Origin: a virus
Lineage: Duplodnaviria > Caudoviricetes
IMG/VR virus record: IMGVR_UViG_3300033069_001774
Span: 37,921-101,920 of that record
Reading direction: 5' to 3' (one strand)
Length of the DNA stretch: 64,000 nucleotides
Positions within the stretch are counted from its first letter, which is position 1. Every line of letters starts with the position of its first letter. Below, piece after piece: positions 1-64,000 of this stretch. Under the pieces are notes generated by a model. The model was not told where the DNA came from. It searched no databases and was given only the letters and a program-made list of their open reading frames with translations. Position numbers and translations under genes: made by a program.

Positions 1-1
1 C

Positions 2-1039
2 GCTGCGTTGGCCACACACATTGACTCAGCGTCATCCAGCACTGTGCGCAATGTGCGCCGTGGCTACTGCGGCATCGCTTCTCCCGGGAAGTATCTGGTG
101 CTTTCCAAGAAGGCGGACAACACCAACTTCACAGCCACTGTGTCACCATCTGGTGATGGCTTCCTTCTCGTCACCGTTGTGGCGGGTGCGAGTGAAGTGG
201 TTTTTGGTGACCTTGGGTTGGTCGCGGGCGACCTCGTCGAACTCGACGGGGCGGAATACCCGCTCGCCTCTGTGGTGTCCGATTCGGAGTTGCTGCTGAG
301 CCAAGGTCCCGACACGCAGATCAACCCTGCTGTCACGCTACGTGTCTTCAAGGCCGACACAGTTGCCTCGCAGGCCAGCTGGCTCCTGGAGCAGGCGGCC
401 AGCTTGGCTAACCGCCGCATCTCCCTGTGCTGGACTGAACGCGGCACCAACATCGTTGACGGTGTGTCCACGGTTATCCCGTCGCGTTTCGGTGCCGCAT
501 TTGTGGCAGGTCTGCGCTCCTACTTGGCGCCTTCGGTCGGTATGACGCGCCAGGCTGTCAGCACCTACGTGCGCACGCCGCGCATGTACAGCCGCTACCG
601 CGTTTCCGATCTGGATGCCATCGCAGCCGGCGGCATCATGATCATCGGGCAGGAGTCGAAAACGGGCAGCGTGCGCATCCGCCACCAGCTCACCACCGAC
701 GTCGACCACGGCATCCTCTACTGGGAGGACAACATTGGCGTGCGCCTCGACGCCCTGCAGCTGGAAACAGACGCAGTGCTCGATGACGTCATCGGCAAGG
801 TCAACACCACGGAAGAAGCGGTGGGCCAGATCCGCGCGCGTCTGATCGAGATGCTGGAGGCGAAACGCAAGGTGGCCATCGGCGCCACTGCAGGTCCTCT
901 CATCGACGGCTACAACAACCTCGTCGTTGCGATCAATCTCGCACTGGCTGACCGCATCGAGGTCAGCTACAACGTGGCGATCGGTCCTCCGCTCAACACG
1001 ATTGTGCAGACGATCAACGCCTTCACAACGCTGCCTTAA
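2..1039 (+). CDS. Contractile tail sheath protein, C-terminal part (5' truncated by window edge)
   Basis: Frame open from position 2; C-terminus 'VRIRHQLTTD...EDNIGVRLD...DRIEVSYNVAIGPPLNTI' resembles sheath C-terminal domain; followed by tube-sized ORF and baseplate genes. Confidence 0.8.
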   Translation, partial: AALATHIDSASSSTVRNVRRGYCGIASPGKYLVLSKKADNTNFTATVSPSGDGFLLVTVVAGASEVVFGDLGLVAGDLVELDGAEYPLASVVSDSELLLSQGPDTQINPAVTLRVFKADTVASQASWLLEQAASLANRRISLCWTERGTNIVDGVSTVIPSRFGAAFVAGLRSYLAPSVGMTRQAVSTYVRTPRMYSRYRVSDLDAIAAGGIMIIGQESKTGSVRIRHQLTTDVDHGILYWEDNIGVRLDALQLETDAVLDDVIGKVNTTEEAVGQIRARLIEMLEAKRKVAIGATAGPLIDGYNNLVVAINLALADRIEVSYNVAIGPPLNTIVQTINAFTTLP

Positions 1040-1068
1040 CGCTGCCACTTTAAACTCACACTACCTCC

Positions 1069-1539
1069 ATGGCTTTCAATCCCAACGTCTTTGGCACCAC
1101 ACGCACCGGCACACCGGTGGGTCAAATCGCCGGCAGCGAGTTCGCCAAGATCTTTCTCGGCGGCACCAATTCTGTCACCCTCGGGCAGCAGTTCCAGGCG
1201 CAGTTCGGGCGCCAGCTCAAACCGATCATGTCGATCGGCGACCAGAACATTTACTTCGTTCCCGGGCAGGGTCAGGGCACGATTTCCATCGGACGCCTCA
1301 TCGGCGGCGACGGTCTGTTCTCCATGCTCAATTCGGGTGTGGGCGAATGCGGCACAATCACGGGCTTGCAGCTGCAGGCTGGTGCTGGGCGCTGCTTGGC
1401 TGCGGAAACGCAGACAGTGAACTTCGGCGGTGGTATGCTGGAGAACGTCTCCATGAGCTTGAATGCAGGCACGCCTGAAATTCTTGAGTCCTACAGCATT
1501 CGTATCTCCTCACTGGAAAAAGTCGCGTCCTCCGCATAG
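1069..1539 (+). CDS. Putative tail tube protein
   Basis: 156 aa, beta-rich, directly after sheath; 'QLKPIMSIGDQNIYFVPGQGQGTISIGRL' is tube-like. Confidence 0.65.
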   Translation: MAFNPNVFGTTRTGTPVGQIAGSEFAKIFLGGTNSVTLGQQFQAQFGRQLKPIMSIGDQNIYFVPGQGQGTISIGRLIGGDGLFSMLNSGVGECGTITGLQLQAGAGRCLAAETQTVNFGGGMLENVSMSLNAGTPEILESYSIRISSLEKVASSA

Positions 1540-1548
1540 GATGGCGGC

Positions 1549-3915
1549 ATGGCCACCATCTCTGACATCATCGCGCAAGGCGTAATCACACGTACGTTCT
1601 CCGACCAGGAGTCGTACGATGTGACGCTGGACACAGGCGAGACACTGCCCAACGCCGTGTTCGGCGCAGGCTTCGCCGCAGGCCTGCTGGGCTACAAAGC
1701 CCGTGGGCGTTTGGCGCAAGGCACACGGGTGTCTGTTGTCCGCGCGACGCCTGCGATCATCTTTGCATGCCACGGCACCACGCCACCCGACCCACAGGCT
1801 AGTGGTTTGTTCCGCACCTGCGCACACCCTGCTGCGGATATTTACAGCGATTTCGCAGATGACGGCGGGGACGGATCAAACATGGGTGCCCGCCTACCTG
1901 CTGATCTGCTCGAGGGCGAATTCGCCATCGACAACCTGCTGGGTGTAGGTGTGCACTTTCTAACCACCATGGCCAAACTCCAGGCTGGTGACCGCGCCAA
2001 GGTGGAAGTCGGACTGGTAGACGAGGTTGTGCGTATCGTGGCTGGTACTTTCAAGATGCACACAGCAGTCGGCGACACCGAAGTCTATAACGACGGCAGC
2101 CTCAACCAGGTGCAGCACGCCACCAGCTACCCGCACGAGGCCGCCGGGGTTGAGGAGAACAAGTCGCCGCGCGGTGCATCGCAGGATGGTGTAGTACAGC
2201 AGGCGCCAGCTGCTCCGACGGGTCGCTGGCGGTACTCACATTACATGGGGCACTTGGGTGATTTCCTGCATTTCTTCATCACCGACCCGGTGGCGGGCAT
2301 CGCCCAGTTGGCGCAGGAACGCGCAGGCAAACTGCATGTGCACGCGGGCCTCGATGGCACGCTGCTGGTGCGCAGCGTATCTGACATTGTGTTTGAGCGT
2401 GTGACGCGCATCGTGGTGCCGGTGGAGAAGAAGGCATACTTCGACCCCGCAGGAAAGACGACGGCCGAGTTCGCCAACCCACCTTCGGAGTTTTTGAGGA
2501 CCTGGGAGTTCGACCCCAAGCAGCCATGGAAGGCGGCGTACTACCTGCGCGACTACGCCCGCTGGCTGGCATCCAACCACAGCTACGCACGATTTCTTCA
2601 GAACGACAAAGACTGGTCCGTGTCCGCGGCGTCTGCTTCACCCAAACCGTCGTACGGCAATCAGGAGAAGGATCGGGAGTCCGCGAACAATGCACAGAGC
2701 AAGGAGGTACGCGAGACTTACTCGACGTTCCGCCTGCTGCGCGACGGTTCGTATGTCGTGCTCGATGGTTACGGCAGCAGTTGGATGATGGCGGGCGGCG
2801 ACATCAACTGCTCCGCTGCACGGCACTTGCGGCTCGAAGCGGGTGGCAACATCTCCGCGATCGCAGGCGGCAGCATCTTCCTGAAGGCGCGCAAGCACGT
2901 GGAGCTCACAGCGGTGACGGGCGCGTTGTTGCTAAAAGCCCGGCAACGTCTGCACGCTCTTGTTGAAAAAGGCACACTGCTTCTCCGCACCACGATGCAG
3001 GCGGGCGCGGCCGAGGATGGTGCGCATCGCTTTGTCGACGACACCGTCGGCATCATGGTCAGCAGCCCCAACGCCAGCGTCATGGCATCGACGACACGCA
3101 ACGTGACGATTGAAGGGCAAGGCAAGGAGCCAAAAACCGGGCAGGCAAATGGTGTGATCATTCAGTCGAGCGACGCCGACTTGACAATGCGCACAGGGAA
3201 GGACGGCGCGATCAAGATGCTCGCCGGACGTATCTTGCGCCGGGCAGACACGTTCTTCGACAACGCGCTCACGCAGTGGACTGTGCTGACGCCCAAGTTC
3301 AGTCTGGCGGGCAGTTTGCAGTACATAAAAGGCCAGCTGTACGCGCGCACACTGAACGCCAACGCGCTGCGGGCGCACTCTATCGGCAGCACTACCAAGC
3401 TCACAGGCGCAGCTACCGGCAAAATCGGGGCACCCCCACACAGCAACCACATCGAGTTCATCAAGGATCGCGCGACTGTGGACATGCCCAAGGAGGATGA
3501 TGGTGCGAAGGCTGCGATTGAGGAGCTTGGGAAGACTACACCGGCGCCGAGTACGCCCGCCGCGAACGCTGTTCGTCCTGTGTTTAAATTCCTACCACCG
3601 GAAGAGTATCGCGGATCCAACCCTGCGAATCTCTACGATCAGTCACTGGCCCAGCAGCTTGCGGCGGCATCCGGACACCCTGCAGACTTCAACTACAACC
3701 CGTGGGACTTTACCGAGGACGCACTCGTGGGCGAAGAAAGCAGCGGGGACAACTTCCCATTTCCAGGGAAGGCGGCGCGCATGTTCGCCTACCCGTCGAC
3801 CACCGTGCTACATCGCCTGGATGACACAGCACCTGGTGACATCAAGCCCACAGCAGATAAAGCCGAGCCGCGCCCCTTCACATTTTTCGCTTGTGACCTA
3901 GACGCCGCCTCATAG
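1549..3915 (+). CDS. Baseplate central spike-like protein (gp5/VgrG-like OB-fold plus beta-helix)
   Basis: N-terminal OB-fold-like 'GVITRTF..SYDVTLDTGE...GTRVSVV' and ~8-residue beta-helix repeats 'GGDINCSAARHLRLEAGGNISAIAGGSIFLKA'. Confidence 0.6.
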   Translation: MATISDIIAQGVITRTFSDQESYDVTLDTGETLPNAVFGAGFAAGLLGYKARGRLAQGTRVSVVRATPAIIFACHGTTPPDPQASGLFRTCAHPAADIYSDFADDGGDGSNMGARLPADLLEGEFAIDNLLGVGVHFLTTMAKLQAGDRAKVEVGLVDEVVRIVAGTFKMHTAVGDTEVYNDGSLNQVQHATSYPHEAAGVEENKSPRGASQDGVVQQAPAAPTGRWRYSHYMGHLGDFLHFFITDPVAGIAQLAQERAGKLHVHAGLDGTLLVRSVSDIVFERVTRIVVPVEKKAYFDPAGKTTAEFANPPSEFLRTWEFDPKQPWKAAYYLRDYARWLASNHSYARFLQNDKDWSVSAASASPKPSYGNQEKDRESANNAQSKEVRETYSTFRLLRDGSYVVLDGYGSSWMMAGGDINCSAARHLRLEAGGNISAIAGGSIFLKARKHVELTAVTGALLLKARQRLHALVEKGTLLLRTTMQAGAAEDGAHRFVDDTVGIMVSSPNASVMASTTRNVTIEGQGKEPKTGQANGVIIQSSDADLTMRTGKDGAIKMLAGRILRRADTFFDNALTQWTVLTPKFSLAGSLQYIKGQLYARTLNANALRAHSIGSTTKLTGAATGKIGAPPHSNHIEFIKDRATVDMPKEDDGAKAAIEELGKTTPAPSTPAANAVRPVFKFLPPEEYRGSNPANLYDQSLAQQLAAASGHPADFNYNPWDFTEDALVGEESSGDNFPFPGKAARMFAYPSTTVLHRLDDTAPGDIKPTADKAEPRPFTFFACDLDAAS

Positions 3916-3924
3916 GATACGCCC

Positions 3925-4707
3925 ATGCCTCCGTCCAAAAAACCTTTCGTTTCTGCGAGCCTGTCAGAAGTTGCTGCCGCGCTTGCGGATACGCCTGAGC
4001 CGCCTGCAGGCCCTAAAAGTTTCGAGCTGCCGGCCGACACGCTAAAATTTGCCGCAGCGGGCGGTCAAGTGGAGCGTCCCGAAACTGCGCTTGAACCTGA
4101 TCCGATGACGGAGACCGAGCTGCCTACGTCCACACGCGTGGGCAATTGGGCCGTGCAGGACAAGCAAAACAACAATCTCGTCGTCGAAGTGTCAGACGAC
4201 GAGAAAGACATATATCTCAAGGCTGTGTTGTTCGACACTCCTGTGGTATTCGACATCCCGGTGTTGGATGGGCGCCTGCTGGTCAAGGTGCGCACATTGG
4301 ACGAGGAAGAGGAAGCGCTGGTCACAGCGGCGGTGCGTCTTGCGGATCAAGCCTATCGCAAAGCAGAAGGGCAGACGGAGAAGCAGGCCCCGACAGGCAT
4401 GATGCTCTATGTGACGTGGATGCAACGATTCAAAACGTTGCTCCGTGTGATCTCGTACACGCCAAGCGATGCCAACGGCGCTCCGGGGCAGACGCGTGAC
4501 TTGCCGCGGATTAGCGGTAGTGGAAAGCCGTCAATGGCGCGGAAGGCGGAGCTGCTCCTGGCGCATGCCGACAAGGTCTTCGGTAAAATGAATCCTGCGC
4601 TGTACACAGCGTTGATCACAGCAGTGCGCGTGCACGAGCTGAAATTTACGCTGTGCTCCACCAAGGCGGCCTCGCGAAATTTTTGGTCGCCCGCCGGTAC
4701 CAATTGA
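3925..4707 (+). CDS. Tail assembly chaperone (gpG-like)
   Basis: Upstream of tape measure; ends with in-frame slippery heptamer A AAT TTT (4677-4683). Confidence 0.6.
   Translation: MPPSKKPFVSASLSEVAAALADTPEPPAGPKSFELPADTLKFAAAGGQVERPETALEPDPMTETELPTSTRVGNWAVQDKQNNNLVVEVSDDEKDIYLKAVLFDTPVVFDIPVLDGRLLVKVRTLDEEEEALVTAAVRLADQAYRKAEGQTEKQAPTGMMLYVTWMQRFKTLLRVISYTPSDANGAPGQTRDLPRISGSGKPSMARKAELLLAHADKVFGKMNPALYTALITAVRVHELKFTLCSTKAASRNFWSPAGTN
4677..4683 (+). promoter_or_regulatory. Programmed -1 ribosomal frameshift site (AAATTTT)
   Basis: Frame-0 codons CGA AAT TTT; the -1 frame reads KFLVARRYQLMLRAF..., the open ORF ending at 5066. Confidence 0.7.
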
Positions 4708-5066
4708 TGCTTCGGGCATTCCGCGCGGGGTTGCTGAAACCCGACTACGTTCACCCTATTTCTTCCCGCGTGCGGGAGAACCTTATCCTGGCGGACATCA
4801 GCGCCGAGCAGGACATGCAGGCAGGCCTGCAGCAGCTGCACCTCAAAGCAGCCTGGGCGGTGATCTTTGCAGACCCTGCACGCGCGCAGAAGGATATGCT
4901 GTCACGGTGCGCGCAGCTTCTCGCGCACGGACAAGGCGACCCCGTTGCGCTGCTGGCCGAAGCGGCGCAGGAGGTGCAGGAAGAAAATCTGCGCCGCCTT
5001 TATCAGGCGATGGTAGATTCAGGACAACTCGATCCTCCAAATGCCTCCCCCCGCCGAACCGCTTAA
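4707..5066 (+). CDS. Tail chaperone extension (gpT-like; -1 frameshift product or coupled start at TGATG)
   Basis: ORF in -1 frame open from 4653; ATG 4707 overlaps upstream stop. Confidence 0.6.
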   Translation: MLRAFRAGLLKPDYVHPISSRVRENLILADISAEQDMQAGLQQLHLKAAWAVIFADPARAQKDMLSRCAQLLAHGQGDPVALLAEAAQEVQEENLRRLYQAMVDSGQLDPPNASPRRTA

Positions 5067-7458
5067 CACACCCTCGCTGCTGGCTCGTGCTGAAGCACTA
5101 AGCCGGTGGGCTCGTGAAGACTCTCAGCGGTTGGCGGTGATGGACAGCCAGGCTGCGCAGTTTGCGTCCAACATGTTCTCCAATTTGCTGTTCGGCAAAA
5201 ACGCTGGAGACATGCGCAATTCGGGCGGCTTCGGCGAGCAGCTAGCCGGGCATCTGGCGGGCCAGCTCGGCGGAGCAGTCGCGGGTATGGTGGGCCTGTC
5301 ACCGGCTCAGATGGTGATGGCCACACAGAACATGGCTGCGTATGGCGGTATGCATCTGGCGGGCGCAGGGGGTAACATCGGACTGACCGGCTACGGTGCG
5401 GTGACCGACATGGCGTCGAATCAACTGTGGCAGCAAATGCAAAGCCAGTTCTCACTTCCCGGCGGTGCTCCGAACTTGGCGCGCACCCACGGCGCATCAC
5501 TCGATGATGTAGGGAGCGTGATGAACATGATGCAGCAGCGCGGGGCTTTCGCTGGTACTTCGATGGGGCACTACGAGACGCTGACCAGTGACCGGCTCGC
5601 CGCATTGAAGAGCGCCGCGTCGAGCTCGGGGGACAACGGCATGCTGAAAGAACTGGAGCAAATGCGCCCAGGCGACACGCACGTAAGCATTGATCCGGGG
5701 CTGGCGAGCAAGACGACGAGCTGGGCATCCGAGGCGCTGAAGACCATCCAAGATCTTCGCTCCATTGTGGGCAACTTGCCGGTGGAGCAGATCGCAGGCG
5801 AGATTGAGAAGCTCACTGGCGTGCACATGGGCAACCCGCAGAACATGGGCTACGCGCGGCAGGTCATCGGAGGTGCTGTGGCAGCCGGCGGCGCCGCCGG
5901 TATGTCGCCGTATGAATCTCTCCAGTTCCACGCCTCCACCATCCAGTCCATGGACGCCAGCTTGTCGGCGATGAATGGGCTGCCAACTGGTAGTTTTTAC
6001 GGGCTGGCCTCCGGCGCTGCGTTGGGAATCGATCGTGCCTCTTTTGCTGCACACGCAGAGCAGCGTGCGGGCGCGGCGGCGGGACGTTACATGGAGCGCC
6101 CCCTGACAGAGATTGCCGGCATCACAGCCAACGACACAGCCAGGCTGCTGATGGAAGCACCGGAAATGACAGAAGCCGCTTACTGGGCCAGCAGCTACGC
6201 CAACGACGATCCCCGGCGCCAGACTCTGCTCAACTCAATCAAAAGTTACGGCAACGCCGGCTCCGTGGACGAGCGCACCGCCGCGCTGCGCAGCATGGCC
6301 GCCACTACTGAGTCCGTCACCGGCGTGCGCTCGGGCAACATGATCAGCGAGCTTGGTATGGATGCACTGAGCTACCAGACATCACGAGATCCTGGCGTCA
6401 TGAGCGCCATGAACAATTCGCTGATGAGCACGAACTATGCGGCCATGACTGGGGACTTCCAGCGCATGGCTGGGGACTTCAAATACAATGTGTCCGGCGC
6501 TTTCGGTGGAACAGAACGCGCCGGGGAGTTTACGCGGGCCATGTTTCAGCAGTTCACACCAACGGAACGCACGCAGATCCAGGAGTCTTTGTCACTCGGC
6601 GGAACGACTTCCGAGATCCAAGCGCGCTTGGCACAGACGATGGGTGGGATGGGCATGCCTGGCACTTACTCCGCTCAGACGATGGCGGTGCAGCTGGCAC
6701 AGCACGATAGCAACATGCGCATGGCCACCGGCGGCACGCACGGGCTGGGTGACTATCTCGAATCCACAAACCGGATTGCGGCATCCAATCCTGCGCTGGC
6801 TGGGCTGGTGTCGGCCAACGGCATGGCGCAATACAACCAGGGGCTCAGCAGCCAGACTGACGCGCAGGCGTTCAGCAAAGGCGTGCTTCCGGATAGCTTT
6901 AAGTCTGACCTCATCCAAAAGATGCTGGGTGGGGCCACGCCTCTGGAAGACCAGGCGTATATCGCATACCAGCGAGACAAGGATCCAAGCAAGCTGCTCG
7001 AACTGAAGAAAAATGCGGACGGCGGCATGGACCTGTCAGAGGAGCAGGCGGAACAACTCCACAGCGTCATGCTCAAAGGCGGCATGGACCTGCACTCGGC
7101 GTTCGGCATCAAAGGTTCAGCCAAAGAACGCACTGCGGCGCTGCAGGAGGCGATGCGTGACGCAGGCAATGCATCATTGGTCAAGGGTCAGCTGGCATCT
7201 TCGGAAGGTCAGATCGTGGGCGACTTCAGCGACGCAACGCGCGTCGCGTTAACTCCGGAGAAGCTGCGTGAGGATTTCAACAAGGACATCGCGCAGCAGC
7301 AGGCAGCAGCAGGCATCAAAGGTGGCACAACGCTCGACAAGGCAGCCAGCGCAGGCAATGCCGCGCGCGCCGCAGCACAAAACGTCGAATTCAATGTCAC
7401 TATTCCCGGGCTGGGTAATATACTAAAAGTCTTCGGCAATGCGCTTGGTTTACGCTGA
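5041..7458 (+). CDS. Tape measure protein
   Basis: 805 aa Ala/Gly/Met-rich helical protein after chaperone pair; start uncertain. Confidence 0.7.
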   Translation: MPPPAEPLNTPSLLARAEALSRWAREDSQRLAVMDSQAAQFASNMFSNLLFGKNAGDMRNSGGFGEQLAGHLAGQLGGAVAGMVGLSPAQMVMATQNMAAYGGMHLAGAGGNIGLTGYGAVTDMASNQLWQQMQSQFSLPGGAPNLARTHGASLDDVGSVMNMMQQRGAFAGTSMGHYETLTSDRLAALKSAASSSGDNGMLKELEQMRPGDTHVSIDPGLASKTTSWASEALKTIQDLRSIVGNLPVEQIAGEIEKLTGVHMGNPQNMGYARQVIGGAVAAGGAAGMSPYESLQFHASTIQSMDASLSAMNGLPTGSFYGLASGAALGIDRASFAAHAEQRAGAAAGRYMERPLTEIAGITANDTARLLMEAPEMTEAAYWASSYANDDPRRQTLLNSIKSYGNAGSVDERTAALRSMAATTESVTGVRSGNMISELGMDALSYQTSRDPGVMSAMNNSLMSTNYAAMTGDFQRMAGDFKYNVSGAFGGTERAGEFTRAMFQQFTPTERTQIQESLSLGGTTSEIQARLAQTMGGMGMPGTYSAQTMAVQLAQHDSNMRMATGGTHGLGDYLESTNRIAASNPALAGLVSANGMAQYNQGLSSQTDAQAFSKGVLPDSFKSDLIQKMLGGATPLEDQAYIAYQRDKDPSKLLELKKNADGGMDLSEEQAEQLHSVMLKGGMDLHSAFGIKGSAKERTAALQEAMRDAGNASLVKGQLASSEGQIVGDFSDATRVALTPEKLREDFNKDIAQQQAAAGIKGGTTLDKAASAGNAARAAAQNVEFNVTIPGLGNILKVFGNALGLR

Positions 7459-7467
7459 GATTACACT

Positions 7468-7884
7468 ATGGAACTTTTTGCCTCCAACAACTGCGTCTAC
7501 GCTTTCGCGCGCCGTGCATCTGGCACTGGGTTCGCGCTGGCGGGTTTGACGTCGTCGCCACCGGTCATCATTCAAGGTGCCTTCTTCTCCGACCAGGACA
7601 TCGTCCAGGCTGTCAACTGCCTTGGTAAAGAGCGGTTCATTTTCTCGTTCGGCAAACATTTCTCGGACGGGCAGATGCTGGGAGTGGTGATGCTCGGCAT
7701 GGCAGGCGGCGCCAGCTTGGTCAGCTTTGTCGATTCGATCCGCACTTCGTCCGGGGGTGGGGCAGTCACATTGTCCACACCGCTGGGTGGCTATCGCGTG
7801 TTTGTTACAGGCTTCGGGATGGCGGTGCCCGACGCCGAGTTCAACTTGCAGCCGTTCAGCATCCTGTTCAAAATTGCATCCTAG
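7468..7884 (+). CDS. Putative tail tube initiator/baseplate protein
   Basis: 138 aa beta-rich ORF right after TMP; positional inference. Confidence 0.4.
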   Translation: MELFASNNCVYAFARRASGTGFALAGLTSSPPVIIQGAFFSDQDIVQAVNCLGKERFIFSFGKHFSDGQMLGVVMLGMAGGASLVSFVDSIRTSSGGGAVTLSTPLGGYRVFVTGFGMAVPDAEFNLQPFSILFKIAS

Positions 7885-7885
7885 C

Positions 7886-8593
7886 ATGAACGAAGTACTC
7901 CACAGCGTGATCAATCGCGGCGCGGGTTTTGCTACGCCGTCTTTTCCGTCGCACACCGATTTCGTGCCCGACACGAATGAGGTAGCACAAAGCGTGCGCG
8001 CTTACTTGGGGCTGACGCGCACGGACACCGACTACTTCGTCGTCGGTGCACTTCAGATCTTGCGGGCCTACCCGGATCTGCTGTGTCGGTTTGGGGAGAA
8101 GCAGCGCAATTACACGCTGGGCATCTACAAGCCCAACCCGCCGCAGTGTTCCCCTGCGCGCCTCGTAACCCGAGACTCCGTTGCTCCGTTCGTTCGTCGG
8201 CGCCCGCAGGAGTGGCCTCCGGTCTTTGACACGAAGATCACGTTGGTGGACGACGCCACGCTGGATCTGCTGCAGGACACTACTACGCGCCTGAACTACA
8301 CACGCAGCGGCGAAACCTTATTGGTGCCGTGGTCTGTCGCGTGTGGTATTGGCGGCGCCTTGTGGTGCCCCGACTGGACCGGTGTGCGTGAAATCCACGT
8401 ACGCGCGGATCCCTATGGCTACCCTTACACATTACTCGCGGAGCAATTGATTCTGCGCGACGACGTGCAGGCCGTATTGGAACAGTCCGACGCTTGGGTG
8501 TCTTTCGTGGACACTCCGAGCGCGCCGCGCAAAATCGCCTTGCTGCTTGCCGCGCTTGGGCTACAAAATAAAGCAGTCTATGGCACCCGCTAA
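7886..8593 (+). CDS. Hypothetical virion protein
   Basis: ATG 7886 one base after upstream stop; packed in tail operon. Confidence 0.6.
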   Translation: MNEVLHSVINRGAGFATPSFPSHTDFVPDTNEVAQSVRAYLGLTRTDTDYFVVGALQILRAYPDLLCRFGEKQRNYTLGIYKPNPPQCSPARLVTRDSVAPFVRRRPQEWPPVFDTKITLVDDATLDLLQDTTTRLNYTRSGETLLVPWSVACGIGGALWCPDWTGVREIHVRADPYGYPYTLLAEQLILRDDVQAVLEQSDAWVSFVDTPSAPRKIALLLAALGLQNKAVYGTR

Positions 8594-10004
8594 ACAACGC
8601 TCAGCCACTGGCTCGTTCGCCTCCTCAAGTTTGAGCGTAGGCGACGCCGGCTCTATTCAAGCGCAGCTTAATGACTACGCGCGCGCATCCGCCAGCTTGT
8701 ATCCTGGCGGCACGAGCGGCACACGCGACATCCCACTGGCGGCCATGGCTGCGGCGTTCGGTCAGGCGCAAATGCGCACGGTGAAACAGTCGGGCGCATC
8801 TTTCAAAGGCACCATTACCAGCGACGGCACTGTGACGTTCGCGGGATTTGAGACGGGCCCCAGCATGAGCGCGTCCGTTGGTAATTTCGCACCCACGTTT
8901 AACGCGGTACACGCCACCGCGGAACTGCAGGCGCTCGACATGTCGATCTACGCTGCCACACAGCTAGACGCCGAAGGTATGGAGAAACTGGCAGAGCCGA
9001 GCATCCCTGCGCGAACCAGCGCATTGCTGACTGCGCTGATCCGCACGTGGACGACCAGCACGTTCACGAACCTCACAGAGGCCGCCAAGGTTCAGGTGAA
9101 CCAGGTGCACACAGCCAACCTAAAAGCACTGACCATTCTTAAATCTATTTTAGACGCCAGCGACAGCGTCGAAATCGACGGCTTGGCTGCACTGCAAAAA
9201 TCGGTGGGGACGGTGAACCGCGCGTTGAACAGTTACATCGTGAGCATGCTGACCGAGCCTACGGTTGGTAGCGGATACCTGGATAATTTGCTGAAGCTGG
9301 CGCATACATTTGGGCTGATCTACGCTCCAGCTATGGGTGGCGAAAGCGCGCACGGTAAATTGATCAGCGTGCGCAAAGCGTTTGCGTCACCGCAAGCTCT
9401 GACGGCGCACACTATCACACTGTCGGGTGATGTGCGCCCGCCGGACTTACCGTATACGCACGTGCTGATCCCAAACATCCCCACAAGCGGTATGTTCCGC
9501 AGCTACGAGGATAAAAATGCAGTCATGCTCGGCGGGCAGCTGGTGCGCGGCGTTGTAAAATTTCCGGATGGTGCCGTCACAGGTCGTGCCTATGTAACGT
9601 CACCGCCGCCATATTTGACTGGCGCGTTCACCGACATGAAAAGCCCGTATAGCTACGGCCGCACATTGTCTCCCGGCAAGGCTCGCGCGAATGTAAAAGA
9701 ACAGGGACAGCTCGTGACCGGGCAGTTGGATGCTGTGCGCACTTTCATCAAGGGCTATGCGCGGGAGATCTTCTCCGCGATCCACATGCAAGGTGAAAGC
9801 GTGTCCGTGGCTCTGGCCATCACACCCAAGATGCAAGTGGGTGTAGTGTATCGTGTGAGCGTGGCGGGACAGGGTGAGCTGTTCACGGGACTGCTTGCAT
9901 CTGTGGTTCACTCGATTAATTCTTCCCCTAACTCAGGAGGCACTTACACGCAGGCGCAATTCTCACATGTGCGCTGGAAGGGCTTCTCACCGTCCAGCAC
10001 TTAA
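8580..10004 (+). CDS. Baseplate hub-like protein (gp27/gpD-like)
   Basis: C-terminal 'SVSVALAITPKMQVGVVYRVS...FTGLLASVVHSI...TQAQFSHVR' typical of hub beta-barrel end. Confidence 0.5.
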   Translation: MAPAKQRSATGSFASSSLSVGDAGSIQAQLNDYARASASLYPGGTSGTRDIPLAAMAAAFGQAQMRTVKQSGASFKGTITSDGTVTFAGFETGPSMSASVGNFAPTFNAVHATAELQALDMSIYAATQLDAEGMEKLAEPSIPARTSALLTALIRTWTTSTFTNLTEAAKVQVNQVHTANLKALTILKSILDASDSVEIDGLAALQKSVGTVNRALNSYIVSMLTEPTVGSGYLDNLLKLAHTFGLIYAPAMGGESAHGKLISVRKAFASPQALTAHTITLSGDVRPPDLPYTHVLIPNIPTSGMFRSYEDKNAVMLGGQLVRGVVKFPDGAVTGRAYVTSPPPYLTGAFTDMKSPYSYGRTLSPGKARANVKEQGQLVTGQLDAVRTFIKGYAREIFSAIHMQGESVSVALAITPKMQVGVVYRVSVAGQGELFTGLLASVVHSINSSPNSGGTYTQAQFSHVRWKGFSPSST

Positions 10005-10007
10005 TCC

Positions 10008-13000
10008 ATGCCACAGCCCATCGATCGCTTCACCCGTCGCGCAGCTTCCTGTACTGTGGAGCTGGCGCGCGCGGTGTGGATCACACCCATGCGCCCCGCA
10101 GAGGCCTGCGCCACACCGCCCGTCACGCCGCCCCTGCAGTACATCACACCGCATGCAGTGCCTGTCGAGGCGGAGGCGCTACCGTTACCTGCAGCGCTGA
10201 GTCTGCAGAACTCCCGGTTCTCTCTCCAGTGCGCGGACTTGGACGGTGCTGGTCCGCATGGGGCCGAAGTCATCATCCCTGCTGCATCGGTAGGGCGTTC
10301 CTTCTTCTGGACTGACGTACCTGATATCAGCGTTACCCAGCTGGCGTTTGTTTCGCAGCTGCCGGAAACTGCACTGCAGGACATCATCGGCGGCGCGAAC
10401 GTCGGGACTATTGCGCGCCTCACTGATGTGCAGGCGGCTTTTGTGACGCAGAGTCTGGACACTCTGCGTGCTGCCATTGACGCCGAAGTTTACGCATCGG
10501 CTGTGAGCACGATCCGCTGCGTATGGCAATCTGAGCAGCAAACTGAGAGCTGCTTGGGCGCTGGCTACATGCTGTCTACACAGACAGCGGCGGGCGATTT
10601 GGCGGGCGTGCGTAACCCGATTGTGCTTGGGGCGGGCTTTGCTGAAAGCAGCACCAGCCAGAGCGAAGCCAACGCCATTGCTAAAGCAGAGGCCAGATCA
10701 CGGCTGCGGTGCTTGTTCGGCAACACGGAACAAACAGTGAAGTGCGAGGATCTAGGTTACGCCGACCCTGTGCCGACGGATGATCCAGACGCACCGCCAG
10801 TGTCTACGGATGGTAGATACCGCGTGGGTAGTGTGCACATCAGCGCCGGAGTTTATTTCTCCGCGGAATCCCAGAATGATGCAGACGCAAGGGCGCGCGA
10901 CGCCGGCGCTAGCTTGCTGTCGTGCTTTTACGTGAACGCGCCATTGGCGCTCAGCTGCAAAGACGCATACGGCATCGAGGGTGCATTCCAGCAACCAGTA
11001 GACTACAGCACCAAGTTGCGAGGCAACCCAGTGGCGGCTGGCGCAGGTAGTTTTGTGTTGGACGCGCCTGGCAGCTCGCAAGCAGCAGTGGACGCAGCGG
11101 CAGAGCTAGCACTGGAGAGCTTTCTGCTTTGCACTTTCAAAAATGTGGCCATGGAGGTGACGTGCCCAAGCCTCATTGTAGGTGGCGTAACCTACATCGC
11201 GGCCGGCACAGAATCCATCAGCGTGCCTGCCGGGGAGTATGAGGGTAACACGCAGGCGGAGGCTGATGCATTGGCCCGCGCTTCAGCGTTGTTGCAGCTG
11301 GGTTGTCAGTACTGCAACGCGTTCATCCCACCTGCGTGTTACCCGCCGTCCTATACGCCTAAACCAGGGCAGGCAATTCCGCTGGCTGACGTGGGTCCCG
11401 ACTGGAGCCCTGACGTCATTCTTGGCATGGCTGCAGGTACTATCTGTCAGCCCGACCCCGAAGACGCGCAGTTGCTAGCCAGCACGGTGGCGCTACAGCC
11501 TGTGCCGGTGACACAGCTCGCGACGGGCTGTACATACACGAATGATGAAATGTGGTTCGGGTGCCTGTCGCAACTCCCAGGCTCCCCGACGCTTCCCCGC
11601 GGTGGTTACTTTTCCCCAGCCTACGCCGCTGCAGCATTGCCGGTGCAGTTCGCGAGCTTGGCGCAGTCCGCGCAGCTGTCCCCTTTCTGCACTCCTTCTC
11701 CGATATCCGCGACGCCCTACATCGTGCTCCCTGCCGGGGCGCAAGCCGTGAACTCTCGCGACGTGCCTGCGGGTGTGGATCCGAAAGTTCATGCCAACTA
11801 CACCGCGAAGCTTTACGGACTGGCGCTGCTGGATTGCTTCTTCGCGACGCCAGAAATGCCTCTCGACTGCGCCAGCGCTTTTGAACCACAGCCGTTCATC
11901 CAAGAGGATGTAGCCAAGGCGGACGGGCAGCGTGTACGCTTGGTGTTACCCGCCGGGGCAGGTACTTCTTATGCTTCCTTTTTGGCTGCTTACGAAGAAG
12001 CCAAGCTGACCGCGCAAGGTGTGCTGAACTGCTACTACGAGAGCCCCACGCTGCAGGTGAGGTGCTGGAGTCAACAAACCACGACTCCCGGCAGCCTGCC
12101 TGATGTTGTGAGTTCGGAAAACGACGTGTGGGTTTATGGCGATGGCACTGTGCGCTTAACCACGAGCACTGACGGTGATGTTACGTACTCGGACATCACG
12201 CTTCTGCCTGCACAGCTGGGGTCAGTGGGAATGCCGCTGGTGCTGGTGCGCGGTAGCGAACGCTCTACCATTTCCAAAGAGGATGCGCGACTGCGCGCAT
12301 TGCGCAACGCGGTCAGCCTTCTGGATTGTACGTCGCAAGCTTTGGTGGCATTACTGCCTGTGTGCAGCGACAGGATGCGCGTCAAATGTGGTGCCACAGT
12401 GGAAGTCAATCCAGCAGCACCGTACACAGCAGGCACTGGCGACAAAACGCCCGCAGGGTGGCGCTATCGCGACGGCGAGCTGCATGTGGGGGACGGGCAC
12501 AACTATGTCATGAGCCGCGGCGGTGTGTCCACCAACCCCTGGACGCGCCTAGACTTGGGCTGCTCTGACGATCCAGTGGGTGGTTGCGCCGGCTTGGGGT
12601 TGGAGTTGCCAGTGTGCTTTGAGCAAGGTCGCGATAAAGAGGAGGCCAACCGGCGCGCACACACGGCGGGCCGCGCAATGCTGACGTGCACAGGCTCCCC
12701 GACGAATCTTCCTGACATCCCAGGGGGTGGGGGCGGTGGCGGGGGCAACAATGGAGGGGCGCCCGAGGGGTGTCCGCTGTTCGTGTATCCTGTGCTTGAC
12801 GAAAACGATCAACCGATCTCGGGTAAATTTGGCGTGACCGCCGGCTACATAAACGCGGAAGAGGTGCGTAAAAACACAGTGGATGGTGCGCCTATTCGCG
12901 ATGACCCGCCATTCCGGCTCTCAATCAGCAACGGTTACATCTACTGCGGCATCAAGTACCAGCTCACGTTTATCGAGGGTTATTTGACTTACGCGTCGGG

Positions 13001-13196
13001 ACCTACCGGTTTTGTGGCAGCCGCCAGCAGCCTGCCCGCAGAAGACACCCACGCCGGTAATTTTGTTGTACCGTTTGCGCGGATCATCGGTGGTGAGCTG
13101 GTGTCGAGTGTGAGCTGCGGAAATCTCTCCACAATTGTGCGTGATGCCAATCACCCCGACGGTGACAAAGCCGCCATCGGGGTTGCCAAATCTTAA
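10008..13196 (+). CDS. Cys-rich repeat virion protein with DUF5977-like modules
   Basis: Recurring 'V/I-x-AG-x-Y...SQ-x-EA-N/D-A-x-A...L-x-C-x-F/Y-x-N' units, e.g. 'VPAGEYEGNTQAEADALARASALLQLGCQYCN'. Confidence 0.55.
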   Translation: MPQPIDRFTRRAASCTVELARAVWITPMRPAEACATPPVTPPLQYITPHAVPVEAEALPLPAALSLQNSRFSLQCADLDGAGPHGAEVIIPAASVGRSFFWTDVPDISVTQLAFVSQLPETALQDIIGGANVGTIARLTDVQAAFVTQSLDTLRAAIDAEVYASAVSTIRCVWQSEQQTESCLGAGYMLSTQTAAGDLAGVRNPIVLGAGFAESSTSQSEANAIAKAEARSRLRCLFGNTEQTVKCEDLGYADPVPTDDPDAPPVSTDGRYRVGSVHISAGVYFSAESQNDADARARDAGASLLSCFYVNAPLALSCKDAYGIEGAFQQPVDYSTKLRGNPVAAGAGSFVLDAPGSSQAAVDAAAELALESFLLCTFKNVAMEVTCPSLIVGGVTYIAAGTESISVPAGEYEGNTQAEADALARASALLQLGCQYCNAFIPPACYPPSYTPKPGQAIPLADVGPDWSPDVILGMAAGTICQPDPEDAQLLASTVALQPVPVTQLATGCTYTNDEMWFGCLSQLPGSPTLPRGGYFSPAYAAAALPVQFASLAQSAQLSPFCTPSPISATPYIVLPAGAQAVNSRDVPAGVDPKVHANYTAKLYGLALLDCFFATPEMPLDCASAFEPQPFIQEDVAKADGQRVRLVLPAGAGTSYASFLAAYEEAKLTAQGVLNCYYESPTLQVRCWSQQTTTPGSLPDVVSSENDVWVYGDGTVRLTTSTDGDVTYSDITLLPAQLGSVGMPLVLVRGSERSTISKEDARLRALRNAVSLLDCTSQALVALLPVCSDRMRVKCGATVEVNPAAPYTAGTGDKTPAGWRYRDGELHVGDGHNYVMSRGGVSTNPWTRLDLGCSDDPVGGCAGLGLELPVCFEQGRDKEEANRRAHTAGRAMLTCTGSPTNLPDIPGGGGGGGGNNGGAPEGCPLFVYPVLDENDQPISGKFGVTAGYINAEEVRKNTVDGAPIRDDPPFRLSISNGYIYCGIKYQLTFIEGYLTYASGPTGFVAAASSLPAEDTHAGNFVVPFARIIGGELVSSVSCGNLSTIVRDANHPDGDKAAIGVAKS

Positions 13197-13199
13197 ACT

Positions 13200-14141
13200 A
13201 TGGCACGCACAAGCATAGAAAATTTGAGCAGCGAGCAGCGCGCCATTCTGTCGTTCATCGGGACGATGCAGGACGGCTCAGCGTTTTCGGAGCTGGCATA
13301 CCAAAGTGGGCGGACATTGCGAGATCCGAAACCGTTTGGCGAGCTGGCGCCCGACGTAGCGTATCTGATCGCGCGCACCAAATACTACGGAGCTACACGC
13401 GCGGTGTGCGGGGTGGCAGACGCTTTCGACCCCGACACACACGAGCCGCTATACCGCACATACCAGACGGAAACCGACACTTATGTACGCAACTGGTTCA
13501 AGGTGATGCTGGCTTTCCCCTACACTGCCACACCGTACAGTTCAGTCACATGGACCAAGGTCATCCGCGCAGTCCCGGGCGGGATGTACACGCCCGGGGA
13601 TGGAACGTCGTGCTCCGCCGAGCTCGACGAAGACGGGCGTGAGCCCCCCAACGGCTGGAATCGCGAGGATCTAGGGGACCCACCAGCTGGCTTCGAGTTC
13701 AGTTTTTCCGATGAAGCGGTAGACGTGGAGTTCTCAAATGATATCGCCCTGGCGTCACTGACCACGGCCGCCGAGGGTGCCGAGGAGCTGATCTACGCGC
13801 CACCAACCGGTCACGTTTACTGGGATCAAATCTGTGCCTTCAATTACCGGCAGGGTCTGGCCGATTTCTTGTTTTTAGGCGGCATTGACAGCATTGCGAG
13901 TCTAGGTGTTGCGCGGCGACATAAAACAGAGCTCAAAATAGTGGGCAGTCGCATACCGTGCACGTTGCACTGGGAGGACACGACCACGTGCCTGTATCCT
14001 GCAGGTGTACCCAGCACCACCCGCGAGCGGCAAATCTCGTTCGGTCCGGGTAACTGGAGTACCACACTTGACGACGGTTATCCTCCTGAGAGTTATCGTG
14101 TGGGTCGTGGGTTTGGTCGCATCATCCCTGCTGGCGGTTAA
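13200..14141 (+). CDS. Hypothetical protein (probably virion-associated)
   Basis: 313 aa ORF, tightly packed. Confidence 0.6.
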   Translation: MARTSIENLSSEQRAILSFIGTMQDGSAFSELAYQSGRTLRDPKPFGELAPDVAYLIARTKYYGATRAVCGVADAFDPDTHEPLYRTYQTETDTYVRNWFKVMLAFPYTATPYSSVTWTKVIRAVPGGMYTPGDGTSCSAELDEDGREPPNGWNREDLGDPPAGFEFSFSDEAVDVEFSNDIALASLTTAAEGAEELIYAPPTGHVYWDQICAFNYRQGLADFLFLGGIDSIASLGVARRHKTELKIVGSRIPCTLHWEDTTTCLYPAGVPSTTRERQISFGPGNWSTTLDDGYPPESYRVGRGFGRIIPAGG

Positions 14142-14183
14142 ATTTTCAGGTTGCGGGCGCTGCGGGTGTGGCCAGAATGCTGC

Positions 14184-14594
14184 ATGCAATTTTTATCTGT
14201 GTTACTCGCGGTATGGGTATGCGGTCTGCTCGTTGTGTGCAGTATCCTCCAGTGCTGGTTTTCCTCCTCGCTGCCTAGCGAACTGCTCCTCCTGGCGCGA
14301 CAACTAGGCTGGCACAAACACGACGCCGATTTCTGGCCAGATCATCCTGAAGACGCGGGACGGGATCAGTGGATAGTCTGGGCAAACATGCAGGTGAGTC
14401 TGGGGGTGTTTCCGCGTCGCTTGGTTGTGCTGCTCACGTGTCCTACTTGCTTCGCCGTGCACGCTGCAGCGTACACGGCGCTGGGCACTGTGCTTATCTG
14501 GCGGCCTGCCGAGCTTAATGCTTTTGTGCTGTGGTTGGGTGCTGTCGGTTCGTGGGTATTTCCAGCGGTGCGTCTCACACAACCAAAATCATGA
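14184..14594 (+). CDS. DUF1360-like membrane protein
   Basis: Hydrophobic segments plus 'LLTCPTCFAVH' CPxC motif. Confidence 0.5.
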   Translation: MQFLSVLLAVWVCGLLVVCSILQCWFSSSLPSELLLLARQLGWHKHDADFWPDHPEDAGRDQWIVWANMQVSLGVFPRRLVVLLTCPTCFAVHAAAYTALGTVLIWRPAELNAFVLWLGAVGSWVFPAVRLTQPKS

Positions 14595-15052
14595 AAGGCA
14601 GCATAACCAGCACAGGCAACATTCAGTGGCGCCTTTTTCGCAGAGACGCCACGGGCAATCTGCGAGCTTGCGTCATGGTGATCGAGAAAGACACCAGCAT
14701 CGTGCTGACAGAGAAATGCGAGGAGGATACGCCCGCACCTCCAGAGGTCGCACAAACCGACTCATCGGGACCTCTAGCACACCTGACTAAGTTCGGCATC
14801 CCGCACAAGATCAAGGCCGGTGCCGATGGGCATGCGGTCATTGAAGTCTACCCCCACAAGGCACCGGTGCGCACAAAACGCATCATGCGTTTCTTCGATT
14901 TGACGACCCCTTGCGATTTCCCACAGTGTGAGGAGCTTCGCCGGAGGTGGCTGGAAGAGAAAGAAGCACTGGGTGAAAATTGCACGGACTGCGCTGCCAG
15001 CGCGCTGCAGCGCAGGTACATGCATCAGTTGGGTGATATTCTCCCCCCGTGA
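14591..15052 (+). CDS. Hypothetical protein with C-terminal Cys motif
   Basis: ATGA overlap with upstream gene; 'PCDFPQC...CTDC'. Confidence 0.55.
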   Translation: MKGSITSTGNIQWRLFRRDATGNLRACVMVIEKDTSIVLTEKCEEDTPAPPEVAQTDSSGPLAHLTKFGIPHKIKAGADGHAVIEVYPHKAPVRTKRIMRFFDLTTPCDFPQCEELRRRWLEEKEALGENCTDCAASALQRRYMHQLGDILPP

Positions 15053-15225
15053 AGCAGCCCGCTACCATCCCTGGAATCCACAAGTTCCATGATTTACACC
15101 AAGCGTATTTGCGCGAATGGCGCATCGAGGCCGCACGGTGCGGGGGCGGCTGCTTCACTTCCGCCCTAGTGCAACGCTATGCGCGCCTGCTACAGCAACG
15201 CCAAGCCCTGGAAGCGAGACCTTGA
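15049..15225 (+). CDS. 58-aa small protein absent from the ORF track, paralogous to the upstream C-terminus
   Basis: GTGA overlap start; VKQPATIPGIHKFHDLHQAYLREWRIEAARCGGGCFTSALVQRYARLLQQRQALEARP. Confidence 0.55.
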   Translation: MKQPATIPGIHKFHDLHQAYLREWRIEAARCGGGCFTSALVQRYARLLQQRQALEARP

Positions 15226-15250
15226 GCCCGGCGCATGTTGCGCCTAGAAT
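15222..15250 (+). promoter_or_regulatory. Sigma70-type promoter, likely leaderless transcript of sigma-like gene
   Basis: TTGAGC-N17-TAGAAT, 5 nt before ATG 15256. Confidence 0.55.
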
Positions 15251-15255
15251 GGGGC

Positions 15256-15969
15256 ATGGCACAAGAATGGGAACCCGCTTACACACAGTGGCAGCAGACA
15301 CAGACTGCTGACGATCTGCATTCCACTGTCCATGCGCTGTCGCCGGTGATCCATCGTGCAGTCACAGCCATTGGCGCTGCCGACGACCCCGCCGTGGTGT
15401 CCAAAGCGCGCCTGCTCGCGGCCGGTGCTGTGCGGTCCTACAGTCCAGAGCACGGGGCAGCCTTACCCACGTGGGTTGCGCACGCCCTGACACCATTGCG
15501 CCGCTACAAGCGGCTCAGCGGGCAGACATTACAAGTGCCTGAGCGTATTCAGCTGGATGCCTTTCACTTGGACAACGTGCGCAAGCAATTCGTCGATGCC
15601 CACGACCGGGAGCCCGACCAGGTCGAGCTGGGAGACGCGGCACGCATGGCACCACGGCGCCTGAGGGAGGTGCAGCGTGCGCAGTTCAGCATGCCCGGAG
15701 AGAATGCGATGGAAGGCGGCACGTCACAACTGCTGCAGAGTCGCCCGGAGTTTTCGGATGAGGCGATGGATTACGTTTACCGTGACGCAGACTATGTGGA
15801 TCGCGCGATCATGGAGGGGCGCATGGGCTACAACGGGGTGCCTGTGCTAGATACGCCAAAGCTGCTGCAGCGCACCAAACTGTCCCCGTTTCAACTCAGC
15901 CGGCGCGCTGCAAGCCTGGCTATGCGCATCCAAAAAACCTTGGGACACCTGGAGGGTACCGCGTCATGA
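15256..15969 (+). CDS. Phage sigma-70-family RNA polymerase sigma factor
   Basis: Region-2-like 'AVRSYSPEHGAALPTWV', 'TLQVPER', region-3-like 'HDREPDQVELGD'. Confidence 0.75.
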   Translation: MAQEWEPAYTQWQQTQTADDLHSTVHALSPVIHRAVTAIGAADDPAVVSKARLLAAGAVRSYSPEHGAALPTWVAHALTPLRRYKRLSGQTLQVPERIQLDAFHLDNVRKQFVDAHDREPDQVELGDAARMAPRRLREVQRAQFSMPGENAMEGGTSQLLQSRPEFSDEAMDYVYRDADYVDRAIMEGRMGYNGVPVLDTPKLLQRTKLSPFQLSRRAASLAMRIQKTLGHLEGTAS

Positions 15970-16310
15970 TTCAACCCGCGACCACGTCACAGGAGGCCTA
16001 CAAGGAAATCGCTGAGATTGAGCGGATGCTGCGGGGTGCGGCATCCGAGCGCAAGCTGTTCGCCGAGCGACACGGTGGGGAGGATATGACGTTTTCCGCC
16101 ATTGTTATCCCTGCCGCCGCCGAGTTGACGCAAACTGACAAACCCGCAGCTACTTCTGCGAACGCCCGCATGCGTGCCACATTTTTAGCGGCACTTAAAC
16201 GGGATGCGCTGCATCGCTACGCTACGCGCGGCGACTTGATGCGGCAGGCTACACAGCGGGAAATCCTCACAGCCTACGAGCTCGGGCGTGCACTGGAGCT
16301 AACAGCATAA
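15966..16310 (+). CDS. Hypothetical protein
   Basis: Overlapping start/stop coupling on both sides. Confidence 0.6.
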   Translation: MIQPATTSQEAYKEIAEIERMLRGAASERKLFAERHGGEDMTFSAIVIPAAAELTQTDKPAATSANARMRATFLAALKRDALHRYATRGDLMRQATQREILTAYELGRALELTA

Positions 16311-16699
16311 TGCAAAGCTTGCGCATAACTTTTGACAAACTGAATGGCTGGACGCTGCATCCGGATGAAGTCGTAGATGGCTTCGCGGACACCGTGCAGT
16401 GCGCGCTGGTCAACGCCACTACGCAACGCGGTACTGTGGAGGCTTTTCCTGCGGCAGGAACCGATTTGCTGCGACAAGGCGCGCTGGGGCTGCTGCTGGA
16501 TTTGCCGATGGCGCGACATGCGTGTAATTTTGCCGCGGCAGAAACTGCAGAATTTGTGAACAGCCATATAGACGACCCCACTGTTAGCATCGATCAATTT
16601 AACATGCAGCCTGTCGTGCTGGCAGACGGAGCCCTGCAGCTTGAGCTGCGTCTTGTATCCCCCGCCGGTGTCACATACGGCTCACTTTTGACCAACTGA
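16310..16699 (+). CDS. gp25-like baseplate wedge/sheath initiator
   Basis: 129 aa, 'TQRGTVEAFPAAGTDL' resembles gp25 'T.kGer...P.fG' motif; precedes BpJ-like gene. Confidence 0.55.
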   Translation: MQSLRITFDKLNGWTLHPDEVVDGFADTVQCALVNATTQRGTVEAFPAAGTDLLRQGALGLLLDLPMARHACNFAAAETAEFVNSHIDDPTVSIDQFNMQPVVLADGALQLELRLVSPAGVTYGSLLTN

Positions 16700-16700
16700 C

Positions 16701-18443
16701 ATGTTCGACATCTTCGCCCACTACTTCCCCACCGCCGACGAACTCAGCCCCGCCGAGCTGCAGGATGCCCACGCGCGGTGCGTCGCTTGGCTGCGCCCTG
16801 CGGCACCCACCTTGAACATGAGCCCAGGTTCACCTTTTGGCGCCGCTGCGCTTCTGCCCCTGGTGCGTGTTATCGCAGGTCTTGAAATCGCCATGGATCG
16901 CATACGCAATGACCTGACCACAGCCAACGTGGCGGCAGGTACTGTATACGACTGCGCTTTCGTCGAAAGCTATTTGCGAGCTTTGGGTGGGCGCAGGCAA
17001 GAGAGCGTGGAGTACAGCGGACACGTCATTCTGGAATTCGCCAATGACGCAGACATCAACATCCCCGCAGGTGTGCAGTTTTTGTTCAACAGCGCCGATG
17101 TACTGCTGCCTCGCGTAGAGCAGCAGCAGTCAATTCACATCTTGCGCTCCGGCTCAGTGCGGCGCGCCCCCAATGACTTCGTGCTGACGCCTTTCACCTC
17201 CAGCACATTCGCTGTGCTGGTCCCCGTGCGTGGAACGCCACAGACAGATATCACCGCAGGCACCACGGCTGTGATCAGTCAGGAAGTCTCCGGGCTTGTT
17301 GCAATTACCGCTGCCTACCTGTTCATCGCTGGGCGCAGTAACAATTCTGTGCAAGCTATAGCCCGGCGCGCCACGCAGTCGTTTGCAGCATCCGGTTTCA
17401 TTACGCGCGATGGTATTCGCGAGCAACTACTGCAGGTTTGGCCTGACCTGCTCAGCGTCTCCTCGGCGTTGTCGGGAGACGCTGAGCAGCTGCGCGGCGC
17501 CACGAATGCTTTGGGCATCGCCGCAGGCGCTGCTGATATCGTAGTGCGCTCGGCAGCTAAGACAGAGTTCACGCAGACTGTGCGCCTGGATTACTTCGCC
17601 GAACAAGACGGCGTTGCTGTGGATAAGTTCATCGGTGTATGGCGTCCGGTGGCTACGCCTATCCGACTGGCCGATATCCGTTGGACAGGCAACAGCGGCA
17701 TTGATCTTCGGCCGACTGAGGACAGCGCGTATCTGCTTTCCCGCTCCACTAATCCTGCTAAAGCTCCGCTTTTAACCAGCGCGTTCTCCGAGCTGGAGGA
17801 GCTGACTTTTGTGGTGTCCATGCCGCGCTCTGTTGCCAATGTGCCGCTGCTCACAACCGAGGTTGATGCTGCTGGGCAAGCCTATGCGCTGTTTGATGTA
17901 ACGTTTGTGGGAGATCCCGCCGTTGCGGATGTGCAGCGCTATGTGGACGCGGAAACACCTGCTGGTGTAGACGTTCTGGTCCGTGCGCCTTGCCCGATTG
18001 TGTTCTCGCACTTGGAGCTGGGATACACCAAGGTTCCCGGGCAGCTGTTCAATTTGGCGCAAGCTATTGATGAGACCCAGAACTATCTGCGTGCGCTTTC
18101 TGCGCCTGCGCGTTTTAGCGCGTCACGCTTGCACGACATTGCATACTACGCCGGCGCGGAGGACGTCAATTACACCAGCGTCACAGCACGCCTGCTGCTG
18201 ACATTGGCGCGCTACGTTTTACCCGCCGACGCCGCAGATCCCACAACAAGCCTGACGGATTGCCTGGCGGATGCCTTGCTTGTGGACAGCATTGTGCTGA
18301 GCGATGTCTTAGCGCTGGTGCCCTCTTACCGCGACCCGCGCATGGGCACAGCCGACACCCGCATGGGCGTAGCGTCTTATCGCAATGTTTCTTATGAGCT
18401 GCCGTCCAACGTCGTGAGCTTCCAACCACACCTCACTGTATGA
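16701..18443 (+). CDS. Baseplate J/gp6-like wedge protein
   Basis: 'SPGSPFG', 'YSGHVILEF...INIPAGVQF', 'IAGRSNNS...RRA' follow the baseplate J pattern. Confidence 0.7.
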   Translation: MFDIFAHYFPTADELSPAELQDAHARCVAWLRPAAPTLNMSPGSPFGAAALLPLVRVIAGLEIAMDRIRNDLTTANVAAGTVYDCAFVESYLRALGGRRQESVEYSGHVILEFANDADINIPAGVQFLFNSADVLLPRVEQQQSIHILRSGSVRRAPNDFVLTPFTSSTFAVLVPVRGTPQTDITAGTTAVISQEVSGLVAITAAYLFIAGRSNNSVQAIARRATQSFAASGFITRDGIREQLLQVWPDLLSVSSALSGDAEQLRGATNALGIAAGAADIVVRSAAKTEFTQTVRLDYFAEQDGVAVDKFIGVWRPVATPIRLADIRWTGNSGIDLRPTEDSAYLLSRSTNPAKAPLLTSAFSELEELTFVVSMPRSVANVPLLTTEVDAAGQAYALFDVTFVGDPAVADVQRYVDAETPAGVDVLVRAPCPIVFSHLELGYTKVPGQLFNLAQAIDETQNYLRALSAPARFSASRLHDIAYYAGAEDVNYTSVTARLLLTLARYVLPADAADPTTSLTDCLADALLVDSIVLSDVLALVPSYRDPRMGTADTRMGVASYRNVSYELPSNVVSFQPHLTV

Positions 18444-19765
18444 TATCTTTGGATGCACTACCGGTCAGTCCAGGCATGCGCTTCAGCGGTGACGGATGGG
18501 ACAATCTGACGGCCCCGTCCGCTGAGCTGGTGGGGCGACTGGCGCATGCAAGCATGGAGACGTCCACGCTCTGGCACCGCATCACGCAGCTCCCCGACGC
18601 TGACGGTAGCTCGATGCGCGCTGTAACCTTCCACCCTTCTGAAATTGGCGTGGAAGGACTTGTACCTGCGCGCCTTGTCACGCGTGCAGCTGATGGCTTG
18701 AGCTCCTTCTCGTCGTCTACCGATCTACAAGCACACTCTCTGGATAACACCGCACCTTGGGTGACACAAGAAGGGGACATCGTGACAGCTCTAGGCGCAT
18801 GGCTAATGCTCCCAGTACCTGGCGCGATGGTGTCCGAACGCACACGCACCACGACACAAACATGGTACACACTTCCCTTGAAAGTGTCCGGGGAAGTGGC
18901 GAGCATACGCACACAAGCTGGGGAGCTGTTGTTGGCGGGTGTCGACTTTGTGCACGCTTTTGATTTGTTGTTCTTCCAAGAGCACCCCAGTTCCATGTTT
19001 CCCGGTGGTGCGTTCTGGTGCGTACTATTTGTGGCTGATGTGTCTCCCACGGCATCGGTCAATGGTGTAGACGCGCCAGCTGCTGCGGGCGGTGCTTTGG
19101 CTGTGCTGCTGCGGGAGGTACCCACAACGGAGCGCATAGAGCACGCCGTAAACGCCGCGCTAGGCGTTGTAGCGCTGCCTCGCGCAGGTGTACTGCACGA
19201 GGTGACGGCACTGCCTGAGGGCTTCCGTTACGGTTTCGACTGGGGTGATGTGCTGTGCGCTTACGAGCACACAGCTCTGGACGCTGGGCGTTACTACGCA
19301 GCCGGCACCCAAGTTGGCGCGCCAGTGCGTCTGTACACGCGCGGAAGTCAAAGCGCGGACTGGTGGCGCGCGCTTGACTGGACCTGGCCGGTGTCCCTGC
19401 AATGGCTTTGCCCTGCGACCAAAAACTTGGCAGTGTCCAACCGCACAGTGCGCGCGGAAGGCTACGCTGTGGCGGGGGATACCTGCGTGAAACTCTATAT
19501 CGACGGCGCGCCTGAAGACTTGCAGAAATACTGGGGTTGGTGCGCACAGGCTGAAAAGACCGCAGGGCGCCAGAGACTGGCGACTCGCTTGAGCCTAGGT
19601 GTGGGCGACTCGACAGAGATTGATATGCTGGCCCTGTTGTTCGAGCTCGCCGGGTCTCGGGCCGTGGTAGTGGACATCACCACCAATGCCGCAGAATACA
19701 CCTGGGATGTCCTACGTCGTTATGCCCCCTCGACGGCTGTGTTTCTTCCGCGCTTCTTGCATTGA
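18440..19765 (+). CDS. Baseplate wedge protein (gp7/gpI-like)
   Basis: Follows BpJ; 'PTTERIEHAVNAALGV'. Confidence 0.45.
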   Translation: MISLDALPVSPGMRFSGDGWDNLTAPSAELVGRLAHASMETSTLWHRITQLPDADGSSMRAVTFHPSEIGVEGLVPARLVTRAADGLSSFSSSTDLQAHSLDNTAPWVTQEGDIVTALGAWLMLPVPGAMVSERTRTTTQTWYTLPLKVSGEVASIRTQAGELLLAGVDFVHAFDLLFFQEHPSSMFPGGAFWCVLFVADVSPTASVNGVDAPAAAGGALAVLLREVPTTERIEHAVNAALGVVALPRAGVLHEVTALPEGFRYGFDWGDVLCAYEHTALDAGRYYAAGTQVGAPVRLYTRGSQSADWWRALDWTWPVSLQWLCPATKNLAVSNRTVRAEGYAVAGDTCVKLYIDGAPEDLQKYWGWCAQAEKTAGRQRLATRLSLGVGDSTEIDMLALLFELAGSRAVVVDITTNAAEYTWDVLRRYAPSTAVFLPRFLH

Positions 19766-19790
19766 GCTGGTGTGCATGTAATTTAACCGC

Positions 19791-20336
19791 ATGACAGTTA
19801 CCCTGCAGCGTTCTCAAAGCACACGCGCCATCTCGGCGGGTGTGCTCCCGCTATGGCCTGTATTGTTGCAGGCTGTGGTTACAGGTGGTGACATGCCGGC
19901 CGCCATATTCGTGTACGAGGCTAAAACTCGGGACGGACAACCAGCTGACAGATTTCGCGCTGTGGCTTCCGTGCAACAGATGCTCGAGCTACCCGCTTCC
20001 CGAGAGCAACGCGGTAGCAGTTCTTACTACAGGAGCGCGTATGCTTATTTTGCAATGCGCAATCCGCACGACGTCACAGATACAATATCCGCTATCCAAT
20101 CTGACGTGGTGCAGCTTTTGAAAGGCTGGCTAGCCAAGGAGGCGCTCAACACAAGTGACACAATTGAGATAACCGTGACATCGCCTGCGGACGTAGCATC
20201 CAGCACGATTGTTGCGTTGAATGCGGCTGTGCGCGAGGAACTAAGCCCCGATGGTCAATCTTTGAATCTCTACAACGCTTCTGGTGTCTACCTGGGCACA
20301 ATACCCGTTATGAACTATGGCCTACCTAATAAATAG
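19791..20336 (+). CDS. Hypothetical virion protein
   Basis: 181 aa ORF preceded by TTGCAT-N16-TAATTT. Confidence 0.6.
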   Translation: MTVTLQRSQSTRAISAGVLPLWPVLLQAVVTGGDMPAAIFVYEAKTRDGQPADRFRAVASVQQMLELPASREQRGSSSYYRSAYAYFAMRNPHDVTDTISAIQSDVVQLLKGWLAKEALNTSDTIEITVTSPADVASSTIVALNAAVREELSPDGQSLNLYNASGVYLGTIPVMNYGLPNK

Positions 20337-23031
20337 CTTCGTCGCATTTTTGCTTTTGTCTGCTTTGGCGCTGGGTCAAAATGGCCCCGCCGTGGGGCAA
20401 TTCTCGATCCCGGGGCGCGTGCACGCAGACGGGGGTTTGACGCCATTCAATTTCGCGATGACGCCGCTGCGGTTGTGGGGCACTAACTCAGCAGGCGCGC
20501 CTCAGCCTATCGCGCTGGGGTCGGGTTTGTCTTTGTCGGGTGGGACTCTTACGGCTTCCGGAGGCTCCGGAGGTGGGTCGCTTAATTCTGTTGCATTGAC
20601 AGCTCCTTCAATTTTCACTGTGACGGGCTCACCCCTGACCGCAGACGGCACAATAGCGCTTTCTCTCGGCACGCAAACGGCGAACAAAGTATGGGCCGGT
20701 CCGGCTTCTGGAGCTGCGGCAGCTCCCACGTTCCGTGCATTGGTAGCGAATGACTTGCCGGATATGTCCAGCGTGTATCAACCGTTTGCAGCAGCGCTTA
20801 CCACGTTCGCCACAAACGGTTCTGCGTATTATCGATCGCGCGCTAATCACACTGGGACTCAACTCCTGGCGACCATCAGCGATGCTGGATCCCTGGCGGG
20901 ACTCAGCGCGGTTACTACTTCGCAAATCACCGATGGCACCATCACCGATGCGGATATCTCAGCAAGCGCGACCATTGCACTGTCGAAGCTGGCGACGGAC
21001 CCCTTGGCCCGGGCCAACCACACAGGCACCCAGCTCCTGGCGACCATCAGCGACGCCGGCGCGCTGGCTGCCCTGAGCGCCGTGACCACCTCGCAGATCA
21101 CCGACAGCACCATCGTTAATGCGGACATCAGCACCTCTGCAGCCATCGCGCTGTCGAAGCTGGCAACGGACCCTCTAGCACGTGCAAACCACACAGGCAC
21201 CCAGGACTGGAGCACTCTGACCAACGTGCCCGTAAACCTCAGCACTTATGCAGGCATCGCACCTTCGCCCAATGTGCAGACCTTGCTGGGAGCTGCAAAC
21301 TTTGCAGCGTTTAAAGTCTCTCTCAGCCTGGGCAACGTCGAGAACACAGCATTATCAACGTGGGCGGGCTCAACAAACCTGACCACACTTGGTACCATTA
21401 CAGCAGGCACGTGGAATGGCGCCGCCATTGGTGATGCCTACATCTCGTCAGCTTCAGTATGGAGCGCCAAAGAAAGCGCGTTGACGTTCTCGACGGGGCT
21501 CACCCGCTCGGTTAACACCATCACGGTCAATGCCACGCAAAGCATTTCCAAGCTGAGCAATCTGACCAGCAACGGTTTCGTAAAAGCCAGCGGCGGTGAC
21601 GGTACGCTCAGCATTGACACCAGCACCTATCTGACGTCAGCCGCTGCCGACAACGTCTACCAGCCGCTGAACAGCAATCTCAACACGCTGGCGGCGGGCT
21701 TTGGAGGCCTTTTTGTTTCACCTGGGCTAGTTCGCTGGAATGGCACGGGTTATGAGCTTTTATCGAGCGGCGTCCCAACAACGGCAGGCGGCACAGGCCT
21801 GTATGTTTATACGCTCGGGGACATGCTTTACAGCAGCGGCAGTTCAACCGCACTATCCAAACTTTCAGGCAACACGTCTACCACAAAGAAGTTCCTCACA
21901 CAAACCGGCGATGGCTTAGCATCTGCCGCCCCCGCATGGGGAACAGTCGCCGCCAGTGATCTCACCGGTACGTCTGCCAATGTGCAGACGTTGTTAGGTG
22001 CCGCTGATTATGCCGCGTTCAAGGCATCGCTTAGTTTGGGGAATGTTGAAAACGTCGCCATCAGCGGGTGGGTGGGGTCTAGTAATATCCTAACCGTTGG
22101 AGCAGTGAGCAGCGGCATCTGGCAGGCCACCGCCATCGCGGATGCTTACATCTCTTCAGCCTCAATTTGGAACGGCAAGGAAAGTGCCCTGACCTTTTCC
22201 TCTCCGCTATCCCGCAGCACCAACACTATCAGCCTTGCGGCCAGCGGTGTCACGGCTGCCACTTATGGGACGAGCACCGCAGCTCCCAGCCTCACGGTCA
22301 ATACCTATGGTCTGATCACGGGTGTTACAACAAACACGATCACCCCCGCCGTTGGCAGCATCACCGGCTTGGGAACGGGTGTTGCGTCAGCGCTTGGTAC
22401 CAATACCGGCTCATTAGGAGCACCGGTGCTTTTCAATCTCGCTGGTGGCACCCCCAGCTCCATCACTCTGACCAATGGCACCGGCCTGCCAGTCTCTGGT
22501 ATCACGTCGAGCACCACGACGGGTCTTGGCCTTGGCAGCATCGAGCTCGGACATGCCAGCGATACCACACTGACTCGCTCATCTGCCGGCGTGCTGGCGG
22601 TAGAGGGTGTGAACGTGTTGCTTTCCGGTGGGGCGCTGGGAACACCTTCCAGTGGCAATGTGACAAACTGCACGGTCAAGGAACATATTATTGTACCCTG
22701 CTCGGACGAAACGACCGCGCTCACAACTGGTGTAAAACGCACCTTTCGCATGCCTTGTGCGATGACGCTGACCAGCGTCCTCATCGAGGTTAACACGGCC
22801 CCGACCGGCTCTGTAATCGTGGTCGACGTCAAAGCTGGGGGTAGCACGATATTTTCGACAAAGCCACAAATTGCCATTTCCGCCTTCGACAGTTACGGCG
22901 GCGCGGTTCCCGGTGTGCTTTCTACAACCTCCCTACCCATCAGGACAGAGATCATTATTTCGGTCGATCAGATCGGAAGCACCATCGCCGGAAAAGGGAT
23001 CAAGGTCACCTTCATCGGAACCCGTCAATGA
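20317..23031 (+). CDS. Tail fibre-like repeat protein with N-terminal signal-peptide-like sequence
   Basis: S/T/G/A-rich; 57-aa repeats containing RANHTGTQ; 85-aa duplication; N-terminus MAYLINSFVAFLLLSALALG|Q. Confidence 0.7.
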   Translation: MAYLINSFVAFLLLSALALGQNGPAVGQFSIPGRVHADGGLTPFNFAMTPLRLWGTNSAGAPQPIALGSGLSLSGGTLTASGGSGGGSLNSVALTAPSIFTVTGSPLTADGTIALSLGTQTANKVWAGPASGAAAAPTFRALVANDLPDMSSVYQPFAAALTTFATNGSAYYRSRANHTGTQLLATISDAGSLAGLSAVTTSQITDGTITDADISASATIALSKLATDPLARANHTGTQLLATISDAGALAALSAVTTSQITDSTIVNADISTSAAIALSKLATDPLARANHTGTQDWSTLTNVPVNLSTYAGIAPSPNVQTLLGAANFAAFKVSLSLGNVENTALSTWAGSTNLTTLGTITAGTWNGAAIGDAYISSASVWSAKESALTFSTGLTRSVNTITVNATQSISKLSNLTSNGFVKASGGDGTLSIDTSTYLTSAAADNVYQPLNSNLNTLAAGFGGLFVSPGLVRWNGTGYELLSSGVPTTAGGTGLYVYTLGDMLYSSGSSTALSKLSGNTSTTKKFLTQTGDGLASAAPAWGTVAASDLTGTSANVQTLLGAADYAAFKASLSLGNVENVAISGWVGSSNILTVGAVSSGIWQATAIADAYISSASIWNGKESALTFSSPLSRSTNTISLAASGVTAATYGTSTAAPSLTVNTYGLITGVTTNTITPAVGSITGLGTGVASALGTNTGSLGAPVLFNLAGGTPSSITLTNGTGLPVSGITSSTTTGLGLGSIELGHASDTTLTRSSAGVLAVEGVNVLLSGGALGTPSSGNVTNCTVKEHIIVPCSDETTALTTGVKRTFRMPCAMTLTSVLIEVNTAPTGSVIVVDVKAGGSTIFSTKPQIAISAFDSYGGAVPGVLSTTSLPIRTEIIISVDQIGSTIAGKGIKVTFIGTRQ
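20839..21204 (+). repeat. 171-nt (57-aa) tandem coding repeat, RANHTGTQ units at 20839, 21010, 21181
   Basis: Directly visible; a further copy occurs at 24782 in the second fibre gene. Confidence 0.85.
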
Positions 23032-24137
23032 AACGCTTCACCACCATCCTTTGCGCCCTGCTACTGCCGTTGCTGCTGTGCTCGACCATCTATCTCGACT
23101 ACCCCGAGACTTCCGCAGCAGGCCCCACGGCATTTCTCGCCACGGTCAACAATTCCTCCAGTGGTTTCACCCTGCCGCTGGTGAGCGGTGTCACGTATGA
23201 CTTTTACGTGACCTGGGGGGATGGCAGCGCGGTGGATCACATCACCACCTGGAATCAAGCCCAAGCCACGCATAACTACCCCACGAATGGCAGTTATCAG
23301 ATGAGCATCACAGGCACGATGCCGCGCTGGTATTTCAATTACAGCGGCAGCCGTTTGAAGCTCAAGTCGGTTGATTCATGGGGTTCGATTGCGTGGTCAT
23401 CCATGGACTCCGCCTTCAGCGGCTGCTCCAATTGCGTGAGCTTCCCCACTGGCGGCGATTTTTCAGCGGTGACTAATTTTAACTATGCCTGGGCGTATTG
23501 CTCGGGGTTGACGAGCTTCCCGCTCATCGACACCAGCCATGTCACCAATTTTTCCAATGCATGGTATAACTGCACCGGGCTCACGAGCTTCCCGCTCATC
23601 AACACCAGTGCTGCCACCACGCTCGCTTTTGCCTGGGCTTACTGCCAGGCCTTGACGAGCTTCCCGCTCATTGACACCAGCCATGTCACCAGTCTGTATA
23701 GCACGTGGATTGTCTGTAATCATCTCACGAGCTTCCCGCTCATCAATACCAGCGCGGTTACCAACATGAACACTACCTGGGGTTATTGCTCGGGCCTCAC
23801 GAGCTTCCCGCTCATCGACACCAGCATTGTGACTGACATCTCGACGTGCTTTTACAGCTGCAATCAGCTTACCAGCCTGCCCGCGCTTAATCTGACAGCA
23901 GCGACCAACACACTCAATGCGTTTTTAAACATGTCAGCCATGACAAGCTGCAATGTTTTGAATCTCAAGGTGACGACATCCTTCGCGAGCAGCAACATGG
24001 GAGCAGCGGCACTAAACACCTTGTTTACTAATCTTTCGACTGTCACCAGCAAAACGATCACGGTCACTGGAAATCCCGGGGCGGCAACCTGCACCCCAAG
24101 TATCGCCACAGGCAAAGGCTGGACCGTCACGCAATGA
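23028..24137 (+). CDS. BspA/DUF285-type LRR surface/receptor-binding protein with PKD-like N-domain and signal peptide
   Basis: 'VTWGDGS...THNY' PKD-like; 24-aa repeats 'LTSFPLIDTSxVTxxxxxWxxCxx'; N-terminus MKRFTTILCALLLPLLLC. Confidence 0.75.
   Translation: MKRFTTILCALLLPLLLCSTIYLDYPETSAAGPTAFLATVNNSSSGFTLPLVSGVTYDFYVTWGDGSAVDHITTWNQAQATHNYPTNGSYQMSITGTMPRWYFNYSGSRLKLKSVDSWGSIAWSSMDSAFSGCSNCVSFPTGGDFSAVTNFNYAWAYCSGLTSFPLIDTSHVTNFSNAWYNCTGLTSFPLINTSAATTLAFAWAYCQALTSFPLIDTSHVTSLYSTWIVCNHLTSFPLINTSAVTNMNTTWGYCSGLTSFPLIDTSIVTDISTCFYSCNQLTSLPALNLTAATNTLNAFLNMSAMTSCNVLNLKVTTSFASSNMGAAALNTLFTNLSTVTSKTITVTGNPGAATCTPSIATGKGWTVTQ
23511..23815 (+). repeat. 72-nt period coding repeat with invariant ACGAGCTTCCCGCTCAT (5 exact copies)
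   Basis: Copies at 23511, 23583, 23655, 23727, 23799. Confidence 0.9.
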
Positions 24138-24141
24138 CCCC

Positions 24142-24612
24142 ATGAATAAAATTCTTTTCAACACCCAGACGCAGAGTTTTCAACCTTACCCGCGTGATGA
24201 CGATGAAGAGGTGATCGGCCTCGATCCGATCTATTTGGTCTACACCGTCAATCAAGACGCACCGCCCTCGTACGATCCTGCGCTGCAGCACCTGCAGCAG
24301 ACGGAAAGCGTTGATCACACCGCCCGTACTGTTCAGCGTGGCTGGGCTTTGGTAGACAATGTCATCAGCGTCTCCATGACCTCCATGCGCCAGGCTTTGA
24401 CCGATGCCGGGTTCCGCCAGGCCGTGATCGATGCCATCGCAGCCATCCCTGATGAAACGCAGAGGCTTTACGCGCAAGACTGGTGGGCTACATCACCCGT
24501 GGTGGAGAAGGAACATCCGCTTGTGATTGCGCTTGCTGCAGCTCTTGGACAGACACAGGAACAAGTCGACGCCGTATTCGCTGCGGCGAAACTTAAAGAT
24601 TCTGCCGCTTGA
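24142..24612 (+). CDS. Tail fibre assembly/chaperone-like protein
   Basis: C-terminal 'W...VVEKEHPLVIALAAALGQTQEQVDAVFAAA' is common next to fibre genes. Confidence 0.55.
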   Translation: MNKILFNTQTQSFQPYPRDDDEEVIGLDPIYLVYTVNQDAPPSYDPALQHLQQTESVDHTARTVQRGWALVDNVISVSMTSMRQALTDAGFRQAVIDAIAAIPDETQRLYAQDWWATSPVVEKEHPLVIALAAALGQTQEQVDAVFAAAKLKDSAA

Positions 24613-24640
24613 TGTTTCACCTGTCATTAACGTGATCAAT

Positions 24641-25846
24641 ATGCATACCAAACTTGTACTCGTAATCTTGCTGCTCTGCGGCCGAGGTGTTTATGCGCAG
24701 TCGGCTGTGCAAAGCCCGCATCAGCCACGCAGCGCTGCGCTCAGCACAATAGCCACCAATGGGGCTGCCTATTATTTGAATCGCGCCAATCATACAGGCA
24801 CCCAGCTGCTGAGCACAATCAGTGACGCCGGAGACCTGGCCGCCCTGGACACCGTGACGTCTGCGAAGATTGAAGACCTCACCATCGTGTCAGGAGACAT
24901 CGCCAATGGAACTATTGCTCGTGGCAAATTAGATCCCGGCGCCTATTCGACAGGTGGCAATTGGACGGCGGACAGCGGCAAGCTGGTTCAATTTCAAAAC
25001 AACGGCGAGATCACCGCCACCAGTTCAGTTACGGCGGTTGCCACAACAGGTACGTGGAAACAGTCTGGGCAGGTGAAGCCAGACGGTTTCCTTTTTCAAA
25101 ACGTCGGGGGGGTGTCCGGCCGGTTCTTCAACTTTATAATGCCCGCCATCTCCGGCTCCCGCGCTGTTTATCTTCCCAGCGAATCAGGAACCCTCGCCCG
25201 CGTGGAGGACATCACACCCGCGCAACTGACGCAGTCGGGCGCGACCACCGGGCAGGGTATTGTGTGGAACGGGACCGCCTGGGCACCCGGGACTGTTGGC
25301 GGGGCGCTCACCGTTGGCACCACTGATGTCGCGAGCGGTGCTAGTGGTCATTTGATGTATGAAACGTCGGGCAATAAACTTGGCGAAATTTCTGGTGTCA
25401 CCAGTGATGGTGCTTCTCTTTTGTTTTCCAGCAGCGCGACCCTTAGCTGGAACAGCGACACGTATGTGGCACGAAAGGCCGCAGCGACTCTTCAGGTCGG
25501 TCAGGACGTAAATGCAGATGCCGCGGACCAAGTAATCAAGGCTGCTGATGGGGTCACCGGAACCAACCGCAATGGCGGGGATCTGACCATGGCGTCTGGG
25601 AATTCCACGGGCACAGGCACCAGTGCTGTCACAGTCAAAACACCAGCGGCCGGCAGCAGTGGAACGACCGCGCACACAGCCGTAGAGCGCCTCCGCATTG
25701 ACAGTACAGGCGTGTGGATTGAAAACACCACAGCACCCGCTTCCAATCCTGCCGCAGGCTCTTTCATCCTCTACGTGGACCCAGCAGACAACACACTTCG
25801 CGCACGCGGATCCAGCGGAACCATCACCATCCTCGCAAACCCATGA
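24641..25846 (+). CDS. Second fibre-like protein with signal-peptide-like N-terminus
   Basis: MHTKLVLVILLLCGRGVYA|QS; shares 'NGAAYY.RANHTGTQLL.TISDAG' with 20317 gene. Confidence 0.65.
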   Translation: MHTKLVLVILLLCGRGVYAQSAVQSPHQPRSAALSTIATNGAAYYLNRANHTGTQLLSTISDAGDLAALDTVTSAKIEDLTIVSGDIANGTIARGKLDPGAYSTGGNWTADSGKLVQFQNNGEITATSSVTAVATTGTWKQSGQVKPDGFLFQNVGGVSGRFFNFIMPAISGSRAVYLPSESGTLARVEDITPAQLTQSGATTGQGIVWNGTAWAPGTVGGALTVGTTDVASGASGHLMYETSGNKLGEISGVTSDGASLLFSSSATLSWNSDTYVARKAAATLQVGQDVNADAADQVIKAADGVTGTNRNGGDLTMASGNSTGTGTSAVTVKTPAAGSSGTTAHTAVERLRIDSTGVWIENTTAPASNPAAGSFILYVDPADNTLRARGSSGTITILANP

Positions 25847-26673
25847 TCGCACGCAATTTATTCTGGAACCAGGGAGCCCCACCGTCTGTCGGCGACTTCC
25901 TGAAAGTCAAGGACACCACCACCGGTGAAATGGAGGTGGGTACTCCTGCGGGCGGTGCGCTTGTACGCGGGAGCGGCTTGCTGCAGGGTGACACTTCCCC
26001 AGGTGCTGCCGCCACTTTAGCGCCAGACCTCACTGTTACCTTTGGTCTTATTCCGGTCGATGGTACTATATGGTCTTTGGGCACCTACGGGACTTTTTAC
26101 ACTTTCACCTGGGCGTCATCGGATCCAGTCAACGGATCCGCTTGGATTGACATCACGTCTCTTTCTTCGATATACGATGCAGCCTCAGCATTTGCGACGG
26201 CGGTCAACAGCTTGTCTCTCGGGTTTGTGACTGCCAGCAACCTGTCGGAGGTCACCACCATTACAACCTCCACAGTAGGTGCAACTTCCGTTCTTAATAT
26301 CTCCATTGGCGACGGCTCAGCTACATCAGTGGGCGGTGGCACAGGTGCAGATGCAGTTGCTCCAAGTGGTGGCATTTCCGAGGTTGTCATAATCGCACAA
26401 GATGGAACGAAAACCATCAAGCCAGTCAAAGCTGGGTTTCATGACGCGGGCGGTGTGGCTGTTGGTGTGCAATTAGCACTCAAAGTGGGAGGTACGTACT
26501 ACCCCATCGGCACCGCTTTGACGGCTTCTGCAACTGTTGGATCCATCGAACCTGGGTCGTTTTATGCTGAATGGATTTCCGGCCGCGCTTCGGCTGCCTT
26601 GGTGGCGTACATGACTGGAAGCACACCCCTCGGCGGCACTCTCACTTGCTGGGCCGTTGCTGAGCAGGCTTGA
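25843..26673 (+). CDS. Hypothetical virion/fibre protein
   Basis: ATGA overlap; T/G/S-rich. Confidence 0.6.
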   Translation: MIARNLFWNQGAPPSVGDFLKVKDTTTGEMEVGTPAGGALVRGSGLLQGDTSPGAAATLAPDLTVTFGLIPVDGTIWSLGTYGTFYTFTWASSDPVNGSAWIDITSLSSIYDAASAFATAVNSLSLGFVTASNLSEVTTITTSTVGATSVLNISIGDGSATSVGGGTGADAVAPSGGISEVVIIAQDGTKTIKPVKAGFHDAGGVAVGVQLALKVGGTYYPIGTALTASATVGSIEPGSFYAEWISGRASAALVAYMTGSTPLGGTLTCWAVAEQA

Positions 26674-26724
26674 TGTGCGCTGAGTGATCTTGCGCAAGTC
26701 CTAGCTCCCCGTGTAGTGTACCAC

Positions 26725-27336
26725 ATGATCCCTGGAACCTTACCTCCTGCCCCCTGCAATTTGCAGCACGTTGGCGTGCTTTTGAATGCCTACGGTTACG
26801 GTGTGATCCCACTGCCTGATCGCGCACTTAACACCAGCCTGCGCTGTGCGGCGTGGCTCACGCGTGGCGCCGGGCCTGCGATCTTGCTGGAGGATCCGGA
26901 AGGTACGCGCATGTTCCGCCAAAACACTGGCAAGGCTATCGCGTGTAATTATGTGCTGCCCGCGTCTGACCGTCTGAAGCCTGGTGATTATACATTATGG
27001 TACCACTTCGGTGATGAGGCGGTGTCCGCAATGACGCTGCATGCGCCCGACAGCCCGGCAAATGCACGCTCCACCAGCTTCAAAGCGGCCAAGGACATTG
27101 ACGGTCTCGTGTTGCGCGACGACGTGTCAGTGGCGGCAGGACAAGCCACGGTGACCGTGACATTCCCGCGCCGTGTGGACACCAACGTACAGCGTCTCGG
27201 CGTCATGCTTTACCGCAACAATGACCCCGCCGCGCTGGTGCCCTTCCGCGTCACGATTTACGACCAGTCTAGTTTTCGTGTCGTGCTTCTCACGCCGGCT
27301 GCGGAGCCGCTGCGGTTGAGCTGGGTGGTCTATTGA
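26725..27336 (+). CDS. Hypothetical protein (C-terminal small beta domain)
   Basis: Preceded by TTGCGC-N18-TAGTGT; convergent with minus-strand gene. Confidence 0.6.
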   Translation: MIPGTLPPAPCNLQHVGVLLNAYGYGVIPLPDRALNTSLRCAAWLTRGAGPAILLEDPEGTRMFRQNTGKAIACNYVLPASDRLKPGDYTLWYHFGDEAVSAMTLHAPDSPANARSTSFKAAKDIDGLVLRDDVSVAAGQATVTVTFPRRVDTNVQRLGVMLYRNNDPAALVPFRVTIYDQSSFRVVLLTPAAEPLRLSWVVY

Positions 27337-29768
27337 GCTACCGGGGCATCCAGTAGTGGCATGTCCCGACCGTAATGATTGCGGAACAGCTCCATGCAGG
27401 AGTGCGCATCCATCTCGAATTTAATGTCTGGATGTACACGCAAATCTTCAACGAGTGTGCGCAGCTCCAGCTGGAGTGAGATCATGTCGAGCACATCGAC
27501 GAACTTGGACGCGTCGATAGTGATCTTCTGTGCTGCGAAATTATAACGGCACAGGTCAGGCAGCTCCGTGTGTGGGATCAATTTGAGCCACTTCTCCACC
27601 CACGCGTATGGCTGAATGCTGAGAGGCATATCCTGACCGTAATGGTGCTCTAAGAACAAGTGCCCCGTCACAGCCAGCCCGTTGCTGTAAAGCACACTAG
27701 GCTGATGCGTTGCAGGTTTGGATGTGGCCGACATCAGCGTCTCGCACACCCGCGGCAGAATGCGTTGCAGAACTCCGGCCGCGCGCTCCAATTCTTCGTG
27801 TGAGTGTTGTTTGCTCACGTAGCGCCCAGCAGAGGAGAGCACAAAGTAGGGCTCGCGCACAGCGGTCAGGTTACGCACGACGGACGCTGTGGTCCACGCA
27901 GGGTAAAATCGCAATGCGGGGTTGCTGCGCTCCACGCGGGACAAGGGGCGTATTTGGCCCAGCCCGCGAAACAAACCATCCAGCAAGGCCATGCTGCGTT
28001 CGTCATGCCGCAGCTGCACACACTGTAGGTCCTGGTGTCCATGTGCGCGGACAACGACACCGATGATCATCTGCACGAACGTGGCAAGCTCCGGGTCGAG
28101 ATCTCCAGCGATGTTGCGCAGCTCCGGCGCCGCCTCGTAGCAATCCAGCGTTTGCACCTCCGGATGGAACGGCATGACTTTGCGACTCAGCCCTCGGTCC
28201 ATAGTCACCCGCCAGCCTGGCGCATAGAACCCCTTGCGCTGCAGATCCCAACCCAGGAAGGGAAGACCCTCTTCGGAGGGGAGCCTGGGGACTTGGCGGC
28301 GCAGATGGAACGCCACGTTACGGAACTGCCCGTGATCGCGCAGCATGGGCACCGCGGTGCTGCCTTTGACCGCCGCCACCACTTGTATGTGGTCTTGAAG
28401 CTCGCGCGGGGAATCCAGCATACGCCCCGGCAAAATGGTCTCGAGCACTTGATTCTCGATGTGGATGGTCGCCGTGTGGTGCAGCGGCACGGTGTCGCCG
28501 AAGCTGATATTCTTTTGCAGCTGCAGTGTGAAGTTGCTGATAAGCTCGGGGTGCCCCGCGCCGCGCCGCACTTTGTAGCCATCTGGTGTTTCCAATAGGC
28601 AGGTTCTCTCCGAGCGATAGACTTCCACGTCGTACATGGCGCCAGACAGCTGCTCGGCCGCACCAGCAAACCCTGCACTTTTGAAGCGCGCAAGCAGCTG
28701 GCTCTTGAGCAGCCCCTGCGGATTGAAAGATCCGAGCAGTGTGATCCCCGAGGAATTCAGCCGACCGTTGCGCAAATGCGCTTTCAGTTCGCGAAACATG
28801 AACGCATCAAAATCCAGCGTGACATTCTCCGGCAAGCAGAAGACCTGGGTCTGCGGAAAGATACGCTGCAGGTGCACGACGTTCGCCGGTGTCGGCTCAA
28901 GCTTGCTGTCGTAAACACAGTGCACATTGTCCATGGTGCTGGCCATGGAGGCCAGCTCATTGCCAGCGCGGCCAAAGAGGTATGCCATGCTGGTGCTGTT
29001 GGGTGCGTTCACCCGCCATGCAGAGTTCTGCACCGCAGCGCCGATGACTTCCGGGTGCAGGTATATGGCGCTCGTGATGACGCCTTGGCGCCATGCGCCA
29101 GCAAACGCAACGTCGAAAGGTTGCAGGTCGATACGCGCGCGCCAAGTCTTGCTCTGCAAATCGATCAAACTGAGACTGACCAACTCGTGCGGGTGTGTGA
29201 AATATGGAATGATCAACAGCGCTCTACCTTTAGGCAAAGGGGGATACGCCACCTGCGAGCGTTTCAGGATCGCCTCCAGTGCCTGCACTTCCAGCGCTGA
29301 CGCGGCGAAGATGAGATTGCGACAGCTGTCACGATGCGTGCCGAAGCGCTCCAGATTGGCGAGCAATGCTGCCTTGTCCGCCGACACATCAGGACCGTTC
29401 AGCGCCACGAGGTAGTCGAGCAAACGACGCCGTTGTCGCACTTCCCGGGCATACTGGCTGGCAAAGTTCTCGGGCGTAGTTTCTGTCTGCAGATTGGTAC
29501 GCTCAGGGAAAAGCTTCTGCACGCGCGCCGCGCCGGCCAGCAGCGTGCGTGGTGTGGTGCAGCCTGTGGCCAGCTCGCAGACGGATCCCGTGAGCAACGT
29601 GCAGCGATCGTTCAGGCACAGGAAGCTGGATGGCATGACCCACATACCGGAGGAGCAATACGGGCAGGTGATCATGTAGCGCCCATGGTCTCGGCGCACA
29701 GGCAAGCCCAGGCGTTCGACCAGTTCCAGGGGCTTGATCTGACTTTCAATAGCGTGGGTGAGCAGCAT
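27330..29768 (-). CDS. Primase/primase-helicase-like protein, apparently degenerate
   Basis: N-terminal Zn ribbon 'LVERLGL...TCPYC...FLCLNDRC'; TOPRIM-like strands lacking EG/DxD; DUF927-like 'ELISNF...FLGWD'; start set at ATG 29768. Confidence 0.5.
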   Translation of the reverse strand: MLLTHAIESQIKPLELVERLGLPVRRDHGRYMITCPYCSSGMWVMPSSFLCLNDRCTLLTGSVCELATGCTTPRTLLAGAARVQKLFPERTNLQTETTPENFASQYAREVRQRRRLLDYLVALNGPDVSADKAALLANLERFGTHRDSCRNLIFAASALEVQALEAILKRSQVAYPPLPKGRALLIIPYFTHPHELVSLSLIDLQSKTWRARIDLQPFDVAFAGAWRQGVITSAIYLHPEVIGAAVQNSAWRVNAPNSTSMAYLFGRAGNELASMASTMDNVHCVYDSKLEPTPANVVHLQRIFPQTQVFCLPENVTLDFDAFMFRELKAHLRNGRLNSSGITLLGSFNPQGLLKSQLLARFKSAGFAGAAEQLSGAMYDVEVYRSERTCLLETPDGYKVRRGAGHPELISNFTLQLQKNISFGDTVPLHHTATIHIENQVLETILPGRMLDSPRELQDHIQVVAAVKGSTAVPMLRDHGQFRNVAFHLRRQVPRLPSEEGLPFLGWDLQRKGFYAPGWRVTMDRGLSRKVMPFHPEVQTLDCYEAAPELRNIAGDLDPELATFVQMIIGVVVRAHGHQDLQCVQLRHDERSMALLDGLFRGLGQIRPLSRVERSNPALRFYPAWTTASVVRNLTAVREPYFVLSSAGRYVSKQHSHEELERAAGVLQRILPRVCETLMSATSKPATHQPSVLYSNGLAVTGHLFLEHHYGQDMPLSIQPYAWVEKWLKLIPHTELPDLCRYNFAAQKITIDASKFVDVLDMISLQLELRTLVEDLRVHPDIKFEMDAHSCMELFRNHYGRDMPLLDAPVAQ

Positions 29769-29853
29769 CGGTGTGGGTGTATAGATTTGCCACCGTCTGG
29801 GGGTGGGGTCAAGTCCCCCTGCAATTCGCCCCTGAAACGCGCTATAAGTAATT

Positions 29854-30521
29854 GTGAACCCCCTCAAAAGGGCTGTCACAGCATTGTGCCTCGAATCATT
29901 TTCTTCGAAGCGCAATGCTGACCACGAACAGCCACCGAGCTTACACTCGTAGGCGTACACGGAAACCGCAGCTTCGCTTGCTGTATAGGTCCGTAGTGCG
30001 CAGGCTTCCTTCGGTGGGTCTATTCGTGAGCAGCGCCCGTCTCGTGCGCCTGCAGCGAATACGGCAAAGTAACGTGCGTCCTGTGCGGCGCAGCAGCAGC
30101 ACACGAAGCAGCAGCGGGTGAAACCGCTGCCGATGTATGCGCTACCGTGGCGGCAACAAAGCGGAAGCCTAGTGCCTGCATCTACTCAACTGCTGATGCA
30201 AAGTGCAGGAACACGAACAACAAGCCGACGACAAGATAAAGAACAGACGGTGGCCTGTGCGCGCCGCGAGTTCGTCGAGACAAGTGACGTAAGCGCGTCG
30301 CATGGCCCCGCCCGTCGTTTTGGCAGCGACGTAAGCGGGTCAAGTAACACGGTGCATTCCGTGCGCTGCCTTAGTGGTTGGGATCTGCAGAATCCAACCG
30401 CTCAAGTTTACACAATGTGCGCCGTGGCGGCACGTCCGCCTAAGTTCCCGAAGGGTGAAAGCCTGCGGTGCGCTCCATTTCCCGGCTAGCCGGCGGCCAT
30501 GCTCTGAGCCGTAATACAGAG
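29854..30521 (+). ncRNA. Candidate large structured non-coding RNA (~650 nt)
   Basis: No convincing ORF; many hairpins and a long-range closing stem (30300-30307/30495-30502); TATAAG at 29843. Confidence 0.45.
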
Positions 30522-30539
30522 AGGACAAGAAAGGCGCAT

Positions 30540-30632
30540 ATGATCATCCTCCCAAACGGACTCGTAATTCTCTGGAACGGCCTCGTAGTCGGCCAGAAAG
30601 AATATCGCGAAATCCTTGAGTCCCGTCGATAA
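30540..30632 (+). CDS. 30-aa peptide MIILPNGLVILWNGLVVGQKEYREILESRR
   Basis: AAGG/GAGGA upstream; below the ORF-track cutoff; followed by 14-bp hairpin. Confidence 0.4.
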   Translation: MIILPNGLVILWNGLVVGQKEYREILESRR

Positions 30633-30644
30633 CGACGGACACCC

Positions 30645-30683
30645 GTGCCCTGAGCAGCGTCCCGTTGGAGCTGCTCAGGGCAC
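30645..30683 (+). terminator. 14-bp perfect hairpin (terminator/processing signal; no U-tract)
   Basis: GTGCCCTGAGCAGC / GCTGCTCAGGGCAC. Confidence 0.45.
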
Positions 30684-30763
30684 CACAAATTTCAGGGTAA
30701 CCACTCCCAAGTAAGGTAAAAAATACACCGCAAGGTCAAACGCAGGAAGAGTGCGTAAAGGAC

Positions 30764-31234
30764 ATGAACGAGAACAGTCTCTTGGAATTAAATAAGCTGG
30801 CATCCAATCCACCAGCAGCGATTACGCACAACACCATCCTGATGAGCGCAGTAGGACTCCAGGATAGCAGACAAAATTTGCTGCGTATGGACCTGGCGGT
30901 GCAGTTGAACACCAACGGCGCCTTTGACATCGTTGGTGGGGCGCACGCTATGTGCGAGGTACGTAGCACGCGGAACTTCGTGGCAGTAGCGCTGGTTGGC
31001 GACGGTCCTGTGTACCGCCTTCGCATCATGCTTGTGCATGGTCGTTGCGAGGTGTTCATAGGCGTACCCGAGCTGCGAGGCAGCAGCGGCGTTGTGCAAA
31101 AACCAATCGTCGGATCTGGGCGGTTGGCTAACACGTTGGTAGAAAGCAGGCTTGACCTTAGCGCGGTGCGTTTCAACGACGCCAAGCATCAGCGCCTGTG
31201 GCTTGCAGCCCACGTCGAAAACGTCGCCGCGTAA
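30764..31234 (+). CDS. Hypothetical protein
   Basis: AAGGAC directly before ATG; 156 aa. Confidence 0.5.
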   Translation: MNENSLLELNKLASNPPAAITHNTILMSAVGLQDSRQNLLRMDLAVQLNTNGAFDIVGGAHAMCEVRSTRNFVAVALVGDGPVYRLRIMLVHGRCEVFIGVPELRGSSGVVQKPIVGSGRLANTLVESRLDLSAVRFNDAKHQRLWLAAHVENVAA

Positions 31235-31288
31235 AAGCGCGACCCCACCAGCAAGTGGTTAAACTACCGCATGGGTGTAACGCCCAGA

Positions 31289-31339
31289 CCCTTTCGGACG
31301 GTAGACGTCCAAAGCGCTCGCTCGGCGCAACCAAGAGCA
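31289..31339 (+). promoter_or_regulatory. Structured leader motif, copy 1
   Basis: CCCTTTC-GGACG-GTAGA-CGTCC-A..15-nt hairpin-AACCAAGAGCA. Confidence 0.55.
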
Positions 31340-31352
31340 CCCCGCAATACAC

Positions 31353-31610
31353 ATGGCCCGCCCCGAATACCAAACCCGCGTCCTCGTCGAAAAAACCGAA
31401 CTGGACGAAAAACGTCAGAAGCTGCAGGGCTTCATCGACGGTGACAAGTTCGCCGAAGTCGACGCCGATGAACAGGACCGCCTGGAGCGCCAGAGCGCTA
31501 TCATGCAGGACTACAGCGACGTCCTCGAAGAGCGCATCACGGCCTTCCCGCCAGAAGATGCCGCTCCTGAAGCTGCCCCTGAAGCTGCCCCTGAAGCAGA
31601 GCCAGCGTAA
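31353..31610 (+). CDS. crAss001_48-like small helical protein
   Basis: 'YQTRVLVEKTELDEKRQKLQGFI...F..VD..EQDRLERQ...MQDYSDVLEERI'. Confidence 0.75.
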   Translation: MARPEYQTRVLVEKTELDEKRQKLQGFIDGDKFAEVDADEQDRLERQSAIMQDYSDVLEERITAFPPEDAAPEAAPEAAPEAEPA

Positions 31611-31658
31611 CCCTACGTGGCCCGCTGCGCTAGTGCGCCTAGACGCAGCGGGCTGCAC

Positions 31659-31708
31659 CCCTTTCGGACGGAATACGTCCACCCGCTGGCCCGGCGGAAC
31701 CAAGGGCA
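31659..31708 (+). promoter_or_regulatory. Structured leader motif, copy 2
   Basis: CCCTTTC-GGACG-GAATA-CGTCC-A.15-nt hairpin-AACCAAGGGCA. Confidence 0.55.
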
Positions 31709-31728
31709 AGGACAAGAACATCACTACT

Positions 31729-32409
31729 ATGAAACACATCAAGACCCTCGGCATCTACGCCGTCAAAGGCCTCATCCTCGCAGCGTTTGCTTTCTGCTTC
31801 CTGCTGCTGTTCATGGACGCCCCAGCCGCAGAGCCCATGGCCCTGCAACCGCCCCCATCTGTTTCTGCGGCCATCACCGCAGCAGAAGGCAAAGCCGCAG
31901 CCGCGGTGATGTCAGGTAAACTGGCGGACGCCAAAGCCTGGGCTGAAGTTGCCATGCAGCTTCGCGCAGGGCAGTACCTGGCACCCTTCGGCGACATCGC
32001 CGGGGACTTCGCCGGACAGATCAAAAACATCCGCAGCTTCATCGGGGCTGCTTCGGATGTGGAAGCGATGAAGCCAGTGGACAGCTGGTACAACAATCGC
32101 TTCAGCACGGCGGCAATGAATGCCGTGTTCATCAAGAATGATCCTGCAGCTCTGAAGCTGGCCCTGTCGCAAGAAGCGACATGGAGTGCCATGCGTCAGG
32201 CGTTTCAGTTCAGCGAGCACGAGAAGAAGATCCCGCTGGCGGCGGCCGATTACCAGGCGCTCTACGTCTGGGTGAGCAACGGCTGCTGGGGTGAACTGGA
32301 CAGCAACAAGGCGCGCGAAGTCGCAAGCCTGCAAGAAGTGCAAGCGGCGATCGCGCCGTTCCGTCCGGGCCTTGCGCCTGCCATCCCCAAGGTAGTGGGC
32401 ACCAAGTAA
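31729..32409 (+). CDS. Membrane-anchored/exported protein
   Basis: MKHIKTLGIYAVKGLILAAFAFCFLLLFMDAPAA hydrophobic N-terminus; the upstream part of the 403-aa track ORF is likely spurious. Confidence 0.6.
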   Translation: MKHIKTLGIYAVKGLILAAFAFCFLLLFMDAPAAEPMALQPPPSVSAAITAAEGKAAAAVMSGKLADAKAWAEVAMQLRAGQYLAPFGDIAGDFAGQIKNIRSFIGAASDVEAMKPVDSWYNNRFSTAAMNAVFIKNDPAALKLALSQEATWSAMRQAFQFSEHEKKIPLAAADYQALYVWVSNGCWGELDSNKAREVASLQEVQAAIAPFRPGLAPAIPKVVGTK

Positions 32410-32423
32410 CAAGGATTGCTCTC

Positions 32424-32469
32424 GGCGGCGCGCAGGTGTTCCCTGCGCGCCGCCCTGCAGTTTACTTTT
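32424..32469 (+). terminator. Probable intrinsic terminator
   Basis: 13-bp GC stem GGCGGCGCGCAGG/CCTGCGCGCCGCC followed by T-rich tail. Confidence 0.55.
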
Positions 32470-32484
32470 AGCTATCTCAACTTT

Positions 32485-33036
32485 ATGCCAAAACTCAAGG
32501 ATATACCCCAATACGTTAATCACCGCAGCTGCTACCACGTAGATGTGGCGTGGCCCTACATGCAGCAAAAATGGATCCCCGCACAGATTGAGGAGGAAGG
32601 GCTACAACTCATTCCGGAGTTTCAGCGCGGTCACGTGTGGACGGAGCAGCAGCAAATCGCATTCGTGGAGTTTAAATTAAGCGGCGGACAATCTGGCGAC
32701 GCCATATTGTTCAACTATCCTTACATGCGAAAAGGCGAGATTGGTCCCGACGTGTATAAAGATTACGTTTTGGTGGATGGGCTGCAGCGGTTAACAGCAG
32801 TGGACCGCTTCCTTAAAAACGAGATTCCCGCATTTGGTAAAAACCTAAATCAGTGGGAAGACGGTGCGGTTTATGTTCGCCACGAAATGCGATGGAGCGT
32901 TTACGTGCACGAGCTGCAAACTGAAGCCGATGTGTTGCAGTGGTACCTGCAACTAAACGCGGGCGGTACGCCGCATTCCAAGGAAGAAATAACACGCGTC
33001 ACTGCACTGCTTGAGAAAGCCAAACAACATGTCTGA
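32485..33036 (+). CDS. DUF262 (ParB/Srx-like, GmrSD N-terminal) domain protein
   Basis: 'IPEFQRGHVW', 'VLVDGLQRLT', 'QLNAGGTP'. Confidence 0.85.
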   Translation: MPKLKDIPQYVNHRSCYHVDVAWPYMQQKWIPAQIEEEGLQLIPEFQRGHVWTEQQQIAFVEFKLSGGQSGDAILFNYPYMRKGEIGPDVYKDYVLVDGLQRLTAVDRFLKNEIPAFGKNLNQWEDGAVYVRHEMRWSVYVHELQTEADVLQWYLQLNAGGTPHSKEEITRVTALLEKAKQHV

Positions 33037-34729
33037 AAAGAAACTGATCATATCCTCGGACCTGTCGCTACCCATCGACACGGTCACACAAACTGTAGGC
33101 ATCCTTGCACGCAAGGGGTCTGGAAAAAGCTACTGCGCCTCTGTCATGGCGGAAGAGATGCTGGAGGTCGGCGCCCAAGTTGTCATCATTGACCCGGTCG
33201 GCATCTGGTTCGGCCTGCGCTCCTCCGCGGACGGTAAGAAGCCTGGCTTCCCTATTCTAATCGTCGGCGGAGACCACGGCGATTTGCCAATGGAGCCTGG
33301 CGCCGGGGAGCTCGTGGCCGACATGGTGATCGATCAGCGCATCAGCATCATCTTGGACCTGTCATTGCTGCGCAAGAACGGACAGCACCAGTTCGTGACA
33401 GCGTTCGCCGAGCGCATTTATCAGCGCAACCGCACGCCGATGCACATCATCTTGGATGAGGCGGACTCCTACTGCCCGCAGAAGCCACAGCACGGCCAGG
33501 AACGCATGCTCGGCGCGATCAACGATCTCGTGCGCCGTGGGCGCGCTCGCGGTATCGGGATGACGCTGATCACCCAGCGCGCCGCGGTCATCAACAAGGA
33601 TGTGCTGACGCAGATCGAGTGCCTGATCTGCCTGCGCATGCTGTCACCGCAGGACCGCGCGGCCGTGGGCGCGTGGGTGGATGCGCACGGGACCGCGCAG
33701 CAGAAGTCGGAGTTTATGGAGTCCTTGGCCAGCCTGCCTATCGGTACCGCGTGGTTCTGGTCGCCGGGATGGCTGCAGGTCTTCAAGAAGATCCGCATCC
33801 GCAAGCGTCGGACACTGGACTCGTCAGGCACGCCGGTGTTCGGCGCGGTAGTCACCAAGGCTGCTACGATGGCTGTCGTGGACTTGCCGGCCGCGCGGAT
33901 CGCCATGGCGGAGACTGTGGAGAAAGCTGAGGCCAATGACCCGGTAAAACTGCGCGCGCAGCTGAAAGCGCAAACTACCATGAGCGACGCGTTGCGCCAA
34001 CAAGCGCTGGATCTGACACGCGACCTCGAGATCACGCGGGAAAACCTACAGATCGCGGAAGACAGGCTGGCTCGTGCGTACGACGCGCCGAGTCCGGAAA
34101 AGCTAGACAAGCTCAGAGCCATACGCGATCAGCTGAATGGGTTCCTGGCGGAGCAACCGAAGGAAACTGCGCCTGAACGCGCCGCTCGCACAGTGCCATC
34201 TCTGCGGGTCTTAGAAATAAAAACACCAGCGCCGCCCACGACAGAGCGCCCAAAGTTTATGCTTTCCGACGCAGGCCTGTCTGGAGGGATGCGGCGCATC
34301 CTTATCGTCTTGGCGCAACGCCCAGGTGTAAATGCTAAACAGCTGGGCGTACGCGCGCAGCTTTCGTCCTCCTCCGGAACGTTTACTACGTACCTGAGCA
34401 CGTTGCGCAGGAAGGGATGGATCACTGGCGGACGCGAAGGGCTGCACATAACCCCCGCAGGTAAAGAAGCACTCGGTGTTTACGAGCCGCTACCTGAGGG
34501 TGCCGCATTGTTCGACTACTGGCGCAACTACCTAGGCGGCGGTAAAGCACGCATTCTGGACGCGCTGCGTGAAAGCTACCCGAACTTGCTTACGCGGGAA
34601 GAGATCGGAAGCCGCGCCAGCATTGCACATACCAGCGGCACCTTTACCACCTACATGAGCGAGCTGCGCACCTTGGAGCTTGTGGAACGCGGCACAGGCG
34701 GTGTCCGCATGAGTCACGAGCTGGCTTAA
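33029..34729 (+). CDS. HerA/FtsK-like (DUF87) ATPase with C-terminal winged-helix repeats
   Basis: Walker A ARKGSGKS, 'VIIDPVG', Walker B IILDEAD, 'RRGRARGIG..LITQR'; two 'SGTFTTY(L/M)S.LR' wHTH-like repeats. Confidence 0.85.
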   Translation: MSEKKLIISSDLSLPIDTVTQTVGILARKGSGKSYCASVMAEEMLEVGAQVVIIDPVGIWFGLRSSADGKKPGFPILIVGGDHGDLPMEPGAGELVADMVIDQRISIILDLSLLRKNGQHQFVTAFAERIYQRNRTPMHIILDEADSYCPQKPQHGQERMLGAINDLVRRGRARGIGMTLITQRAAVINKDVLTQIECLICLRMLSPQDRAAVGAWVDAHGTAQQKSEFMESLASLPIGTAWFWSPGWLQVFKKIRIRKRRTLDSSGTPVFGAVVTKAATMAVVDLPAARIAMAETVEKAEANDPVKLRAQLKAQTTMSDALRQQALDLTRDLEITRENLQIAEDRLARAYDAPSPEKLDKLRAIRDQLNGFLAEQPKETAPERAARTVPSLRVLEIKTPAPPTTERPKFMLSDAGLSGGMRRILIVLAQRPGVNAKQLGVRAQLSSSSGTFTTYLSTLRRKGWITGGREGLHITPAGKEALGVYEPLPEGAALFDYWRNYLGGGKARILDALRESYPNLLTREEIGSRASIAHTSGTFTTYMSELRTLELVERGTGGVRMSHELA

Positions 34730-34732
34730 TGC

Positions 34733-34761
34733 TTGCGAAACTGGATGTCTGCCGCCATTTT
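34733..34761 (+). promoter_or_regulatory. Putative sigma70-type promoter (leaderless)
   Basis: TTGCGA-N17-CATTTT, 5 nt before ATG 34767. Confidence 0.4.
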
Positions 34762-34766
34762 AGCTT

Positions 34767-35816
34767 ATGGACTTTTTGACTGACCAGAACCCCCGGGCGT
34801 TTTACAAGGCAGCAGCCGCGGAACTCTTCCCTGCATTCGCCGTCGACAATTGGACGCAGCCTGAGGAAGTGGAAAGCCTACCGCCCACTGCTTTTGCTGA
34901 CCCTGGCCGCCGGGAGTTTCCTGTGCACACCAAAGTCGCAGCTGTGCTGTCGGCTGTGTACGCTGCCGGGATGCCCCTGTACGCCCCTGACGCAGACACC
35001 GATGTTCCTGCTGTGACCGCACGCATCAAGCAAGCGGCTGAAGTGCACGGTATTGGTGCGGACATCGAACGCGTGTTTGAACACTTCGCAGCCTTCACGC
35101 GCAAGTCTGCAGCTGAGGCTGCACCTGCCGACATGTTCGCATTGCGCACGGAGTCGCTGGCCTGCTACCCGATCGTCACCACCTTTGATGTCTCAGAGAG
35201 CGCACGCGGCATTGACGAGGACTACACGGCAGGCCGTCTGCCTCTGAAGCAGGCGCGTCAGGCAGCGCTGAGCACGATGAAGCGCGCCAGCGCCCTGCGC
35301 ATGGACCTCGACTACTTCACCGACAATGTGCGCCTGCTGGGCGCAGAGAACTTCCCCGACCCTGACATGCTGCGCAAACAAGCCAGCTGGCGCACAAAGC
35401 TTACCGGCGACACGACCTATGAAGAGTCCGCCGAGTTGTTCTGCACAGACTTTTCCGAGGAGGTCAAACAGGCCTGCGCGGACATCTGGCAGGAACTGGA
35501 CGTGCTGCACAAGGTCGACGTGGGGCCATTCACTCCGCCCGTGCCGGCCGTGCTGTTTTCTGGAATGCCCAAAGAACAGTTCAGCAAGCTTGCCAATTCG
35601 TACGTGTGGTTCGGCGAAAACATGGTGCCTTGCCCCATCGTCGCCTCGCTGTCTGAGGAGAGCATCAAACGCGCGTACACCGAAGCCGAGCGCGAAGGTG
35701 TACGTGAAGTGGTCAAAGCCGCGTCTGAACTGCGCGGGGAGCACGCCACTGAGCTGCTGGCCACGTGGGACAAGAGTGCCGTAGCGCGTCTTGCCAGCAA
35801 TCTCCTACAGCAATGA
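34767..35816 (+). CDS. Hypothetical protein with DUF6582-like motif (possibly head-associated)
   Basis: 'LPPTAFADPGRREFPVHTK'. Confidence 0.5.
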   Translation: MDFLTDQNPRAFYKAAAAELFPAFAVDNWTQPEEVESLPPTAFADPGRREFPVHTKVAAVLSAVYAAGMPLYAPDADTDVPAVTARIKQAAEVHGIGADIERVFEHFAAFTRKSAAEAAPADMFALRTESLACYPIVTTFDVSESARGIDEDYTAGRLPLKQARQAALSTMKRASALRMDLDYFTDNVRLLGAENFPDPDMLRKQASWRTKLTGDTTYEESAELFCTDFSEEVKQACADIWQELDVLHKVDVGPFTPPVPAVLFSGMPKEQFSKLANSYVWFGENMVPCPIVASLSEESIKRAYTEAEREGVREVVKAASELRGEHATELLATWDKSAVARLASNLLQQ

Positions 35817-36421
35817 GCGAAGGTGGCCTCAATCGCGATGCGTGCGCCGAGCTGCTCTCCAGCCCGGACTCCTTTGCATTGGTGCTGGCCATCATCGCAG
35901 AAAACGAGCTCGGTATGGACGCCCTGTACGGCACGCCTGATACAGATCCGCTGGACCCCGTCACGATCTACAGCGAGCTGGAATCCCGCTTCGGCGCCGA
36001 GATACCTACCAGCGCCGAGAACCGGCTGCAGGCGGCGATTACGCTGCGCACCACCAGCGCATTTGAAGACACTGTGCAGGGCTTCGTAGCCATCACGCTG
36101 GCGCTGACGGAGGGTCAGCTGGGCGACATGGTGACCGGGGGACTGGAGGAGCCCGACCTAGACGAGTGCGTCTGGGCAAGTTTCGAAGCCAGCTGCATCG
36201 ACACGCAGATGGGGGCGATGTCCCCCGCGGTGGCGCAGTTCCTGCGGGAGCTGGAGATGAACGAGCGGATGGATCCCGAGGAGCACGATGGGAGTGCCGA
36301 AGGCGAAGACTTCATGCAGCAAATGCAAAGCCTCGTCGAGCAACTTACCAAGCTGGGCCTGACGCCTGAGCAGATTTCAGAAATCTGCGCACGCGGGGAA
36401 TCAGCAATTTCAGATGGGTAA
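35813..36421 (+). CDS. Acidic hypothetical protein
   Basis: ATGA overlap at 35813. Confidence 0.6.
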   Translation: MSEGGLNRDACAELLSSPDSFALVLAIIAENELGMDALYGTPDTDPLDPVTIYSELESRFGAEIPTSAENRLQAAITLRTTSAFEDTVQGFVAITLALTEGQLGDMVTGGLEEPDLDECVWASFEASCIDTQMGAMSPAVAQFLRELEMNERMDPEEHDGSAEGEDFMQQMQSLVEQLTKLGLTPEQISEICARGESAISDG

Positions 36422-36611
36422 ACCAAAGCAAAACAAGTTAGCGCGCGCCTTGTCGAAGGCGCACCGGAGCGGAGCGCATGTGGACAGTGTGTTGGGTATC
36501 AACAACCCCAACAGTCGTATGGAGCGCATTGCGCAGAACATGCCCCCGCCCAAGCTGAGCGAGCTGGCGCAGCATCTCGTGGACGTGGCGATCATCCCGG
36601 AAACGGCTTAG
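36414..36611 (+). CDS. Small hypothetical protein
   Basis: Overlapping start; fills gap to terminase. Confidence 0.45.
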   Translation: MGKPKQNKLARALSKAHRSGAHVDSVLGINNPNSRMERIAQNMPPPKLSELAQHLVDVAIIPETA

Positions 36612-38497
36612 CCCATACCAACCATGCCGCGAAAGTCGCCGAGCATTGAGCCGCCTGGAGGATGCGCCGACATACCAGCGAGCTGTCCATAGATGTAGTT
36701 GGCCAGTGACGGGTCGTCGAACACGGGCTCCTTGAGCAGCATGCGGCCCAGCATGAACGCAAAGTTGAATGCGTGCAACGTGTCGTCCGCCTTGGCCGGG
36801 TTGCGGATCCACAGGGAGTACTGGCGTCCCATGCGTGACTCTGACGGCACGCGGAAGGAGTTCAAGAAGTCCTCCAGCATGGCTTTGGTGTAGGCGTTCT
36901 CGTAGCTGTAGCAGCGGATGCGCAGCTTCTTGATCGCGCCGTACAGCTGCGTGATGCTCTCCGTCTTGTTAAGCATGTAGTGCGTCGGGATGAACTGGTA
37001 GGCCGGCTTCTTGATCATCTGCGAATACGGCGTGCTATATTCAAAGACGAAGTGGCGCAGCGGGTTGATGCGCTTATCCCGGTGCAGGTACGTATTATAG
37101 GCGTGCCCCACACCGTAGTCGGAAGCCATGGCGGTGCCGCCCAGGCGTAGGTGGTCTCGGATAATGTTCTCGGCGATCTCGTCGTATTTCATGCCGGAGT
37201 ACCGCTTCATGAGCAGCACGTCGAAAGTCCCGTCAGCCAAGATGCCGAGCACCACGTGCACCGTGTAGGAAGTCTTGGCGGTGCGCGCCATCTGGTAGTC
37301 AGAGCCGCCCCAGTCCATGCCGGAAACGATGAGACGGTACTTGTTGTTCGCCCCGGTGCGCTCCTTCTGAATGTGCTCCATGTGGTCGAAGGGCAGGCAG
37401 CACATGTCCTTCAGGTTCTGCTCGGTCATTTCGCGCTCCCCCTCGGCGACAGAGATCCCGCCGACTTCCTGCAGTGTGCGCGAGTCGCCGAACTGGCAGC
37501 GGTAGTCCCAGATCTTTCGCCACTCCACAGGCGTCATAAAGTCTGGAATGATGAACTGCGGGATGTGGATGCCGAGGATGTTCTTGGCGGCAAGCTCGGG
37601 ACGGGCGTGGGCGAACTCCCCGTTCAGAGGATTCAGAATCAACCTGTCCGTGTAAGGACAAGTCAGCCCTTTTTCTCGGATCATCTTGAGTACGATGTCT
37701 GGATCCGAGCAGTCAATGAACCGCTTACTGTCAGGGCTGCGCATCATCCACACGCCGCCGCTGGACTGCTGGTAGCGGATTTCCAGAGGGCTGTCCACTG
37801 TGGTGGAGGTGCCTGCGTAGATGGTCACCGGGGTCTTAGTGACACGCTGCAACTGATTCGTTTCAGCTTCCAGGCGGATGTCAAAAAGCTGGTACTCGTC
37901 ATAGTCGAGCTCGTCGGCAACTTTACCGCGCATGTGCGCAGCAGAGGTGAGCACGCGGTGCATCTCGATACGCGATAGATTGGGAAACTCTTTCAGGTAG
38001 AGATTGTTTCGAAAGCCCTTGTTGTAGGCGCCGTAGCGGAACAAGCTCTGCATTTCCTGCATCTTCGTGGCAAACGTTTTTACATGGTCCCCGTGCGGCG
38101 CCATGTAAATGGACGTCCAGCGCGGTAGCAGATGCGTGGCCATCAAATTGCGTGCGGACAACGAGGCCGATTTGCCGATCTGCCGGCTGCCCTTCAGCAC
38201 CAGGAACCCACCGAGCAAGAAGGCAAAAATAGGGAAGGCAAAAGGGCGCTGGCCCAGCGACATAGGCACCTCCCGTCCTTTGTCATCCACCCCGCCGAAG
38301 CGCGGGAAGAACCAAGGCAGCAGGAATCCCATGTTGTAAAACGCCGCACGCATGATCTTCATCAGCGCGGTTTGTCGTTTGGAGTCATCCCGCGTGGTGC
38401 CCTCTTGCGCCATCTCGACAGCCAAGCTCTCCATCTTTTCCCGAAACTCGGGGTCGGTTCTTGTGAGTTTGGCCAAATCGTGATAGTGTGGGTCCAT
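36608..38497 (-). CDS. terL: Terminase large subunit (GpA-like)
   Basis: Walker A 'KGSRQIGKS', Walker B 'LDYDEYQ', 'AGTST', nuclease 'GMDWG', C-terminal 'ADDTLHAFNF'. Confidence 0.85.
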   Translation of the reverse strand: MDPHYHDLAKLTRTDPEFREKMESLAVEMAQEGTTRDDSKRQTALMKIMRAAFYNMGFLLPWFFPRFGGVDDKGREVPMSLGQRPFAFPIFAFLLGGFLVLKGSRQIGKSASLSARNLMATHLLPRWTSIYMAPHGDHVKTFATKMQEMQSLFRYGAYNKGFRNNLYLKEFPNLSRIEMHRVLTSAAHMRGKVADELDYDEYQLFDIRLEAETNQLQRVTKTPVTIYAGTSTTVDSPLEIRYQQSSGGVWMMRSPDSKRFIDCSDPDIVLKMIREKGLTCPYTDRLILNPLNGEFAHARPELAAKNILGIHIPQFIIPDFMTPVEWRKIWDYRCQFGDSRTLQEVGGISVAEGEREMTEQNLKDMCCLPFDHMEHIQKERTGANNKYRLIVSGMDWGGSDYQMARTAKTSYTVHVVLGILADGTFDVLLMKRYSGMKYDEIAENIIRDHLRLGGTAMASDYGVGHAYNTYLHRDKRINPLRHFVFEYSTPYSQMIKKPAYQFIPTHYMLNKTESITQLYGAIKKLRIRCYSYENAYTKAMLEDFLNSFRVPSESRMGRQYSLWIRNPAKADDTLHAFNFAFMLGRMLLKEPVFDDPSLANYIYGQLAGMSAHPPGGSMLGDFRGMVGMG

Positions 38498-38616
38498 GTC
38501 TGATGGGAGTGCAGCTGCGTTACTAAACCGCCCGGAGCCACACGTGTTTCCGAGTGCGCGCGTGTCCGGTAATTTCTGGACAGTAATCGACGTCGAGGTT
38601 AAGAAGTCAAATTCTG

Positions 38617-48947: not shown

Positions 48948-49161
48948 AAGCGTATTCGATGAGTGCGTCGACCTGCTCAACGTCTGGGCAGCCGCCACAG
49001 GTTTAACCTACAAGGAAATCAACGTGTGGATATTCTGCGTGATATGGCCGGCGGTGACTCTGTTGCTGTTGCTGTTCGGATACTGGCAAACCCGCCGCGT
49101 AGCGCATTACAAATTGTGCTGGTTGTTGGCCGTGGGAAGAAAAATAGGCAAAAATAAATGA
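48937..49161 (+). CDS. Small membrane protein
   Basis: 'FDECVDLL..WA..TGLTYKEINVWIFCVIWP' plus TM helix. Confidence 0.65.
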   Translation: MTVESVFDECVDLLNVWAAATGLTYKEINVWIFCVIWPAVTLLLLLFGYWQTRRVAHYKLCWLLAVGRKIGKNK

Positions 49162-49898
49162 CCACCAAAGTCGGCCAAACATACCTGAAGCTGTTTCACG
49201 GTAGGAAAAATCCAAAAGAAGATATGGATGACTGGGGCACGAACGGTCCCATTTTCGGACCTGTTATGTACGTGCACTCCACGTACGGCAGCTGCGTCAA
49301 AATCGGCTTTGTGGAGAATCAGGGGTTGGAGCTGGAGGAGACCATGATGCAACTGACGGGGGACATGCTTTACTACGATGGGGTGTACTACGGCGATTGG
49401 TCCACCTTCGCATGCACCGCCGAGATGGATGAGGAGGAGGTGACTCTGTTTTATGAGGCGTCATCCATTGCTCCTGCAAATGTGAAACCCCTGCGTCCCA
49501 AGACGTTCAAAGACGGGGACAACACGCTCATGTGCTACGCAGCCGGCGGAAAGCTGACATTCACGTGGACGATGAAAGCAGGACCATCACCACAGCGGGA
49601 CACAACGATCAAGCGCACGGTGCTGGCTTCCGAGGCTGCGCATCTGCTGCCTGCCGGTTGGCGCCTGGTGCTGAAGCCAGGAACGCAGGAAGTGCAGCAC
49701 GCCATTGAGGCGGAGATGCCTGAGCTCGAAATAGCGCACCGCGTGTGGGATACGATACACCCGGACAGACAGCCTTGGATCATGTTGCGACCTGACGTGC
49801 AGAAGGACTGGCGCAATGTTGTGAGCACGGTGCTGGAGATCAGCTCGGCGATGGTGAAGGAAGACCACGCAGCAGAAATAGCATGCCTGGAACCATAA
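49158..49898 (+). CDS. Hypothetical protein
   Basis: ATGA overlap; 246 aa. Confidence 0.65.
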   Translation: MTTKVGQTYLKLFHGRKNPKEDMDDWGTNGPIFGPVMYVHSTYGSCVKIGFVENQGLELEETMMQLTGDMLYYDGVYYGDWSTFACTAEMDEEEVTLFYEASSIAPANVKPLRPKTFKDGDNTLMCYAAGGKLTFTWTMKAGPSPQRDTTIKRTVLASEAAHLLPAGWRLVLKPGTQEVQHAIEAEMPELEIAHRVWDTIHPDRQPWIMLRPDVQKDWRNVVSTVLEISSAMVKEDHAAEIACLEP

Positions 49899-50359
49899 CG
49901 CGATACGCGGCCACGTGTGTGAACCGCGACGGGATGCGCACGCTGATGCGGGGCAACCAGGCGCACAGTCACTGGGACTCTGCGGAAGATGCACAAAAAT
50001 GGTTGGACGCAGTGGTGCGCGCGAACTCCGAAGCAGACTTGAAGCAGTGCTGGGGCGAGCAAGCCATCGGTACTTTCGAAGTGCGACCAGTCGAGTGCTA
50101 CGCGCACGGTGACGCCATCGGCGTGTACTTCGATGTGAGTCCCTTGGATCCCATCACGGAAATCGAGCAGAAAATGCTAGCGTTGGGGTGGACGAATCAC
50201 AAAAATCTGGAGCAGTTGTGCAACTGGCAAATCATACGTCCCAAGCTTGCTGCGCAATACCCGAACGTTCTGGAAGCTTGGGAAGGGTACCAGCAAAGCG
50301 TAGAATCTGCACACATGCGAGTGGAGGATGCTTTTGCAGAGGCGGGCTTTGAAGTATGA
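49883..50359 (+). CDS. Hypothetical protein
   Basis: Packed ORF. Confidence 0.6.
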   Translation: MPGTITRYAATCVNRDGMRTLMRGNQAHSHWDSAEDAQKWLDAVVRANSEADLKQCWGEQAIGTFEVRPVECYAHGDAIGVYFDVSPLDPITEIEQKMLALGWTNHKNLEQLCNWQIIRPKLAAQYPNVLEAWEGYQQSVESAHMRVEDAFAEAGFEV

Positions 50360-50802
50360 GCCAAGTTATCAGGCGCAAGCTAGTTTGGAAATTCGCACGT
50401 ATGAATGAAATAAAGCAACCACCACGCATGCCACGGAGCGGAGGCCCGCGGCAGGAAGTACTCAGCATCAATAACGATGCCTCACTGACAAAGCACGTCC
50501 TCATCCACCGACTCGGCACCTTTGCGGAGCTGCTGTGCATCAATAACGATGCCTCACTGACAAAGCACGTCCCTGTGCGCGTGCAGTTGAGCGGAACACG
50601 TACGGCCCTGGCGCTGTGGTCAGGGCCTGTGCCGCCTTCCGTAGGCTCGCACGTGTTCTCCGCTTTCAACTCGAAGCACACCGGACACGTTGTTGGGTAT
50701 TTTATGGAGTCCGTGTATCTGGGGGTGCGCGTGATGGATGACAATCACCAGGAGTTCCGCATGTTCGGTAACGAGCTGCGTTTCGCCAACGGCTCGCCAT
50801 GA
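50356..50802 (+). CDS. Hypothetical protein (paralog of next gene; internal duplication)
   Basis: ATGA overlaps; similarity to 50799-51287. Confidence 0.55.
   Translation: MSQVIRRKLVWKFARMNEIKQPPRMPRSGGPRQEVLSINNDASLTKHVLIHRLGTFAELLCINNDASLTKHVPVRVQLSGTRTALALWSGPVPPSVGSHVFSAFNSKHTGHVVGYFMESVYLGVRVMDDNHQEFRMFGNELRFANGSP
50465..50572. repeat. 36-bp exact direct repeat x2 separated by 36 bp, containing hairpin GCATC-N6-GATGC
   Basis: GCATCAATAACGATGCCTCACTGACAAAGCACGTCC at 50465 and 50537. Confidence 0.9.
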
Positions 50803-51287
50803 TCGAGCACCCGCCCAAGGTAGCGCGCGCGGCGCAGGAGGAAGCCCCCTACCCGTATATGGGTGTGAGTTTCATCCAGAATAGCGAAGTTACAAAAGGT
50901 CGTCCTCTATTCGCCACACTGCAGCTGGGTGGAAATCGAACCATGCGCGGCCTAGTGCTGTGGCACGGAAGCGGAACGGCGTACGAGCCACCCAAACCGG
51001 GAACGGTGACGCGCCTGACATTCGTGGATACTGAGACGGTGTGCGCTATCGTGACAGGATACGCGCAGCAAAACGGGGTACTGATGGCTTGCGTGCGCTG
51101 GCGGCCAGAGCAGCCAGTCGAAAAACCAGGACAGTTTGGCGCGCGAGAAGAAACGTATGTGCTGGGTAGCGAACTCGTCGTACCTATGGATCACGAGAAA
51201 AACTGGCTAAATAGAGATGTGGAAGTGCAGATGATTGCAGGCGAGCACGGACAGATCGTATACCAAGTGACACGCAAGCATGCATAA
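50799..51287 (+). CDS. Hypothetical protein
   Basis: Packed ORF; paralog of upstream gene. Confidence 0.6.
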   Translation: MIEHPPKVARAAQEEAPYPYMGVSFIQNSEVTKGRPLFATLQLGGNRTMRGLVLWHGSGTAYEPPKPGTVTRLTFVDTETVCAIVTGYAQQNGVLMACVRWRPEQPVEKPGQFGAREETYVLGSELVVPMDHEKNWLNRDVEVQMIAGEHGQIVYQVTRKHA

Positions 51288-51498
51288 AGCACCATTTGTA
51301 CCGTTTCCCACAGGTACCATTCGCGGGCCTTACAGCTGCGGCAAAGGAACAGACCCCGAAGGCGGTGTGCAGTTTTTAGTGCGCTTGAAGAACGGCAGCT
51401 GGGCGCCGGTGATCAGAGCGCGATGGGAGGAAGCCGAAGCACGCAAGGAAGCAGAGGAAATATCTAAAAAAGAACTCACAGACAATGATCAGCGCTAA
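51280..51498 (+). CDS. Small hypothetical protein
   Basis: Overlap-coupled. Confidence 0.5.
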   Translation: MHKAPFVPFPTGTIRGPYSCGKGTDPEGGVQFLVRLKNGSWAPVIRARWEEAEARKEAEEISKKELTDNDQR

Positions 51499-52414
51499 AA
51501 TTATTACCACTTCGCGCAGCCCAAGCGGGTCGCGCTTGACCACGTTTGAACTGACGTACCCTCGGATGATCCATGCGGAATTTATGACGCACCGCTGCTT
51601 CAGCCGCAATGCTGCTTCGTCGCGGGCAATCCCTATAGCCAAGATGTTGGAGGCTGTGAATAAAAACCCAGCCATGCCTGTGTACTGGGGAGCCAACAAA
51701 TCAGGGATGCAGGCCGCGGAGCAGTTGACCGGTGCAGCGCTGGATGATGCACGCGATACGTGGAGGCTGTCCGCCGCAGTAGCGCGGCAGTCTTGCTGTC
51801 AATTGGACGAAGTCGGCCTGCACAAGCAGATTGCCAACCGAGTGCTGGAGCCCTTCGGACACATCACCGTGATCGCTACAGCAGAAGACGCAGGCCTGCG
51901 CAACTTCTTCGGACTGCGCGCGCACGCGGATGCGCAGCCGGAGTTCCAGGTGCTGGCGTACATGATGCTGCGCCTGTGGCTGGAGACGCCCGCGGCGGAG
52001 TTAGGTTGGTCAGAATGGCACATGCCTTACGGTGTCATGTCTCCGGAGGACCTCGCGCTGGATGTAGCGACGCGCCTTAAAGTGGCCACCGGGCGCATCG
52101 CGCGCGTGTCTTATCTCACACACGACGGGCTGCGCGACCCAGCAAAGGACATCGAGCTGCACGATCGTCTGCTAGCGTCAGGCCACATGTCACCGTTTGA
52201 GCACTGCGCGCAGGTGGAGAACTGGTGTGAAGACCACGGCAACTTCGGCCGCAACTGGCGACAGTACCGCAAGACGTTCCCTGACGAATGTCGTGCGCCT
52301 TCGGATACCGAGCTCAAGGCCAGGTTGGACGCCATGCCGCAATGGGCGTCGCACGCCATTTTGGCAGAGGACTTTCTGGCCGAGCAAAAAGTGGAAGGGG
52401 ACGCGGCGCCATGA
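51485..52414 (+). CDS. thyX: FAD-dependent thymidylate synthase
   Basis: 'EFMTHRCFSRNAASSRAIP', 'HKQIANR', 'HADAQPE', 'H.SPFEH'. Confidence 0.88.
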   Translation: MISAKIITTSRSPSGSRLTTFELTYPRMIHAEFMTHRCFSRNAASSRAIPIAKMLEAVNKNPAMPVYWGANKSGMQAAEQLTGAALDDARDTWRLSAAVARQSCCQLDEVGLHKQIANRVLEPFGHITVIATAEDAGLRNFFGLRAHADAQPEFQVLAYMMLRLWLETPAAELGWSEWHMPYGVMSPEDLALDVATRLKVATGRIARVSYLTHDGLRDPAKDIELHDRLLASGHMSPFEHCAQVENWCEDHGNFGRNWRQYRKTFPDECRAPSDTELKARLDAMPQWASHAILAEDFLAEQKVEGDAAP

Positions 52415-52779
52415 AGCACGCACGCCTTATCTTTGCAGTGTCGTACTGGGCGTTGTGCGCCGGCGCGCTGTTGCTCGACAGACGCTTGGCAGCTGAGTCG
52501 CCACCCACCATCAAGGTGCCACAGTTCGACGCCTCCAAGCTGACAACGCCACTACCTGTGACCATCAGCAGCATCTGGACTACAACCGCACCCACTATTG
52601 CGGCGGCAAGCACGCTGACCTTCACCGGCGGCGAAAGCAGCGGGTGGCTGGTTATCTACCCCGGCGCGAACGCCTTGGAGGCTGACAGATACAAACCAGC
52701 CAACATGCGCATCACCGCCACCAAGGAGCCGGTGGTGGTGAAGAAAGGGAACACGTGGGAGATCACGTTCAAACCGTAA
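52411..52779 (+). CDS. Exported/membrane small protein
   Basis: MKHARLIFAVSYWALCAGALLL signal-like start at ATGA overlap. Confidence 0.55.
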   Translation: MKHARLIFAVSYWALCAGALLLDRRLAAESPPTIKVPQFDASKLTTPLPVTISSIWTTTAPTIAAASTLTFTGGESSGWLVIYPGANALEADRYKPANMRITATKEPVVVKKGNTWEITFKP

Positions 52780-53123
52780 GCAGCTGGTATCGTCTTGACG
52801 CTCACGTCGCCGACATCACAGAGGTTAAAGTGTCAGAGCACACAGACACACATGTCTGGGTGCGACACGATCCTGTGTGGGTCGGCGACGCCGTCAAATT
52901 CAAGAAGACGCCTCGGCAAGACGACAACCACGTGTTCTACGCAACCTTCCTGGATGCGGTAGGAGCACTGCGCGCCAGGCTAAATGTCGAAGCGCGCCAA
53001 CTGCAGAAACGCCGGACGATGATCGTTGACCGCGTCCGCGTCATGACTAAAAATCCTCGACGCGTGCTGCGCCCATACCTAAAACCAGTACCGCAGCCAA
53101 TCCCGGACAACATCGAAGTATGA
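52755..53123 (+). CDS. Hypothetical protein
   Basis: Packed ORF. Confidence 0.5.
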   Translation: MGDHVQTVSSWYRLDAHVADITEVKVSEHTDTHVWVRHDPVWVGDAVKFKKTPRQDDNHVFYATFLDAVGALRARLNVEARQLQKRRTMIVDRVRVMTKNPRRVLRPYLKPVPQPIPDNIEV

Positions 53124-53584
53124 GTTCACTTCCAGCATACGCTGTGAAAATTATAACCGATCCGAAGTGGATCATGGAGAAGGCGGCGTGGGATTTCTTC
53201 TCCGCCGCTTGGCGCGCTAAAGCCAAACCCTTCATCGAAGCCGCCGAGTGGTGTTTGGTGGAGTACAGCGCGGAAGACAAAAAGGCCATGGGAGATGACG
53301 ACGTCGTCAGTTTCCACTGCGTGGTTAACAACCACAACATTCGTGCCGACCTTGTCCCGGAGGCGGGACCGGGCGCGGCGCACTGGCCTGTGGGCGTCGA
53401 CCCGCTGGCTACAGCAGACGAAAAGCAGATGTGGCTCGGAAACGATCCCTGGAGCTTCTTCCGTCACGGCACAGTAACGCGACCAGCCACGGAAGAAGAA
53501 AAAGCCAAATATGGCTGGTGTATGGAGCAGGCCATCAGCAGTTGGGTCTACGACACAATGATGCAGGTTGATGTTGCAAAGTAG
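53120..53584 (+). CDS. Hypothetical protein
   Basis: ATGA overlap. Confidence 0.6.
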   Translation: MSSLPAYAVKIITDPKWIMEKAAWDFFSAAWRAKAKPFIEAAEWCLVEYSAEDKKAMGDDDVVSFHCVVNNHNIRADLVPEAGPGAAHWPVGVDPLATADEKQMWLGNDPWSFFRHGTVTRPATEEEKAKYGWCMEQAISSWVYDTMMQVDVAK

Positions 53585-53609
53585 AGCGCATTGGTAATCA
53601 TAGCGGCGC

Positions 53610-53816
53610 ATGACGGAACAACCATCTGTAGACATCTGCCAGCTCGACGCTGCCGAACGCGTCGAGCTGGCAACGTTGCTTCACGGCAAGGAGCATCCGT
53701 TTGCTGGACGGGCGCTGGAGCTGAAACAGAAATCAGGGATGAGTTGGAAGCAGCTAGGAAACCGCGAATCCAAAAAAGCGCAGCGGAGCCGGCGGCGTGC
53801 TCTTTCGCAAAAGTGA
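53610..53816 (+). CDS. Small basic protein (possible DNA-binding)
   Basis: 68 aa, 'KSGMSWKQLG' plus K/R-rich tail. Confidence 0.45.
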   Translation: MTEQPSVDICQLDAAERVELATLLHGKEHPFAGRALELKQKSGMSWKQLGNRESKKAQRSRRRALSQK

Positions 53817-53829
53817 TAGTAAATTCTGG

Positions 53830-53863
53830 TTGCGTAGGCAAGCTCCGCGGTTAGAGCTTGCCT
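53830..53863 (+). promoter_or_regulatory. Putative promoter overlapped by 10-bp inverted repeat (operator)
   Basis: TTGCGT-N16-TAGAGC; AGGCAAGCTC-N8-GAGCTTGCCT. Confidence 0.45.
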
Positions 53864-53927
53864 CGTTCGTCGAATTTCATTCTGTTCTCCGCAAAGGCAG
53901 ACCGAAGCATAGACGGGTTTTTAGAAT

Positions 53928-54024
53928 CACCAAAACTGCCCCCGCGAAAGGATGAGCCTTTGCGGGCAAGAATTAGACACTCTTGCTTTGGACTAAGTCC
54001 TTTCGTGTAGGGGCAGTTTTGGTG
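53928..54024 (+). ncRNA. C4/CI-like antisense RNA
   Basis: 15-bp perfect closing stem, inner 10-bp stem, two boxes complementary to sites both upstream (53888-53909) and downstream (54154-54180). Confidence 0.7.
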
Positions 54025-54042
54025 GGTCCCAACACCCGCCGC

Positions 54043-56181
54043 ATGTCACCTCTCCCAGCCACTCAACGATTCACAACGCCACTCTGGCGTTGTAACGGAT
54101 TCAATTCAGATCCGTTCCTCAAGAAAGCGCCCAAGGCGAAACGCACACCCAAGCCCGCAAAGGCGAAGGAATTCAAAGCACTCAGCCGCCCTGTGCTCCA
54201 CGTCCACGCCGACGGCAAACGTAAGGGTGTCATGGTGGTTCCAAAGGAGATCGCCGAGAAGTGCGGTTCTGACGCCACCACAATCATGGGGATGATCAGC
54301 ACGCACGCACCTACGTTCCAGCTGGAGAAGAAGACCATCGCCGGGATGTGCGGGCTCAGCCAGGAACGCGCCAAGTGCGCCATTCAGCTGCTGTGTCAGC
54401 ACGGCTACGCCCACTACCTGCCTTGGCGTGCCGGGAAGCGGAACAGAGGCTGGGTGCTGCAGACCAACGCCAACGGCAACATCCAGCGCATGACCGGCAG
54501 CATCCTGCACTACTCACTGGAAGATGGCGCCGCGGCGACAGCAGAGCGTCCACAGCGCAGGCAGACCATGCGCCGCAAGAGCGCAGGCTTGACCGCAAGA
54601 ACGCGCCGGGAAACAGGAGACGACAGCCTTCAAACTTTGGGTGCATCTCTGAGCTATTCAGAAGTGGGGGGCTCTGAGGATCCTCCCCTTGCATCCCCTA
54701 TAATGTTAACCCCCTTGAAAAAGGAAATTAAACCCCAAACCCCTTTGGCTGACGCCGAAAGGGGCTCTTCTTCTTTTTTAGTTTTGGTGGATGGTTCACC
54801 ACTTACCCCGGCAATCGAGGGGGAAGCCCAGGAGCGCACGGTGGTGGAGCAACTCATCCTCGCTCTCGATTCCCCGGAAGCGAAAGCAAAGTACCCCCTG
54901 ACTCCAGAGCAGGAGGACAGCCTCGACATCTACCTCGGACAGGAACTCTCCCGACAGCTGGAGGCGAACCAGGCAGAACGCGCGGAGATCGCCGAAGGCG
55001 CCGCTATCGCGGACCTCCCGGTCGTCGAGGAAACCCTGACGGTGGAGTTCAGCACAGACACGTTTGAGCTGTGGCGCCGGTGTATGCACACGTGGGAGGA
55101 TGGCGACCTCGAGAAACCTTGGGAGATGCAGGCAGCACTCGACCTGCACCGGGCTGCACCAACAACGGACAACCTCATTGCCCGGGCCATGCTGGCTCCG
55201 CAGCTGTTTAACCGCAGCAGCTACGCGCCGCATGCAGGGCGGAGCGTCTTCCATCTTGGCTATCGCAAATTTGCAGCAGCTACGGTCGAACTCCATCGCG
55301 GCGACGAAGCTGAACTCGGTCTGATCCAGATGCCCCGGCCGCTGACGCAGGGTGACAACGCCTTGCTGTGGATGCAGACGCATCGTGTTGGCTTGGTGTT
55401 CCTCGCCAGCGTGAAGAACCCCGAGGCATTGACAGCAATTCAGGCTGCGAAGCTGGTGCGTAAGCTGCGTAAAGGCACCGTGACCATGCGGCACATTTTC
55501 CGTCTTTGGCTGCTGGCGCATTACGGCAACAAGATGCTGACCGTGGAGGAGGCTTGCGAGGTGCTGCGCATGAAGTTCGGCATGGAGCTGCGCTCCATGG
55601 ACGACATCGAGGGCTACCGTCTGGCTTTGCGCCGCATGCGCGACGCCAACAGGGGCGTGACTCCGAAGTCGGCGGAAGACAGGTTTGATTTCTCGTTCGA
55701 GTTTGACGACGCGTACGATCTGGATGGTTGCATGCGCGAAGGCAAGCAGCTGCTTGAGAAGTACACGCAAGCCATGCGCGCGCACCAGAATGTTGAAGCC
55801 GCGTTGCTGGCTGTGCGCGCTACAGGCGCCACGTCTGCAGAAGATTCCGAACGCTTGGCCCACATGTGGCTTCAGGCGCAGATCGATCAGAATGAGGACG
55901 TGCTGCAGCAGTTGAAGAGCTGGGGCGCTGTCGAGCACCTGCGCGATTGGACCACCAAGAAGGCGGCAGGACGGCAGTGGCTTAGCTCAGTCGGCCGGCA
56001 GTGGAATTTCACACATCTTCCCGAGATCGCTCAGACGCTTGGCTGGGCGTCATACACGGAGTGGTGGATGCTGAACGAACTGCGCCATTACGCGATGCGC
56101 AAAGCATGGGATGCCTTCGTCGACGTCCAAGGGGGCGCACACTCCATTTGGAGCAATTCACTTCTGGACCGCAAAAACTAA
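54043..56181 (+). CDS. Replication initiator-like protein with N-terminal winged HTH
   Basis: 'IMGMISTHAPTFQLEKKTIAGMCGLSQERAKCAIQLLCQHGYA' wHTH; immediately upstream of primase. Confidence 0.5.
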   Translation: MSPLPATQRFTTPLWRCNGFNSDPFLKKAPKAKRTPKPAKAKEFKALSRPVLHVHADGKRKGVMVVPKEIAEKCGSDATTIMGMISTHAPTFQLEKKTIAGMCGLSQERAKCAIQLLCQHGYAHYLPWRAGKRNRGWVLQTNANGNIQRMTGSILHYSLEDGAAATAERPQRRQTMRRKSAGLTARTRRETGDDSLQTLGASLSYSEVGGSEDPPLASPIMLTPLKKEIKPQTPLADAERGSSSFLVLVDGSPLTPAIEGEAQERTVVEQLILALDSPEAKAKYPLTPEQEDSLDIYLGQELSRQLEANQAERAEIAEGAAIADLPVVEETLTVEFSTDTFELWRRCMHTWEDGDLEKPWEMQAALDLHRAAPTTDNLIARAMLAPQLFNRSSYAPHAGRSVFHLGYRKFAAATVELHRGDEAELGLIQMPRPLTQGDNALLWMQTHRVGLVFLASVKNPEALTAIQAAKLVRKLRKGTVTMRHIFRLWLLAHYGNKMLTVEEACEVLRMKFGMELRSMDDIEGYRLALRRMRDANRGVTPKSAEDRFDFSFEFDDAYDLDGCMREGKQLLEKYTQAMRAHQNVEAALLAVRATGATSAEDSERLAHMWLQAQIDQNEDVLQQLKSWGAVEHLRDWTTKKAAGRQWLSSVGRQWNFTHLPEIAQTLGWASYTEWWMLNELRHYAMRKAWDAFVDVQGGAHSIWSNSLLDRKN

Positions 56182-56182
56182 G

Positions 56183-57439
56183 ATGCAGCAGCCAAAAATA
56201 TCATTCGCAGCAGGGGCGGTCGGCTTGGCCGGTTTGCCGGAGAAAGTGCGCGCGTTCGCCGAAGCGTTGAGTGCGCGCCACGGCGCAGTGCACGTATCGC
56301 GGGAAAAGAACGGACTACACCTGAACATGGCATGTCCCAAGTGCCTGGAGACGGAAGGCGACCGGGAGCTGCAGAAGCGGCACTTGGCGGTGAATGCGGA
56401 CAAGGCATGCGCCACGGGCGCATGGGGCGGTGGGAAGTTTGCAACCATGGACCGTGACCGTGTGGCCAAATGTATGAAGTGCGAAAAAGTTTTCAGCATG
56501 CACAAGCTGCTGCGCTGGAAAACGCTGGAGGAGCGCGGCATCAAAGCGTCGGTGGTGGGACGCATCAGCGTGGCGGACAACACAGCCTGGCTCGTACAGG
56601 ACGCGCGCGGTAACGTCATCCCCGGCGGGCCCGGACAAGTAACCCCTGTGCATCAATTGTCACCTCAGCACCCTGCGGTGCACTACTTAGCAACGCGTAA
56701 TTTCACAGATCGCGAGGCGTTGTATGCGCAGATGCGTGTGTCTTTTTGCGAAAAAGAATGGGCGGAGGATTCAGCTGCAGGTCGGTTCTACCGGCGCATC
56801 CACTACTTGGGGAATCAAGGTTTTAAAGACACACCGCAAGGACGTTTGATTTTTTACTGCGACATTGAGGGTGTTCAGAAATCTTGGCAGGCACGCGTGC
56901 TGGAGCATGTGGAGGGGGACGTGAAATACTACCTCCACCCGTATACAGGACTTTGGACCGCGGTGGAGCAGCGCGTCGACGGTAAGTTCAAGCTGGCGGC
57001 ATGTCTGACCAACCCAGCCAAGTCCTACGACAGCCCTGCCAAGTACCGCACAGCCAACGGCACGGAACGCAACGCTGTGTTGTTTGGATACGACGCGGCT
57101 GTGCGCTGGAATGCGGAGCACCGCCCAGGCAAAGCCCCGCTGGTCTTCCTGGTGGAAGGTCCGCTGGACGCCTGTCGGCTGGGTGCGCCCGCAGTAGCGC
57201 AGATTGGCAAGTTCCTCAGTGACGCACAGGTAGAGCTGCTGGCGAAGCGGTTCTCGCGCGCCATCCTGATCCCGGACAACGACAAAGCCGGACAGGACTC
57301 CAAGGATGATTCGTTCAAGCGCCTGTCGCGAAAGATGCAGGCCAAAATATGGGACCTGCCTATGCAGTTTAAGGACGTGGGTGAGATGTCCCCGCAGGAA
57401 GCACAAGCCGGCGTTCAGGAGCATTTGACCACAAATTAA
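56183..57439 (+). CDS. dnaG: DNA primase (Zn ribbon + TOPRIM)
   Basis: CPKC...CMKC, AKY, 'VFLVEGPLD', 'LIPDNDKAG', 'KDVGEM'. Confidence 0.88.
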   Translation: MQQPKISFAAGAVGLAGLPEKVRAFAEALSARHGAVHVSREKNGLHLNMACPKCLETEGDRELQKRHLAVNADKACATGAWGGGKFATMDRDRVAKCMKCEKVFSMHKLLRWKTLEERGIKASVVGRISVADNTAWLVQDARGNVIPGGPGQVTPVHQLSPQHPAVHYLATRNFTDREALYAQMRVSFCEKEWAEDSAAGRFYRRIHYLGNQGFKDTPQGRLIFYCDIEGVQKSWQARVLEHVEGDVKYYLHPYTGLWTAVEQRVDGKFKLAACLTNPAKSYDSPAKYRTANGTERNAVLFGYDAAVRWNAEHRPGKAPLVFLVEGPLDACRLGAPAVAQIGKFLSDAQVELLAKRFSRAILIPDNDKAGQDSKDDSFKRLSRKMQAKIWDLPMQFKDVGEMSPQEAQAGVQEHLTTN

Positions 57440-57444
57440 GACGC

Positions 57445-59136
57445 ATGTATTTAAAATCATTTTCAGCATTACCCACCCCAAAAGAGTTTGCGGATGGCGG
57501 AGGCAGCTTTGTAAAGCATGTCAGCAGCGCGGCGCTGCGATCTCCCGCCGCAGCTCTGTCGCACGTGTCGGCTCCGCGCGGTTTGCGTAATCACGTGTGG
57601 GTTCCCACGCGCTACATCGCAAAAATGTGCAACTGGCGGCACGACAATCTGCTGCGCGCCTTGAAGCAGTTTGTGCGTGCTAAGTTCAAGAAGGAATCTG
57701 CGGCACAGGTGTTGTTGTCTGACGCTTCTCAGGAGGCGCAGGATCTGTTCACAGAGCGCAGACACGTCCGCACTACTCACCGCCCGCAAGCACACTTCAT
57801 GGTAGTCCCACAGGTGGACGAGGCAGACATGCGCATCGGCGGGCGGGGTAACGTGGCGCACCGAGGGATCGTGATAGGTGATGTAGGCTGCTACGCTGTG
57901 GCATTGCCAGTCTGGCAGGAGTTTGTGGACTGGCTTCTGACGCACACTGTAAAGTTTGCGGACCGACAGGCTAGACTGCGCTCGCTCGGATTCCAACCGC
58001 TCAACGAGGAGATGCAAGAAATCGCAGAGGTGTCCGGGCTCGACGCGGGGGATCCCTGCGGACGTATCCGGCGGCGTGTGGAGAGTGTGTATGCGGAGTT
58101 CCTGAGTGAGGAGGAGATGAAAGACTTCACACATCGTGAAGCATCTCGTGCAGGTGAACTTGCGTTCACAGATTTCAGGGCTGACAACACGATAGGGATT
58201 CGACAGCTCGCCGACTTCCTCGGCTACAAGCCCCGCCGCTTGGTGGACGTGCTGGCGCAGTCGACCAGCTATCTGGGCGCCGAGGAGCGAGCACTGCATG
58301 CTGATGCGGGAACGCTGGATCAACGCATCAGTTTCAAGGCGGCAATGTACTTGCTGCTGAAACTGCCTAAGGCGCAGAAACAGCGCCTGATGCTGTTCAA
58401 CGCGTTGTTCGACAAGCTCCAGACTCCCCGGATTGCGCTGGAAGATGGGCGTCCTGACTTCAATAATCCGGTGGCGGTTCGCCAGGCTTATTTGTCGCTG
58501 GAGCACACCTATCACGCGGCCGTGGCCGAGGTGGACACCGTGCGGCGGGAGAAGGTGGAGCTGGACAGTCAGCTGCGTGTGGTAGTGGCTGCCAGAGAAG
58601 GTTTGGAGGTGCGAACCGCTGCGTTGGAGAAAGGCTTGGTCATGTCGGCCGCTGCCGGCAATCTGGCTGCAGACAACGTGGATGACCACATCGTACGTAA
58701 CGCCTCGCAACTCCGCCGTGATCACAACCTGATGGGCAAGAAAGATGCGTTGCAAGATTTGTCGCGCTACTTGCACGACCAGTCTCTGGCGCACTTGCTG
58801 CTTAACCAAACGGAAATGTTTGCCATGCTCACGTGGTGGACGTGCGAGAAGCTGCGCGACGCGGATGGTGCGCCGGTGATCCGCCACACCATCCGACAAA
58901 ACGACTTCGCCAGACGCTACAAAGTGTATGCATCAGGCGCCGGGCAGGAGGGTGCATTTCAGAAGCATGGGGCTGCTACGAAAACATCTTGGATGGTGTT
59001 CTTCACGCCCAAAGGCATAGAGACGTTCCGTGGCTCGTTCACACAGCTGCGCGACCTCTGGATTGCAGAGGGCAAACCCAAGGCGGCTCTGGACCGCTCA
59101 ACGCAGGAGGCCGTCGTGGAGGCGGAAGCAGCATGA
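57445..59136 (+). CDS. Rha/antirepressor-like regulatory protein
   Basis: Rha-like 'TRYIAKMCNWRHDNLLRAL', linker 'PDFNNPVAVRQAY', KilA-C/ANT-like end 'VFFTPKG'. Confidence 0.6.
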   Translation: MYLKSFSALPTPKEFADGGGSFVKHVSSAALRSPAAALSHVSAPRGLRNHVWVPTRYIAKMCNWRHDNLLRALKQFVRAKFKKESAAQVLLSDASQEAQDLFTERRHVRTTHRPQAHFMVVPQVDEADMRIGGRGNVAHRGIVIGDVGCYAVALPVWQEFVDWLLTHTVKFADRQARLRSLGFQPLNEEMQEIAEVSGLDAGDPCGRIRRRVESVYAEFLSEEEMKDFTHREASRAGELAFTDFRADNTIGIRQLADFLGYKPRRLVDVLAQSTSYLGAEERALHADAGTLDQRISFKAAMYLLLKLPKAQKQRLMLFNALFDKLQTPRIALEDGRPDFNNPVAVRQAYLSLEHTYHAAVAEVDTVRREKVELDSQLRVVVAAREGLEVRTAALEKGLVMSAAAGNLAADNVDDHIVRNASQLRRDHNLMGKKDALQDLSRYLHDQSLAHLLLNQTEMFAMLTWWTCEKLRDADGAPVIRHTIRQNDFARRYKVYASGAGQEGAFQKHGAATKTSWMVFFTPKGIETFRGSFTQLRDLWIAEGKPKAALDRSTQEAVVEAEAA

Positions 59137-59423
59137 GCTTCATACCCGCCACCCCGTTTACCGCGGATAATCCGCGCTTTGTTTGGAACGTAGGGGCACG
59201 CCCCGAGGAGTTCCCTGATCTACCAGAGCAGCGCGGCTCGGTGGATCTGATTGACCGGCACACCGGTGGTGTCGTGGTTAGTATCGCGGAGCGGTACGGG
59301 CAGTTGCTGTGTCTACAGCGTGAAGATATAGGTGCGTGCGCGCCGTTCGCGGACTTGGAACGCTGGCTGAACCGGCTATCCTCTCGCGCTCTGGAATCTG
59401 AAGGACTACCTACTACACCATGA
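59133..59423 (+). CDS. Hypothetical protein
   Basis: ATGA overlaps on both sides. Confidence 0.55.
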   Translation: MSFIPATPFTADNPRFVWNVGARPEEFPDLPEQRGSVDLIDRHTGGVVVSIAERYGQLLCLQREDIGACAPFADLERWLNRLSSRALESEGLPTTP

Positions 59424-62400
59424 CCCCACCCACCCCAGACTTGTTCGACACGACACCCACTACAAATCAGCTCGAGGAAGACGTAGTGGTCGAAGGCGCC
59501 TGGGAGGTGCCTGTGAACTTGCGCGAATCGCGTCGCGTGGGTGGACGAATATGCGTGGCGGGCCGAGGACCTGCCCCTAGCGATCTGATGTTCGTATGCT
59601 CTTCGGTGCTCGAGGAGGAGGTGGCGGACGAAGAGGTCGGCAACTATGGGCACAAGTTCCGTCGCAAGCCGGCGTACTTGAAAGGTCCCGTGGGTATGAT
59701 CCTGAGGGAGCTGTGCCAGTCAGTAGGCATCGACATCGACAGTCAAGTGTACTACACCGCGCTCGCCAAATGGCTGCTGCCGAAAGATGCGCGCCTGGCA
59801 CCCAAGGCGAATCACGTGGAGCCTGGCCTGCGATGTCTGGCTCGCGAGGTGCAGGCAGTGGAGCCTAAAATCGTGGTCACTTTTGGGAAGGCAGCATTCG
59901 AGTTCTTCTGCCCGGTGAAAATCAAATTCGACGATGCAGTCGGTGCGATCTTTTACTCCAGGGAGTTCAACTGTCGCGTCATGCCGATGAAGCACAGCTT
60001 CTACATCATGTCGAAACCTGAGTGGATGGAATCGTTTCGGATGGACATGCGGCAGGTGGCGGAGCTCTACAACGAAATCCAGGGCGCCGTCATCAACAAG
60101 GTGGAGAAGCACTACCGCACGGTGCACAACTCACACGAGCTGCGTCAGCTGGTGTCGGAGATCATGCCCTTCGATGTATATTCGGTGGACTGCGAATGGC
60201 ACGGAGAGAACCACGTCGACGGACAGCTACGGTCCTTGCAGATTTGCTGGAAGGACGGACACGCGGCCTACATCCGTTTTGTCGACGACGCATTCAACTA
60301 CGTTTTCGACATACCCTACAAGGCAGCTGGCGCCATCCTGTCGCTCGCGCTGGACCGCCCTGTGGCCAAATACGTAGGGCACCACATCGCCGCTGACTTG
60401 CCGTGGATGCATCACGTGCTCGGGCTGCAGTGGTTCAACAAGGTGCGCCTGGACACGGAGTTCGCCTACCAGTGCTGCAACGAGCATGCGCAGCTGGGCT
60501 TGGAGCGCCACTCGGTGCGCTTCACAGACCTCGGGCGCTACGAGATGGATCTCGTGCTGTGTCGCAAAGAAATGAAGCTGGAGAAGGACAAAGGCTACGG
60601 CCGCATTCCAGATCCAATTCTGATCCCGTACGCACAGTGCGACGTTGACGTTCCCATGCGCAGCTACCCTCAGATTGAGGCGGAGCTGGAGCGGCAAGGG
60701 CTGCTCGCGTACTACCGCGAAATCCTGAATCCGTTTGTTTCGAATGTGTTCACGCAGTTCGCGCTGACCGGGCTGCCGATGAACATGCCGCGGCTGGAAG
60801 AGATGCGCGATCTGTACGGTTACGCTTACGTGGAGATGGAGCGGGCATTGAAACGCAGCATGTACGAGGAGGCTTGGCCGCTGATCTCTAAAGTGCTGGA
60901 GCGTGTGGGTGTCGATCCGCAGATGGCCATCCAGGTGGCCTTTTCGATGAAGGAGGAGTACGAGGACGCGCAGGCGGAGCAGAAAGACTGCTGGGAGACG
61001 CTGGTGGCAATGATGCAGACGGTGGTGCCGCCGGAGAAAAGGGCATCGGTACTCCCGGCGATCAAGCATGCGTATTACGCGCAGAGCTTCAACATCCAGT
61101 CAAAGCCGGCTCTCAAAGTCTGGCTGTTCGACGTCAAAGGCTACACCCCGGTAAAATCAACAGCCAACAAAGCGCGGGGCATTCCCGCCATGGACTGGAG
61201 CAAAGTGATGGCTTGGAAGCCAGAGCGTCGCGCGGGGATCAATCCGTCAGCAGACCAGCAGACGCTGCTGATCCTGTCGGAGCAGCACGATGACGCTGTG
61301 CTTCGAGAGTTGCTGGAGCTGAACTCGGTGTTCAGCATCAAGAAGTCTTTCCTCAAAGATCCCATCCTAGACGTGGAGACTGGGGAAGTGATTGCAGAAG
61401 CTGGCTTGTTTGCTTGGGTAGCGTCCGACGGGCGCGTGCATGGCCAGTATTCGCTGACGGAAACTGGTCGGCCGCGTGCGTGGAAGCCGAACGTGCTGAA
61501 CTGGCCATCTTATCTTCAAGACCGTATTGCGCTAGGTATCGCACGGGTGCTGCAGATTGCGGAGGAGCGCGGAGATCTGCCGGAGCGCTTCCGTAAGTAT
61601 TTGGACACAATCGACAAGGACACGAGCGTCAAGGAGCGCAAGGTCAAGGTCCCTGCGCTGCGTTCGTGCGTGTGGGCGCCGCCAGGCTGGTGCATGGTGG
61701 AGTCAGACTTCAAGACGGCGGAGATTCGTGGGCTGGCGTTCATCAGCGGGGATACGAACCTCATCCGGATCATGACCGAGCCGGATACGCAATTCGGATT
61801 GATCAAGGTGGGCGCAGACGAGGTGGAAATTCGCTTCAGCTATGCGCACGACTGCGCTATCCCCGTCGCGCATCAGGATCCTCTGTGCATCATGCACTAT
61901 TGGAACAAGGGCAAGATGGTGCGAGCAGTAAACCCAGACGAGCTGCTGCGGGATGCGGATGGTTCTATTCGTCACCCCGCTGCGGACTTGCACTGGTCGC
62001 TGGCAGAACGTGTGCGCAGTGTACCGCGGGAGAAGATGAATAAGAAAGCGGACCGAGGCGCGGCCAAGGTCGGAAACTTCTCCTCTGCGTATGGTGCAAC
62101 TGCCATGACGCTGGAGCGCAAGATCGAAGCCGACACCGGCAAGAAACCCGAGGAAGGCACCGGAGAGAAAATCCTAGAAGCGCTGGCGAATAGGCAGCCC
62201 GTGGCAGATGGATATTTAAAAGCTGTAGCCATGGCCCCGGAGGCCCCGGGCTACCTGCGAGCAGCGTCGGGGCGTTTGCGCCATGCGTGTATGCCGTCCG
62301 AGGTCGCCGGTCTGTCTGGCAATTTGAGGCAGTCGTTGTTGAGCGCGCAAGGTCGGGAGTTTCGTAACTTCCCCATGCAGGAGTCGGTGGCAGCCACCGC

Positions 62401-62770
62401 AGCCATCGCCGGCAACAAGCTGCTGGAGTTTAAATACCAGTGCGGTCTGACCGGCGTGCCGATGATCATTCTGTACGACAGTGTGGTGACGTTGTGTCCG
62501 CCGAGCGAGCGAGCGGTGTGGGCCAAGGCGCATACGCTGTTCATGTTCCTGGCCAATGGTTGGCAGTATCACGGGCGCGTGTTGCGCTACCCGATTGACA
62601 CCGAGCTGAACACGGGCTGGTCGGAGCGCCCGTCAGGATTAGACGCCAAGCTGCTGGAGTCGGCGGCCTACATGCCGACACCGGAGCACTTGAAGCACAT
62701 CGAAGGGTGGCTTGATTCAGCGATCGCCTATTACACGGCGCATCCAGAGGCGGCCGTGTACAACAAATGA
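59420..62770 (+). CDS. polA: Family A DNA polymerase with N-terminal UDG-like domain and 3'-5' exonuclease
   Basis: UDG-like 'GRGP..DLMFV...PKIVVTFGKAA'; Exo DCE/DL/YAQCD; TETGR; motif A DFKTAEIR; motif B RGAAKVGNFSSAYG; motif C LYDS. Confidence 0.92.
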   Translation: MTPPTPDLFDTTPTTNQLEEDVVVEGAWEVPVNLRESRRVGGRICVAGRGPAPSDLMFVCSSVLEEEVADEEVGNYGHKFRRKPAYLKGPVGMILRELCQSVGIDIDSQVYYTALAKWLLPKDARLAPKANHVEPGLRCLAREVQAVEPKIVVTFGKAAFEFFCPVKIKFDDAVGAIFYSREFNCRVMPMKHSFYIMSKPEWMESFRMDMRQVAELYNEIQGAVINKVEKHYRTVHNSHELRQLVSEIMPFDVYSVDCEWHGENHVDGQLRSLQICWKDGHAAYIRFVDDAFNYVFDIPYKAAGAILSLALDRPVAKYVGHHIAADLPWMHHVLGLQWFNKVRLDTEFAYQCCNEHAQLGLERHSVRFTDLGRYEMDLVLCRKEMKLEKDKGYGRIPDPILIPYAQCDVDVPMRSYPQIEAELERQGLLAYYREILNPFVSNVFTQFALTGLPMNMPRLEEMRDLYGYAYVEMERALKRSMYEEAWPLISKVLERVGVDPQMAIQVAFSMKEEYEDAQAEQKDCWETLVAMMQTVVPPEKRASVLPAIKHAYYAQSFNIQSKPALKVWLFDVKGYTPVKSTANKARGIPAMDWSKVMAWKPERRAGINPSADQQTLLILSEQHDDAVLRELLELNSVFSIKKSFLKDPILDVETGEVIAEAGLFAWVASDGRVHGQYSLTETGRPRAWKPNVLNWPSYLQDRIALGIARVLQIAEERGDLPERFRKYLDTIDKDTSVKERKVKVPALRSCVWAPPGWCMVESDFKTAEIRGLAFISGDTNLIRIMTEPDTQFGLIKVGADEVEIRFSYAHDCAIPVAHQDPLCIMHYWNKGKMVRAVNPDELLRDADGSIRHPAADLHWSLAERVRSVPREKMNKKADRGAAKVGNFSSAYGATAMTLERKIEADTGKKPEEGTGEKILEALANRQPVADGYLKAVAMAPEAPGYLRAASGRLRHACMPSEVAGLSGNLRQSLLSAQGREFRNFPMQESVAATAAIAGNKLLEFKYQCGLTGVPMIILYDSVVTLCPPSERAVWAKAHTLFMFLANGWQYHGRVLRYPIDTELNTGWSERPSGLDAKLLESAAYMPTPEHLKHIEGWLDSAIAYYTAHPEAAVYNK

Positions 62771-62902
62771 GGGTGTGATTGTTGTGGATTATTCCGGAAA
62801 ACATACCCCTTGGAAAAGCCGGAAACTAAAACTCCAGGTTAGGACTTGTCGGCGACACCGCGCTCGCCATTCATTCATTTCTTTCTCTCGTTAACTTCAA
62901 TT

Positions 62903-64000
62903 ATGTCAAATCAAACACATCGGCGTTTTACAGGCGGCACTGGGGCGAACCAGTCCGAGGACTCAGGCATGGGACTCATTTCCATGACCAAACCAGGCGT
63001 GGAGGCGTTGTTCGCGTCCTCCAAAAAAGTGGGGCTCGTTGTGCGAGTGCTTCCCGCATTCAACGACAGCGTCCCCCCAACGGACCCCGCGTTCAAAACA
63101 AGCTGGGCGCCGTACCGAGATCGCGACGCGATCAACCCGGAAAAAGGCACACCAATGTTCACGCGCTGGGCTCAGGAAATCCGCGCGTATCGGTTCTTCG
63201 GAAAGTCAGAGTCCAGCTTCATCAGCCCGTCCACCATGGCCATGCTGATCGACGATCCGCAGCCTATTCACAAGGCTTGCCCGATCATGGATCTGCGCAA
63301 GTTCTGCTCGAAACATGAGCAGTTGAAACACCTGGTCGACAAGGACGGCGGAGAGAGCGACAGCAAGTATGCCAAAGCAGTTATCCCAGCTTCCAGCAAA
63401 CTGGCAGTCTTTGGTGTTGCCTACGTGCATCAGCAGCAGGCCACGGCTAAAGTGGCGCTGCAGTTCTTGACCATGGGCGGCATGATGTATCTGCGTGAAT
63501 GTCTGGACTGGCCAATGACGACGGACCCGCAGGCGCAGCAGATGCGGGACGAGGCGTGGCCTGATTTCTTGCTCGGCGACATCACAGCCCCTAATCGCGG
63601 CGCTCGTGCATTTGTCGTGCAGCGGCAGATTGCAAATGTGAATGCGAAGCCGTGGTGTCTGCAATTTACGGCGCACGACCAGCGCATTGGTGGCTTTCAA
63701 GCTGCACCAATCAGTCCGGAGGTTCTTGCGCAGCGTTACGATTTCCTGAGTCCGGACGTGCTGAACATTCCGACGTACCAGGAGATCGTCGATTTCCTGC
63801 ACGCTGACGGAATCGTGCCACGCGACGTCATCGCTTACGCTTGCGGTGGTGGTGCGGATGTGAACACACAGCAGCCGCCTACGTTCGCAGCTGCAGTGAC
63901 CGGCTTCCCAGGCCCTGCGGCTGGTGGTTTCGGCGGTGCTCCCGCTGGTGGCTTCGGCGGTGCTCCCGCTGGTGGCTTCGGCGGTGCTCCCGCTGGTGGC
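62903..64000 (+). CDS. gp32-like single-stranded DNA-binding protein (3' truncated; absent from ORF track)
   Basis: Open from ATG 62903 to window end; 'VRVLPA', 'CPIMD', 'GDITAP..G', 'TYQEIVDFL', then Gly-rich tail. Confidence 0.6.
   Translation, partial: MSNQTHRRFTGGTGANQSEDSGMGLISMTKPGVEALFASSKKVGLVVRVLPAFNDSVPPTDPAFKTSWAPYRDRDAINPEKGTPMFTRWAQEIRAYRFFGKSESSFISPSTMAMLIDDPQPIHKACPIMDLRKFCSKHEQLKHLVDKDGGESDSKYAKAVIPASSKLAVFGVAYVHQQQATAKVALQFLTMGGMMYLRECLDWPMTTDPQAQQMRDEAWPDFLLGDITAPNRGARAFVVQRQIANVNAKPWCLQFTAHDQRIGGFQAAPISPEVLAQRYDFLSPDVLNIPTYQEIVDFLHADGIVPRDVIAYACGGGADVNTQQPPTFAAAVTGFPGPAAGGFGGAPAGGFGGAPAGGFGGAPAGG
63920..64000 (+). repeat. 24-nt tandem coding repeat (AGGFGGAP)n
   Basis: GCTGGTGGYTTCGGCGGTGCTCCC x3 plus partial. 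Confidence 0.9.

Follow-up and report, generated by a model that had tools for sequence, protein, structure and literature searches.

To our knowledge, few bacterial or phage RNAs longer than ~400 nt have complex conserved folds, and each such class so far (OLE, GOLLD, ROOL and HEARO/omega RNA) is structurally or mechanistically unusual. ROOL and GOLLD are large ornate RNAs that are often found in phages and prophages, and they self-assemble. Other phage RNAs serve in counter-defence. RNA anti-CRISPRs, pseudo-ToxI and decoy tRNAs are accessory non-coding cargo in strings of early or counter-defence genes, and they mimic a recognisable host RNA, i.e., a CRISPR repeat, ToxI or a tRNA.

Here we describe an element in the genome of an uncultivated phage that probably functions at the RNA level, as a new family of large structured RNA carried in an exchangeable cassette (29856–30410, + strand; all positions are those of the window, the whole 64,000-nt stretch of DNA that was analysed). 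The element resembles ROOL (RF03087) and GOLLD (RF01998) in its size class (~550–800 nt), in its multi-domain secondary structure and in the combination of invariant loops and junctions with covarying stems. Like them it is phage-borne, patchily distributed and apparently dispensable. However, it matches neither covariance model, even at E up to 10, and is thus not a ROOL or GOLLD member. The window has no tRNA genes for it to lie beside, and all known copies of the element come from a single uncultivated phage lineage, compared with hundreds of genomes for ROOL and GOLLD. As in RNA-based counter-defence, the element is accessory non-coding cargo, with a Sequestin-family gene in the same gene string, but we detected no mimicry of a host RNA in the ARAGORN and Rfam scans.

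Two further systems invite comparison. The ColE1 RNA II pre-primer is likewise a structured RNA of ~550 nt with a sigma-70 promoter near replication functions. The element differs from it in having no Rfam match, in being dispensable in relatives with the same primase-helicase and in showing no sign of an antisense RNA I-type partner. By analogy, the first two hairpins of the element (H1 and H2), which directly follow a conserved promoter and are kept whatever cassette comes next, may be likened to HK022 put-type and other promoter-proximal leaders, a likeness limited to the first ~65 nt, the other ~490 nt being without counterpart. A survey of IMG/VR in the literature (PMC10690425) listed only candidates that were 29–151 nt long and present in at least three IMG/VR regions. 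Our pattern scans and protein searches found no other IMG/VR relative of the element.

The locus and its relatives

The window comprises bases 37921–101920 of a 101,920-base IMG/VR virus record that is judged ~50% complete. The source phage has a genome of ~200 kb, and a contig that is >90% related to the window is 205 kb in length. The terminase of the source phage is only ~22% identical to those of the nearest isolated phages. Twelve public runs from several studies, labelled as freshwater, wastewater or marine plankton, contain at least half of the sampled words of 29780–30760.

Searching with the DNA of the element yielded little. There was no blastn match among 50,697 phage records, exact patterns from the conserved blocks had zero matches in viral contigs, and a first pattern scan of metagenomes also gave zero matches. 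A second metagenome pattern recovered one true relative (L016, on the same contig as L014), as well as four matches that lack similarity otherwise (L017–L020) and that we regard as chance. The scan of genome contigs gave one chance match, within a coding region of a Gammaproteobacteria MAG. No relatives were found when IMG/VR was searched with the primase-helicase and terminase sequences. Because the DNA searches and viral-contig scans were empty, relatives were sought via the flanking proteins. The left neighbour protein has two close relatives in a set of 5.8 billion proteins and 247 by exhaustive HMMER search, and the contigs fetched for relatives of this protein make up our comparative set.

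Two of these contigs (L004 and L022) are identical to the window and carry the element at full length. Further full-length copies are present in L023, which is 98% identical to the window, and in L003, where the neighbouring protein is 86% identical and the element 66–73% identical, without 30409–30478. L023 has 20 differences from the window over 29700–30693; 13 of them are in or beside the element, all within 30265–30428. The copy is partial in L012–L016, a group that includes the 205-kb genome and has a neighbouring protein >90% identical to that of the window. These contigs retain the promoter, H1 and H2 (to 29929) and the 3′ domain 30199–30410 (94% identical), and have 1.58 kb in place of 29930–30198. 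The replacement encodes ORFs of 110 and 69 aa and an IS1-like DDE transposase (PF03400, E 4e-8). The transposase gene (L012:4383–5267, 282–294 aa; also in L013–L015) thus takes the place of the middle of the RNA element, and no terminal inverted repeats were found when we looked for them around the gene of L012. The L012 group was found in several samples despite the loss of 29930–30198, which indicates that the role of the element is dispensable.

The element is absent from the other relatives. L005 is near-identical to the window rightward of 30478 and has an unrelated 80-aa ORF to the left. In the 57% lineage (L002 and L011), the neighbouring gene is inverted and runs into a homolog of the 156-aa gene. 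In detail, the primase-helicase gene of these contigs (L002:8001–10307 and L011:813–3275) is inverted relative to the tail-fibre module and abuts the 156-aa gene homolog, with only ~300 nt between them. The 37–40% lineage (L006 and L009) has the same divergent layout and only the promoter in common with the window, the ~400 nt after it being unrelated. The slot after the promoter in L006 (4521–5000, − strand of the locus) holds an uncalled 45-aa ORF and a terminator-like hairpin. The ORF of this 39%-identity relative has a hydrophobic stretch that is membrane-spanning in appearance.

Table 1. Features of the element and of its surroundings, with positions in the window
Feature	Position	Strand	Remarks
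Primase-helicase gene, 812 aa	27330–29768	−	Divergent neighbour; family without a Pfam model
Promoter block and two hairpins	29819–29920	+	Common to all close relatives
Sigma-70-like promoter	29819–29848	+	−35 CTGCAA (29819–29824), 18-nt spacer, −10 TATAAG (29843–29848)
Hairpin H1	29861–29872	+	Promoter-proximal
Hairpin H2	29879–29920	+	Promoter-proximal; 16 bp
Direct repeat GACCACGAACA	29920–29930	+	11 nt; partner GAACACGAACA at 30209–30219
5′ core domain	29921–30062	+	Nested helices around a 54-nt block, then hairpin 30022–30060
Central arm	30062–30228	+	Long stacked helix leading to a three-way junction
3′ domain	30229–30372	+	Four hairpins; conserved loops UUUUGGCAG and YAAG
Terminal hairpin	30373–30410	+	12–13 bp, UGCA loop; then CAAGUUU (CCAGUUU in L003)
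Window-lineage spacer	30411–30477	+	Absent from L003; replaced in L012
Downstream module	30478–30632	+	62-nt leader and 30-aa ORF; L005 near-identical from 30478, unrelated leftward
30-aa ORF	30540–30632	+	Real gene; differences from L003 at third codon positions
Sequestin-family gene, 85 aa	31353–31610	+	PF21825, Pfam E 4.4e-19

Fold, selection and strand

An earlier note on this DNA, made from the sequence alone, had described a gap without a credible gene. We trained a log-odds scan of codon usage on 19 long window ORFs; it gives a clear signal for the flanking genes and bore out the gap for 29772–30539. From 29772 to ~30720, the coding signal is absent in every frame except for the 30-aa ORF. 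The left neighbour gene ends at 29768, and not at the GTG (30104) with which the ORF list extends its frame. The window and L003 have ORFs in common only where their nucleotides are identical, because indels break the frames every 30–150 nt.

Scanning the whole window with the Rfam 15 models (cmscan, gathering scores) gave 0 matches, and a scan of 29700–30800 at E up to 10 returned only four spurious miRNA models, far below thresholds. There was no covariance-model match to GOLLD, ROOL, OLE, HEARO, raiA or other large Rfam RNAs, nor any Rfam match to group I/II introns, RNase P RNA, tmRNA, 6S RNA or tRNA, and ARAGORN identified 0 genes. These results agree with the earlier observation that no tRNA or tmRNA signature is visible. 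The region had been placed “in the size class of GOLLD/ROOL/MISL or new”; given that no Rfam family matched, it is new, and membership in GOLLD or ROOL falls away.

The region from 29854 to 30521 folds better than its dinucleotide shuffles, the comparison that had been proposed as a check (z = −3.47 on the + strand and −3.11 on the − strand). For 29855–30410, the values are −4.08 (+) and −4.64 (−). We folded the window and L003 sequences independently, domain by domain, and obtained the same architecture with different stem sequences (Table 1). In both, H1 and H2 are followed by the nested helices that form the 5′ core, then by the long central arm, and finally by the 3′ domain, whose four hairpins are closed by the terminal hairpin. 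Several helices keep their position and length in both and have quite different sequences.

H2 has a different stem sequence in L003, and shows U-A to C-G and U-G to C-G changes in L012. As H1 and H2 precede the 110-aa ORF in L012, they belong to the promoter module. The 54-nt block in the 5′ core differs from L003 by two transitions only, and the helices of this domain contain compensatory changes from A-U to G-C (29955–63/29990–99) and from U-A to C-G (30022–27/30055–60). The central arm includes a variable hairpin (30111–30130) and an invariant 12-nt loop, GGCGGCAACAAA (30149–30160). Three of its stems read GCAGCGG/CCGCUGC, UCCUGUGC/GUGCAGGA and GCAGCAGCAG/CUGCUGAUGC in the window, versus AUCUGGU/ACCAGAU, AGGCGC/GUGCCU and GCACCAAGUC/GGCUUGGAGC in L003. 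Window, L003 and L012 share the consensus of the 3′ domain, in which a single position can have as many as three pair types, and the changes in L023 preserve the pairing of this domain. The terminal hairpin has three different stem sequences (window, L003 and L012/L023), all of them paired.

Some of the pairings first proposed are part of this picture and others are not. The stems 29879–89/29910–20 and GCAGCGG-GTGAAA-CCGCTGC (30111–30130) are present, and GACGTAAGCG does occur twice, at 30286 and 30328. Helices that covary between the window and L003 take the place of the pairing of CCTGCA (30175) with TGCAGG (30204): the comparison pairs 30170–82 with 30132–44 and 30203–10 with 30079–86. The stem thought to close a multi-branch domain, GCATGGCC (30300) with GGCCATGC (30495), joins two separable modules: its 3′ arm lies in the module that starts at 30478, and L005 has that module without the 5′ arm. 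The 3′ boundary at 30521 also has to be moved, as the homologous unit ends near 30410 and 30409–30478 is absent from L003. We checked ACACGAACAA and found that it is not a genome-wide repeat; enrichment of the CAAG/AACA motif was mild and was dropped.

At the 4-fold sites of the neighbouring gene, the window and L003 are 43% identical, which is near saturation, while the protein is 86% identical. The element is 66% identical over 562 columns, with unchanged runs of up to 34 nt. This excess of conservation over the 4-fold level means that purifying selection acts on the element although it encodes no protein. RNAalifold on the MAFFT alignment gave −168.6 kcal/mol for the + strand and −154.8 for the − strand. 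Relative to column shuffles, which retain the conservation pattern, the energy z was −8.0 (+) and −4.7 (−), and the z of the covariation term was 4.25 (+) and 1.73 (−). In the + strand consensus, both sides have changed in 29 of 144 pairs, compared with 14.5 ± 2.9 in shuffles and 1–5 with slid partners, numbers that lean in favour of the structure because it was derived from the same two-sequence alignment on which it was scored. Distinct sequences number only 3–4, and of the three full-length copies two are identical over the first 410 nt. Our own sequence-plus-structure pairwise aligner performed worse than MAFFT in the 3′ domain, and was therefore left out of the counts.

More independent tests come from L023 and from a variant in the RNA libraries (see below), neither of which was used to derive the structure. 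Pairing on the + strand survives all nine stem substitutions in L023 (two double changes, one wobble-to-Watson-Crick and four Watson-Crick-to-G-U), of which four would be A-C mismatches on the − strand. In the variant from runs X17 and X18, the + strand likewise stays paired at 4/4 stem changes in the central arm, and three of these break pairing on the − strand. The central-arm helices have −70.4 kcal/mol on the + strand versus −59.0 when mirrored on the − strand, i.e., they are ~11 kcal/mol weaker there. As a single sequence, the window folds as well in antisense as in sense and so cannot tell which strand matters; on this point the earlier argument from G-U pairs is not confirmed, and it is the comparative data that support the + strand assignment. 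The + strand z is −4.08 for the window and −3.66 for L003, and the antisense of L003 folds no better than chance (z = −1.38). Altogether, the stem changes, being compensatory or G-U-compatible, favour the + over the − strand.

Promoter, modules and candidate explanations

The TATAAG at 29843–29848, from which the gap had been described, is part of a conserved block. Five lineages (window, L003, L012, L006 and L009) retain GCGYTATAnnTAATTG with (C/G)(T/C)GCAA 18 nt upstream of it, even though L006 and L009 have unrelated downstream sequence and primase-helicases of only 37–40% identity. By consensus match, this block reads as a rightward sigma-70-type promoter, with a predicted RNA start at about 29855–29858.

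Contigs from three metatranscriptome runs (X15, X17 and X18) match the element at 29867–30017, 30137–30286, 29920–30067, 30094–30337 and 30005–30232. One of them is from a relative in which the central arm has been replaced, with 157 other bases versus the 159 of the window, which echoes the variable-arm pattern of L003. Within 28500–32000, the RNA-library contigs lie only on 29867–30337 and 30474–30665, besides short pieces of low identity; the uncovered flanking genes were not counted as evidence. These records are assembled contigs that may contain DNA and carry no strand, end or level information, so they are consistent with expression of the element, short of proof. Along with conservation, paired changes and alignment folding, they support the reading of the region as a large structured RNA.

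The real unit is shorter than the 668 nt first proposed, at about 29856–30410 on the + strand (~555 nt, ends approximate). The terminal hairpin may be the 3′ end or a weak terminator. Its stem (30373–30402) is strong and covaries, but there are just three U in the tail CAAGUUUACA, and the hairpin was not picked up by a terminator scan, so a role in termination is only inferred. At the position of the spacer that follows in the window, L012 has 308 other bases with a 63-aa ORF. Part of the spacer (30422–30432) repeats the CCGTGGCGGCA of 30145–30155, which makes up the 5′ half of the central arm's invariant loop region.

The two copies of the 11-nt direct repeat, GACCACGAACA and GAACACGAACA, bracket exactly the segment replaced in L012 (29930–30198), which suggests cassette exchange through short-homology recombination. 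As natural variants lack or disrupt the element, it is accessory, and our reading is that it is an exchangeable, non-essential cassette in an early-gene slot that holds small ORFs in relatives. Non-coding cassettes can thus fill the same exchangeable early slot as small protein genes.

We considered three other explanations. The main rival is a long cis-acting 5′ leader that stays attached to the mRNA and acts on the downstream early operon through stability, antitermination or translation. We found no convincing terminator in 30410–30540 and no obvious second promoter in 30411–30539, and the promoter with H1/H2 heads protein-coding cassettes in L012, which makes this position a 5′ UTR in relatives. 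A leader would be expected to stay with its genes, however, and constant linkage to the 30-aa ORF was not found: this ORF and its 62-nt leader lie behind an unrelated 80-aa ORF in L005, and other ORFs intervene in L012. With such different upstream cassettes, the element is not tied to the genes that it would regulate. Moreover, 555 nt, four domains and invariant loops are far beyond the needs of known leaders, and we consider this explanation unlikely. The narrower proposal of a leader for the 30-aa peptide, made in the earlier note, is weakened by L005, which has the ORF without the element. An origin of replication is improbable. It would act at the DNA level, as a primase-helicase loading region with single-strand hairpins or with ColE1-RNAII-like or T4-type transcript priming. 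The adjoining gene has a predicted DnaG-like primase and SaPI-Rep/Cch-like helicase fold, initiators of this kind often adjoin their origins, and even the distant relatives L006 and L009 keep a gap of ~500 nt upstream of the primase-helicase gene. Yet no AT-rich unwinding region is present (G+C 0.58 versus ~0.59 for the genome), and conserved iterons are lacking, the short direct repeats being two-copy only and not kept in L003. Where only one side of a stem has changed, the change fits G-U pairing on just one of the two strands. The P0003 lineage, in which the primase-helicase gene is inverted, has no element, and the L012 group has exchanged 29930–30198 for its 1.58-kb insert while keeping a primase-helicase that is >90% identical. 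Disruption or absence next to so similar a protein also counts against the origin alternative as it had been raised before.

That the region is a functionless, decaying remnant of a mobile or recombined cassette, its hairpins incidental, is very improbable. The slot is a recombination hot spot: L012 has an IS1-like transposase there, the cargo differs in L005, L006 and L009, and short direct repeats mark the swap points. A decaying sequence, however, would not be conserved well above the 4-fold-site level with invariant runs of 34 nt, would not have compensatory changes far more numerous than those in controls, and would not give rise to a 98%-identical variant (L023) that alters stems only in pair-preserving ways.

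Our preferred explanation is an RNA-level element. Under this explanation, host RNA polymerase would read an RNA of ~555 nt from the sigma-70-like promoter, and the RNA would fold into the two 5′ hairpins, the 5′ core, the long central arm and the 3′ domain ending in the strong hairpin. The folded RNA would then act, either as a released molecule or while still forming the 5′ end of the early transcript. Our guess is that the invariant single-stranded loops of this RNA are binding sites for a host or phage protein; candidates are GGCGGCAACAAA, UUCGCUU with AACC/AUAGG, UUUUGGCAG and GACGACAAGAUAAA. The gene context leads us to guess further that the RNA is a decoy or scaffold with a part in counter-defence or in taking over the host. 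Such a loop-mediated protein-binding mechanism is a tentative proposal. Bolder, and somewhat doubtful, is the idea of a previously undescribed class of large ornate phage RNA that works in trans as a decoy or scaffold for counter-defence or host takeover and possibly self-assembles like ROOL and GOLLD. If true, a swappable non-coding cassette would sit in the same early operon as a Sequestin-type sponge for an immune signal. The conserved promoter, the clear modular boundary, the natural knock-outs (L012 and L005) and the candidate counter-defence gene offer handles on the question of whether large folded phage RNAs serve as accessory weapons.

Neighbouring genes

The gene to the left had been labelled primase-like. 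Its 812-aa product has no Pfam, PHROG or PDB match in sequence and profile searches, and only the fold search gave it a name, so the label holds at the fold level. Foldseek with the AlphaFold model (pLDDT 87.6) identified the zinc-binding and polymerase domains of Aquifex DnaG (2au3, E 9e-7), the SaPIbov1 Rep helicase (8tch, E 3e-7) and the SCCmec Cch helicase (5dgk). The predicted fold joins a DnaG-like primase, with zinc ribbon and TOPRIM, to a SaPI-Rep/Cch-like helicase in one protein. Four N-terminal cysteines are conserved, and a library of 1.84 billion representative proteins contains ~250 relatives.

To the right, the element is followed by a string of genes that comprises the 30-aa ORF, a 156-aa ORF, the Sequestin-family gene and further genes. 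The Sequestin-family gene is ~0.95 kb downstream of the element, and L023 has the order element, 30-aa ORF, Sequestin-family gene. Members of this family (PF21825) have been found experimentally to sequester 3′cADPR and to block type I Thoeris (bioRxiv 10.1101/2025.07.12.664507). With this gene in the same string, the element heads a string that includes at least one likely counter-defence gene.

The 30-aa ORF is hydrophobic (MIILPNGLVILWNGLVVGQKEY...) and evolves under purifying selection. Window, L003, L005, L013/L014 and L023 all have it, regardless of the upstream sequence. Directly after the ORF is a hairpin of 12–13 bp (30646–30682, + strand), which may be a terminator or a processing site, with compensatory U-A to C-G changes in L005 (30651/30677) and L023 (30646/30682). 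The 85-aa Sequestin-family ORF overlaps a long GTG-started ORF (31198–32409) whose real start is probably at 31558 (283 aa). Farther along the + strand (40292–43994), we noted genes for a Mre11/SbcD-like phosphoesterase (388 aa) and then a Rad50/SbcC-like ATPase (837 aa).
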